NCBI GenBank assembly: GCA_964632315.1
Contig: CAZWEM010000051.1
Location: 1-32,403 of the forward strand
Direction: 5' to 3'
Length of the DNA stretch: 32,403 bases
From: an uncultured archaeon
GTDB lineage: Archaea > Asgardarchaeota > Lokiarchaeia > Sigyniarchaeales > SOKP01
The notes under the pieces were generated by a model, which ran no database searches, was not told the origin of the DNA, and saw only the letters and a list, made by a program, of their open reading frames with translations. The translations under genes were made by a program, and so were the position numbers. How positions within the stretch are numbered: position 1 is the stretch's first letter; each line of letters starts with the position of its first letter. This document shows, piece after piece, positions 1 through 32,403 of this stretch.

Positions 1-2
1 TG

Positions 3-796
3 AAAAATTTCTTTCTGATTGGACTACCCACTGAAATAGATCAAGATCGGAAAGCGTTAGTAGAAATGGTTGCCAAAGAAAAAAATATATTTAATAAAAG
101 CGGGCTGAATGATTCTTTGATTAAAGTCGACGTAAATCCCTTCATTCCAAAGTGGCATACTCCATTTAAAAATTATCTCTTTCCTACTTGCTTGACTCGG
201 GTTTTAAAGAAAAAATTCATCATCTATACAATAATCTGTATACTATTCTATCCGAGAATTATGAAGACAATGAAATCATTTCTGTCGACTTTCATATTGA
301 GAAATCTTTAGGTTTTGGTAGGCATACAAGAATATGTGACGCGTTGATAAATGATATCAGATCCAATAAATTCGGAGACTTGGTTAACGATAAATACTCA
401 TTGAAGTATACGATTTCAAAAGATGGAGGAGAATTGTTAAATGAATTCGAGTTCAGGGAATTCGTCACAAGCATAACATTCTACATGGTGATGTTCAATG
501 CTGTAGCCCTAATCGGTGATAAAAATGCTGGATATTCCCTCTTTGCCTCGCAACGAAGGATTTACTATAATAATTATATAGTAGGATTGTATGCAAAAGA
601 CAACATAAATGCACATTTAAATCGGAAGGGTATTAATATTTATAGTCTATGGAAGGATAATTGGAATTCTGATGAGCACGATCAAGAAGTATGGCGTTAT
701 CAAGACTGCTGGCCGATTTACTTGCTTGATGACGCTCGGGAACTCATTAATTATTTCGAAGCGCGCTACAAAATTGACATTCAACCTTTAGTATGA
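3..796 (+). pseudogene. 3' part of a radical SAM protein (B12-binding/TIGR03960-like), split by a -1 frame change between about 170 and 310; 5' end lies outside the window
   Basis: Frame 3 is open from base 3: KNFFLIGLPTEIDQD...VDVNPFIPKWHTPF, matching the radical SAM GLPxE and PFIPKPHTP motifs. Frame 2 is open 170-796 and carries FNAVALIGDKNAG, resembling the family's C-terminal 'RGDR' region. May be an assembly indel rather than a true pseudogene. Confidence 0.6.
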
Positions 797-907
797 CTTC
801 ACCCTCAATAAACAGATATATTTCCATTATCTTAAGATTTATATATAAATTTCTAGCAGTATATCTATGTATAGATGAAAAAAAGTAAATTGAAAAAGAT
901 GATTTAA

Positions 908-2017
908 ATAAAGGAGTTTCAAATAAACCAGTTTCTCTCTGTACGGCTGGAACGCGGGCAAACAATGATTTATGTTGCGGATGAGCTATTCCTCCAGTGT
1001 AAATTTCTTCTCTTAAATATCCCACTTGCAGAAAGCTCACCGTTCGACGATATCAGCTCCATCGATGATGCAACCGAGATTTTGAATTCTGAAGTGGAAA
1101 AAGAAATTAGAAATGTACATGTTCCCCCTGAAGTGGAATTTTGGGGGCATTGCTCTAATCTACAGGCGTGGTACGAAAACGAGTATGATACGCGTCTCAT
1201 CCATTCCAATCTTGCGTTTCCTCTCCTAAAGAAGTTAACCGAAGTCGGAGACCCCCTCGCAAAAAGGATATTCAAGAAAGAAGTAATCGAAAGATACGAG
1301 AACGGCACTGAAACCACTCGGGAGTACATAGTTAGGTCGGGAATACTTAGAAGTCTGCCACTGGATGAGTATATTAACCTTTTTGTAGACACACAGAATT
1401 TTAACGCATTGATGGAGTTAATTGAAGTTGTCTGGCCAGATCGGAATCCGCATGAAATTATTCTCACGTTAATAGCTGAAGAGGGGGTAATCTTAGAAAA
1501 TAGGAAGGTTATCGGATTGAATTTATCAGATATTGAGTTATTCTCTTTCCCACAGGCGATAGTAAAGTTCAATTCATTAAGGGACTTAGATCTACGTGCT
1601 AATTATCTTGCAGAAATACCAGAAGATATTCACAAGTTAAGGAAACTGAAAAAATTATATTTAGGTACTTGCGAAATTGCTAAACTACCTGATTCCATTT
1701 GTGATCTCGATTCACTTGAAGTAGTATATTTAGGTGATAATACATTAGAAACTTTACCTCAAAATATCGGAAATCTAAAAAACTTGTACCAGTTGAGTTT
1801 ATCTCATAACCGCATTCATGAACTGCCCAAATCATTTTGCGATTTAAGCTCTCTTGAAAGGTTAGATTTATCAAAAAATGAAATAATGAGCCTTCCTAAC
1901 TGTTTTCAAAGTTTAAATTCATTAGGGTATTTAGATTTGCGTGAAAATCCCATTGTAAATGATGATTTTGAAATTGAAAGAATAAAGCTAATGAATATAA
2001 AAAAGTTTTATCATTAA
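908..2017 (+). CDS. Lokiarchaeal-type leucine-rich repeat protein (conserved N-terminal domain plus about 7 C-terminal 23-aa LRRs)
   Basis: LxxLxLxxNxLxxLP repeats (LRDLDLRANYLAEIP, LYQLSLSHNRIHELP, LERLDLSKNEIMSLP). N-domain FWGHCSNLQAWYENEYDTRLIHSNLAFPLLKKL is typical of Loki LRR proteins. First ATG is at 965 but the frame is open from ATA 908. Confidence 0.85.
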   Translation: MKEFQINQFLSVRLERGQTMIYVADELFLQCKFLLLNIPLAESSPFDDISSIDDATEILNSEVEKEIRNVHVPPEVEFWGHCSNLQAWYENEYDTRLIHSNLAFPLLKKLTEVGDPLAKRIFKKEVIERYENGTETTREYIVRSGILRSLPLDEYINLFVDTQNFNALMELIEVVWPDRNPHEIILTLIAEEGVILENRKVIGLNLSDIELFSFPQAIVKFNSLRDLDLRANYLAEIPEDIHKLRKLKKLYLGTCEIAKLPDSICDLDSLEVVYLGDNTLETLPQNIGNLKNLYQLSLSHNRIHELPKSFCDLSSLERLDLSKNEIMSLPNCFQSLNSLGYLDLRENPIVNDDFEIERIKLMNIKKFYH

Positions 2018-2073
2018 AAGTATCTATACATTCGAATCGTCTTTTAAAGTCCAAATGTCTCTATCAAATAATT

Positions 2074-2802
2074 TTAGTTTTGGTGTCCTGTTCTTCTTGC
2101 TGCAATTTGTCCAACCTTTCTACCAGGCGGAGCATTGCGTGAAGTAGTGGTAGATTTATGTGCACTCTGTTTTGCGCCTCCTCCGTATGGATGGGATACT
2201 GCGTTCATTGTAACTCCTCTAACGACAGGCCATTTTTTTGCTTTTGAACGGTATAAATAAAAGCTATTCCCAGCCTTAAGTAAGGGTTTATCTGGTCGAC
2301 CCCCTCCTGCAACCACGCCAATTGTGCACAAACAAGTATCGTTAAACCATCGTGTCTTTTTTGATCTAAATAATACCTCAACTTTATCTTTAGATTTATT
2401 TCTCACGATTGCTGCAACTCCTGAAGCCCGTGCGAATTTACCCCCATCTTGGGGAGTTCCTTCAATATTAAATACTAAGGTTCCAAGTGGCACTTTTTTT
2501 AAGGGTAAAATATTGCCAACTTCCACATCGACGCCATAGCCCGTTTTAGATTGCGAAAATTCTTCTCCTTCATAAATTCCTTCGGGTGGCAGCCATAAAT
2601 CTGAAACGCCATCCTCATACTTTATACGAGCTACTGGAGCACCTCTCCCTGGTGAGTGAATTAATTCAATTACTTTAAAAGTCAATTTTTTTTCTTTTTC
2701 TTTCAGTGCGCGGTATTTCACTTTACCTACGTGGCGATGACCTGGAGAACGTGCCCATAAGTTTCCGCGACCTTTCCTTTGAACGAGGATGCGTTTACCC
2801 AT
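2074..2802 (-). CDS. rpl2: 50S ribosomal protein uL2
   Basis: MGKRILVQRKGRG start, HSPGRGAP, WPVVRGVTMNAVSHPYGGG, PPGRKVGQIAARRTG. ATG at 2802 preferred over GTG at 2811. Confidence 0.97.
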   Translation of the reverse strand: MGKRILVQRKGRGNLWARSPGHRHVGKVKYRALKEKEKKLTFKVIELIHSPGRGAPVARIKYEDGVSDLWLPPEGIYEGEEFSQSKTGYGVDVEVGNILPLKKVPLGTLVFNIEGTPQDGGKFARASGVAAIVRNKSKDKVEVLFRSKKTRWFNDTCLCTIGVVAGGGRPDKPLLKAGNSFYLYRSKAKKWPVVRGVTMNAVSHPYGGGAKQSAHKSTTTSRNAPPGRKVGQIAARRTGHQN

Positions 2803-2921
2803 TTGTGTCACATCATAACTAAGAATTATGAAATTAAATTATGTAAAGTATAAATTTTTTATGATTTTCGTGTATATTCATGAATTCATGGACTTAAAAC
2901 ATGTAAATTTATACATGAGGA

Positions 2922-4280
2922 TTATAACTTTTTATTTTTTAGCAGGTGATCGATGTTATAATTAAAAGCAATGGGTATCTCTCGTTGAAGAAGTTCTCCT
3001 GCGATATTCGTGAGTAATAAATCTTTAATCTTTTTTGGATCTTGTGTTTGTCCTAAAACCCATCCAAGTTTCACGTATGCGACTTCGGGGAGTAAATTTT
3101 TTCCGGGTATCACTCCAATGTTCTGCAATTCTCTTCCCGTAGAATAAACATCCATTGCAACAAATCCGTGTAGTGTCTGCGTGGTCATTAATACGGTAAT
3201 TCCTTGTCCAATTGCTCTTTCAATTGATTTGTAAAGCGATGTACTGACATGTCCTAAGCCCGTACCAGCTAAAACAATCCCCTTGTACCCCTTATCAATA
3301 TAAAAATCAATAAGATGGCTCTCCATTCCAGGGTATGAATAGACGAGGGCAATCTTATTTTCGAATTCAGTTTTAATCTGTAATTCCGAATCATTCCGTT
3401 TTCTCACATTATCCTTGAAATACTTAATTTTTCTATCTTTAACCATGCCTATTGGAATGTCATCAATCGTTCGAAAGGTATCACGGACGGAAGAATGCAT
3501 TTTTCTTACAAGAGTTCCTCTATGAATTAAGCCATACTCATGAGAAGTTGAACCGAGCATCACTAAAACCACTTCAGCTAAATCCGAAGTTGCTACTGTT
3601 GCTGCGTTAATTAAATTCATAGCAGCATCTGAAGACGGTCTATCAGAACTTCTTTGACTACCAGTTAAGACTATAGGAAATGGTAAATCTTTTAACATAA
3701 AAGATAAGGCAGCGCTGGTGAAACTCATTGTATCTGTTCCGTGTCCTATTATTACTCCGTCTTTTCCGTTGTCAAAAGCCTTTTTAATTTCTTCAGCTAA
3801 TTTTTGCCAGAATTCGGGACGCATATTTTCAGATAAAATCTCAAAAACCATCTTGCATTCAAGGTTGCATATTTCTGCCAGTTCTGGAACGGAACTAAAT
3901 AATTCTCCGGGAGTAAATGAAGGAATGACAGCTCCAGTGGTATAATCTAATCTAGATGCAACCGTTCCCCCAGTACCTAATAGAATCACGTTGGGTAACT
4001 TTTTATTAAAAGGGAATTTTTTTTCGGGTATTTTATACAGAGCTTCCTTTTTTCCAACGTTTTTAATTTCCAAAATTTCATCCACGTGAATTCCAATATT
4101 ATAATTGTTTTCAAGTTTTATTTCAATGAAATTAGGTGCAGCAGATTCAGCTCTTGGTAAAATGATTCCTTCAAGGATAGTTTTAGCCGTTTTTAGTTGA
4201 ACGATATCCCAAACTTCGAGATTTTCTTTTTCCAAGAGATTTTTTGCCTTTTCTTTATATCCCTTTAATTTATTTTCCAT
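2922..4280 (-). CDS. gatD: Glu-tRNA(Gln) amidotransferase subunit D
   Basis: Asparaginase motifs TGGTVAS and HGTDT, GSQRSSDRPSSD, RKMHSS; GatD N-domain KLENNYNIG; abuts gatE. Confidence 0.97.
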   Translation of the reverse strand: MENKLKGYKEKAKNLLEKENLEVWDIVQLKTAKTILEGIILPRAESAAPNFIEIKLENNYNIGIHVDEILEIKNVGKKEALYKIPEKKFPFNKKLPNVILLGTGGTVASRLDYTTGAVIPSFTPGELFSSVPELAEICNLECKMVFEILSENMRPEFWQKLAEEIKKAFDNGKDGVIIGHGTDTMSFTSAALSFMLKDLPFPIVLTGSQRSSDRPSSDAAMNLINAATVATSDLAEVVLVMLGSTSHEYGLIHRGTLVRKMHSSVRDTFRTIDDIPIGMVKDRKIKYFKDNVRKRNDSELQIKTEFENKIALVYSYPGMESHLIDFYIDKGYKGIVLAGTGLGHVSTSLYKSIERAIGQGITVLMTTQTLHGFVAMDVYSTGRELQNIGVIPGKNLLPEVAYVKLGWVLGQTQDPKKIKDLLLTNIAGELLQREIPIAFNYNIDHLLKNKKL

Positions 4281-6200
4281 TTACTTCAACTCCTTTATCT
4301 TCTTCACTAACAAATCTTTTAATTTGTCTGAAACTATAGCACCATCAATCTTTCCTCGCATTTGCTTCATTACGTCACCCATTAAAGGACCCATTGCCTT
4401 CATTTCACGTTCCTTTACTATAATAATGTTATTATCAATTATCTGAGAAATAATTTCTGTTAATTTTTCGATTGAGACACTTTTTATGTCAAGTTTTTCT
4501 TTTATTTGACTTATGCTCAATTTAGGATGTTCAGATTTCGCAATCATCAAGTCTTCGATCGCTTCTTTACTAATATTTTTGTTTTTTAATTCAGTAAATA
4601 TTTGTATATAATCTTCATCGTTAATATTATCAATTTCCTTTCCATCTCGCTTAAGAGCGATTGAAGTTTCTAATAGGGTGCTCAATATTATTGAGGGATT
4701 ATCAGAATAAATCTTAATAAGCCTTTCGAAGAGTTCTAATTTTCCACTAAAGATTAATTCCTTTATCATTCTTGATTCAGTGTCATATTTTTTTGAATAA
4801 TCTGTAATGACATCCCACGGATATTTTGGCAAATTTGCTCGGATTGCATCAATTTCCTCAACTTTATTCATAATTGCTTTAGAATCTGTATCAGGGTACA
4901 GCCGAGCTCCTCCGTGTAATTCTCTTAGGAATTCTGTATTTCCACTTTCAAGTGCCCTACGTGTTTCGGGGGGAACTCCATCAAAAGCCAATTTTACACG
5001 ATCAATAATTACTTTAGTAGCCTTCTTAATTTCGTTCATTGAACCTAAAATAAGAACAAAAGAATCATTCTTTTTTACATCTAATTCTTGATGAATTTTT
5101 TTGATATCCTCATCAGAAAATTTATACTTTCCTAAATGTTCGTCAGAATGGATTAATCCCTTTAATCCACTGATAGATTTTACTTTACTACTCACCTCAG
5201 TTCCAAATCGATAATCTGGCATCAATTCTTTTCCAAAAATTCCTTGAAATCCTTGAAATTTAAAACCCCATAATTTTTTTCCAGATTTAATTCCCTTAGA
5301 AATAAAATTTGATTTTGATTTTGCTAGGGATTTACTCAAATCTTTATCATTAGCGGGAATATCTTCCGCTTTTAAATTCCGCTTTTCTAGTTCTTCCTTT
5401 ATTTCTACTAATTTAATTTGGCGTGAAATTTCATGATCTATTAAGAGAGGGATCCAATCCAATTTTTGTACGCCTTTAATTTCTATTCTAGTACCGGCTT
5501 TTATGCTTACATTTATATCTTGTCTAATTGAACCTAACACTTTTTTGACTTGAGTTGACCAAAGTAATAAACCTATGCGTTCAGCGCATTCCCGGCATTC
5601 GAGAGGATCAGTAATATCAGGATCGGTGGTAACCTCCACTAGAGGTATCCCTAATCGATCTAATCGAAAGTAATTGATTTTATTTTCAGTTTTAATTTTT
5701 CTCGCTGCATCCTCTTCTAGGCTCAATATATCGATACCAATTTTTTTTCCGTTCTCAAGTAAAACATAACCATCAGTTCCAAGAATCATAGTTCTCTGGA
5801 AGCCTGAGGGAACGCTTCCATCAAGATAATTTTTCCTGCAAACGTGCATCTCTTCAATGATGTTTGCATTTAAAAGTGCTGCTATCTGAAGAGCTATACT
5901 TCTAGCCTCATTATTACATAAAAAAGGAGGAGTATCATCCATCTCATAAGTACAAATTACATCATTATACCCCTCATAGGTAACATTCATTCCTTTTTCA
6001 TATTCTGTAAGCATTGCTTTATCAAAGGTACCCATTTCACCTAAAACTGGGCGCATCAATCGCTTTATGGTAAAATCGGGATTTCTTGTTCCTTGAAGTT
6101 CTGCTGGACATCGACAGAATAATTTTGTTTGGGTTTCAAGTTGCTGATGAATTTCAAGACCACATTTTAAACCTAGTTTCTTATAATCGTACGTTGCCAT
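4281..6200 (-). CDS. gatE: Glu-tRNA(Gln) amidotransferase subunit E
   Basis: GLKCGLEIHQQL, DGSVPSGFQRT, LEEDAAR, RLDRLGIPLVE, RQDINVSI, ARLYPDTD and C-terminal YqeY-like GPLMGDVMK. Confidence 0.97.
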   Translation of the reverse strand: MATYDYKKLGLKCGLEIHQQLETQTKLFCRCPAELQGTRNPDFTIKRLMRPVLGEMGTFDKAMLTEYEKGMNVTYEGYNDVICTYEMDDTPPFLCNNEARSIALQIAALLNANIIEEMHVCRKNYLDGSVPSGFQRTMILGTDGYVLLENGKKIGIDILSLEEDAARKIKTENKINYFRLDRLGIPLVEVTTDPDITDPLECRECAERIGLLLWSTQVKKVLGSIRQDINVSIKAGTRIEIKGVQKLDWIPLLIDHEISRQIKLVEIKEELEKRNLKAEDIPANDKDLSKSLAKSKSNFISKGIKSGKKLWGFKFQGFQGIFGKELMPDYRFGTEVSSKVKSISGLKGLIHSDEHLGKYKFSDEDIKKIHQELDVKKNDSFVLILGSMNEIKKATKVIIDRVKLAFDGVPPETRRALESGNTEFLRELHGGARLYPDTDSKAIMNKVEEIDAIRANLPKYPWDVITDYSKKYDTESRMIKELIFSGKLELFERLIKIYSDNPSIILSTLLETSIALKRDGKEIDNINDEDYIQIFTELKNKNISKEAIEDLMIAKSEHPKLSISQIKEKLDIKSVSIEKLTEIISQIIDNNIIIVKEREMKAMGPLMGDVMKQMRGKIDGAIVSDKLKDLLVKKIKELK

Positions 6201-6330
6201 TTTAACTCTATTAAAAAAATAAGTAGTTTGCTATAAAATATGAGAATTCATTATGATTTTAAAAAGGTGGCAATTAAAATTTGATTTTCACGATAATTTT
6301 TGTATCCTATGATTCTATTATTGCTTAGGA

Positions 6331-7953
6331 TCATTTTAATTTCTTTGAAACATAAGGACCATCGACTTTATAGCCTAAGTCATAGAACCATTCTCTCGCG
6401 CCTATTCCACTTATCACGTTTAATTTTAAAGCATCAAATTCTTCTAAGCTAATTTTTTCTGCTTCATCCATTAGCATTTTACCAAATCCACGATGCTGAA
6501 CTTGAGTTATACGTTCGGGATCAGAATTAGTTGGGACGATTTCGCCGACTACTCTGATTTCTCTCACGATCAAGGTTTTTCCATCGTTCAATTCCATTCT
6601 ATGTGCTAGAATTGATGGAAAACGAAGTCTTAAATATCCTAATAAAAGATTTTCTCGTTCGAAAGACAAGAAAATTTCCTTTCCTTGAGAGGCCTCATAA
6701 TCAAATCGATTTAATTTAAATTGATTTAATTGATCATTATTCATTTTAGTTATCTGAGACCCCATTCCATATTCTCGACATCTGATGCACTTACATTTTC
6801 TGCCCTTTTGTTTTAACCTTTCTTGAACAAGCTGTCTTAGATTACTTTTGTTGCATCCTGCTTCGATTAAGGGAGCTGGAATATCCCTCATTATTCTTTG
6901 AATTCTTACATACGGAGGCAAATTCTCTTTAACTTTTGCGAGTAGTTTGACTAATTGCTCAGTTGAATATGGTTGGAATTTGTTTTGTTTCCATAAATCA
7001 TACAATTTCGTTCCTTTTATTACTAAACAAGGATATATTTTCAACATATCAGGTCGGTAATCAGGATCTGAAAACAATTGACTAAACAAATCCAAATCTT
7101 TTTGAATTGTAGAACCAGGCAAATTTGGCATTATATGGGTGTTAATCTTTAATCCAGCATCTCGAGCGATTCTAATCGCTTCCTTACTCTCTTTAGTGGT
7201 GTGACCCCTTTTCACTAATTCAAAGATGTCATCATAGACTGTTTGTACTCCAAGCTCTACCCTAGTGGCTCCATAAGATAACATTAGATCAACATGATTT
7301 TCCATACAATAATCGGGTCTCGTTTCAATAGTTAAACCGATTACCCTTTTTTGTGATTTTTCAGATTGAAATAAAGTTTCTTCTAGATTGCTTGTCTTTC
7401 TCCCTAAAACTCCTTCATAAGCACCCTTAATAAACCTTTTTTGATAGGAAAGTTCTGTTGATAAAAAAGTCCCACCCATTATTATTAATTCGATTTTATC
7501 TACTTGATGTCCAATAGCTTCTAAATCATTTATGCGACTTTCAACTTGTTTGAAAGGATCATAATGATTATGAATTGACCTTAAAGCCGCAGGTTCTTGT
7601 CCGGTGTAAGATTTTGCTACTTTCTCATTTGGTTGAGAATCAGCCCCAGGGCAATAGATACATTCTCCAGGGCAGGGAAGTGGTTCAGTCATTAACGCTA
7701 TAACAGACACTCCCGAACTTGTTCTTGTTTTTCTTCTTCTTAGTAACTGTGTTAATATTTTCTTTTCTTCATCACTCGCGTATTTTAAAACAGTAGCATT
7801 CTTAATTACATCGTTTAGCTCGTATTTTTTTCCTAATTTGCCCTTAAGATTAGTTATCTTATGTCGAGGATAATTAGGATTTTCCATTAGAAATCTAATG
7901 ATATCACGAGAAATTAATTCCAGTTTTTCAGAATTAGAAAACTCATTAACCAT
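6331..7953 (-). CDS. elp3: tRNA uridine(34) 5-carboxymethyl synthase Elp3 (radical SAM + KAT)
   Basis: RTSSGVSVIALMTEPLPCPGECIYCPG, KSYTGQEPA, IETRPD, KIYPCLV, RIQRIMRDIP, CKCIRCRE, QHRGFGK. Confidence 0.96.
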   Translation of the reverse strand: MVNEFSNSEKLELISRDIIRFLMENPNYPRHKITNLKGKLGKKYELNDVIKNATVLKYASDEEKKILTQLLRRRKTRTSSGVSVIALMTEPLPCPGECIYCPGADSQPNEKVAKSYTGQEPAALRSIHNHYDPFKQVESRINDLEAIGHQVDKIELIIMGGTFLSTELSYQKRFIKGAYEGVLGRKTSNLEETLFQSEKSQKRVIGLTIETRPDYCMENHVDLMLSYGATRVELGVQTVYDDIFELVKRGHTTKESKEAIRIARDAGLKINTHIMPNLPGSTIQKDLDLFSQLFSDPDYRPDMLKIYPCLVIKGTKLYDLWKQNKFQPYSTEQLVKLLAKVKENLPPYVRIQRIMRDIPAPLIEAGCNKSNLRQLVQERLKQKGRKCKCIRCREYGMGSQITKMNNDQLNQFKLNRFDYEASQGKEIFLSFERENLLLGYLRLRFPSILAHRMELNDGKTLIVREIRVVGEIVPTNSDPERITQVQHRGFGKMLMDEAEKISLEEFDALKLNVISGIGAREWFYDLGYKVDGPYVSKKLK

Positions 7954-8198
7954 ATAATGACAATAATAAAAGAAAAAGAATAAATTTTTTGGTTTAGGAC
8001 TAACTCTACATTTAATTTGTCATAAGCTTATTTAAATCAAAAAGTAAATAGACTTTTTAATGAAATATTTAAGTGATACTGAGTTAAATCCAAGCTTAAA
8101 AATGAGGATTCGAAGAATACATGATCAGGAGATATAAAAGGGATGAAAATCGATTCTATGAAAAATTAATAGAAAATCTAAATGCATTGATGAAAGAT

Positions 8199-9032
8199 TT
8201 AGCTTAATTTGATTTTTTTTCCACTAAAATCTCTTTTATAATGCCCAAAGTCTTCTATTTGATTTAATTGTGCTGAATTAAAAATTGGTCCATCTTTACA
8301 GACTAGCAATCCTAAAGGGTCAAGAGTACATAAACCACAGAGCCCACATCCGCATCTCATTACTCTTTCCAGGCTTACTTGAATTTTTAGATCATTCTTT
8401 TTACAAATATTAAAAATCTCGTACAACATCACTTCTGGTCCACAGGCATAAATTATCACATTTTCAAATTCCTCTGAAAGAGTAGGAATGAGGCTTTCTA
8501 ACATCAACGGTGCAAATGCTTTAGTGCCGAAACTACCATCATCAGTACAAAAAATTATCTCATCAATATTTTTTTCTTCACTTTTTAATATCTCTCTAAA
8601 AATTAGTTGATTTTCACTTTTAGCACCTTCGATGAAAGTAAAATTTCTATTTTGATTGATAAGTTCATCAGCTAGGAATTTAATAGGAGCTATACCAATA
8701 CCACCAGCTATAAGAATGAATTTACTAGAAGTACTATCTGGAATTGTAAAATGATTTCCTAAAGGTCCACGAATTCCAATGTAATCTCCAGGTTTAATAT
8801 TACTTAACTTTTCAGTGCATTCCCCAACGCTTTTTATAGTTATACTCCACTCATTATCTTTATTCCAACCACAAACGGAGAGCGGAATTTCATCAATACC
8901 AGGCATCCAAACCATTAAAAACTGTCCCGGTTTTGGTTTTTGTAATTTGACATTGAAATATAAAGTATTTACATCTAAACACTCTTGTTTTATACGATCA
9001 ACTCTCACAGTAGTAATCATATTTTCATTCAA
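8199..9032 (-). CDS. pyrK: Dihydroorotate dehydrogenase electron transfer subunit
   Basis: PGQFLMVW, RGPLGN, AGGIGIAP, YACGPE, MRCGCGLCGLC...VCKDGP [2Fe-2S] motif; overlaps the pyrD stop. Confidence 0.95.
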   Translation of the reverse strand: MNENMITTVRVDRIKQECLDVNTLYFNVKLQKPKPGQFLMVWMPGIDEIPLSVCGWNKDNEWSITIKSVGECTEKLSNIKPGDYIGIRGPLGNHFTIPDSTSSKFILIAGGIGIAPIKFLADELINQNRNFTFIEGAKSENQLIFREILKSEEKNIDEIIFCTDDGSFGTKAFAPLMLESLIPTLSEEFENVIIYACGPEVMLYEIFNICKKNDLKIQVSLERVMRCGCGLCGLCTLDPLGLLVCKDGPIFNSAQLNQIEDFGHYKRDFSGKKIKLS

Positions 9033-9951
9033 AATCAGGCACCTCTTGTGTTTGAAAATTATGTGCTAAGCCCACTAATTCCGAAATTGAAGAAAAATTA
9101 TTTCTTTTTAAATAATTAGATAAGTCCTCATTAATACTCTTGAATAATTCAATATCTTTATATAATGCGGTGCCAATCTGAACTGCTGATGCTCCAGCAA
9201 GGAAAAATTCGATAACATCCTTCCAATCAAAAATACCACCACATCCAATGATAGGAATCTTTAAAACTTTATAGAGATCATATACTTTTTTAATTGCAAT
9301 TGGATGAATAGCCTTACCAGAAAGTCCTCCACTTCCGTGGGAAAGAATTGGTCGTTTAGTATTAATGTCAATAATCATCGCAGATAAGGTATTTATTGCT
9401 ACTACTCCGTCAGCGCCTCCTTTTTCTGCTGCGAGTGCTATTTCTTCGATATTGGTAACATTAGGATTTAATTTTATTAGTAAAGGTTTTTTAATCGATT
9501 TTTTTAGTAATTTAACCAACTCAAATGTCAGATTACTATCAATACCAATGCTTGAAACCTCAGCGTGGGGACACGAAATGTTTAATTCAATCGCATCGGC
9601 TCCTGCATTTATAGCTTTAGTTGCGACTTGTTGATATGAATCGTTAGTATTTCCAAATACGCTTACTATTATTGGACATTTGTATTCTTTCATTTCAAAT
9701 ATTTCAGAAATGAAATCATCTATTCCAGGATTTCCAAGACCTACACTGTTAATAAATGTACCAGGATAAATTTCCACAATTGAAGGGTTTTTATAGCCTT
9801 TCCGAGGTTTTGGCCCAATAGATTTGGTTGTTATTGCTCCAGCTCCAGCATCAATTATTCTTTTAATTGTAGAATGAGACACGCCTAAAATTCCGGAAGC
9901 CAAAATAATTGGAGATTTTAAATTTAATCCCGAAATATTTACTTCAAGCAT
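9025..9951 (-). CDS. pyrD: Dihydroorotate dehydrogenase (family 1B) catalytic subunit
   Basis: LASGILG, TKS, NSVGLGNPG, ELNISCPH, KLNPN, INT, GGLSGKAIHP, IGCGGI, VQIGTA. Confidence 0.96.
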   Translation of the reverse strand: MLEVNISGLNLKSPIILASGILGVSHSTIKRIIDAGAGAITTKSIGPKPRKGYKNPSIVEIYPGTFINSVGLGNPGIDDFISEIFEMKEYKCPIIVSVFGNTNDSYQQVATKAINAGADAIELNISCPHAEVSSIGIDSNLTFELVKLLKKSIKKPLLIKLNPNVTNIEEIALAAEKGGADGVVAINTLSAMIIDINTKRPILSHGSGGLSGKAIHPIAIKKVYDLYKVLKIPIIGCGGIFDWKDVIEFFLAGASAVQIGTALYKDIELFKSINEDLSNYLKRNNFSSISELVGLAHNFQTQEVPDFE

Positions 9952-10018
9952 TACTATTATAATTTAAGTAAATATTATTATTATTATTTGAGAAATTTAA
10001 TTTCTTTTATTGATAACA

Positions 10019-11191
10019 ATGAAATGCTTCATAATAGATACTTTAATTGGAACATTTGCAGTCGATGAAGCAATAAATATTGTCAACTTTATAGATTTTG
10101 AAGAGAATGTTGAAGAGATTATTGAATTTTACGAAAAGATAGAACAAGACATCTTAGTTGATAAATTTAGAGCTTTTATTAATCAACTGTCCGAATCTGG
10201 ATATGATGATTTTATTTTTGACAATGAAAAATTAGCTTCATTATCAACTCAACTTGGAATCCGATCCCAAATTTCTAAGAAAGACCTTGATTTCAAGTAT
10301 TTTAGACTTGATTTAAAAAATCAACTAAATAAGCTCGGGATACATAAGGATAAAAAAAGCATTTTATCTATTTATAAAACTGTTAGTGAAGAATTGATTA
10401 AAAATCAAGTCCAAGCTGCTGGTGGTAAAGAGGAATTAATCATAATCCAAGTCATTGAAACTTTAGATATAGTCAAAAAATCCATCAGCCTATTTTCAAG
10501 TAGATTAAGAGAATGGTATGGTTTACATTTTCCGGAATTGACAGATAAATTGGTTGAAGATAATATAATTCTAGCAAAAATGGTCTCATCATTAGGAAAT
10601 CGTAGTAACTATTCCATTCTAAATATTGAATCTAATTTCGAAATGCCAGAAAAAAGAGTCGAAGTGCTTTATGAGCTTGCAAAAGAGTCAATGGGAGCTA
10701 ATATTGATTTGAGCATTGTAAAAAATTATGCTAACCAAATAATTTCATTAGATGTTTTCAGAGCGGAATTGGAGGAACATCTTGATAAATTAATGATGAA
10801 TGTTGCCCCTAATCTCACTGCTCTAATTGGAAGTTTAATAGGAGCAAAATTAATTTCAAAAGCGGGAAGTTTAAAGAAGTTAGCTTTTATGCCCGCATCT
10901 CGAATTCAATTGTTAGGGGCCGAAAAGGCATTATATAGATTTCTAAAAACGGGTGAAAAGCGCCCAAAGCACGGTTTAATATTCCAATGGAATCAGATTA
11001 GAGGAAGCAGGCAAAATATAAGAGGTAAGATCGCTCGCACAGTTGCAGGCAAGCTTGGAATAGCATCTAAAGTTGATTATTTTGATGGTGAATACATTGG
11101 TGATGATTTAAATAAAGAAATCGAAAGTAAAATAAAAGAAATTGAAATGAAGTATCCTAAATCAAGAAGAAAGACTAAAAAAAATAAGTAA
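10019..11191 (+). CDS. nop5: Box C/D sRNP core protein Nop5 (Nop56/58)
   Basis: RLREWYGLHFPEL, APNLTAL, PASRIQLLGAEKALYR, PKHGLIFQ and Lys-rich tail; directly upstream of fibrillarin. ATG 10019 (alternative TTG 10010). Confidence 0.95.
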   Translation: MKCFIIDTLIGTFAVDEAINIVNFIDFEENVEEIIEFYEKIEQDILVDKFRAFINQLSESGYDDFIFDNEKLASLSTQLGIRSQISKKDLDFKYFRLDLKNQLNKLGIHKDKKSILSIYKTVSEELIKNQVQAAGGKEELIIIQVIETLDIVKKSISLFSSRLREWYGLHFPELTDKLVEDNIILAKMVSSLGNRSNYSILNIESNFEMPEKRVEVLYELAKESMGANIDLSIVKNYANQIISLDVFRAELEEHLDKLMMNVAPNLTALIGSLIGAKLISKAGSLKKLAFMPASRIQLLGAEKALYRFLKTGEKRPKHGLIFQWNQIRGSRQNIRGKIARTVAGKLGIASKVDYFDGEYIGDDLNKEIESKIKEIEMKYPKSRRKTKKNK

Positions 11192-11218
11192 CAGAAAATT
11201 AAAAAAAATTGTGATTTT

Positions 11219-11905
11219 ATGTCAATGGCTATTAGGCCCCATCCAAAATACAAGAACATTTGGATTTCTGGAGCGGGTGACAATTTAAAGCTCTACACTG
11301 AAAATTTGACTCCCGGTATGAAAGTCTATGGTGAGCGATTAATTAATTTTAAGGGAAAAGAATATCGCGAATGGGATCCCTATCGAAGTAAATTAGCAGC
11401 ATTAATATTGGGGAATCCCGATTTTGAAATTCTTGCAAATTTAAACTCGTGCCTTTATTTAGGGGCTTCTTCAGGTACTACGATTTCTCATTTTTCTGAT
11501 TTAATCCCCGATGGTGTGATTTTTGGAGTTGAATTTGCTGAAAGAAGTATTAGACAACTAATCCAAAATACATCAAATAGACAAAATATTGTTCCAATTT
11601 TGGGAGATGCAAATTTTCCCGAAAATTATGCAAATTCTATTTTTAAAGAGGTAGATCTAGTTTATCAAGATGTTGCTCAACCCAATCAAGCTGAAATTGC
11701 GATTAGAAATTGTAATTATTATTTAAAAAAGAATGGATATTTAGTGTTAGCAATAAAATCTCAATCAATAGATAGTGTTAAGAAGTCCGAGATAATTTAT
11801 TCACAAGAAATAAAAGTTCTTGAAGATGGAAGTTTTGACATAACCGAATCAATAAATATTCACAAATATGCTGCGAACCACCTAATGATAATTGCAAAAA
11901 AGTGA
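11219..11905 (+). CDS. flpA: Fibrillarin-like rRNA/tRNA 2'-O-methyltransferase
   Basis: VYGE, YREWDPYRSKLAA, LYLGASSGTTISH, DVAQPNQA. Confidence 0.97.
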   Translation: MSMAIRPHPKYKNIWISGAGDNLKLYTENLTPGMKVYGERLINFKGKEYREWDPYRSKLAALILGNPDFEILANLNSCLYLGASSGTTISHFSDLIPDGVIFGVEFAERSIRQLIQNTSNRQNIVPILGDANFPENYANSIFKEVDLVYQDVAQPNQAEIAIRNCNYYLKKNGYLVLAIKSQSIDSVKKSEIIYSQEIKVLEDGSFDITESINIHKYAANHLMIIAKK

Positions 11906-11907
11906 AA

Positions 11908-12618
11908 TTAAATAAAATCAGTTATTTTTCTTGTTAAAACTTCAGATTCTAAAATCCTCTTTACTGTATTCCAAGATTTTCGGGCAAAATCGGGAGCTTT
12001 TTTATGCTTTCGAATCCATTCTGTCAAGTAATTGATTGTTTTTTCATCAGAAGTATATCCAGAGCCGAAATCTCCAAATTTTCTATGTAATTCAGAAATT
12101 AATCGATCTCTTGTAACTTTTGCTATGATTGATGCGGCTGAGACAATAGGAAATCTCTCATCAGCTTTATGTTTTGAAATCAGTTTAGGAGGAGTGTAAA
12201 TTAATAAATCACGCATAGAGTGCCCAAATCTCTTTTCATTAACGTCAGCTGCATCAATGTATATTACATCAGGTTTAAAAAAATTGATAATTTCAGCCAT
12301 TTTTAATTGTTCTAAACGACTTAAACTGATTTTTAAATCAATTCTTCTATCAATTTCCTCAGGAGTAACTATAAAACACTTGCAAACACATATTTCATTA
12401 ATTTTTTTAAAGAGAGATGTTCTTTTTTTTTGTGATAATTTTTTAGAATCTTTCACCCCTAGCTGAGATAATGATTCCAATTGATCATAATTGGTGCATA
12501 CTCCTGATATAATCATCGGTCCTAAGACTGGACCTCTCCCCGCTTCATCTATTCCACAAATTAGTTTACTCTTTTTTTTTGTTACTACTGATGAGGTCAA
12601 TGAATTCCTCTTCATCAT
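11908..12618 (-). CDS. rnhB: Ribonuclease HII
   Basis: GIDEAGRGPVLGP, DSKKL, YIDA, HKAD, VSAASIIAKVTRD, GSGY. Start uncertain (ATG 12618/12615 or TTG 12600). Confidence 0.95.
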   Translation of the reverse strand: MMKRNSLTSSVVTKKKSKLICGIDEAGRGPVLGPMIISGVCTNYDQLESLSQLGVKDSKKLSQKKRTSLFKKINEICVCKCFIVTPEEIDRRIDLKISLSRLEQLKMAEIINFFKPDVIYIDAADVNEKRFGHSMRDLLIYTPPKLISKHKADERFPIVSAASIIAKVTRDRLISELHRKFGDFGSGYTSDEKTINYLTEWIRKHKKAPDFARKSWNTVKRILESEVLTRKITDFI

Positions 12619-13570
12619 CTAAACGCTCTAAATCTTTTATTTTAACAATTGGAACAATATTTTTTTTAATTGATTCTGAGATCTTTATGTTATTCCCTAC
12701 GATAAATAATGCCTTTTTATCGAATAATCTGGTGAAAGATTTTAAACATTTTAGGTTTTTTGCTGGCATTTTTCCCTGTTCTTCGGATATTCCAGAAAAT
12801 ATTGGATAAAAGTTAGCTTTCTTTTTGGATTGGGAATAGATTGATAGTTTAAATGGAATTGGTCCCTTTTTATACCAATATGATGAGATTCCTATATCTT
12901 CTATTACTTCATAGATATGGGATTCAAATGAACTGAGGTCTAAATCCTCAAAGCTATAAGAGGGCTCTTCACTAAATTTAATTCCCCAATCAAAAGGGTT
13001 CATTTTTCTAAAAATATTAGAATTTTTTAGAATTTCTAGAATTTTTTCAGCAACATTTTCTGAAGGTCTCATAGTGTCGTTTTCATATGCACTTACAGTT
13101 CTTTTTGTTACACCAAGTTTTTCCGATAACTCTTTTCTTGAAATCTGATTTTCTTCTCTAATTGATTTCATTAAATCTCCATCGAGAAAGATTATGCCAC
13201 CACCTCGTCTTGCCAACACATAAGGATACTCGTTTTTTAAAATCATTTTTTCAAGTGTTTTAATGGATATGAAGGGGAGGTCTTCACGAATGTATATAGC
13301 ATTATCTTCCAACTTTTGGTATCTATTTTTAATTCCAATTAATAAGGGTCGTGATTTTAATAGTATCGATAGGGATTTAATATCATTTACTAAATCGGGA
13401 TTTAGATTATCAATATTGGGAAAAACTTTAACACTAAAAATTGTATTATTTTTTTTGGCTAAAAGATCAAAACAAAATTTATTCTTTTTCGATGAAAATT
13501 GATCTAAAACAAAAGTTTCAAAATTTGCCTTTTTGAGTAAAATACAAATGTTTTGAATCATACTTTCCAT
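12566..13570 (-). CDS. Archaeal transcriptional regulator, COG1395-like (nuclease-like N-domain plus XRE HTH)
   Basis: CFDLLAKK..KVFPNID N-domain, ARRGG linker, HTH IREENQISRKELSEKLGVTKRTVSAYEN. Confidence 0.85.
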   Translation of the reverse strand: MESMIQNICILLKKANFETFVLDQFSSKKNKFCFDLLAKKNNTIFSVKVFPNIDNLNPDLVNDIKSLSILLKSRPLLIGIKNRYQKLEDNAIYIREDLPFISIKTLEKMILKNEYPYVLARRGGGIIFLDGDLMKSIREENQISRKELSEKLGVTKRTVSAYENDTMRPSENVAEKILEILKNSNIFRKMNPFDWGIKFSEEPSYSFEDLDLSSFESHIYEVIEDIGISSYWYKKGPIPFKLSIYSQSKKKANFYPIFSGISEEQGKMPAKNLKCLKSFTRLFDKKALFIVGNNIKISESIKKNIVPIVKIKDLERLDDEEEFIDLISSNKKKE

Positions 13571-13658
13571 AATATCGTTATCCCATTACAAAGAAAACAA
13601 ATTGCCTAAAAAAAGTTTTTCTTATATTAATATTATTAAAAAAATTTTTTGAATTTTT

Positions 13659-14222
13659 TTATAATAAATTTAGAAAGTTAGAATCTGTTATAATTCCCAA
13701 AAATTTATCATATTCCTTAACTAAAATTGCAGGGTATTTCACAAGCAAGTTCGAAATATCCTTCACGTTCCATGATTTATCTACTTCAGGAAATGGTAAT
13801 TCTTTAAATTTTATAACATTGGTATGAATTAAGTCTGGATTATCAATGACTAATTTTTGAATCTTTTTTGCTGTAATACTCCCTAAATTTTGTCCCTCTT
13901 CATCTATTATAGGTAGTTGTGAAATACTAAATTCATTCATTTTTTCTATTGCATCCTTAATTTTAGACTTGGAATTAACAGAATAAATTTTTTTTGTCAT
14001 TATATCAGCTGCCGTTTTCTCTGTTCCTTCGATTTCCATTCTATGATGCTGGAGATATTCATATATCTTCTTAAATTTAGAATAGGGAGGATCCATCGTC
14101 CCATTTTCAATCCTCGATATTGTTGATTGTGGAATACCTAATAATCTACCTAGTTCTTTTTGACTAATATTTAATGATTTCCTTATGGTTTTAATGTCTA
14201 CCAATTCAGGTAATAACTTCAT
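13659..14222 (-). CDS. XRE-HTH plus CBS-pair transcriptional regulator (COG3620-like)
   Basis: IRKSLNISQKELGRLLGIPQSTISRIENGTMDP, followed by TAADIMT..ISQLPIID..GSIT and PAILV..GIIT CBS motifs. Confidence 0.9.
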   Translation of the reverse strand: MKLLPELVDIKTIRKSLNISQKELGRLLGIPQSTISRIENGTMDPPYSKFKKIYEYLQHHRMEIEGTEKTAADIMTKKIYSVNSKSKIKDAIEKMNEFSISQLPIIDEEGQNLGSITAKKIQKLVIDNPDLIHTNVIKFKELPFPEVDKSWNVKDISNLLVKYPAILVKEYDKFLGIITDSNFLNLL

Positions 14223-14335
14223 TTTCCCTTTCTAATTATTCGTAAAGTTTATGTAGTATAATTTGTGTGCATAAAAAATGCTGCACATGTATTTTCGTAT
14301 TAACAATTATTAAATAAGTTCATTAATTTAAAAAT

Positions 14336-14358
14336 ATAGTTAAATAACTATTTATAAA
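14336..14358 (+). promoter_or_regulatory. Palindromic operator candidate ATAGTTA-aa-TAACTAT abutting TATA box TTTATAAA of mat
   Basis: Perfect 7-bp inverted repeat at 14336-14351; TTTATAAA at 14351-14358 lies 22-29 nt upstream of ATG 14380. Confidence 0.5.
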
Positions 14359-14379
14359 ATTAAGAACTTGGTTAATATC

Positions 14380-15621
14380 ATGTTAAAAATAACACGCGCA
14401 AACTTCTTGCCAATTGAGAAAAGTGAATTTCCCGAAATAGTAGAAAGGAAAGGGATTGGTCATCCAGATTCAGTTTGTGATGATGTGGCGGATGCTTGTT
14501 CACGAGCATTATGTGCTTACTACCTACAAAATTATGACCGTGTTTATCATCATAACGTTGATAAGGCTGCACTTGTAGGAGGGACTGCTAAACCCGAATT
14601 TGGAGGAGGGATGATAATTCAACCCCAATATTTTCTTATCGTTGGAAGAGCAATAAATCAAATATTGATAGAATGTGGGACTGAAAGCAAGCTAGATTAT
14701 ATTCCAGTGGCAACGATTTGTCTTGATACGCAAAGAACGCAATTAAGTAAAATTTTTAGAAATCTCGATTTAGACAAAGATATCCAGTTTGACTATGCTG
14801 TAAGGCCTGGATCGATAGACTTAACGGGAGTTTTTGACTCTTCGCATCATTCTGAGGAGGTACCTTTAGCAAATGATACTAGTTTTGGTGTAGGGTATGC
14901 ACCTTTTTCTGATGTTGAAAAGGTAACCCTAGAAGCTGAGAAATTGTTGAATTCTCCTAAATTTAAAGATCAGTGCAAAGGTTCGGGTGAAGATATAAAA
15001 GTGATGACAGAGAGGATAGGAAATAACGTTGGAATAACAATAGCGGCAGCTATGGTAAGCCGATATATTAATGATGTTGATGAATACGTAAGTTATACGA
15101 ATCAAATCAAGGATGCTGTATTAGATCTTGCCGCAAAGGTCATTCCTGAAAGAGAAGCCACTTGCCAGGTTAATGTCGGTGATAATGTCGAAAAAGAAAT
15201 TCTATATTTAACTATTACGGGCACATCTGCAGAAGCGGGAGATGATGGAGAGGTAGGGAGGGGAAATCGATCAAACGGGTTAATCACTCCTTGTCGTCCT
15301 ATGAGTTTGGAAGCAGTATGCGGGAAAAATCCAATAAATCATGTTGGTAAGATATATAACGTCTTAGCCACAAATATGGCAAGAGAGATCGTAAATCGGG
15401 GAGGAGGAGATATAATTGAAGCTCATGTTAAATTATTATCACAAATAGGGCGCCCTATAACAGATCCGTGGGTTAATTCAATAGAAATTATCCCTGCTGA
15501 GAACGTTAATTTTAAAAGTATTGAAAAAATAGCTGAAGAAGTTAGCGCTGAAAAACTGTCAAAAGAAAATTTAATTAATTTAAGAATGCGTTTAATTCAA
15601 GGAAAGGAACAAGTTTTTTAG
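14380..15621 (+). CDS. mat: S-adenosylmethionine synthetase, archaeal type
   Basis: [70 protein letters not shown]. Confidence 0.97.
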
Positions 15622-15650
15622 AAATTTAAAAGCGTTCACTAAAAAAATAC

Positions 15651-15670
15651 TCTTTTTTATTCTTTTTATA
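15651..15670 (+). terminator. T-tract terminator candidate after mat
   Basis: tcttttttattctttttata about 30 nt after the stop; archaeal termination uses U-tracts. Confidence 0.35.
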
Positions 15671-15711
15671 CTATTAATTATTAGCAAAAACATAAAGATC
15701 AGAATATAGGT

Positions 15712-15990
15712 GTGAAAATTATAAGTCTAGACAAATGGATCAAAACTGAAAAGAAAAAGAAGAAACAAGTTAAGAATAATGAAATTGTTAAAGTCAAAGA
15801 TGATGCTTCGAAGGATAAAAAAGATAAGAAGGAGGAATCAATTGAAATTTCCGATAAGTTTGAGAAATTTGAGCTTATCTGTAAAAATGCAAAGTGTAAA
15901 TATAAAAAAATATTAAAGAAAAAACGAATTTCTGAAAAAGATTTAATTTGTCCACGATGCAAAAACGAGATGAAGGTCAAAAAAATCTAA
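15712..15990 (+). CDS. Small Lys-rich zinc-ribbon protein
   Basis: C-terminal CKNAKC...CPRC; highly charged N-half; GTG start. Confidence 0.65.
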   Translation: MKIISLDKWIKTEKKKKKQVKNNEIVKVKDDASKDKKDKKEESIEISDKFEKFELICKNAKCKYKKILKKKRISEKDLICPRCKNEMKVKKI

Positions 15991-16232
15991 TGCTTTTTTG
16001 GTAGATTCTTTAAGTCAAACTGGGTTTCACAATTCGGGCATCTATCTTTTCTTTTACTAAATAATAATATAAAATATACTATTACCCCGATCCCCGCAGT
16101 AAAAAGTATCATAAAACATAAGATTTCATGATAGATATGATCAAAATTTTTTCGTCTTAATATAACTTCTCGTTCACATGTAGGACAATAAACTACTCTA
16201 TTCCCCGTTAGAATTAACCTTTTTTCGATCAT
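15987..16232 (-). CDS. LITAF-like zinc-ribbon membrane protein (CxxC-hydrophobic-CxxC)
   Basis: YCPTC ... ILCFMILFTAGIGVIVYFILLF ... RCPNC architecture. Confidence 0.7.
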   Translation of the reverse strand: MIEKRLILTGNRVVYCPTCEREVILRRKNFDHIYHEILCFMILFTAGIGVIVYFILLFSKRKDRCPNCETQFDLKNLPKKH

Positions 16233-16298
16233 TTAATTAAATATCTTAAGGTTTTATCATTAAATTATTTTATGAATGTGGTAAATAGAAAGAAATCT

Positions 16299-16445
16299 TC
16301 ATTCTTCTTTTTTCTTCGTTAGTTTAGTCAAGAGATCCCAAGTACTGTTTACTCCAAGCTCTTTAAGTTTTTCTCGCTCCTCTTTTAATTCCTGGTCAGT
16401 TAATTCCTTATCTTCTTCATTAATTTTTTTTCCCTTTATAGACAG
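16299..16445 (-). CDS. Small charged protein (about 48 aa), not in the ORF track; start codon uncertain (CTG)
   Basis: Manual translation (L)SIKGKKINEEDKELTDQELKEEREKLKELGVNSTWDLLTKLTKKKEE*. Purine-rich coding-like composition; fills the gap upstream of the LITAF-like gene on the same strand. Confidence 0.45.
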   Translation of the reverse strand: MSIKGKKINEEDKELTDQELKEEREKLKELGVNSTWDLLTKLTKKKEE

Positions 16446-16578
16446 CTCAATTATGTAAATATATGATCCTAATGTTAATATATAAATCTATTTTTAGAGG
16501 TTCGTATAGGCTTAATATTAAAAGAGTTAAATTATATATCATTTTATATAGAAGAATTATATACTCAGATCATAGAAT

Positions 16579-17541
16579 TTGCCAATTTGTTATCATTGTG
16601 GAGAGAACGTCACTGAAACGCATATTTGTGAGAGATGTGGTAAAACTTATTGTTCACTCCATAAAAATCCGATAGATCATGAATGCAATCTTGTGGTAGA
16701 ATCAGAAAGGTTACAGACAACCTTAACTCCAAATTATGTAACTCAAAGAGCTTTTCAAGTTCCCTCAGGAACTCAATCAGAACTAAGAGGGACAACGGAT
16801 GGAACTTATACTTGGTATCGCCAAGAAAAGCAAATCCCGGATAATGCTTTCGATCCTGATTCAGGAATTCAATTTAAAGGTATACTATTGGCGCATAAAT
16901 CGGAACTTACTCATTTTATGATTGGAGCGGTATTGATTTTTCTTATCGGTATTATTTCATTTTTTGAAGTTGTTTATGCCGGCTATCTTTGGGCGCTTTT
17001 TTTACTCTCTACTTTTTATATGACTGCTTTCTTATTTCATGAATTTGGTCATAGACAAACTGCTATACATTTTGGATTGCAAACTAAATTTCGTTTGCTT
17101 ACATTTGGAATGCTCTTGACTGTCTTTAGCCTTATTATGGGACTTTCAAGTTTAATTACTGGATCCGCTTTATTTCCCATGCTTGCATTGCCAGGTGCTG
17201 TTGTTGTCTTAGGATTAGATAAAATTAGTAGAAAAACCGGTTTATGTAAGGCTGCTGGACCAAGCGTGAATTTAATTTATGGTACTATTATATTATTGAT
17301 CTCGTTCGTAATTCCTCGTCAATATTATCCGTTGAACCATTTTTTTGGTTATGCAGCTTACTTCAATTTTATGCTCGGTTCATTTAATATGATCCCATTA
17401 GGAATATTAGATGGTCAAAATATCTGGAGATGGAATAAGCGAGTTTATATCTCACTGATTGTACCTTTAATTGTCTTGTTAATCCTAACTTTAATAATGA
17501 TTAATGCTCCCGTTGGATTAAATCCTTATTTTCCAATATGA
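16579..17541 (+). CDS. AN1 zinc finger fused to M50 (site-2 protease family) intramembrane metallopeptidase
   Basis: CYHC..CERC..YCSLH..DHEC AN1 pattern; HEFGH, AAGPSVN and NMIPLGILDG M50 motifs; multiple TM segments. Confidence 0.9.
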   Translation: MPICYHCGENVTETHICERCGKTYCSLHKNPIDHECNLVVESERLQTTLTPNYVTQRAFQVPSGTQSELRGTTDGTYTWYRQEKQIPDNAFDPDSGIQFKGILLAHKSELTHFMIGAVLIFLIGIISFFEVVYAGYLWALFLLSTFYMTAFLFHEFGHRQTAIHFGLQTKFRLLTFGMLLTVFSLIMGLSSLITGSALFPMLALPGAVVVLGLDKISRKTGLCKAAGPSVNLIYGTIILLISFVIPRQYYPLNHFFGYAAYFNFMLGSFNMIPLGILDGQNIWRWNKRVYISLIVPLIVLLILTLIMINAPVGLNPYFPI

Positions 17542-17605
17542 TAAAATTTATCATGATCACTAGATTATACTCTATATAATATTAAGATCTATAATTTGAT
17601 ATTTT

Positions 17606-18526
17606 ATGTCATTTTGTGAATTTTGTGGAAATGAAATAGGATATTTACCTTTTAAATGTAAATATTGTGGAGGGACATTCTGTAAAAAACATCGATTACC
17701 AGAAAATCATGAATGTTCTTTTGAATTAAAACATACACCCGTAGTGCCGTTAGCTAGAAGAGAAAGAACATTTAGCTCAACACAAGCAAGGCGGAATCAA
17801 CGAGTAAAACAACCAAGAAGGTTACGAAGGTATTTAAAAAGGCAAGATGAACCAATAAGTTTACGTCCAAGGAGATCTCCTAAATGGAGGACGAATTTCC
17901 CCGCCACAAAAAGCTTATTATTACTAATTATAACAATTTCCATTATTGGTTCTATTTTATATAATTATGGATTGGGTTCTTATATCTTTTTTAGCTTGTA
18001 TGGGCTTTATAACAATTTTGCATTTCATACGATCCTAACCTCACTTTTTATTACTAATTTTGATATATTTAGCTTCGCATTCTTCATTGAAATCTTTTTC
18101 ATGGTAATCATGTTATTCTTTACATACCTTCTTTCTAGATCAATTGAAATTGCTTTAGGATCTTGGTTTTTAATCAAGCTTTATCTAATATCAACTCTCT
18201 TCTCTGTTCTCTTCTACACGCTCCTCAGGTTGACTTTAATTGCTGTTGCACCAATTCAGTCTTTTGCTCTTCTTAAAGGTTTTGCATGGGGAGGGATCTT
18301 AGGTTTAATTTCTTATTCTTTATTTCCAGTGATGAACCAAGAAATAACAGCATTAATGATGATAATCCCAATGCGGATGAAAGGAAGATCCTTCCTAATC
18401 ATAATTATCTTGCTAAGACTTTTTCCCTTACTAATTGATCCATTAGCCTTCTGGTTCTATCTTCCCGATCTTGGGGGGATTCTTGGAGCTTATCTCTTAT
18501 TTAAATATCAGCAGAGAAGAATCTAA
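17606..18526 (+). CDS. AN1 zinc finger fused to rhomboid-fold membrane domain lacking catalytic residues
   Basis: [26 protein letters not shown]; rhomboid-like [26 protein letters not shown] (for GxSG) and DLGGILG (for HLGG). Confidence 0.8.
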
Positions 18527-18527
18527 A

Positions 18528-19184
18528 TTGCCTGAAGAAAAAACCTTAAAAATAATCGAATTAAATGAAGATTTAATTGCTAACAATGAGAGATTAGCTG
18601 CTCAGAATAATGCTCTATTCAAAAGTTTTAATTTAAAATCCTTCGATATAGTTGGAGCCATCGGGGCGGGTAAAACAGCCATATTGGAAGCAATTACAAA
18701 AAAGTTAGCCAATAAAATGAAAATTTTAGTCATAAATGGCGATGTAGCAACTAGAATAGATGCCGATAGAATTGAAAGATATGGGGCAAAAGCCGTACAA
18801 GTGAATACAGGAAGAGAGTGTGCTTTAAATTCATATCATATATCCCAAGTATTAAAGAATTATGATTTGAACTCTTTTGAAGTGGTCTTTATAGAAAATG
18901 TTGGAAATTTGATATGTCCATCCGACTTTATTTTAGGGGCGGAAAAAAGAATTGTTGTTGTATCCATTACCGAGGGTGAATGGGTAATTCAAAAACATCC
19001 CTTGCTTTTTAAGACATCAGATATCGCTATAATCAATAAAATTGATTTAATAGATGTAATGGAGGTAAATCTTGATGGGATGATTAAAGATGCCAAAAAT
19101 ATTAATCCTAATCTCACAGTTATAACTGCCAGTGCTAAAACAGGTGAAAATATATCAAAACTTATTCAAATTCTAGAGATTTAG
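18528..19184 (+). CDS. hypB: Hydrogenase nickel incorporation GTPase HypB (short form)
   Basis: GAIGAGKT, GDVATRIDA, NTGREC, ENVGNLICP, SITEG, NKID, SAKTG. TTG 18528 immediately follows the upstream stop (track start 18471 overlaps it). Confidence 0.93.
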   Translation: MPEEKTLKIIELNEDLIANNERLAAQNNALFKSFNLKSFDIVGAIGAGKTAILEAITKKLANKMKILVINGDVATRIDADRIERYGAKAVQVNTGRECALNSYHISQVLKNYDLNSFEVVFIENVGNLICPSDFILGAEKRIVVVSITEGEWVIQKHPLLFKTSDIAIINKIDLIDVMEVNLDGMIKDAKNINPNLTVITASAKTGENISKLIQILEI

Positions 19185-21257
19185 GAGTATAATATTTGTT
19201 GTATTATTTTATGTTTTTTTTCATCTTTAATGCTGTTCAAAGCTGTTAAATCTTCTAAATAATCGAATGTAAATCCTTCCTCATTGAAAAGATTTTCAAA
19301 AAAATTAACACAATTTCGTAGACCCTGTGAAGGTCTATCTACAGCATAATCTTTCCAACACATAAAGTTAAATTCTTTAACATAAATCCAATAAAGTCTA
19401 CTGTCCAAAAGGGATTCAATAAAATCTTCATCTGTTAATAGTTCAATTGCTCTCTTTTTTCGATACTTTCTAACAGCCATAGTATATGTTCTATCAAACT
19501 CTTTTTGAAAGACTGAAACTCTATCTTGCTTTAACCAAGAGTTTCGAAATGAATCTACATTTTTATAGCCTAAAATTTTAGCAATTTCTTCCATTCCAAT
19601 ATCCCTTATAAACCATTCAACCCATATTTCTCTTGGAATTCCCTTCACTGTATTCTGATCTTTAAAATCATTTTTAAATTCGTTAGCTAATTCTTTTAAA
19701 TTACACCAGTTAAAATTGGGTTTTTTCATAAGATCTCTCAATTGAGTAACATTTAATCCATAAAACCATTTTTTATAATTTTTTTTAACTCGATAAGAAG
19801 AAGCGCGATGTAGAGTTTTAGCAATGTCCATCCATAAATACTCTTTATGTTCTAATAACTTTTGCATAATCAATCTAAAGAATAATTTTAGTATATTATC
19901 CCAACTCTCCCAAAATTTATTAAGATGGTGATAAATAGTTCTAAAATTTATGTTTATATGGTAATAAGTTGATAGCTTTTCATTAATTTCAGGACCAGTA
20001 AAACCAAGACAAATTAAGAAAACAATATCATAGAGAGGCAATGTTCTATATCCTGGTTTTTCTGGAGAGAGTACCATATTGAGTCCATTTGGATATAATG
20101 TTCCTCGATAGTATTCTCTATTAATATTCAGCTGGAAATTTTTAATATACCACCTTTCACGGGCCCAAGCAGTTTCATAATTTCGATGTACTTCAATAAT
20201 CTCCATATTAAAATATTGGTTATATAAAACCATTGCGATTCTTTCAATTTCAGCTTTTTTTTCCCACATTTCCCTCCCTAAAAAGTTAAGCCTAAAATAA
20301 TCATTTAATGGAGATAATTCTAAATCATTTGAATGATTTTTTGTAATATAAGCTTCCAAGACTTTCAGGATTAAATATTCAATCAATCTATTAGGAAAAT
20401 CAAAATTTGTAAGATATGACTCGATTGCATCTGCTGTATGCTCGATGAATCTCTCTTTCAGTGTTTTCCATGTTACACCTATGTATGTTTCTGTTAAAAC
20501 ACCTTCAAAAATGTCGAGAGGTTTGATTGGTTTAATAATGTATATTACACCTCCATATTTTACATTCTCTTGAACTGTGAAATTTTCAAATCCAGATTCT
20601 CCTCTAGATAGATAGAATTTACCATTTAGCATTTGTTGAAGATGAGTTTTATTCTTAACAAATCGGGGAAGATTGTAAGTTTTAATTGAATCTATTAGAA
20701 CAGAACACGCGGTTTTAAATGCTGTCTTTTCTATCTTATTTGTAAACTTTTTTTTTGAGATAATTTTAAACATTCTAAGGCTTATATCGCGTTTAGTTGC
20801 TAAATAAGAAATACTCGAGATTAATTTATTTATATTATTTGAATCATCCTCTATGTAACCCGTTAAAACATTTTTTTCATTTAGCTTTACATTTTTATAG
20901 GTATGGTTAGAATCATCTAACCAAGGAGATTGACTTTTATTATCTATAATATCATTTTCAATCATTTCTAAGGGTGGAAAACCGCAAAAATTCTTTTGAA
21001 ATTTTATCTGTTTTTTAAGGCTAGGTATTTTAGAATGCCTCTTATCTGTACAACTATAATTATTGTCATTCATACTAATTTACTAAATTTTTTTAATTTT
21101 AGCAGAAGATATTCTGAACAACAGAATCTCTTAGTCAGAAATTCTTTATCCAACTACCTCAACTTCATTTAATATTGTATCTTTTTGTCTTTATAAATAT
21201 TATATGACCCTATAATTATAAAAAAATACAAAAATTTGTATATATATTGTCTGATTT
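18987..21257. mobile_element. Putative homing-type insertion: replacement hypB 3' end plus inverted GIY-YIG gene
   Basis: Bounded by diverged direct copies of the hypB 3' end (18987-19184 and 21258-21458). Boundaries approximate. Confidence 0.65.
19181..21073 (-). CDS. GIY-YIG family nuclease with C-terminal HTH-like regions (homing endonuclease-like)
   Basis: GVIYII...TYIGVT...ERFIEH (GIY, YIG, conserved R), ARERWYI (E), PNGLNM (N); later EEIAKILGY and MDIAKTL HTH-like helices. Confidence 0.75.
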   Translation of the reverse strand: MNDNNYSCTDKRHSKIPSLKKQIKFQKNFCGFPPLEMIENDIIDNKSQSPWLDDSNHTYKNVKLNEKNVLTGYIEDDSNNINKLISSISYLATKRDISLRMFKIISKKKFTNKIEKTAFKTACSVLIDSIKTYNLPRFVKNKTHLQQMLNGKFYLSRGESGFENFTVQENVKYGGVIYIIKPIKPLDIFEGVLTETYIGVTWKTLKERFIEHTADAIESYLTNFDFPNRLIEYLILKVLEAYITKNHSNDLELSPLNDYFRLNFLGREMWEKKAEIERIAMVLYNQYFNMEIIEVHRNYETAWARERWYIKNFQLNINREYYRGTLYPNGLNMVLSPEKPGYRTLPLYDIVFLICLGFTGPEINEKLSTYYHININFRTIYHHLNKFWESWDNILKLFFRLIMQKLLEHKEYLWMDIAKTLHRASSYRVKKNYKKWFYGLNVTQLRDLMKKPNFNWCNLKELANEFKNDFKDQNTVKGIPREIWVEWFIRDIGMEEIAKILGYKNVDSFRNSWLKQDRVSVFQKEFDRTYTMAVRKYRKKRAIELLTDEDFIESLLDSRLYWIYVKEFNFMCWKDYAVDRPSQGLRNCVNFFENLFNEEGFTFDYLEDLTALNSIKDEKKHKIIQQILYS

Positions 21258-21458
21258 ATAAAGAAACATCCCCTATTATTTAAAATGTCTGATGTCGCTG
21301 TGATTAATAAAATTGATTTGATTGATGTAATTGATGTAAATATCCAAGAAATGATTTCAGATGCAAAATCTATAAATCCTAACATTGAAGTGATAACTAC
21401 AAGTGCCCTGTCTGGAGAAAACATTTCAGAACTTATTGATTTGATTTTTTCTCACTAA
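21258..21458 (+). pseudogene. hypB: Orphan 3' fragment of hypB (66 codons, lacks the 5' portion)
   Basis: Translates IKKHPLLFKMSDVAVINKIDLIDVIDVNIQEMISDAKSINPNIEVITTSALSGENISELIDLIFSH*. 43 of 65 aligned residues identical (manual count) to the HypB C-terminus; in-frame TGA at 21252 just upstream. Confidence 0.92.
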
Positions 21459-21534
21459 ACTATTAAGATTTTAAAATAATAATAAAAGCAACACAACATT
21501 TTTTATATAATATATATAGAAATAGGTCATATCA

Positions 21535-21948
21535 ATGTCTCTTAGATCGTATAATCAAGAATTGGGATTGTTGCTTGAAAAGATTGTTAAAGTCTATTTA
21601 GATGGTGATAAATTCTTTGTTGGGCAACTGAAAGGAGTATCAGAAGACTCGAATCTCATTTTGATCAATGCAAAAAACGAAAAGAATAAAGATTTTCCAA
21701 AGCTACTCATTCGGAGTAGCTATTATAAGTTTGTGAGCGTTGAAGAAGAACCGTTTCCCTTAAAAGCTTTATCTGAAAGGATTGCTACTATTTTTTCTGG
21801 TCATGTGAACTTTATTGAAGATCAGAACATCATTTCCATCTTGAATGGAAAAATAATTGTAGATGAAAATGGTGTAAGAGGTTCAGGCCCTTCCGCTGAC
21901 AGAGTAAAGAAGATATATGAACAATTTATAATGGATATTGAAAAATAA
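21535..21948 (+). CDS. Sm-like archaeal protein with C-terminal domain (SmAP3/Lsm_C type)
   Basis: Sm1 VKVYL..GQLKGV..NLILINA, Sm2 LLIRSS; C-domain ending GSGPSADRVKKIYEQF. Confidence 0.85.
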   Translation: MSLRSYNQELGLLLEKIVKVYLDGDKFFVGQLKGVSEDSNLILINAKNEKNKDFPKLLIRSSYYKFVSVEEEPFPLKALSERIATIFSGHVNFIEDQNIISILNGKIIVDENGVRGSGPSADRVKKIYEQFIMDIEK

Positions 21949-21968
21949 TTGATTTTTTCTTTTTTTTT
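21949..21968. terminator. T-tract between convergent genes
   Basis: ttgattttttctttttttttaa directly after the SmAP3 stop. Confidence 0.4.
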
Positions 21969-22473
21969 AATTTTCTGAATTTTCATTCTCAAATATTTTT
22001 ATAAGATTATCCAATTGTAGATCATTATAAATATTCTTTAAAGCTGCTTTCCCTAAAGGACTTAATCTAATAATGCTAAACTCCTCGTTTTTTCGGATAT
22101 AATCATTATCTATTAAAAATTTTAAATCTGTATCCCATATTTCTTCAAAAATTTCTTTAATATCTTTAATTGGAATGACTTCGTCTAAATCTTTACCTAT
22201 AGCTGCAATGATAGCCAAAATTCCATATTGGCTTGGAGTAATATTATCATCAATCCCATCTGTTGTTAAAATATAGTATCCCTGACCAAGAAAGTTAGTT
22301 TTAATTAATTCAAAACCAACTCTCTGCAGGTTTAAATATACTTCACTCATGATTTCTTCAAAATTTAAATCTCTACTAATTGTTTTTAGATCCTCTTCCC
22401 TAATCATTTTTTGAGGACTAGTTAATATTAAATTTGCTATTTTTCTTGTTATTTGAACAATTTCACTTTCCAT
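21967..22473 (-). CDS. Tandem winged-helix protein, KITE-like (Nse1/Nse3-MAGE/ScpB/JetB class)
   Basis: WH-A: IREEDL..FEEIMSEVYLNLQRVGFELI..YYILT. WH-B: YGILAIIA..LKFLIDNDYIR..IRLSPLGKAAL. Size and pattern fit KITE proteins. Confidence 0.55.
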   Translation of the reverse strand: MESEIVQITRKIANLILTSPQKMIREEDLKTISRDLNFEEIMSEVYLNLQRVGFELIKTNFLGQGYYILTTDGIDDNITPSQYGILAIIAAIGKDLDEVIPIKDIKEIFEEIWDTDLKFLIDNDYIRKNEEFSIIRLSPLGKAALKNIYNDLQLDNLIKIFENENSEN

Positions 22474-22475
22474 AA

Positions 22476-24110
22476 TTAATTTACAATCTCATTAATTTTG
22501 ATTACATTTAAATTCTGTATCATTTTTTTGGGCTCAAAATTCTTAATAATAAAAGTCAAAGAAATATCTTTAAAAGATTGATCATTCCGAACTAAATTTA
22601 GAAGTTTTTTAATTGTTCTGAAAATAGAGCCTTTTTTATTAAATTTTTCAGGCAAAAAAGTGTTTGAAACAATTATCTGCTTTAAATTATTGATTAATTG
22701 GATAACTATTATAAAACATATGGTAATGTATACTTTTTCGGGCGTCGTTAAATCGTTAAATTTTAATTTCTTTTCCTTATTTCGCTGAAATTTAGGTTCT
22801 ATTAAAAATTTATCAGTTATTTTCGAAATAGAGAGATTTAATGAAATATTAAGATTAATTTCCCTTAGCAATGGATTGATTTTTACTTCAAATTCATTTA
22901 AAAGTTGCTCTATCTTGTGAAATGCTTTAAAGATTAAATCGACTTCCAAATTGTCATCTTTTTCTAAATCGAATTTTAATTTTTGGGTTAAATTCAGTTT
23001 ATCACTTACTTTTTCGATTAAGAAAGGAATATTTTCAGGTAAATAATTTTCAGTAAATTTTCTCGTATCTATTATATTTTGAATTTGTGAGTCCAGCTCG
23101 TCAATCTCATCTTTAACTTCTCTAGGCGTCCTTAAAGGGTCTGCCATAAGCGAGGCATTTACTAATTCATTCTTATTTACGAGGTTATTTAATTCAGCTT
23201 GTTTCTCAAAGATTCTTTCTTGATCTTGAGTGATTTCATTTTTAAGTTTCAGAAAATCGCTTTCTATTGACTCGTATTGTGGTCTGAACGATTCAAAATC
23301 AATTTTATCTTGTTTAATAGATTTTTTAATTTTTTTTGAATCATATTGAATTTCTTGAGCTTTAATTTGAAGAGCTCGAATTTTTTCAGCATTAGATAGA
23401 TCTTTGTCTATTTCAATCTGATCAAACCCTAATGCGCTTGGTTCTACTGAATTAGCTTCCATATCTCTTGTTATATAATTAATATACCTAAAACATTGTT
23501 TCTTTTGATTATCTAAGTTTTTGATTTGCTCATTTTTCGTCTGAATTTTTTCTTGAATTTTCTCAAATTGATTCTTTTTTTCTATATAATCTTTTTCAAG
23601 ATATTTTAATCGATTTTGATTCTTCTTTATTGAATTTTGCAATTTCTCAATTAAATCCTTAATAGCTAGCTTTTCACTTGATTTTTTATACTGCTCCGAA
23701 ATTTTTAACAGATTTATAGCTTTGTTCTTTTTAAGTTCAAGAATAAGGAGCTTAAATATATTTATAATATCAACAATTAAATCGTTATATTCTGAAATTA
23801 ATTTAAAATTTTGCTCAATATTTTCTACTTTTCTGTTCAATAGTGTTAAAAGCTCATTAATTTTTTTTAAATCATTGAATTCTTTAGATTTCTTATCTAA
23901 TGAATCAATAAATAGGGTAATTGGTATGCTCTCTAAATTTTCTAATATCTTAAATAAATTATCATTTTCTATGTTCGCAAGATCTTCCTTCTTAAAATTA
24001 CCCAAAACTAAGTTATATTTTTCTAGATTGTGAATCTCCCTATTTCCGATGAGCATTTTGCTTTCAAAATCCAATTTGTTTATATCTTCTCCATATCTAT
24101 TCTTTATCAA
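22476..24110 (-). CDS. SMC/Rad50-like coiled-coil protein with degenerate ABC ATPase head
   Basis: Long central coiled coil; C-terminal FNDLTTPEKVYITICFIIVIQ..QIIVSN aligned by eye to LSGGEK..hhhhDE; N-terminal YNLVLGN lacks GKS. Confidence 0.55.
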   Translation of the reverse strand: MIKNRYGEDINKLDFESKMLIGNREIHNLEKYNLVLGNFKKEDLANIENDNLFKILENLESIPITLFIDSLDKKSKEFNDLKKINELLTLLNRKVENIEQNFKLISEYNDLIVDIINIFKLLILELKKNKAINLLKISEQYKKSSEKLAIKDLIEKLQNSIKKNQNRLKYLEKDYIEKKNQFEKIQEKIQTKNEQIKNLDNQKKQCFRYINYITRDMEANSVEPSALGFDQIEIDKDLSNAEKIRALQIKAQEIQYDSKKIKKSIKQDKIDFESFRPQYESIESDFLKLKNEITQDQERIFEKQAELNNLVNKNELVNASLMADPLRTPREVKDEIDELDSQIQNIIDTRKFTENYLPENIPFLIEKVSDKLNLTQKLKFDLEKDDNLEVDLIFKAFHKIEQLLNEFEVKINPLLREINLNISLNLSISKITDKFLIEPKFQRNKEKKLKFNDLTTPEKVYITICFIIVIQLINNLKQIIVSNTFLPEKFNKKGSIFRTIKKLLNLVRNDQSFKDISLTFIIKNFEPKKMIQNLNVIKINEIVN

Positions 24111-25137
24111 AATGATTTTTATATTTCTTAAACTCCTCGGTTTTTAGTTTTTTTCTTTCTCTAATTATGTCGATTGGATCTCTTTGATCATCATCCTCAT
24201 TTAGGTAATCATCTTGATACTTTTTATCGAATTGAGATTTAAATTGTTCAATCTTTTCAGAGATTTCATCACTTATATTTAACTTTTTAGAATGATTTTT
24301 ATCTGGTTCTATTTCACTTAATTTTTCCCTTCTCTTCTTTCTTCTTCTTCTTTCAAATTCTTTTGAAGATAAATTTAAATAATCTCTATAAGATTGATTT
24401 TGTTCTTCTTGTTTTTTTTTATTTTTTTCTAATTCTTCCTTCTTTTTTGCTTTTTCAATTGACTCTTTTCTTGTTGATAATGCTTTATCTGTTAGTTTTA
24501 AATTATATTCATTAAAAAAAATGTCAAAAGTTAAATTATTGTCCCTAAGGAAAGCTTTTTTGAACTTCTCAATTAACAAAGGATCTGTATCTTTAGTTAT
24601 TTTGGTTAATTCTTTCTCAAGTCTTTTTTCTATAAGTATTTTATTAAAAAGCCCAAGTTTTTCAATCGATTTTTTGAATAAAGAATTTTCTTTTAGTGAA
24701 TCAAGTATTTCTAACCACTCGTTAAAATTTACTGAGGGAATGTAAGAGATTTCAGAAATGACTATACTAATAATTTTTCTCTTTATTAAGGATAATCCTA
24801 AATCCTTAACTTTTTGCTGATTTAGATTTAGATTTTTTAAGTTATTTTTATAATTTATTCTGTACTTTTTTATAAGATCTGCTTGAACTGATAATAATGA
24901 TGATATATTATTATTAGTTGCTTTAATTAATTCTGAATCAAGATTGTGAATTAAACTAAAGAGTTTATTTAATTGATTATCCTCAAGACCTAAAGCATCA
25001 CTTACTAATATTTCCTTTCTGATTTCTCCTAACTTCATAGAATTTTTTTCTAATTCATTAAGACTATTTTGGAGCTTTTTCACGGGCTCCGTAATTTCTT
25101 TAACTTTTTCCAAATCAAAAATGATAGTATTTGACAT
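24097..25137 (-). CDS. Hypothetical helical/coiled-coil protein with highly charged C-terminus
   Basis: 346-aa ORF in operon; K/E-rich, RRRRKKRREK tract. Confidence 0.75.
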   Translation of the reverse strand: MSNTIIFDLEKVKEITEPVKKLQNSLNELEKNSMKLGEIRKEILVSDALGLEDNQLNKLFSLIHNLDSELIKATNNNISSLLSVQADLIKKYRINYKNNLKNLNLNQQKVKDLGLSLIKRKIISIVISEISYIPSVNFNEWLEILDSLKENSLFKKSIEKLGLFNKILIEKRLEKELTKITKDTDPLLIEKFKKAFLRDNNLTFDIFFNEYNLKLTDKALSTRKESIEKAKKKEELEKNKKKQEEQNQSYRDYLNLSSKEFERRRRKKRREKLSEIEPDKNHSKKLNISDEISEKIEQFKSQFDKKYQDDYLNEDDDQRDPIDIIRERKKLKTEEFKKYKNHFDKE

Positions 25138-25158
25138 TATAATCTATATAAGTCTTAA

Positions 25159-26247
25159 TTATATTTCAGGAGGCTTTATTAAAGATTTTGAAGTCTTTTT
25201 ATTAGAATTTCTTGTACTTGCGAGTATATCTTGACGTTCTACATGAATGGCTGTGCCCCCTACCAATTTTAATGAATTATAAAATAGTTCATATGTTAAT
25301 AATTCTGTCGATATTGATTTTAATAAGGCAACTCTGGTTCCTCTCTCAATATCAGACCCAGAGTAACCATGAGTTAATTTTAAGAGACCATCATCCTGGA
25401 TCCGTTCACTTATTTCTTTCCAAAAGGCATTATTATCGAATTCAGAGATTTGACGACCTAACTTTTGTCTCAAATCCTTTTCGATTTTGTTGATTTGAGA
25501 ATATTCCGTTTCTATTTTCTTGAAAATAAGAGAATCAACCCCTATCTTTGCTTTTTTAATCTTATTGAGAAATGATTCTATGATTTTTTTCCTTAAATGA
25601 TAATCAGGAAAATCAAATTCAAAATGAAAGGTGAATCTTCTCCAGATTGCAGAATCTAATTGATGCTGATGGTTTGTGGCTCCAAAAATTGCTAAAGGTA
25701 CTCCTTCATAATTAACTCTATCAATTACTTGTAAGAATGAAATCACTGCTCTCTTTATTTCACCTACTTCGTGAATATTGGACCTTTCGGACCCTATAGC
25801 ATCAATTTCGTCAAAAAACAATATAAAAGCTCCTCTGTCTTTTGAAATTTCAGCTGATAGTTCTACTACATTTCTTATATTCTTTATTGTGTCTCCTAAT
25901 AGGGGGGATACAAGTCTATCCGATTCGACTACACAAATTGGAACGTTATATTTTTTTGCAAAACCTCTTGTAAGAGAAGTTTTCCCAGTTCCTGGAGGGC
26001 CGTATAGAAGAACAGTTAGATTAGGATTCAGATTCGTGTTTTTTAATTGTTCTATAAATTCATCATATTTAATTAAAGCTTTAAAAAAATCGTCAAGAAG
26101 ATCCTTCACAAATTCATTACCTATAATATCTTCTACTGTTTCTTTAATATCTGAAGAGAAGTAGATTGCGCCATATTTTCCTAACCTATCATTTATAACT
26201 TCATCAGTATAGATATTATTTCCGTTCCCATTTTTTAATTCAGTAAT
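25159..26247 (-). CDS. AAA+ ATPase (classic AAA clade, single module, no recognisable N-domain)
   Basis: Walker A GPPGTGKT, Walker B FFDEID, sensor 1/SRH ATNHQHQLDSAIWRRF, GYSGSDI. Frame is open upstream of GTG 26109 through ETVEDIIGNEFVK to a stop at 26256; start uncertain. Confidence 0.9.
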   Translation of the reverse strand: MTELKNGNGNNIYTDEVINDRLGKYGAIYFSSDIKETVEDIIGNEFVKDLLDDFFKALIKYDEFIEQLKNTNLNPNLTVLLYGPPGTGKTSLTRGFAKKYNVPICVVESDRLVSPLLGDTIKNIRNVVELSAEISKDRGAFILFFDEIDAIGSERSNIHEVGEIKRAVISFLQVIDRVNYEGVPLAIFGATNHQHQLDSAIWRRFTFHFEFDFPDYHLRKKIIESFLNKIKKAKIGVDSLIFKKIETEYSQINKIEKDLRQKLGRQISEFDNNAFWKEISERIQDDGLLKLTHGYSGSDIERGTRVALLKSISTELLTYELFYNSLKLVGGTAIHVERQDILASTRNSNKKTSKSLIKPPEI

Positions 26248-26272
26248 TGTTTTTCATCTCTTTTTATGTAAT

Positions 26273-27580
26273 TTAATTATACTTTCTTTCTTTTTCAAAT
26301 TTTTCACAATATAAGGCTACTTCAACAATTAGATCCTTCAAATTATCTATTTGAGATCCAATAAAATTAAATATTTCTTTACGATATTGTACAGAATCTC
26401 GAATTTTCATTTTATCTAAACCAAGATAATTTGGAAAGCATATTAATTTCATTAAATAAGGCAATACCTTTTCATTTGTCTGCAAATCCTTGAATATTGA
26501 ATAGAAAATATTTTCATCTGATAATTTCCATTTCAAGATTCCCATATATATTAAAAATGAAAAATTCAGAGAAATCCAGTTAAGCAATTCTTTAGATAAA
26601 AAACCTCTTCTTTGAGAAGAGAAAGCAAGGTAATACAAAATTAATGTTTCATTACTAAATTGAGGTAAATATCTAATTTTTCCGTCTGATTGCTTGTTAG
26701 AGCGAATAAAGTTATTATCTAATAAGATTTCTAAAAAATTTTCATTTGGAGCAATAAACAAATCATCAATAACTCGCAAACCTATTCTTTCACAAATCTT
26801 TTCAATTGCTTCTTCCTCAGCATTAGCAATTGAATCAATGTATGGTAAAAAAACATCATTTTTTAGTATCATTGGTACTTCATAATTTGCATTCTCTGGT
26901 AACAAGCCAAAATTAGGATCTAAATTGAAAAGGGAAGTTATGTTATTTATTATTTGATATACTTTAGGAGATAATCCCGGGATCTCAAAAAGGTCTTCAA
27001 CCTCGAGTTTTTCTCGATAATATGTATGAGGTTGGAGAATATGTCGTTGACATTCGTAAAAATCGACAGAGAATTCGAGAAGCTTTTCATAAATTATTTT
27101 TAAGTTAGTTCCCCTTGGAAATAATCTTTCTTCGAGGAATTTAGTAAGAGAATATAAATATGTATTTTCCAGATTTATTTCATCTGGATTAGTAATATGT
27201 CTTAGAATGTTAAGCGCGCTAATGGACTCATACAAGAATTCAATTATATAATCTTTAATGTCAATAATCGGAATATTTTCTCTATATTTTATAATAAAAT
27301 CTTTAATTATTTCATACACATTAGAACGATACATTGCGGAAAATTCTGAAAGAGCTCTTACTTTCCTAATATTTCTCTTTTCTTCTTCTTCGCGTATTTT
27401 ATCTAATACTTCAGTATCCAATAAGAGATCCGGATCTAAGTCACTTATCAATCTCCGTGTTTCTCTTAAAATTGGTCTCATATGACTTATAAAAGTTAGA
27501 TATCTAGGAAAGATATCAGTCCATTTTTCTCTTTTTCTCCCTGTTTTCGTTGATCTTGTACTTCTTCTTTTATAACTCAT
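26273..27580 (-). CDS. Hypothetical protein (435 aa) with basic N-terminal tail
   Basis: Long ORF with ATG, tight operon spacing; MSYKRRSTRSTKTGRKR tail; no motif recognised. Confidence 0.8.
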   Translation of the reverse strand: MSYKRRSTRSTKTGRKREKWTDIFPRYLTFISHMRPILRETRRLISDLDPDLLLDTEVLDKIREEEEKRNIRKVRALSEFSAMYRSNVYEIIKDFIIKYRENIPIIDIKDYIIEFLYESISALNILRHITNPDEINLENTYLYSLTKFLEERLFPRGTNLKIIYEKLLEFSVDFYECQRHILQPHTYYREKLEVEDLFEIPGLSPKVYQIINNITSLFNLDPNFGLLPENANYEVPMILKNDVFLPYIDSIANAEEEAIEKICERIGLRVIDDLFIAPNENFLEILLDNNFIRSNKQSDGKIRYLPQFSNETLILYYLAFSSQRRGFLSKELLNWISLNFSFLIYMGILKWKLSDENIFYSIFKDLQTNEKVLPYLMKLICFPNYLGLDKMKIRDSVQYRKEIFNFIGSQIDNLKDLIVEVALYCEKFEKERKYN

Positions 27581-27599
27581 TATATTATTCCTTTATACT

Positions 27600-28739
27600 T
27601 TAATTTTCATCATAACCAACAGCTATTTCAGTAAATATGTTAGCGATTTCTACAAATATTGGAATTTCAACTCTAACTAGTTCACCTAAAATCCATTTAT
27701 TAACATCTTTAAGTAGGAATCTAATTTGATTGTGAATTTTTTTATTGATCTCAGAATCAATAATTTTTGATAGCCATAGACCTCCCCCTAATCTATACGC
27801 TATAATTTTTATTAAAGGCTCAAAAAGAGGTTCTAAAACTTGTTTCATCATCCAAGATTTAGGAATAACGCTCATCGAACCTTGATCAAATGCAGGTTCG
27901 TTTAAAATAGGATTTGTTTCATCTAAATTCAATTTCGGCATGAAGCTTAAGAGTAATATTAAAGCAAAGATAGCACTTATACCATTTACCGTATACGCAC
28001 CCCCAATTTTATCGAGATCATCAAAATTTACAGCGATATTTGCTAAAAACATACATATAAATACATTTCTATCAAAAGATTCAGAAACATATGCATATCC
28101 TAATTTATCATCTAAAATTAGATACTTTTCTTGCAATATTTTAATAATCTCATCTGGAAACGTATAAAAAGTGTAGGTTTTTTCTTCACTTCTTCTCACA
28201 TCCTTATTTATAATCAATTCTCTGGATACTAAACCAAACATATTTACCAGTTCATCCAATTGTTTCTTAATATAATGTCTGGGTTTGTTCGGATCTCCAA
28301 ACATTGCATAAAATTGATAATCAACTATATGAAAATCGTTTCTCTTACTAAATGCTTCCACCATGCGGTCGATTATTGGTGCTTGAGATCCAGTAGCTAT
28401 TGCTTTTACTTTAGAAGTTACAAATCCGTTTAATAATTCATTAATGATGAAATCTTGCTCATGAGTGCGTGATTTCAATATACTTTCGAATGCACGAGCA
28501 AAATTTTTTGTGCTTGGGAAAAAAGCATTTTGAATTTTTTCGTTAATTGCTTTTATGAATAAAGCGCCGTCATTTTGAGGAAAATATTGTTTTATATTCT
28601 CTAATCTTTGAATTAAAGCATTTTTAGCTCCAGGGATATTTTCTACATCACGATCTTTAACTTTTTCGATAGCAATGCTTAATCCCTTTTCAAAGGATAT
28701 CAATAATTCATTCCAAGTTCGATTTTTTCTTTCAATCAT
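27600..28739 (-). CDS. Hypothetical protein (379 aa)
   Basis: Long ORF with ATG, 19-nt gaps on both sides; no motif recognised. Confidence 0.8.
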   Translation of the reverse strand: MIERKNRTWNELLISFEKGLSIAIEKVKDRDVENIPGAKNALIQRLENIKQYFPQNDGALFIKAINEKIQNAFFPSTKNFARAFESILKSRTHEQDFIINELLNGFVTSKVKAIATGSQAPIIDRMVEAFSKRNDFHIVDYQFYAMFGDPNKPRHYIKKQLDELVNMFGLVSRELIINKDVRRSEEKTYTFYTFPDEIIKILQEKYLILDDKLGYAYVSESFDRNVFICMFLANIAVNFDDLDKIGGAYTVNGISAIFALILLLSFMPKLNLDETNPILNEPAFDQGSMSVIPKSWMMKQVLEPLFEPLIKIIAYRLGGGLWLSKIIDSEINKKIHNQIRFLLKDVNKWILGELVRVEIPIFVEIANIFTEIAVGYDEN

Positions 28740-28758
28740 CTAAAATCATTCTATTGTA

Positions 28759-29721
28759 TCATTTTTCCCATTTTAGATCATTAGCTATTTTTTTTAACGC
28801 TTCTATTAAAGGTTTGAGTATTTCTTTATCATAAATGTTTGGTGAAGATACTCCCCTTTGACTTTTCCAACCCATTTGAGTATTCATTCCCATTTCTCTT
28901 TGACCATATTTGATGAGATTACTAAAATCTCGATTCCACCAATAAAAACGTAGCCATCTTTTGCTTTCTACACCTTTAGTATAAATAACCACGATTGCTT
29001 TCCATTCTCCAACCAGCCATTTAACTGTTATCCCACTTACGGGTAAATAAAAGTTGATTGGAAAATTAGTTTGAAATCTTAAATCCAAATCCTTAGGATC
29101 GATATTAAAAATGGGTTGGTTATAACCCTCTAAAATTACAATTTCTGAACAATGTTGGCAAATATAATGAGATTTATGTTTTTCCATTTTCTGTTGACAG
29201 TTAGGACAAGTTCGATTTTCTATGATCCGAGCTTTAATAATTTCTATTTTCTTTTCTTTTTCCCTTTCCTCTTCAGTCTTTACTTTTTTTGCTCCAAATT
29301 TTCCTTTCCAGTTCCATTGATCATCAAAAGATTCATCTATTTTTTCAAGTGCATTAATGGTATTTTGAAGTACAATTCGGTTATAGATTTTAAACATGCC
29401 AGCGTGTTGATAGGTTTTCCACCAAGAAATTCTAACGTATTTTTCCTCTTTTAAAATTGAACTATGGCAAATCAAAACTGCTAGAACTCTCGTATTTGTT
29501 GAATGAACTACAATCCCTTTCTCACAAATTTCGTAATCTTTGTTTAGTGATAATTTGGTATGAAAATATTCTCCATCCTTAAGACCAGATGAATCTTCCT
29601 TTTCTTCTAAGACCTCAGATTTAGATTCGCTTTTCTGCTTTAGAATTTTCCTGCATCGAGGACATTGATATATGCCTTCGACCAAGGGCTCCATCTCTAT
29701 ATTACATGCAGGACAAATCAT
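28759..29721 (-). CDS. Protein with two tandem [Zn ribbon + beta-rich, possibly PC4-like] units
   Basis: CPAC..CPRC and CPNC..CQHC ribbons, followed by YVRISWW..KIYN..NTINALEKI and WLRFYWW..NIYD..PLIEALKKI respectively. Confidence 0.75.
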   Translation of the reverse strand: MICPACNIEMEPLVEGIYQCPRCRKILKQKSESKSEVLEEKEDSSGLKDGEYFHTKLSLNKDYEICEKGIVVHSTNTRVLAVLICHSSILKEEKYVRISWWKTYQHAGMFKIYNRIVLQNTINALEKIDESFDDQWNWKGKFGAKKVKTEEEREKEKKIEIIKARIIENRTCPNCQQKMEKHKSHYICQHCSEIVILEGYNQPIFNIDPKDLDLRFQTNFPINFYLPVSGITVKWLVGEWKAIVVIYTKGVESKRWLRFYWWNRDFSNLIKYGQREMGMNTQMGWKSQRGVSSPNIYDKEILKPLIEALKKIANDLKWEK

Positions 29722-29723
29722 TT

Positions 29724-30824
29724 CTATTCTTCACTACTGGTAATTAATAATCGTTCGAAATCTAAATTAAGTAAACGTAAATCTTTCTTGTTAAAGTTTG
29801 ATATTTGTTCGTTTATCTCTATTATCTTTTCTCTCAGATCAATAAGATCGTTTTGTATATTATTGACAATATTATCTTCATTAAATGATACTTTTTCTAT
29901 AAAGGCGAGATAAGTATTCTTTTTATTTTTTCCAGTGTAATAATTCCTCAAGATGTCTATTTCTTTTTTGATATCGTGAAATCTTGCTCGTGCCTTTAAC
30001 AATAAATTCATAGTAGAATACCACTTATTAAATAAACTGTGATTTTTATCCACTTTATCATAATTAAATTTCTCAGATAATTTGATTTTCTCATCTTTAA
30101 GGTAACTTATAATCTCTCTATCTTCTTCTATCGCATTTTTAATTTTTTTCATCGTGGGTTTTGAATTTAATAAGGGATCAAATATTTCAATATGTTGGTT
30201 AAGTTTTTCTTCTATTTCATTATACCTCTCAAAAAAACCCTCAATTGTATGTTCAATTTTAATTGCTTGAAAAATATTTCCAAACTGGTCCAATATGTAA
30301 TAGAGATCATCCGATATAGTATAATCATGTTCACCTATCTCATAAAGAAAGGAATGTATGATATTTGATTTTTGACAGCTAACTCCCTTTAACTTTGTAA
30401 GAGCCAAGTTAAAATCTCTTCTCATTATCGATTTAAACTTTTTAGTTATGAAAAGAAAAAGAGTGTCAGCAGGTACAGAAACAACTTTATTTTCAATTGT
30501 GATTGTTTCTTCACCTAATTTCAAAAGAAAATCTCCAGCTTTTTGTTCAAATTCTCTTAAACTTCGAATATTTTTGAATAGACCTAAGTCAATAGCAATA
30601 TTAGTAAATTCTTTATCCCAGAACTTAATAACATTATCTTTATATATTTCATCAAGTATCAAGACTCTTTCATATGAATCTAGAAGATTTGGATTGTTTA
30701 GATCATCAAATAAGTCATTACGAATTATGTATAAAAACAAAATTATATATCTCATATCTATATCTTCAAGGATTTTATTTATCAAATCCTCATCTTCATC
30801 TAATGATAAGTTCTGATGTTCCAT
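29724..30824 (-). CDS. Hypothetical protein, probable N-terminal winged helix plus helical/coiled-coil C-half
   Basis: TLFLFITKKF..RRDFNLALTKL..FLYEIGEHDYTISDDLYYIL WH-like pattern; heptad-rich C-terminus; first gene of the operon. Confidence 0.75.
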   Translation of the reverse strand: MEHQNLSLDEDEDLINKILEDIDMRYIILFLYIIRNDLFDDLNNPNLLDSYERVLILDEIYKDNVIKFWDKEFTNIAIDLGLFKNIRSLREFEQKAGDFLLKLGEETITIENKVVSVPADTLFLFITKKFKSIMRRDFNLALTKLKGVSCQKSNIIHSFLYEIGEHDYTISDDLYYILDQFGNIFQAIKIEHTIEGFFERYNEIEEKLNQHIEIFDPLLNSKPTMKKIKNAIEEDREIISYLKDEKIKLSEKFNYDKVDKNHSLFNKWYSTMNLLLKARARFHDIKKEIDILRNYYTGKNKKNTYLAFIEKVSFNEDNIVNNIQNDLIDLREKIIEINEQISNFNKKDLRLLNLDFERLLITSSEE

Positions 30825-31018
30825 ACCTATTATCCACTCTCTAGAATATTAGTATTAGTATTTTCATTCAAAAAAAGTAATTAACGTAATTCATTATTAC
30901 TAAAAAATTTTTCGCTTTCCTCAATTGTAGGGGGTTAAAAAGCTAAAATTTTTTAGTTTTGCTTTCTTCTAATTTAATGTACTAATTTTATAAGAATAAC
31001 TATATATTAGGATTTTCA

Positions 31019-31594
31019 ATGGGAAGAAGAAAAAGAAAACAACAAACCTATAAACGAGTAAAAAGAGTTCCGAAGATCTTTACATGTCCATCTTGTGGAG
31101 AGAAATCTGTAAAAGTGGAAAATATAAGACGATCAGCAATTGCTACAGTTAAATGTGGTTATTGTGGATTAACAAAAGATGTAATAGTAAATTCTATATC
31201 TGAACCCGTGGATGCTTTTGGAGATTTTATCGATATATATTATGCGGATCAAGAATTACAGAGATTAGAAAAAAGAATATCAAAATTAAAGAAGGAAGGT
31301 GAATGGGGTGAACTGGCGTTATCATATTCAATTTTATCCGATATATGTCGTGCCAAAGCTGCAGAAGCCTTGGATGAGGATGAACCTGATATAGATGAAG
31401 CAAATGAATGGAAACTTAAATCTGAGCAATATAAGCGATTAGAAAAAGATGCTTTAATTCAGCTTGATACCTTAGAATTAGAAAAAGGTATAAAGACTGA
31501 TGAAGACTCATTATTTGATGAAACTGATGGAAAAGTTAAACGGGAAAAAAAAATAGATGATATTTTTGATGATCCAGGTTTTTTAGAATTTTAA
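31019..31594 (+). CDS. elf1: Transcription elongation factor Elf1 with long C-terminal extension
   Basis: MGRRKRK, FTCPSC..CGYCGL, EPVDAFGDFID Elf1 core in the first about 75 aa. Confidence 0.9.
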   Translation: MGRRKRKQQTYKRVKRVPKIFTCPSCGEKSVKVENIRRSAIATVKCGYCGLTKDVIVNSISEPVDAFGDFIDIYYADQELQRLEKRISKLKKEGEWGELALSYSILSDICRAKAAEALDEDEPDIDEANEWKLKSEQYKRLEKDALIQLDTLELEKGIKTDEDSLFDETDGKVKREKKIDDIFDDPGFLEF

Positions 31595-31600
31595 AATATT

Positions 31601-32350
31601 TTAGCGATTTAAGATTTCTTTCTTAAGATCATCTGGAATATGTTTCCAAATGGGAAGGTTTAAAGCGAAGTTAAAAAATTCTTTTAAGTTGAATTTCTTA
31701 TGATATATGAAAAAACTCCAGTTATTAAAAGCTAATTTATTAAATAGCTGCATTAAATTAACTCCAATCGGATTTAGCCGTGAAGTTAAAAATCTGGCGA
31801 TATATGACCAGAATTTCTTGGATTGAGGACTTGCTTCTGGATACACCGATTCAGCTAAAGGTCTATGTAGAATCTCATATATAGAAAATATAGGAATTAA
31901 CTCATTAACATATTTGCTTATTTTCTTAACTTTATTTTCATCATTAGCGATCAGAGATATTTCATTTAATTTCCTTAAAGCAAAATTTAATTGGCGTTCC
32001 TTGAAATATAACCACATTTTCGCCATATCGTCTCTGAGATCGTCAATGCACTCAATAATAGATTCCTCTTCAAACTTGAACCCTTTTTTTTGTTCAAAAT
32101 ATGAAATGTAAAGATGAAAAATAGAATCAATAGTTTCTTCATTTTTCATCAATTCTTTAGTGAACTTAAGTTCTTTTTTAATCGGTTTATGTATCGTGTG
32201 AGTAAACAAGGGGGTGATCCATATTAACTTCAGTATATCTCTCATTAGCTGAATTGAAAATTCAATTTCAGAAAGGTTAGAGTCACCAAATTTGGATATG
32301 GGTTTCAGATGAAATTGTTCAGAGAATTTAAATCCTAAATAAAATTTCAA
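31601..32350 (-). CDS. Hypothetical protein (249 aa)
   Basis: Long ORF convergent on elf1 with a 6-nt gap; TTG start uncertain; no motif recognised. Confidence 0.7.
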   Translation of the reverse strand: MKFYLGFKFSEQFHLKPISKFGDSNLSEIEFSIQLMRDILKLIWITPLFTHTIHKPIKKELKFTKELMKNEETIDSIFHLYISYFEQKKGFKFEEESIIECIDDLRDDMAKMWLYFKERQLNFALRKLNEISLIANDENKVKKISKYVNELIPIFSIYEILHRPLAESVYPEASPQSKKFWSYIARFLTSRLNPIGVNLMQLFNKLAFNNWSFFIYHKKFNLKEFFNFALNLPIWKHIPDDLKKEILNR

Positions 32351-32403
32351 TCTGTTCCAGAAGTTTATTTGATTTAGTAATTCTTTCTTTTTTCTCTTGG
32401 TTT

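Follow-up and report, generated by a model that had tools for sequence, protein, structure and literature searches.

Two genes that encode unrelated intramembrane protease folds, each preceded by an AN1 zinc finger, lie side by side in the genome of an uncultured Asgard archaeon of the order Sigyniarchaeales. The question is whether they form a functional unit, and what a rhomboid-like protein would do in it. The window, i.e. the whole stretch of DNA that was analyzed, comprises 32,403 nt. In the preliminary description, the two genes were read as a candidate quality-control module for membrane proteins, divergent from a LITAF-like gene. The three open reading frames were confirmed at the positions reported there. 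The features of the locus are:

15987..16232, minus strand: LITAF-like zinc-ribbon membrane protein, 81 aa, divergent from the M50 gene
16233..16578, no strand: divergent intergenic region, 346 nt, read directly from the sequence
16579..17541, plus strand: AN1 zinc finger and M50 (site-2) intramembrane metalloprotease, 320 aa, TTG start
16588-16689, plus strand: AN1 finger of the M50 protein
17038-17052, plus strand: HEFGH of the M50 protein
17386-17415, plus strand: NMIPLGILDG of the M50 protein
17542..17605, plus strand: spacer between the M50 and pseudo-rhomboid genes, 64 nt, read directly from the sequence
17606..18526, plus strand: AN1 zinc finger and rhomboid-fold pseudoprotease (pseudo-rhomboid), 306 aa
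17615-17725, plus strand: AN1 finger of the pseudo-rhomboid, followed by a basic linker
about 17888-18523, plus strand: six-helix domain of the pseudo-rhomboid
18287-18289, plus strand: codon of Trp228 in the pseudo-rhomboid, at the catalytic Ser position
18467-18469, plus strand: codon of Asp288 in the pseudo-rhomboid, at the catalytic His position
18528..19184, plus strand: hypB (Ni-insertion GTPase), TIGR00073 with 228.8 bits

The TTG start of the M50 gene is located two codons downstream of an in-frame TAG. The 346-nt intergenic region contains AT-rich, TATA-like stretches that precede this start by 20-45 nt and may represent its promoter. Within the 64-nt spacer, a TATATAAT-like TATA-like stretch was found ~27-33 nt upstream of the pseudo-rhomboid start codon (ATG), so that a promoter of its own and co-transcription are indistinguishable from the sequence. 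The probable start of hypB is a TTG 2 nt past the pseudo-rhomboid stop codon; in alignments with hypB homologs, the longer hypB reading frame is matched from residue 19-27 onward.

The M50 protein matched Peptidase_M50 (Pfam PF02163) with 36.9 bits (cut-off 27.2), and the family profile aligned with the Methanocaldococcus jannaschii site-2 protease 3b4r_A (E = 1.1 × 10−6). Both zinc-binding motifs of the protease were invariant among 38 relatives, namely HExxH (H154, E155, and H158) and the third-ligand motif NxxPxxxxDG (N270, P273, D278, and G279). The zf-AN1 score was 21.9 bits, under the cut-off of 27.9; the eight zinc ligands of the finger (C4, C7, C17, C20, C25, H28, H34, and C36) were invariant in the same 38 relatives. 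Since the AlphaFold2 model was poor (mean pLDDT of 60.6) and a Foldseek search with it uninformative (3b4r at rank 4, E = 1.6), the M50 assignment rests on motifs and profiles. Judged by its sequence, the protein is confirmed as an intact site-2 protease.

The AN1 finger of the second protein scored 44.7 bits for zf-AN1 in Pfam. In its family as in the M50 family, all eight ligands of the pattern C-x2-C ... C-x2-C-x4-C-x2-H-x5-H-x-C were invariant. The window protein had no Pfam Rhomboid (PF01694) match of its own. Among 63 family members, 27 matched this profile at E ≤ 1 (best E = 4.8 × 10−6), and the ortholog in genome G213 exceeded the cut-off (30.9 versus 22.6 bits). By hhalign, the family also aligned with the canonical rhomboid of the same genome (E = 7 × 10−4). 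Where active rhomboids carry the catalytic serine (GxSG, helix 4), the window protein reads GFAW228GG, with Trp228 aligned to the Ser of GASGA and near-invariant among the 63 relatives. The position of the general-base histidine (AHxxG, helix 6) reads YLPD288LGG; each of the 18 relatives displayed at residue level had Asp or Glu there, and the 63-sequence consensus had Asp. At the helix 2 His/Asn positions (HxxxN), no conserved His or Asn was present, the family consensus being hydrophobic (ffLxIMLFF). These substitutions confirm, at the level of sequence, that the rhomboid catalytic residues are lost. The preliminary assignments of an AN1-M50 protease and of a rhomboid pseudoprotease with a complete AN1 finger were therefore both borne out.

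Conservation was judged over relatives of 45-88% identity. E181, G185, R208, G225, P287, G290, and G291 were invariant and W228-G229-G230 near-invariant, which argues for a maintained pseudo-rhomboid and not a decaying gene. Some orthologs differed: P0244, P0245, P0248, P0250, and P0254 kept the GxSGA serine, with Asp or Glu at the His position. In another assembly, an ortholog with the Ser but no His had the same M50-rhomboid-hypB arrangement, which lends support to a working pair. A search with the rhomboid part for longer forms (537-2000 aa), including M50-rhomboid fusions, found none, which is weak evidence.

The fold was assessed with an AlphaFold2 model, whose transmembrane part reached a pLDDT of about 90. 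The model aligned with GlpG (Z = 14.9, rmsd 3.1, 167 of 177 residues), human Derlin-1 (Z = 14.7, 182 residues), iRhom1 (Z = 13.0), and Der1 (Z = 9.9). The best 40 chains all had the rhomboid fold (39 natural members of the superfamily and one design with a rhomboid-like fold); the first unrelated chain followed at Z = 4.0. The best 33 Foldseek matches were GlpG. According to the model, a compact six-helix rhomboid fold is confirmed, with a short loop 1 that spans only about residues 121-158.

If the genes belong together, their adjacency should persist. Of the 61 genomes sampled from the window's family, 55 had the M50 and pseudo-rhomboid genes adjacent on one strand, and three further cases were interrupted by contig ends. 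Because synteny within this family extends over the whole MAT-to-hypB block, most of these counts are not independent. In the sister family, the pair was adjacent in six of seven genomes, with the gene order reversed in four of the genomes that keep it. Three of the reversed loci were read: MAT, hypB, and the LITAF-like gene were not nearby, and the M50 protein had an FHA domain in place of AN1. Such near-universal adjacency in the sampled genomes of the order indicates that the arrangement is not due to chance, and its survival through reversed order and changed neighbors indicates that the pairing itself is conserved and not its surroundings. The expected conservation of the pairing was thus found in two families.

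The preliminary description had looked to synteny across Asgard archaea, and here the outcome was divided: the pair is persistent in the window's order, but among the sampled genomes the pseudo-rhomboid was found only there. Full-length matches outside the order, taken for AN1-rhomboids, were rejected, as on reading they proved to be AN1-M50 proteins; the matches arose through their AN1 finger and hydrophobic segments. AN1-M50 genes lacking a rhomboid-like neighbor occurred at ten loci read, which came from nine genomes that belong to other Asgard classes and one from a different order within the window's class. They also occurred in three genomes from a third family in the window's order, and in one genus that belongs to the same family as the window. 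Hence, the protease does not need a pseudo-rhomboid partner.

Two further neighbors were considered as members of the module. The divergent 81-aa protein matched zf-LITAF-like (Pfam PF10601; 27.6 bits, cut-off 23.8) and carries the CxxC knuckles CPTC and CPNC around a 22-aa hydrophobic stretch. In most of the window's family, its ortholog adjoins the M50 gene, with an insert of 2.6-2.9 kb between this ortholog and the pair in several genera; next to the sister-family pairs, no such gene was found. The divergent LITAF-like gene is thus real, but its tie to the pair is one of family-level synteny only, and it was rejected as a module member. Likewise, hypB lies downstream of the pair in most of the window's family and was 2 kb away or not found at the sister-family loci. 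It was rejected as a functional member, being adjacent only within the family-level syntenic block.

Based on the persistent adjacency, the pair probably acts together in membrane-protein proteolysis. On balance, we lean towards a working pair of an active site-2 protease and a non-catalytic, rhomboid-fold receptor or gatekeeper. The M50 protein would be an active zinc protease in the cytoplasmic membrane, and the pseudo-rhomboid, a membrane protein unable to cut, would serve it as a non-catalytic partner. As a receptor, its rhomboid fold would bind transmembrane segments of clients and present them to the M50 protein; as a gatekeeper, it would restrain the protease. The N-terminal AN1 finger of each protein would face the cytoplasm, and the two AN1 types would presumably dock cytosolic factors. 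By the positive-inside rule, the basic linker after the pseudo-rhomboid AN1 is compatible with a cytoplasmic N-terminus. A complex prediction for M50 residues 66-320 and pseudo-rhomboid residues 68-306 scored 0.00, which does not speak to binding in either direction. What we infer for the pair is a coupling, physical or functional, together with the role of the partner, the membrane orientation, and AN1 binding.

Other explanations have to be weighed against such a working pair. The two genes could encode independent membrane proteins that are neighbors for historical or regulatory reasons, the M50 protein carrying out ordinary regulated intramembrane proteolysis and the dead rhomboid having its own role, e.g. 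as a chaperone or scaffold. The lone M50 genes in other classes, the third family, and one genus of the window's family fit this explanation, as do the extensive block synteny and the possible promoter in the spacer. Adjacency, however, outlasts reversal, loss of the other shared neighbors, and the swap of the N-terminal M50 domain, which is not expected from drift alone, and we consider independence rather unlikely. That the pseudo-rhomboid still cleaves by means of other residues, e.g. Asp/Glu288 with Glu181, is barely credible. The orthologs combining the GxSGA serine with Asp or Glu at the His position would allow it, together with the invariant E181 and a position 288 that was acidic in the 18 relatives inspected, but the nucleophile position is Trp in the window gene and most relatives, the helix 2 His/Asn positions are lost, and E181 aligns with the structural Glu of ordinary rhomboids.

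More far-reaching is an ERAD-like cleave-and-extract module, as inferred in the preliminary description, in which the dead rhomboid would, like a Derlin, recognize and partly dislocate faulty membrane proteins, the M50 protein would clip them, and the AN1 fingers would recruit Cdc48 or the PAN-proteasome, perhaps via ubiquitin-like tags. In eukaryotes, AN1 is a domain of proteasome and Cdc48 cofactors. The pseudo-rhomboid AN1 matched that of yeast Cuz1 (5ij4, E = 1.4 × 10−6) and ZFAND5 in its proteasome complex (7qxw, E = 0.004). The Cuz1 entry is named 'CDC48-associated ubiquitin-like/zinc finger protein 1'. The genome holds four Cdc48-type genes, PAN-type ATPases, and ubiquitin-family proteins, none of them encoded near the pair. 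Its only other AN1 protein, the third, is fused to a JAB/MPN+ domain of deubiquitinase type. These findings, and a Derlin-1 alignment as good as that of GlpG, speak for the module. Against it, the neighbors of the AN1-JAB gene encode an alpha-amylase and a SpoU methyltransferase and nothing related to ubiquitin, and the two AN1 fingers of the pair are only 39% identical and of different sequence types, a pseudo-rhomboid type and an M50/JAB type. AN1 fingers of M50 proteins from other classes are 50-79% identical to the AN1 of the window's pseudo-rhomboid and 30-39% to that of its M50 protein. Moreover, the replacement of AN1 by FHA on the M50 protein in part of the sister family means that the pair can do without a shared AN1 dock. 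No specific Derlin affinity of the pseudo-rhomboid was detected: the fold is no nearer to Derlin-1 than to GlpG, the WR motif of Derlin loop L1 is absent (the sequence reads F-H-T, then a conserved TSLF), and DER1 was not among the 25 of 38 Pfam families listed for the 63 family members. ERAD-like extraction is speculative, and we regard such a module as unlikely. Quite unlikely, too, is that ERAD logic has its forerunner, or an analogue, in these archaea: a dead rhomboid with an AN1 dock of the proteasome/Cdc48 type would select membrane proteins, a site-2 protease would clip them, and a cytosolic AAA+ machine would remove the fragments, the pseudo-rhomboid having been added within this Loki-type order to an older, phylum-wide AN1-M50 protease.

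Our search of the literature (most subscription journals being outside our reach) turned up no account of a dead AN1-rhomboid from archaea or of the AN1-M50 pair, nor of any dedicated, strongly conserved dead rhomboid from a prokaryote that carries AN1 and has a genetic tie to an active protease of the intramembrane kind. The known roles of rhomboid pseudoproteases lie in eukaryotic quality control and trafficking, as with Derlins and iRhoms. The pair belongs to the archaeal lineage nearest to eukaryotes and so provides a tractable system of two genes for asking (i) what the rhomboid fold does without cutting; (ii) how site-2 proteases obtain their clients; and (iii) whether AN1 docking to AAA+ unfoldases predates eukaryotes. 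The exchange of AN1 for FHA and the two AN1 types provide natural variants for such questions.

Among known systems, the Derlins (Der1, Dfm1, and Derlin-1), the rhomboid pseudoproteases of ERAD, resemble the pseudo-rhomboid in combining a rhomboid fold without catalytic residues with a cytosolic extension that, by analogy, could dock an AAA+ ATPase. The Derlin-type GxxxG in the last helix is kept as well (G290 and G291 invariant, G294 near-invariant). The docking element would differ, being an N-terminal AN1 finger here and a C-terminal SHP box in Derlins. The partner gene differs as well, encoding a protease here and a ubiquitin ligase for Derlins. The AN1-M50 proteins of other Asgard classes share architecture and motifs with the window's M50 protein, but not its rhomboid-like neighbor. 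iRhom1 and iRhom2 with ADAM17 present the arrangement proposed here, a dead rhomboid dedicated to an active zinc metalloprotease (PDB 9xy4 and 8snl; Z = 13.0 and 11.3). ADAM17 is a single-pass ectodomain sheddase, whereas the M50 partner in the window is an intramembrane protease. The N-terminus of iRhoms is long and lacks AN1, and their luminal domain is large, whereas the Asgard protein has short loops; it has neither the iRhom homology domain that separates helices 1 and 2 nor the Pro before the Ser position (GPxG), the motif being AWGG.

An AN1-rhomboid fusion in Haloferax, as stated in the preliminary description, is indeed known: RhoII of Haloferax volcanii is described as a protease in the accessible part of its report (PMC4343526). 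Like the pseudo-rhomboid, RhoII and other haloarchaeal AN1-rhomboid proteases have an N-terminal AN1 finger followed by a six-helix rhomboid domain. RhoII possesses the catalytic dyad, whereas the window protein has Trp for Ser and Asp for His and has lost the helix 2 His/Asn; that part of the report mentions no paired M50 gene (PMC4343526). P0384, a distant match of our family profile, likewise combines AN1 with a rhomboid domain that has all catalytic motifs. In Bacillus subtilis, YqgP (GluP) is an adaptor of FtsH (PMC7231995). As in the system proposed here, a rhomboid-fold protein of a prokaryote, with its N-terminal domain in the cytosol, passes membrane clients on to a second membrane metalloprotease in quality control. 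YqgP, however, is catalytically active, its partner FtsH is ATP-dependent, and their genes are not described as a fixed pair. As precedents for a rhomboid-fold protein in the service of another protease, YqgP/FtsH and iRhom/ADAM17 lend support by analogy to a working pair of M50 protease and pseudo-rhomboid.

The two adjacent genes that the preliminary description had read as an AN1-M50 protease and an AN1-pseudorhomboid did prove to have these architectures by Pfam, motifs and fold. The features concerned are:

15987-16232, minus strand: LITAF-like zinc-ribbon protein, 81 aa (Pfam 27.6 bits, cut-off 23.8)
16579-17541, plus strand: AN1 and Peptidase_M50 protein, 320 aa (M50 above the Pfam cut-off, AN1 just below)
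17606-18526, plus strand: AN1 and six-helix protein, 306 aa (AN1 44.7 bits, Pfam)

Named database relatives were MAG proteins labelled Lokiarchaeota, Promethearchaeota or other Asgard, names by which the source would be a Loki-type Asgard archaeon. The M50 gene starts with TTG, two codons past an in-frame stop. Among 38 relatives of its product (59-91% identity), H154-E155-x-x-H158 and N270..P273..D278-G279 were invariant, as were all eight AN1 ligands (38/38) and a long juxtamembrane motif, RGTTDGTYTWYRQE..P.NAFDPDSGI.FKGIL. A solved site-2 protease, 3b4r from M. jannaschii, was matched by the family profile (E 1.1e-6), and judging by its residues the M50 active site is intact. One other M50 is encoded in the genome.

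In the second protein, a very basic linker after AN1 is followed by six hydrophobic helices, for which no Pfam match of their own was found. An AlphaFold2 model built from 63 sequences had a pLDDT of about 90 over residues 95-306, and its best 33 PDB matches (Foldseek) were all GlpG. VIA-align gave Z 14.9 for GlpG (167 residues, rmsd 3.1), 14.7 for human Derlin-1, 13.0 for iRhom1 and 9.9 for yeast Der1, the first unrelated chain after the rhomboid-fold matches following at Z 4.0. Kinship to rhomboids is also visible in sequence at family level: Pfam Rhomboid was matched by 27 of 63 family members, and one sister-family ortholog exceeded the cut-off. Helix 4 reads GFAW228GG where rhomboids have GxSG, and helix 6 YLPD288LGG where they have AHxxG; neither the helix-2 His/Asn nor the loop-1 WR motif is kept. 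Nevertheless, E181, G185, R208, G225, P287, G290 and G291 are invariant in the family, W228-G229-G230 nearly so, and the loop behind helix 4 is strongly conserved (consensus MN.EITALM.FIP.RMKGRSF). By these residues, the pseudo-rhomboid is catalytically dead yet maintained. The genome also encodes one ordinary rhomboid, with WR, HxxxxN, GASGA and AHLFG.

An exhaustive profile search with the pseudo-rhomboid family returned 88 clusters at E <= 1e-10. The nearest relatives carry AWGG or variants (e.g. SSWG, SVQWAA), and a few retain the serine (GLASGA), still without His. Serine-retaining orthologs (P0244 at L026:4001-4930, P0245, P0248, P0250 and P0254) have GxSGA with Asp/Glu at the His position; P0244 lies beside a full AN1-M50, in the same M50-rhomboid-hypB arrangement as in the window. 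These proteins look like intermediates in active-site loss, or may have a different chemistry. In the ortholog of genome G165 (L005:3987-4940, minus strand), helix 4 has SSWGA, and the PQHFGS of helix 6 places by eye a His at the catalytic-His position, versus QYFGG in its close relative P0251. From about E 1e-12 downwards, matches were ordinary rhomboids with GASGA and AHLGG, including P0384, an AN1-rhomboid with all catalytic motifs. The AN1-rhomboid that the preliminary description had named for Haloferax is reported as the active archaeal protein RhoII of Haloferax volcanii (PMC4343526). The search result fits descent of the pseudo-rhomboid from active AN1-rhomboids of the RhoII kind.

Searches for the pseudo-rhomboid, by its whole sequence and by the membrane-domain profile alone, covered 300 genomes from across the phylum; those for the M50 protein covered 80 genomes of the order. 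In the window's family, 55 of 61 genomes have M50 followed by the pseudo-rhomboid on the same strand, with 60-200 nt between them. These counts are non-independent, since synteny extends over the entire block (orf334, HTH-CBS, MAT, small Zn-ribbon, LITAF-like, M50, pseudo-rhomboid, hypB). Contig ends split the pair in three more genomes (G138, G201, G222), two showed M50 only (G168, G198), and in G153 protein searches found neither. It is the sister family that is informative: 6 of 7 genomes keep the pair, with the gene order reversed, pseudo-rhomboid then M50, in G089, G213, G285 and G288. At the three reversed loci that were read (G089, G213, G285), no MAT, hypB or LITAF-like gene lay near the pair, and the M50 proteins (450-466 aa) have FHA in place of AN1 at their N-terminus:

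L006:5774-7174: FHA-M50 gene
L007:3354-4748, minus strand: FHA-M50 gene
L011:5183-6535: FHA-M50 gene

The pairing therefore outlasts rearrangement, new neighbours and the exchange of a domain. In three sister-family loci the pseudo-rhomboid gene directly adjoins one for a large protein (427-683 aa) with a DPPY methyltransferase-like motif, apparently a neighbour conserved among them:

L005:2015-4015: DPPY methyltransferase-like gene
L006:2165-4216: DPPY methyltransferase-like gene
L011:2744-4027: DPPY methyltransferase-like gene

Across the 300 genomes, the membrane-domain profile placed the pseudo-rhomboid in these two families only (63 of 68 and 7 of 7 genomes); four weak matches elsewhere (<= 58 bits) were at canonical-rhomboid level. 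It was not found in three third-family genomes of the same order that have AN1-M50, nor, by either search, in genus g7 of the window's family. Partial matches in other classes were on reading AN1-M50 proteins (269-326 aa), and the AN1-M50 loci read there had no rhomboid-like neighbour. With AN1-M50 phylum-wide and the pseudo-rhomboid in one order, distribution makes the former the older protein and the latter an order-level addition. Synteny across Asgard, proposed as a check on the pairing, holds for two families of one order; in the genomes searched the dead rhomboid is not phylum-wide.

The pseudo-rhomboid's AN1 finger shares 50-79% identity with AN1-M50 fingers of other classes but only 39% with that of the neighbouring M50. 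The nearest relative of the M50 finger (52%) is the one in a third AN1 protein, the last that the genome encodes. Rough as these figures are for domains of only some 33 residues, they suggest that the pair's two fingers are not interchangeable. The third protein (484 aa) combines AN1 with a JAB/MPN+ domain (JAMM motif HSHP..S..D); the genes beside its own encode an alpha-amylase and a SpoU methyltransferase:

L023:2294-3748 (contig C26 of the window's genome, about 52293-53747), minus strand: AN1-JAB/MPN+ gene

The LITAF-like gene is real and divergent from the pair, as described beforehand, but is a neighbour rather than part of a module. An ortholog adjoins M50 divergently in most of the window's family, including G168, where no pseudo-rhomboid was found. 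Membership was rejected: the association is family-level (other families of the order gave three weak matches only), several genera have a 2.6-2.9 kb insert between the LITAF-like and M50 genes, and the search showed no ortholog next to the pair in genus g4. The family is multi-copy, with four matches in the window's genome and up to seven in relatives, where paralogues also occur in tandem arrays of two or three (e.g. G219:C123, G195:C44). The paralogues in the window's genome (frames 128-186 aa) are:

C32:10655-10831: LITAF-like paralogue
C39:44858-45019: LITAF-like paralogue
C24:14249-14437: LITAF-like paralogue

Convergent with the LITAF-like gene, and overlapping its 3' end by 4 nt, is a gene (15712-15990, plus strand) for a lysine-rich protein of 92 aa that ends in a zinc ribbon, CxxxxC..CPxC; it matched no Pfam family and is conserved beside MAT in both families. 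The hypB ORF as listed overlaps the pseudo-rhomboid by 56 nt (18471-18530); as homologs align from residue 19-27 onwards and the pseudo-rhomboid stop is followed after 2 nt by a TTG, hypB probably starts at 18528.

In the best-supported reading, the site-2 protease would have in the pseudo-rhomboid a partner of rhomboid fold that does not itself cut, either presenting clients to it or restraining it. An ERAD-like elaboration of the pair, drawn by analogy from the roles of AN1 fingers in eukaryotes, is speculative. Among the solved AN1 domains closest to that of the pseudo-rhomboid are those of Cuz1 and of ZFAND5, the latter in a proteasome complex, and candidate partners are encoded in the genome (four genes of Cdc48 type, others of PAN type and of the ubiquitin family). 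Simple equivalence to Derlins is opposed by the FHA variant of the sister family and by the absence from the pseudo-rhomboid of the WR motif that Derlins have in loop 1. A literature search, with most subscription journals outside its scope, found no description of the pair or of a dead AN1-rhomboid, here a predicted prokaryotic rhomboid pseudoprotease that bears an AN1 tag and whose gene is linked to that of a site-2 protease. For the partner role there are parallels: binding and destabilising transmembrane helices is a property of rhomboid folds, and a dead rhomboid serves another protease in iRhom with ADAM17, structures of which were among the PDB matches. An active rhomboid serving another protease is described for YqgP with FtsH (PMC7231995).

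Follow-up and report, generated by a model that had tools for sequence, protein, structure and literature searches.

Organization of the hypB Locus

In the window, i.e., the whole stretch of 32,403 nucleotides of Lokiarchaeia DNA under analysis, a hypB gene is followed by a free-standing nuclease gene and by a second copy of its own 3' end. On the basis of the sequences compared here, this arrangement is probably an intron-less homing element, resembling the WHO elements of yeasts and the mORFs of fungal mitochondria in its working but possessing a nuclease of a different family; the reading is supported by the fact that the same steps have been proven for the WHO elements (PMC7282813).

The hypB gene (18528..19184, forward strand; 218 aa) matches TIGR00073 with 229 bits (cut-off 121). 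It is intact and chimeric: segment trees and sliding identity disclose a host 5' part joined to a 3' end borne by the element (18978..19184, forward strand). On its left lies the gene of an AN1-zinc-finger membrane protein (17606..18526, forward strand), a conserved neighbour of hypB. The last ~65 codons of hypB, i.e., its last third, are present twice, on either side of the 630-aa nuclease gene; the two copies are located at 18987-19184 and 21258-21458, exactly where the original prediction had placed them, in register and with a spacing of 2271 nt. They form a direct repeat of 174 nt with 74% identity; within 5 kb, no other repeat family exceeds 31 nt. At the protein level, 43 of 66 residues are identical, in agreement with the value of about 66% (43/65) obtained earlier, while at the DNA level 60 of 195 nucleotides differ. 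As had been noticed, many of these differences are synonymous: most fall in third codon positions (32, against 20 in first and eight in second positions), and 16 codons differ synonymously and 22 non-synonymously.

The second copy, hereinafter the orphan (21258..21458, forward strand), is the displaced native 3' end of hypB and corresponds to codons 154-219. The claim that it carries no stop or frameshift holds, the reading frame being open from I154 to its own stop, with TGA-TTT immediately before. Just as reported, the ORF list skips it and gives only an antisense ORF (21200-21424), because the first ATG of the orphan yields 57 aa only; three relatives have an in-frame ATG in the orphan. The nuclease gene (19181..21073, reverse strand) is arranged tail-to-tail with hypB, and the two stops overlap by 4 nt. 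Between nuclease and orphan there is an AT-rich spacer (21074..21257), which comprises the upstream region of the nuclease and the right end of the element and is the position of cargo genes in relatives. A SmAP gene (Lsm + Lsm_C; 21535..21948, forward strand) comes next, the gene that directly follows hypB at empty sites.

The hypB gene is complete at the DNA level and has no need of intron or intein splicing. Rfam gave no match within 17500-22500, no Hint or intein Pfam domain was matched at the locus and no Phage_integrase match exists anywhere on the contig, which bears out the earlier statement that integrase, intron and intein are missing. A promoter scan based on the sigma-70 consensus gave counts at chance level. 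Contigs of public salt-marsh runs bridge both junctions: those of X1 span 18796-20203 on the left and 20844-21346 on the right, and one of X3, from another study, covers 21186-21426, likewise on the right. Run X1 may be the source sample.

Empty and Occupied hypB Loci

One and the same site is occupied in some relatives and empty in others, as is the rule for homing elements: 14 loci bear the nuclease, whereas at 58 loci hypB is followed, within 130 bp, by SmAP. This is the structure that had been predicted for empty sites, and two full hypB paralogues were not found there. Apart from the window, all the nuclease homologues of at least 45% identity with a visible 3' side (11/11) are tail-to-tail with hypB, and in every case the nuclease is the gene that touches the replacement end, overlapping its stop. 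Long orphan copies of the hypB 3' end occur at six other loci (L044, L050, L059, L091, L114, and L115), that is, at seven with the window; L045 and L058 contain nuclease and SmAP and no recognisable orphan.

The simplest elements (window, L059, and L091) hold the nuclease only, and complete inserts measure 2.1-2.3 kb. In some relatives, up to three cargo genes are placed between nuclease and orphan, including those of an AAA_15 ATPase, a Roc/AlbA_2 protein, and a response regulator; none of the cargo genes scanned is a recombinase or an integrase. In L044 and L115, whose hosts are near-identical, both the cargo and the start of the orphan differ. The orphans of L053 and L091 end in LEI and were considered as nested insertions; for L091 this was ruled out, since hypB natively terminates in LEI/LEL in genera g27, g21, and g25.

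Origin of the Two 3' Ends

Trees were constructed separately for the 5' part and for the 3' ends of hypB, the latter on 132 columns, too few to name a donor lineage. In the 3' tree the orphan of the window is placed with three empty alleles, L003, L004, and L006 (support 99/96), although its identity to any empty relative is at most 76% nt; the same three genomes harbor the SmAP (85-88% aa) and the upstream gene closest to those of the window. The attached end, in turn, is of the E151 type, terminates in LEI-stop and shares 86% nt with the attached end of G129 (locus L059), which belongs to another genus, against 79% at most with any empty allele. The two attached ends pair in the 3' tree (94/79, not starred), and attached ends as a whole do not form one clade. 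The 5' part of G129 hypB is nested in another genus and is only about 71% identical to that of the window. Nevertheless, the nuclease closest to that of the window (genus g1) is the one of G129 (genus g28), with 71%, whereas only 50% separates neither genus nor element in the pair G129 and G113: both are congeneric and their nucleases are 50% identical.

A similar picture emerges at other loci. In L114 (G109), neighbours with a SmAP identity of 91-94% share 92-95% with the orphan, against 80% at most for the attached end; in L059, the corresponding values with respect to the host relatives are 88-91% for the orphan and 80% for the attached end. It had been anticipated that the orphan, rather than the attached end, would group with the empty alleles of the host clade, and that a foreign 3' end had displaced the native one; both points are supported by these data, and neither the trees nor the nucleotide identities place the attached end with the hypB 5' part. 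The occupied alleles are dispersed over the 5' tree, their distribution taking 12 changes for 17 rows, eight of them forced by starred branches. Horizontal spread with co-conversion of flanking DNA, followed by decay and loss, is found here as in homing elements.

Putative Target Zone and Boundaries of the Element

In three pairs (L114/L151, L059/L170, and L046/L027), the occupied alleles lose their resemblance to host relatives at codons ~140-151, where sliding identity declines from about 88% to 65-74%; the window and G129, by contrast, become more alike across this zone, going from about 71% identity to 85%. By homology, the left crossover zone of the window would lie at codons ~140-151 (18945..18980, forward strand), just before G150-E151-W152. 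On the other side, codon 150-151 is where the orphans begin in L050, L059, and L115. They are preceded there by a common non-coding right end of the element (55-100 nt, 79-83% nt, E 5e-17 to 2e-8), which recurs in L044 and was not detectable in the window. A common start and a common right end in L050, L059, and L115 are expected if the boundary was copied from the donor. The remaining orphans start later (at 154, 156, 169, and ~200), which is consistent with erosion. The abrupt beginning of the orphan at I-K-K-H-P had been noticed originally; as orphans in relatives start three or four codons earlier (codon 150-151), I154 is probably an eroded start and not the point of insertion. A further candidate, i.e., that the window orphan reaches decayed codons 151-153 behind the shared right end, was rejected as not significant (p 0.04-0.67).

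All the nuclease-bearing alleles (14/14) have E at codon 151, whereas most empty ones (40/58) have P there, and the three orphans reaching it have P (two) or S (one). An L-x-I/L end is present in 14/14 nuclease-bearing and in 6/58 empty alleles. For this contrast between nuclease-bearing and empty alleles the nominal p is 2e-6; nominal p-values overstate the case because related loci are not independent. The pattern at codon 151 suggests that a cleavage site might exist around G150-P151-W152. However, 18/58 empty alleles already possess E151, including two of the closest relatives of the window (G016 and G035), so that this codon alone would be insufficient for resistance.

The Nuclease Family

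The 630-aa protein matches the Pfam GIY-YIG domain weakly (E 0.0017, under the gathering score), and 16 of 37 family members match PF01541, the best with 6.6e-8. The alignment of these 37 homologues (~20-50% identity) delimits a putative catalytic region at residues 175-332 (20078..20551, reverse strand), in which Y178, Y197, G199, R208, E306, and N332 are invariant and H212 nearly so; the catalytic residues stay invariant down to about 20% identity. We take these residues to correspond one by one to those of I-TevI. A G-x-Y and a Y-x-G, then Arg, then a C-terminal Glu (and Asn), are found in this order, and this is the pattern of a GIY-YIG enzyme (PMC1564403), an assignment based on motifs together with weak Pfam matches.

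According to the structure model and to Pfam matches of homologues, a long helical insertion divides the GIY-YIG domain and HTH modules come after it (residues ~344-520; 19514..20044, reverse strand). A role in DNA recognition is presumed for the latter from the HTH Pfam matches of homologues and from weak fold matches of residues 344-455 to AraC-type double-HTH proteins (Z 3.9-4.4). In the full model (pTM 0.44), strands 175-182, 197-201, and 288-296 fit a GIY-YIG fold. The search of the full model against the PDB gave nothing significant: no GIY-YIG structure is among the matches listed, and the other fold matches are weak and of HTH type (Z < 5). The isolated domain, modelled without an alignment, had a pLDDT of 32, and a sequence search of the PDB with the nuclease returned no GIY-YIG chain.

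A profile search retrieved 118 relatives. Family matches are found in 34/134 genomes of the same family and in 1/26 genomes outside it, and no homologue was found in viral contigs. The nearest Atlas feature matches are phage GIY-YIG/HTH proteins (0.87-0.89), to be regarded as leads since they are under 0.9.

Other Possible Target Genes

The original prediction proposed looking for nuclease homologues between duplicated gene ends elsewhere, and such an arrangement does exist at three genes besides hypB. About 38 loci contain distant homologues, and three of them flank a duplicated end of the gene beside the 3' end of the nuclease: an HGD-D dehydratase subunit, whose 3' end is duplicated around the homologue (68-78%); a 497-aa gene of unknown function, with a duplicated 3' end (111 aa, 79%) and cargo; and a radical SAM gene, in which it is the 5' end that is duplicated (about 87 codons, 72% over 64 aligned). 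Since orphan-type partial duplicates amount to 12 near 3718 ORFs genome-wide, three in ~38 represents an enrichment (p about 3e-4), although most of the loci show nothing; for instance, no duplicated end was detected at the distant homologues linked to mvhD, rfcS, porA, and a second radical SAM gene.

Decay and Loss

Different stages of decay can be recognized. The nuclease is frameshifted in L059 and L051 and reduced to deletion remnants in G109 and G102, while in G017, G021, G005, and G064 it has been lost, leaving a scar. Three of these genomes (G017, G021, and G064) retain an element-type end, a cargo gene and an eroded orphan of 19 codons, without nuclease; the 400-aa gene in the scar of G017 and G021 has no Pfam match. 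G117 represents an empty allele with element-type codons 146-193 followed by a native tail. Some of the E151 empty alleles, such as G117, look like excision mosaics.

Alternative Explanations

The locus might be a recombination hot spot, at which islands enter through homologous recombination in hypB and illegitimate joining on the opposite side, the nuclease being a passenger (a defence or addiction gene) and not the driver. This possibility, which we regard as unlikely, agrees with the variability of the cargo (ATPase, Roc/AlbA_2 protein, response regulator), with the existence of nuclease-free scars and with about eight other orphan C-terminal duplicates that the same genome contains with no nuclease between. 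It does not account for the constant contact between the nuclease and the replacement end, whose stop it overlaps, for one right end at codon 150-151 common to four loci, for the repetition of the layout at three other genes, or for the simplest elements, which consist of the nuclease only.

The anatomy also equals that of icd-e14-icdC (PMC13626634), and together with the shared right boundary and the cargo genes this might point to the remnant of an integrase-driven island or provirus, with an attachment site in hypB and a replacement end, whose integrase has been lost or acts in trans. Such an origin appears improbable: neither the 2.3-kb insert nor the contig nor the scanned cargo yielded an integrase match, viral contigs contain no homologue of the nuclease, the left switch points are scattered across some ten codons, the two ends have no identical core in common, and complete inserts contain only the nuclease.

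It is very improbable that the hypB end was duplicated locally and then diverged, or was captured from a second hypB paralogue, the nuclease having been inserted independently. When attached end and orphan were constrained to a clade, the AU test rejected this topology for L114 (p 0.001) and, marginally, for L059 (p 0.043), whereas for the window it was not rejected (p 0.064) and the two copies could be sisters; the case for a foreign end therefore rests on the whole set of loci, the window by itself leaving local duplication standing. However, the attached end is closer to that of another genus than to its own orphan (86% vs. 74%), and an unexpressed copy that had diverged so far should carry stops. 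As for the second hypB paralogue, which lies on C40, it was discarded as a source, being only 63% identical to either copy. Finally, a chimeric assembly of two strains, which the estimated contamination of the genome (8.6%) might evoke, is refuted by the contigs of other runs bridging both junctions and by the recurrence of the layout in six other assemblies, and its probability is negligible.

Proposed Mechanism

In the homing reading, the unit would comprise the 3' third of hypB together with the nuclease gene, to which a short right end and, in some cases, cargo are added. DNA bearing the element would meet an empty chromosome, whose hypB the GIY-YIG/HTH protein would cut near codon 150-151; the replacement end, as in the original prediction, would resist cleavage. 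The break would be repaired from the donor, the left end pairing in the well-conserved codons ~125-150 and the right end with the orphan fragment of the donor (or with SmAP). In such a two-arm homing, with the 5' part of the gene and the orphan as arms, the 3' end of hypB might be continually replaced. Afterwards, the nuclease would decay, the orphan would erode or cargo might enter the neutral spacer; alternatively, recombination between the two copies would remove the insert and leave a mosaic hypB.

It is known that intein endonucleases home in archaea, which makes donor-templated repair plausible there. To our knowledge, no DNA-transfer route of this kind is known for Asgard archaea. A point against homing is the low identity of donor and recipient, which often amounts to no more than 70-85%.

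Comparison with Known Systems

The hypB element works like the WHO elements and the mORFs and is a member of neither. WHO elements reside at FBA1 in Torulaspora and Lachancea yeasts, and their allele-specific cleavage has been proven (Coughlan et al. 2020, PMC7282813). In both cases, a free-standing nuclease gene separates an intact gene whose 3' end has been replaced from a displaced 3' fragment, the fragments start near one position, the 5' and 3' trees are discordant, and decay, erosion, and occasional moves to other genes are observed. WHO proteins, however, are LAGLIDADG/intein-zinc-finger fusions that home in diploid meiosis, whereas the hypB element resides in an archaeal chromosome, has the gene of its large GIY-YIG-HTH protein on the strand opposite to hypB, is shared across genera and carries cargo, and no multi-nuclease clusters were seen.

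Among fungal mitochondria, mORFs with a C-terminal duplication are described in Allomyces atp6 and in Glomus atp6, atp9, cox2, and nad3 (PMC3630166). There too, a foreign C-terminus is accompanied by an endonuclease, which in Glomus atp9 is a GIY-YIG enzyme as in hypB, the displaced native C-terminus groups with relatives, and the copies diverge to a similar extent (64-81% nt). The earlier remark that homing elements of fungal mitochondria carry a duplicate 3' gene part matches this account; the yeast WHO elements, which are the nearest proven model, the cargo genes and the 5'-end variant were absent from the original prediction. mORFs inhabit organelle genomes and share a transcript, and in some cases a reading frame, with the host gene, whereas the hypB nuclease is convergent; cargo and a 5'-end variant, both present in the hypB family, are not reported in the accessible part of the source.

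Prophage e14 (and phage 21) at Escherichia coli icd/icdC likewise leaves an intact gene with an element-borne 3' end and a displaced native end, and its loss results in a chimeric gene; it is excisable and depends on a site-specific integrase (PMC13626634), unlike the hypB element, where no integrase was found. The Seg family of T4-like phages, based on intronless homing, shares with the hypB nuclease the GIY-YIG motif, the HTH modules and the absence of an intron (PMC1564403). In viral contigs, however, the hypB nuclease has no sequence homologue. Seg genes are about a third as large and occupy intergenic positions, with no gene end duplicated beside them.

Significance

Homing by replacement of a gene end is proven for the yeast WHO elements and for fungal mitochondria, and the open literature searched yielded no account of it in the chromosomes of Asgard or other archaea. 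No paper combining Lokiarchaeia and GIY-YIG was found in that literature, nor was such an element found in passages from papers on Asgard mobile elements, in line with the original prediction, which knew of no such case in Asgard archaea. With the hypB element, splice-free homing through exchange of a gene end would no longer be confined to yeasts and fungal mitochondria and would also take place in archaeal chromosomes, by means of a different nuclease family and in the lineage closest to eukaryotes. It predicts a rare-cutting nuclease with a defined site within codons ~145-160 of hypB.

Since homing cannot proceed without a donor template inside the cell, cross-genus hypB mosaics would be direct evidence of homologous recombination between diverged Asgard genomes and would mark where it happens. 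The element may also offer cargo genes an integrase-free route, and hypB and the other target genes are mosaic markers, which is a warning for marker use. More tentatively, an active, Asgard-restricted family of large GIY-YIG-HTH endonucleases might act on the chromosomes of Promethearchaeia as a general gene drive that replaces alleles, with a different conserved gene as the target of each subfamily, whose 3' or 5' end would be swapped, and with cargo carried across genera by break-induced recombination without an integrase. If this were true, chromosomes of different Asgard archaea would have to come into contact frequently, and the drive would represent a prokaryotic counterpart of the WHO/HO mechanism.

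Variants of hypB and Gene Neighborhood

In the window, tandem AN1-finger membrane protein genes (16579-18526) are located upstream of hypB, and a conserved AAA+ ATPase gene block (21967-30824) is located further downstream; both rnhB (11908-12618) and elf1 (31019-31594) read as ORFs without interruption. Elsewhere, some empty alleles, i.e., hypB followed by SmAP without the nuclease, are mosaic: at the loci L137 (genome G117) and L149 and in the L005 group, codons from ~146 to 193 or beyond are of the element type and the tails are native, probably as the outcome of excision or conversion. At three other loci (L134, L135, and L138, in genomes G130, G107, and G122), hypB and SmAP are split by a 1.4-kb insertion not related to the nuclease element, whose ORF, judged by eye, looks like an IS200/IS605 TnpB. 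An internal hypB fragment (L038:6392-6547, on G007:C72) is located downstream of the second hypB paralogue, from which it is separated by two inserted genes, and ends exactly at the EGEWVIE motif.

Domains of the Nuclease

The GIY-YIG-HTH module of the window nuclease also forms the C-terminus of a 9447-aa giant open frame and of a 1369-aa ORF adjoining a ribosomal protein operon, and a 13771-aa frame shows a further match. These matches are at G151:C8:27325-27933 (L080), G017:C74:47606-48064, and G004:C109 (L041); such C-termini might be either in-frame insertions or toxin-like tips. The N-terminal helical part (residues ~80-150; window 20624-20836) has a weak profile-level similarity to RGS domains (best E 0.006), which was not recovered with a wider alignment and is probably due to chance.

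Orphan Gene Ends and Their Possible Expression

For about eight other genes of the window genome (contigs C16, C42, C20, C7, C9, and C3), apparently including ahcY, porB, and pyrI (identities by eye), the C-terminus recurs 0.2-3.7 kb downstream as a diverged orphan copy. The intervening genes are unrelated, and none encodes a nuclease of the hypB-linked GIY-YIG family. The porB orphan copy also occurs at L040. The locus L127 (774-995) holds an orphan 3' copy of 74 codons (77%), which is found 84 bp past its gene with nothing intervening and 3.4 kb away from a distant nuclease homologue.

The locus L059 (JBHLKB010000292.1) is labelled Hodarchaeota, yet its genome (G129) is placed in the window's family. 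At L050 (499-594), L115 (5028-5125), and L059 (1329-1393), the non-coding right end shared by these elements provides an ATG that is in frame and precedes W152, a hypB codon in the putative target zone, by three or four codons, with a TATA-like sequence ~25-30 nt upstream of the ATG; this arrangement is absent from the window. With both signals present, the hosts of these three loci could make a peptide of ~70 aa from the displaced hypB end.

Follow-up and report, generated by a model that had tools for sequence, protein, structure and literature searches.

Gene Content and Setting of the Locus

The window, meaning the whole stretch of DNA that was analysed, comprises 32,403 nucleotides of contig CAZWEM010000051.1 from an uncultured archaeon of the Lokiarchaeia. 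Positions 21967 to 30824 of its minus strand hold eight tightly packed ORFs, G1 to G8, with elf1 on one side and an Lsm/SmAP gene on the other. A preliminary description had reported eight close-set, co-directional genes bracketed by elf1 and SmAP, and both points hold: the upstream flank is a divergent Elf1 gene (PF05129, 3.4e-18), and the downstream flank is a convergent gene with Lsm and Lsm_C matches. From G1 to G8, the intergenic distances are 2, 19, 19, 163, 21, −14, and 2 nt. The 163-nt interval between G4 and G5 is really about 19 nt, because the G5 frame stays open as far back as 26253, and orthologues conserve the 48 residues thus gained. The GC content is 0.24–0.32 in the operon versus 0.26–0.38 in the remainder of the window, and the AT content within the operon is highest at the G6–G8 end. 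Mobility genes are absent from the operon, as had been noted; some 0.9 kb beyond its downstream end there is a gene for a GIY-YIG nuclease.

Each genus sampled from two Promethearchaeota families, f1 and f2, has this gene order and the Elf1/Lsm flanks, far more than chance would give. Synteny across Asgard genomes had been proposed as a check, and gene order proved to be conserved rather than scattered, with matches to a G3 profile in 118 of 134 f1 genomes and 13 of 14 f2 genomes. In three inspected genomes lacking a match, contig ends or N-spacers fall exactly at the flanks; these three absences are assembly gaps. In a sample of 400 genomes of the phylum, G3 is confined to those with the operon, save for one weak match in a genome (G120) that contains parts of a related locus. 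The G3 sequences of the operon type found here, Form A, make up one clade within which f1 is monophyletic, which fits vertical descent.

A Mini-SMC Without Its ATPase, and Its Kite

The preliminary description had suggested a degenerate SMC with a dead ATPase and, next to it, a KITE-like protein. The first of these is G7 (22476..24110, minus strand, 544 aa). In an AF2 model built from 18 sequences (pLDDT 81.7), the N- and C-terminal halves together make the head, and helices 76–218 and 240–418 pair as an antiparallel coiled coil. Nearly all of the top 50 Foldseek matches are chains of the SMC/Rad50 family (SMC, Rad50, LmuB, JetC, and MukB), with E-values of 5e-10 for Rad50, 9e-7 for LmuB, and 4e-6 for Smc5/6, and the head aligns with the Smc5/6 head 8hqs_B with Z 11.0 and rmsd 7.0 over 256 residues. 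The Walker A P-loop is absent, with G37 being the only invariant residue at the P-loop site (GNFKKE), and so are the signature motif and Walker B, where LTTPEK stands in place of SSGQKQ and IIVSN in place of IDEFD. No hinge is present in the AF2 model, in which a low-confidence loop of about 20 residues joins helices 76–218 and 240–312. When aligned by hhalign with the intact SMC of a sister operon (Form B, below), G7 matches over 213 columns of the C-terminal head (prob 94.4%, E 9e-8), and its N-terminal half alone gives no significant match. As judged from alignment and model, G7 descends from an Smc5/6-like SMC and has lost the hinge, about half of the arm, and all nucleotide-binding motifs, the head-plus-coiled-coil fold being kept in the predicted structure. 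Host genomes carry three intact SMC paralogues and Rad50 alongside it, and G7 is thus a fourth SMC-like lineage in them.

The loss of every catalytic motif and of the hinge, together with low identity even within a genus, could suggest that G7 has become functionless in itself, a pseudogene-like relic in decay. Against this, the frame of about 500–560 aa is free of internal stops in some 18 orthologues, the model is predicted with the confidence given above, and L454 and E458 of the LTTPEK motif are among the invariant positions. In several further orthologues, the called ORF is shorter (424–515 aa), probably due to start-codon calls. Decay to a relic is largely refuted by these data, and we consider it very improbable. 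Hinge-less SMC homologues in which the ATPase domain is retained have been described from marine Actinobacteria (Sussfeld et al. 2025, PMC12153180). G7 likewise lacks a hinge, whereas those proteins are bacterial, ATPase-bearing, and unrelated in context.

The KITE-like protein is G8 (21967..22473, minus strand, 168 aa). Its AF2 model (pLDDT 89.9) has MAGE-G1/Nse1, Nse1-3-4, ScpB, JetB, and MukE as leading Foldseek matches, and only kites match along its full length. The best match is to Nse3/Nse1, with 159 of 168 residues aligned to 7dg2_C (VIA) with Z 11.4 and rmsd 4.8, and the last gene of Form B is recognised by hhalign at 98.8% (E 1.3e-16). Model and profile comparisons together identify G8 as a tandem winged-helix kite and the putative partner of G7.

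The likeness to eukaryotic Smc5/6 with its Nse1-Nse3-Nse4 subunits lies in G8, which resembles Nse3/MAGE and Nse1, and in the G7 head, which resembles the Smc5/6 heads. Here, however, there is one SMC-like gene, with no ATPase, hinge, or RING/SPL-RING subunits, and an AAA+ protein and orphan partners are present instead. We do not claim that the modelled G7 and G8 would descend from the direct ancestor of the eukaryotic complex. Closer to hand are the additional SMC-kleisin-kite operons known from TACK and Asgard archaea, termed “SMC5/6-related” (van Hooff et al., bioRxiv 10.1101/2024.01.07.573240; Yoshinaga & Inagaki 2021, PMC8665677). These share with the present locus an SMC-family gene beside an Nse1/3-like kite in Asgard genomes, but here the SMC is a hinge-less, motif-less protein of 544 aa, the kleisin is unrecognisable, and five further conserved genes are present, including an active AAA+. 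Only sequences with all motif blocks were taken into the trees of Yoshinaga & Inagaki (PMC8665677), so G7 would be excluded from them because its motif blocks are missing.

Between the AAA+ gene and G7 lies G6 (24097..25137, minus strand, 346 aa), a fast-evolving, charged (K/E-rich) protein with a basic tail in the orthologue alignment. It matches no family in Pfam, PADLOC, or NCBIfam, and by hhalign it has no detectable similarity to the Nse4_C-like and MksE-like genes of Form B. No kleisin was recognised among the operon proteins; by its position, G6 is a candidate kleisin substitute. A kleisin would hold the SMC neck through an N-terminal helical domain and the SMC cap through a C-terminal winged helix, with a kite dimer bound to its middle. 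The label “SMC-type complex” accordingly lacks one defining subunit in this operon.

The AAA+ ATPase and the Orphan Proteins

G5 (25159..26253, minus strand; listed as 25159–26109, 316 aa) is the only protein that clearly passes a Pfam cut-off (AAA, 91 bits; PF00004, 8e-26), in agreement with the early view that the AAA ATPase alone has a clear family. Its first canonical start is a GTG at 26109, and there is no in-frame ATG, GTG, or TTG further upstream, in the stretch that encodes the roughly 48 additional N-terminal residues. Across orthologues, Walker A (GPPGTGKT), the DEID of Walker B (FFDEID), sensor-1 (ATNH), and the WRRF arginines are invariant, and the closest solved structures are those of the p97/Cdc48 D2 domain (~1e-52). 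With all classical motifs in place, the product is an intact, classical-clade AAA+ ATPase.

The best named family for G5 is the anti-phage protein IetA (PADLOC 2e-59, 199.8 bits; NCBIfam 1.8e-51), the AAA+ partner of the protease IetS in IetAS. The alignment runs along the AAA+ core, but the N-terminal ~100 aa of IetA are unmatched by G5, its 175 bits against NCBIfam IteA fall below the equivalog cut-off of 510, and the operon has no IetS-like protease, as no peptidase family was found by Pfam in any of its proteins.

The remaining genes precede G5 on the minus strand. G1 (29724..30824, 366 aa), the first gene, has no Pfam family and matches the first gene of Form B, which encodes ~380–400 aa (hhalign prob 98.8%, E 9e-17, 299 columns). 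G2 (28759..29721, 320 aa) had been described as a Zn-ribbon protein and in fact contains two such ribbons through an internal duplication, each half consisting of a CxxC...CxxC zinc ribbon and a ~100-aa domain, with RLSWW and RFYWW motifs. The halves align with each other (E 5e-4), the Zn_ribbon_6 match (9e-6) is marginally above the cut-off (26 vs. 25 bits), and eight Cys are invariant or almost so in 19 orthologues. G3 (27600..28739, 379 aa) and G4 (26273..27580, 435 aa) are the best-conserved orphan proteins of the operon. The G3 family is tiny, with 41 representative clusters in 1.84 billion proteins. G4, which always follows G3, has 602 relatives, all unnamed or “hypothetical protein” and none with a Pfam domain.

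A Recurrent Linkage of AAA+ and SMC Genes

In Form B, a rare sister of the operon, the slot of G7 is occupied by an intact, hinge-bearing, Smc5/6-like SMC of ~1050–1200 aa with the motifs GRNGxGKS, SSGQKQ, and DEFD, for which Smc5 and Smc6 are the best solved chains (5e-9 and 3.5e-8). After it come an MksE-like gene and one with a weak Nse4_C match, and Form B also contains homologues of G1, G3, G4, G5, and G8 (and G2). The preliminary description had suggested that a complex with a dead SMC ATPase may be remodelled by the AAA+ protein. The idea that this protein substitutes for the lost SMC activity is weakened: because the same AAA+ family also adjoins the intact SMC of Form B, it did not arrive to replace a dead SMC motor. 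A second pairing is found on another contig of the same genome, where a live SMC of 1136 aa is immediately preceded by a paralogous AAA-fold protein whose Walker A has been lost (hhalign 89.6%, E 1.9e-6); this arrangement is conserved across the order. Thus, the AAA+/SMC linkage recurs whichever partner is catalytically alive.

These data bear on whether the transcript carries two separate modules, with G1–G5 being an AAA+ machine for non-SMC proteins and G6–G8 a DNA-binding remnant. Conservation does differ sharply between the two sets, with within-genus identity of about 30% for G6 and G7 versus about 80% for G3 and G4, and unrelated genes are inserted between G2 and G3 and between G3 and G4 in two genomes, the other genes being retained. 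On the other hand, wherever a distant context extends far enough, the G3-G4-AAA block is trailed by a gene of the SMC family, distant G3 relatives occur always in such contexts where the neighbourhood can be resolved, the second AAA-fold/SMC pairing repeats the association, and G3 is confined to operon carriers in the phylum sample (the weak G120 match aside). We find such a division doubtful.

Housekeeping or Immunity

The operon is single-copy and fixed in position in nearly all genomes of both families. The explanation that we favour, and would hold about as readily as doubt, is that two Loki-type Promethearchaeota families have inherited it vertically as a resident operon, and that it encodes a derived version of an Asgard SMC-plus-AAA+ system serving in DNA maintenance. 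G7, probably as a dimer, with G8 and perhaps G6, would form a passive DNA-binding clamp or scaffold with no motor of its own, and a G5 hexamer would supply the sole ATP-driven step. G1, G3, G4, and G2 may be adaptors or substrates of G5, whose machinery would load, release, or remodel the clamp or its cargo. The near-universal occurrence, single copy number, and constant location of the operon lead us to prefer a housekeeping role, in repair or in dealing with particular kinds of DNA structure as Smc5/6 does, to that of a classic accessory defence island.

Several features, most of which also weigh against housekeeping, nonetheless lend themselves to an SMC-based immunity akin to Wadjet, Lamassu, and virus-restricting Smc5/6, in which G7 and G8 would sense foreign DNA, such as ends, small circles, or replication intermediates, and G5 with G1–G4 would execute or license the response. 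IetA is the nearest named family of G5, and LmuB and JetC are among the Foldseek matches of G7. The rapid divergence of G6 and G7 would also fit an arms race. Forms A and B, which fall in separate deep clades, interchange between species of single genera at the same GHMP-kinase/Lsm flank, and one distant variant also encodes an E2/E1 fusion together with a JAB peptidase, as CBASS or Bil-type conflict systems do. Metagenome contigs, moreover, tend to end at the locus, perhaps because strains vary here.

Wadjet (JetABCD/MksBEFG) and Lamassu (LmuACB) do share with the operon an SMC-fold protein, kite/kleisin-like partners, and extra operon genes, with JetC, JetB, and LmuB as structural matches. 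However, the operon encodes neither the JetD/Toprim nuclease nor the LmuA effector, it is near-universal and syntenic, and its SMC, as judged from its motifs, would be unable to bind ATP. No nuclease, protease, LmuA-type effector, or IetS partner was found in it, and neighbouring defence genes are absent. A defence-system search had been suggested: PADLOC recognises no complete system, and beyond G5 it yields only weak coiled-coil matches for G7 (LmuB 2.3e-4, JetC 0.07). A single-copy operon with vertical phylogeny that is nearly universal in two families is, in addition, unlike known accessory defence systems. We regard immunity as possible, though on the unlikely side.

A Possible Division of Catalysis Between Two ATPases

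ATP-driven heads are the defining feature of SMC complexes. It is tempting to go beyond DNA maintenance and propose that, in one Asgard SMC lineage, the AAA+ protein has been an integral partner since ancestral times, with catalysis partitioned in three ways: both partners would be alive in Form B, the SMC alone in the paralogous operon, and the AAA+ alone in the present one, as sole motor of an SMC-shaped clamp. An unfoldase-type ring, and not the ATP cycle of the SMC itself, would then do the loading and unloading, which to our knowledge has been described for no SMC complex. We consider this proposal rather improbable; if true, it would place such a scheme in the closest prokaryotic relatives of eukaryotes.

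We found no published description of the eight-gene operon in the searchable literature. What is new here is a variant of the SMC-kleisin-kite type with a dead mini-SMC, a kite, a working AAA+, and five orphan proteins. An SMC descendant has been retained in most sampled species of two families despite the loss of every nucleotide-binding motif, and it remains linked to a working AAA+ and to the partner set of its catalytically intact sister. The locus thus offers a natural experiment: what can an SMC arm plus kite do when motorless, and in what way might AAA+ machines work on SMC rings? Some Loki-type Asgard archaea, the group to which the hosts belong, have been brought into culture; this and the likeness of the sister SMC to Smc5/6 bear on the origin of the eukaryotic SMC repertoire and its regulators. 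The five orphan families, G1–G4 and G6, gain a testable context.

Architecture of the operon and start of G5

The eight ORFs, G1 to G8, follow one another in the same orientation on the minus strand, from 30824 down to 21967, between a divergent Elf1 gene and a convergent gene for an Lsm/Lsm_C protein. The successive intergenic spacers are 2, 19, 19, 163, 21, -14, and 2 nt. To judge from the reading frame, the 163-nt gap before G5 is only apparent, since no stop interrupts the frame from 26253 onwards, and the 48 N-terminal residues gained in this way are kept even among distant relatives. The segment encoding this extension (26110-26253, minus strand, about 48 residues) contains no in-frame ATG, GTG, or TTG, and the orthologues begin with ATG. 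Therefore, either G5 starts at a near-cognate codon, e.g., the ATT at 26247-26245, or the assembly is faulty near the A-run at about 26230.

Pfam gives a clear family for G5 (AAA) only, with G2 barely reaching Zn_ribbon_6. The closest solved proteins to G5 are p97/Cdc48 D2, and all the catalytic motifs are present in its sequence. In G2, for which a PC4-like fold had been proposed, a unit of a zinc ribbon and an unassigned domain occurs twice by internal duplication (E 5e-4). Sequence searches against solved structures with G1, G2, G3, G4, G7, and G8 returned coiled-coil or zinc-ribbon noise only, and an Atlas feature search with G3 found nothing. A profile search with G4 yielded 602 relatives; none of the matches listed carries a Pfam domain or a name more telling than “hypothetical protein”.

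PADLOC and NCBIfam gave IetA/IteA-like matches for G5, weak coiled-coil matches for G7, and nothing more. This IetA likeness speaks for an SMC-based immune role of the operon, which we consider rather improbable but the main rival to the reading that we favour with evenly balanced confidence. In the latter, a putative assembly, the motor-less scaffold formed by the SMC-like G7 and the kite G8 would work with the AAA+ machine as a resident DNA-maintenance complex.

Predicted folds of G7 and G8

The AF2 model of G7, built with 18 orthologues (pLDDT 81.7), has N-terminal strands, long antiparallel helices at residues 76-218 and 240-418 with a short loop between them, and a C-terminal alpha/beta region. 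Nearly all of its 50 best Foldseek matches in the PDB are SMC-superfamily chains, among them Rad50 (5e-10), Lamassu LmuB (9e-7), Smc5/6 (4e-6), the Pyrococcus Smc head (5e-6), JetC, and MukB. In a VIA re-alignment of the model, generic coiled coils dominate. The ATPase motifs are gone: in the alignment, only residue G37 is retained at the Walker A site, the signature site reads LTTPEK, and the Walker B site reads IIVSN. The comparison by hhalign with the full-length SMC of Form B, a rare sister form of the operon, likewise pairs LTTPEK with the signature motif and IIVSN with Walker B, with a match to the C-terminal head at a probability of 94.4% (E 9e-8). The N-terminal half of G7 aligns with the SMC N-head over 14 columns only, which is not significant (E 0.039). 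Kinship with a published hinge-less SMC (PMC12153180) was rejected, as that protein is actinobacterial and ATPase-intact.

The G8 model (AF2, pLDDT 89.9) predicts a tandem winged helix, whose full-length structural matches are kites only: Nse3/Nse1 (Z 11.4, rmsd 4.8, 159/168 residues aligned), MAGE, ScpB, JetB, and MukE. An Atlas feature search gave weak leads only (MAGE 0.77). In one genome of f2, the second of the two Loki-type families carrying the operon, the G8 orthologue (L039:11910-12650) has a long C-terminal (T/K)-rich tail with KKKTT-type repeats that is absent elsewhere.

The composition proposed in the preliminary description, a dead SMC, a kite, and an AAA+ protein, was largely right. 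Complex prediction for G7, G8, and residues 1-245 of the partner G6 gave a median of 0.63 vs. 0.48 with G7 replaced, which we counted neither for nor against.

Conservation across genomes

A profile search found G3 in 118 of 134 f1 genomes and 13 of 14 f2 genomes; in 252 other Promethearchaeota genomes there was one weak match and otherwise none. Of 24 congeneric genomes, 22 have a single copy of G4, as do 10 of 11 genomes from a sister family. The order of all eight genes is kept in 31 fetched loci spanning most f1 and f2 genera, one of them in a 6.03-Mb single-contig genome, and so are both flanks wherever enough flank was fetched. In these families, the synteny by which the operon was to be judged is conserved. 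Two loci carry insertions of unrelated genes: in one, a PocR histidine kinase separates G2 from G3 (L091:2418-3812), and in the other, G3 is separated from G4 by a prenyltransferase-like 1006-aa protein and genes of 805 aa and 440 aa (L093:1285-9574).

Between the families, G3, G4, and G5 are about 50% identical, G2 is about 40% identical, and G1 and G8 share about 30-35%; G6 and G7 fall below 30%. The fast evolution of G6 and G7 is a further point for an immune role; against it, the locus is core, syntenic, and effector-less.

Five f1 genomes, 90-100% complete, apparently lack G3 and G4. Loss of the operon from near-complete genomes was rejected because, in 3/3 cases with a findable flank, the gene at that flank is truncated at the end of a contig or lies directly against a 100-N spacer. 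The sites of apparent absence are G217:C1 at about 902500-902640, the starts of G274:C10 and G264:C64, and G274:C18 (64630-64821); the finding at the Lsm or Elf1 flank covers three cases, with G274:C18 outside it. The three examined absences are assembly gaps, not losses. It appears that this AT-rich, fast-evolving locus breaks metagenome assemblies.

Form B and the role of the AAA+ protein

Form A, the operon type of the window, is absent from two f2 genomes (G032 and G172), which carry Form B instead. Form B opens with a gene encoding about 390 aa and continues with G3-like, G4-like, and AAA+ genes, an SMC of 1057-1071 aa, and three small genes, one with a weak MksE match, one with a weak Nse4_C match, and a third of 176 aa. 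The kleisin-like gene of Form B occurs in 3/400 genomes, and the layout recurs around distant metagenomic G3 relatives (L115, L117, L120). The Form B SMCs have their P-loop families intact, keeping GRNGxGKS, SSGQKQ, and DEFD; among solved proteins they match Smc5 and Smc6 best, and they align to the 1136-aa SMC of the window's genome over the N-terminal head and arm and into the hinge region.

The homology of the two forms surfaced only by profile-profile comparison with deeper alignments, single-sequence hhalign of G6, G7, and G8 against G032 proteins being insignificant. G8 matches the last Form B gene (98.8%, E 1.3e-16) and G1 the first (98.8%, E 9e-17); for G6, the two remaining small genes gave no match.

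If the G7 head is dead, does the AAA+ protein compensate for it, as had been suggested? This idea is weakened because the AAA+ protein also stands beside the live SMC of Form B.

In the G3 tree, Form A from f1 and f2 is a single clade (96/97), and the G032/G172 Form B groups with metagenomic sequences in another clade, which is well supported. In G032, Form B adjoins the GHMP-kinase/Lsm pair found beside Form A in f2, but in inverted orientation. Therefore, Form A is, on this phylogenetic reading, an old, vertically kept derivative, and in a few species Form B has either taken its place or persisted. Replacement between the forms speaks for an immune role. The sister of the Form A clade is a third layout (G170, L104:190-10886), ordered G2, 432 aa, 463 aa, G3, G4, AAA, 265 aa, 678 aa, and 157 aa; its 678-aa middle protein has no significant match to G7 or to the long SMC.

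Other SMC genes and a second AAA-SMC pair

The genome of the window also encodes intact SMC-family proteins (1487 and 1136 aa) as well as Mre11-Rad50, and the five relatives checked have three intact SMC paralogues each (about 1500, 1200, and 1187 aa), with a Rad50-sized gene in most. Thus, G7 together with the Form B SMC makes up an additional SMC lineage. Extra SMC-kleisin-kite operons of TACK and Asgard archaea have already been described (bioRxiv 10.1101/2024.01.07.573240; PMC8665677); in the searchable literature we found no account of the G1-G8 operon, of a dead mini-SMC, or of the AAA+ partner.

The 1136-aa SMC belongs to a second minus-strand operon (L109, G000:C44:17000-33000), in which a 406-aa AAA-fold protein that has lost Walker A (9809-11029) precedes this live SMC with hinge (6323-9733) and proteins of 215 aa (5672-6319) and 174 aa (5137-5661), probably a kleisin and a kite. 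A Smc5/6-type assignment of this SMC was rejected, its best solved matches being canonical Smc. Throughout the order, the 406-aa gene is conserved upstream of an SMC of about 1187 aa, and its family aligns with that of G5 in both the N-terminal extension and the AAA core, without Walker A (hhalign 89.6%, E 1.9e-6). So, counting G5 and G7, this genome has two pairings of an AAA-fold gene with an SMC gene, and the catalytically dead partner is the opposite one each time.

In a distant variant, seen at L113:1-9244 and L106:1-5000 (G120, family f17), a ThiF/E1 gene, which in L106 is fused to an E2 domain, and a JAB peptidase gene stand in front of the system, and G3 has a second paralogue. The genes run E1(E2)-JAB-386aa-397aa-G3-G4-AAA-SMC. 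As in CBASS or Bil operons, these neighbours tie the system to ubiquitin-like conjugation genes, and the variant is one more point for the immune role.
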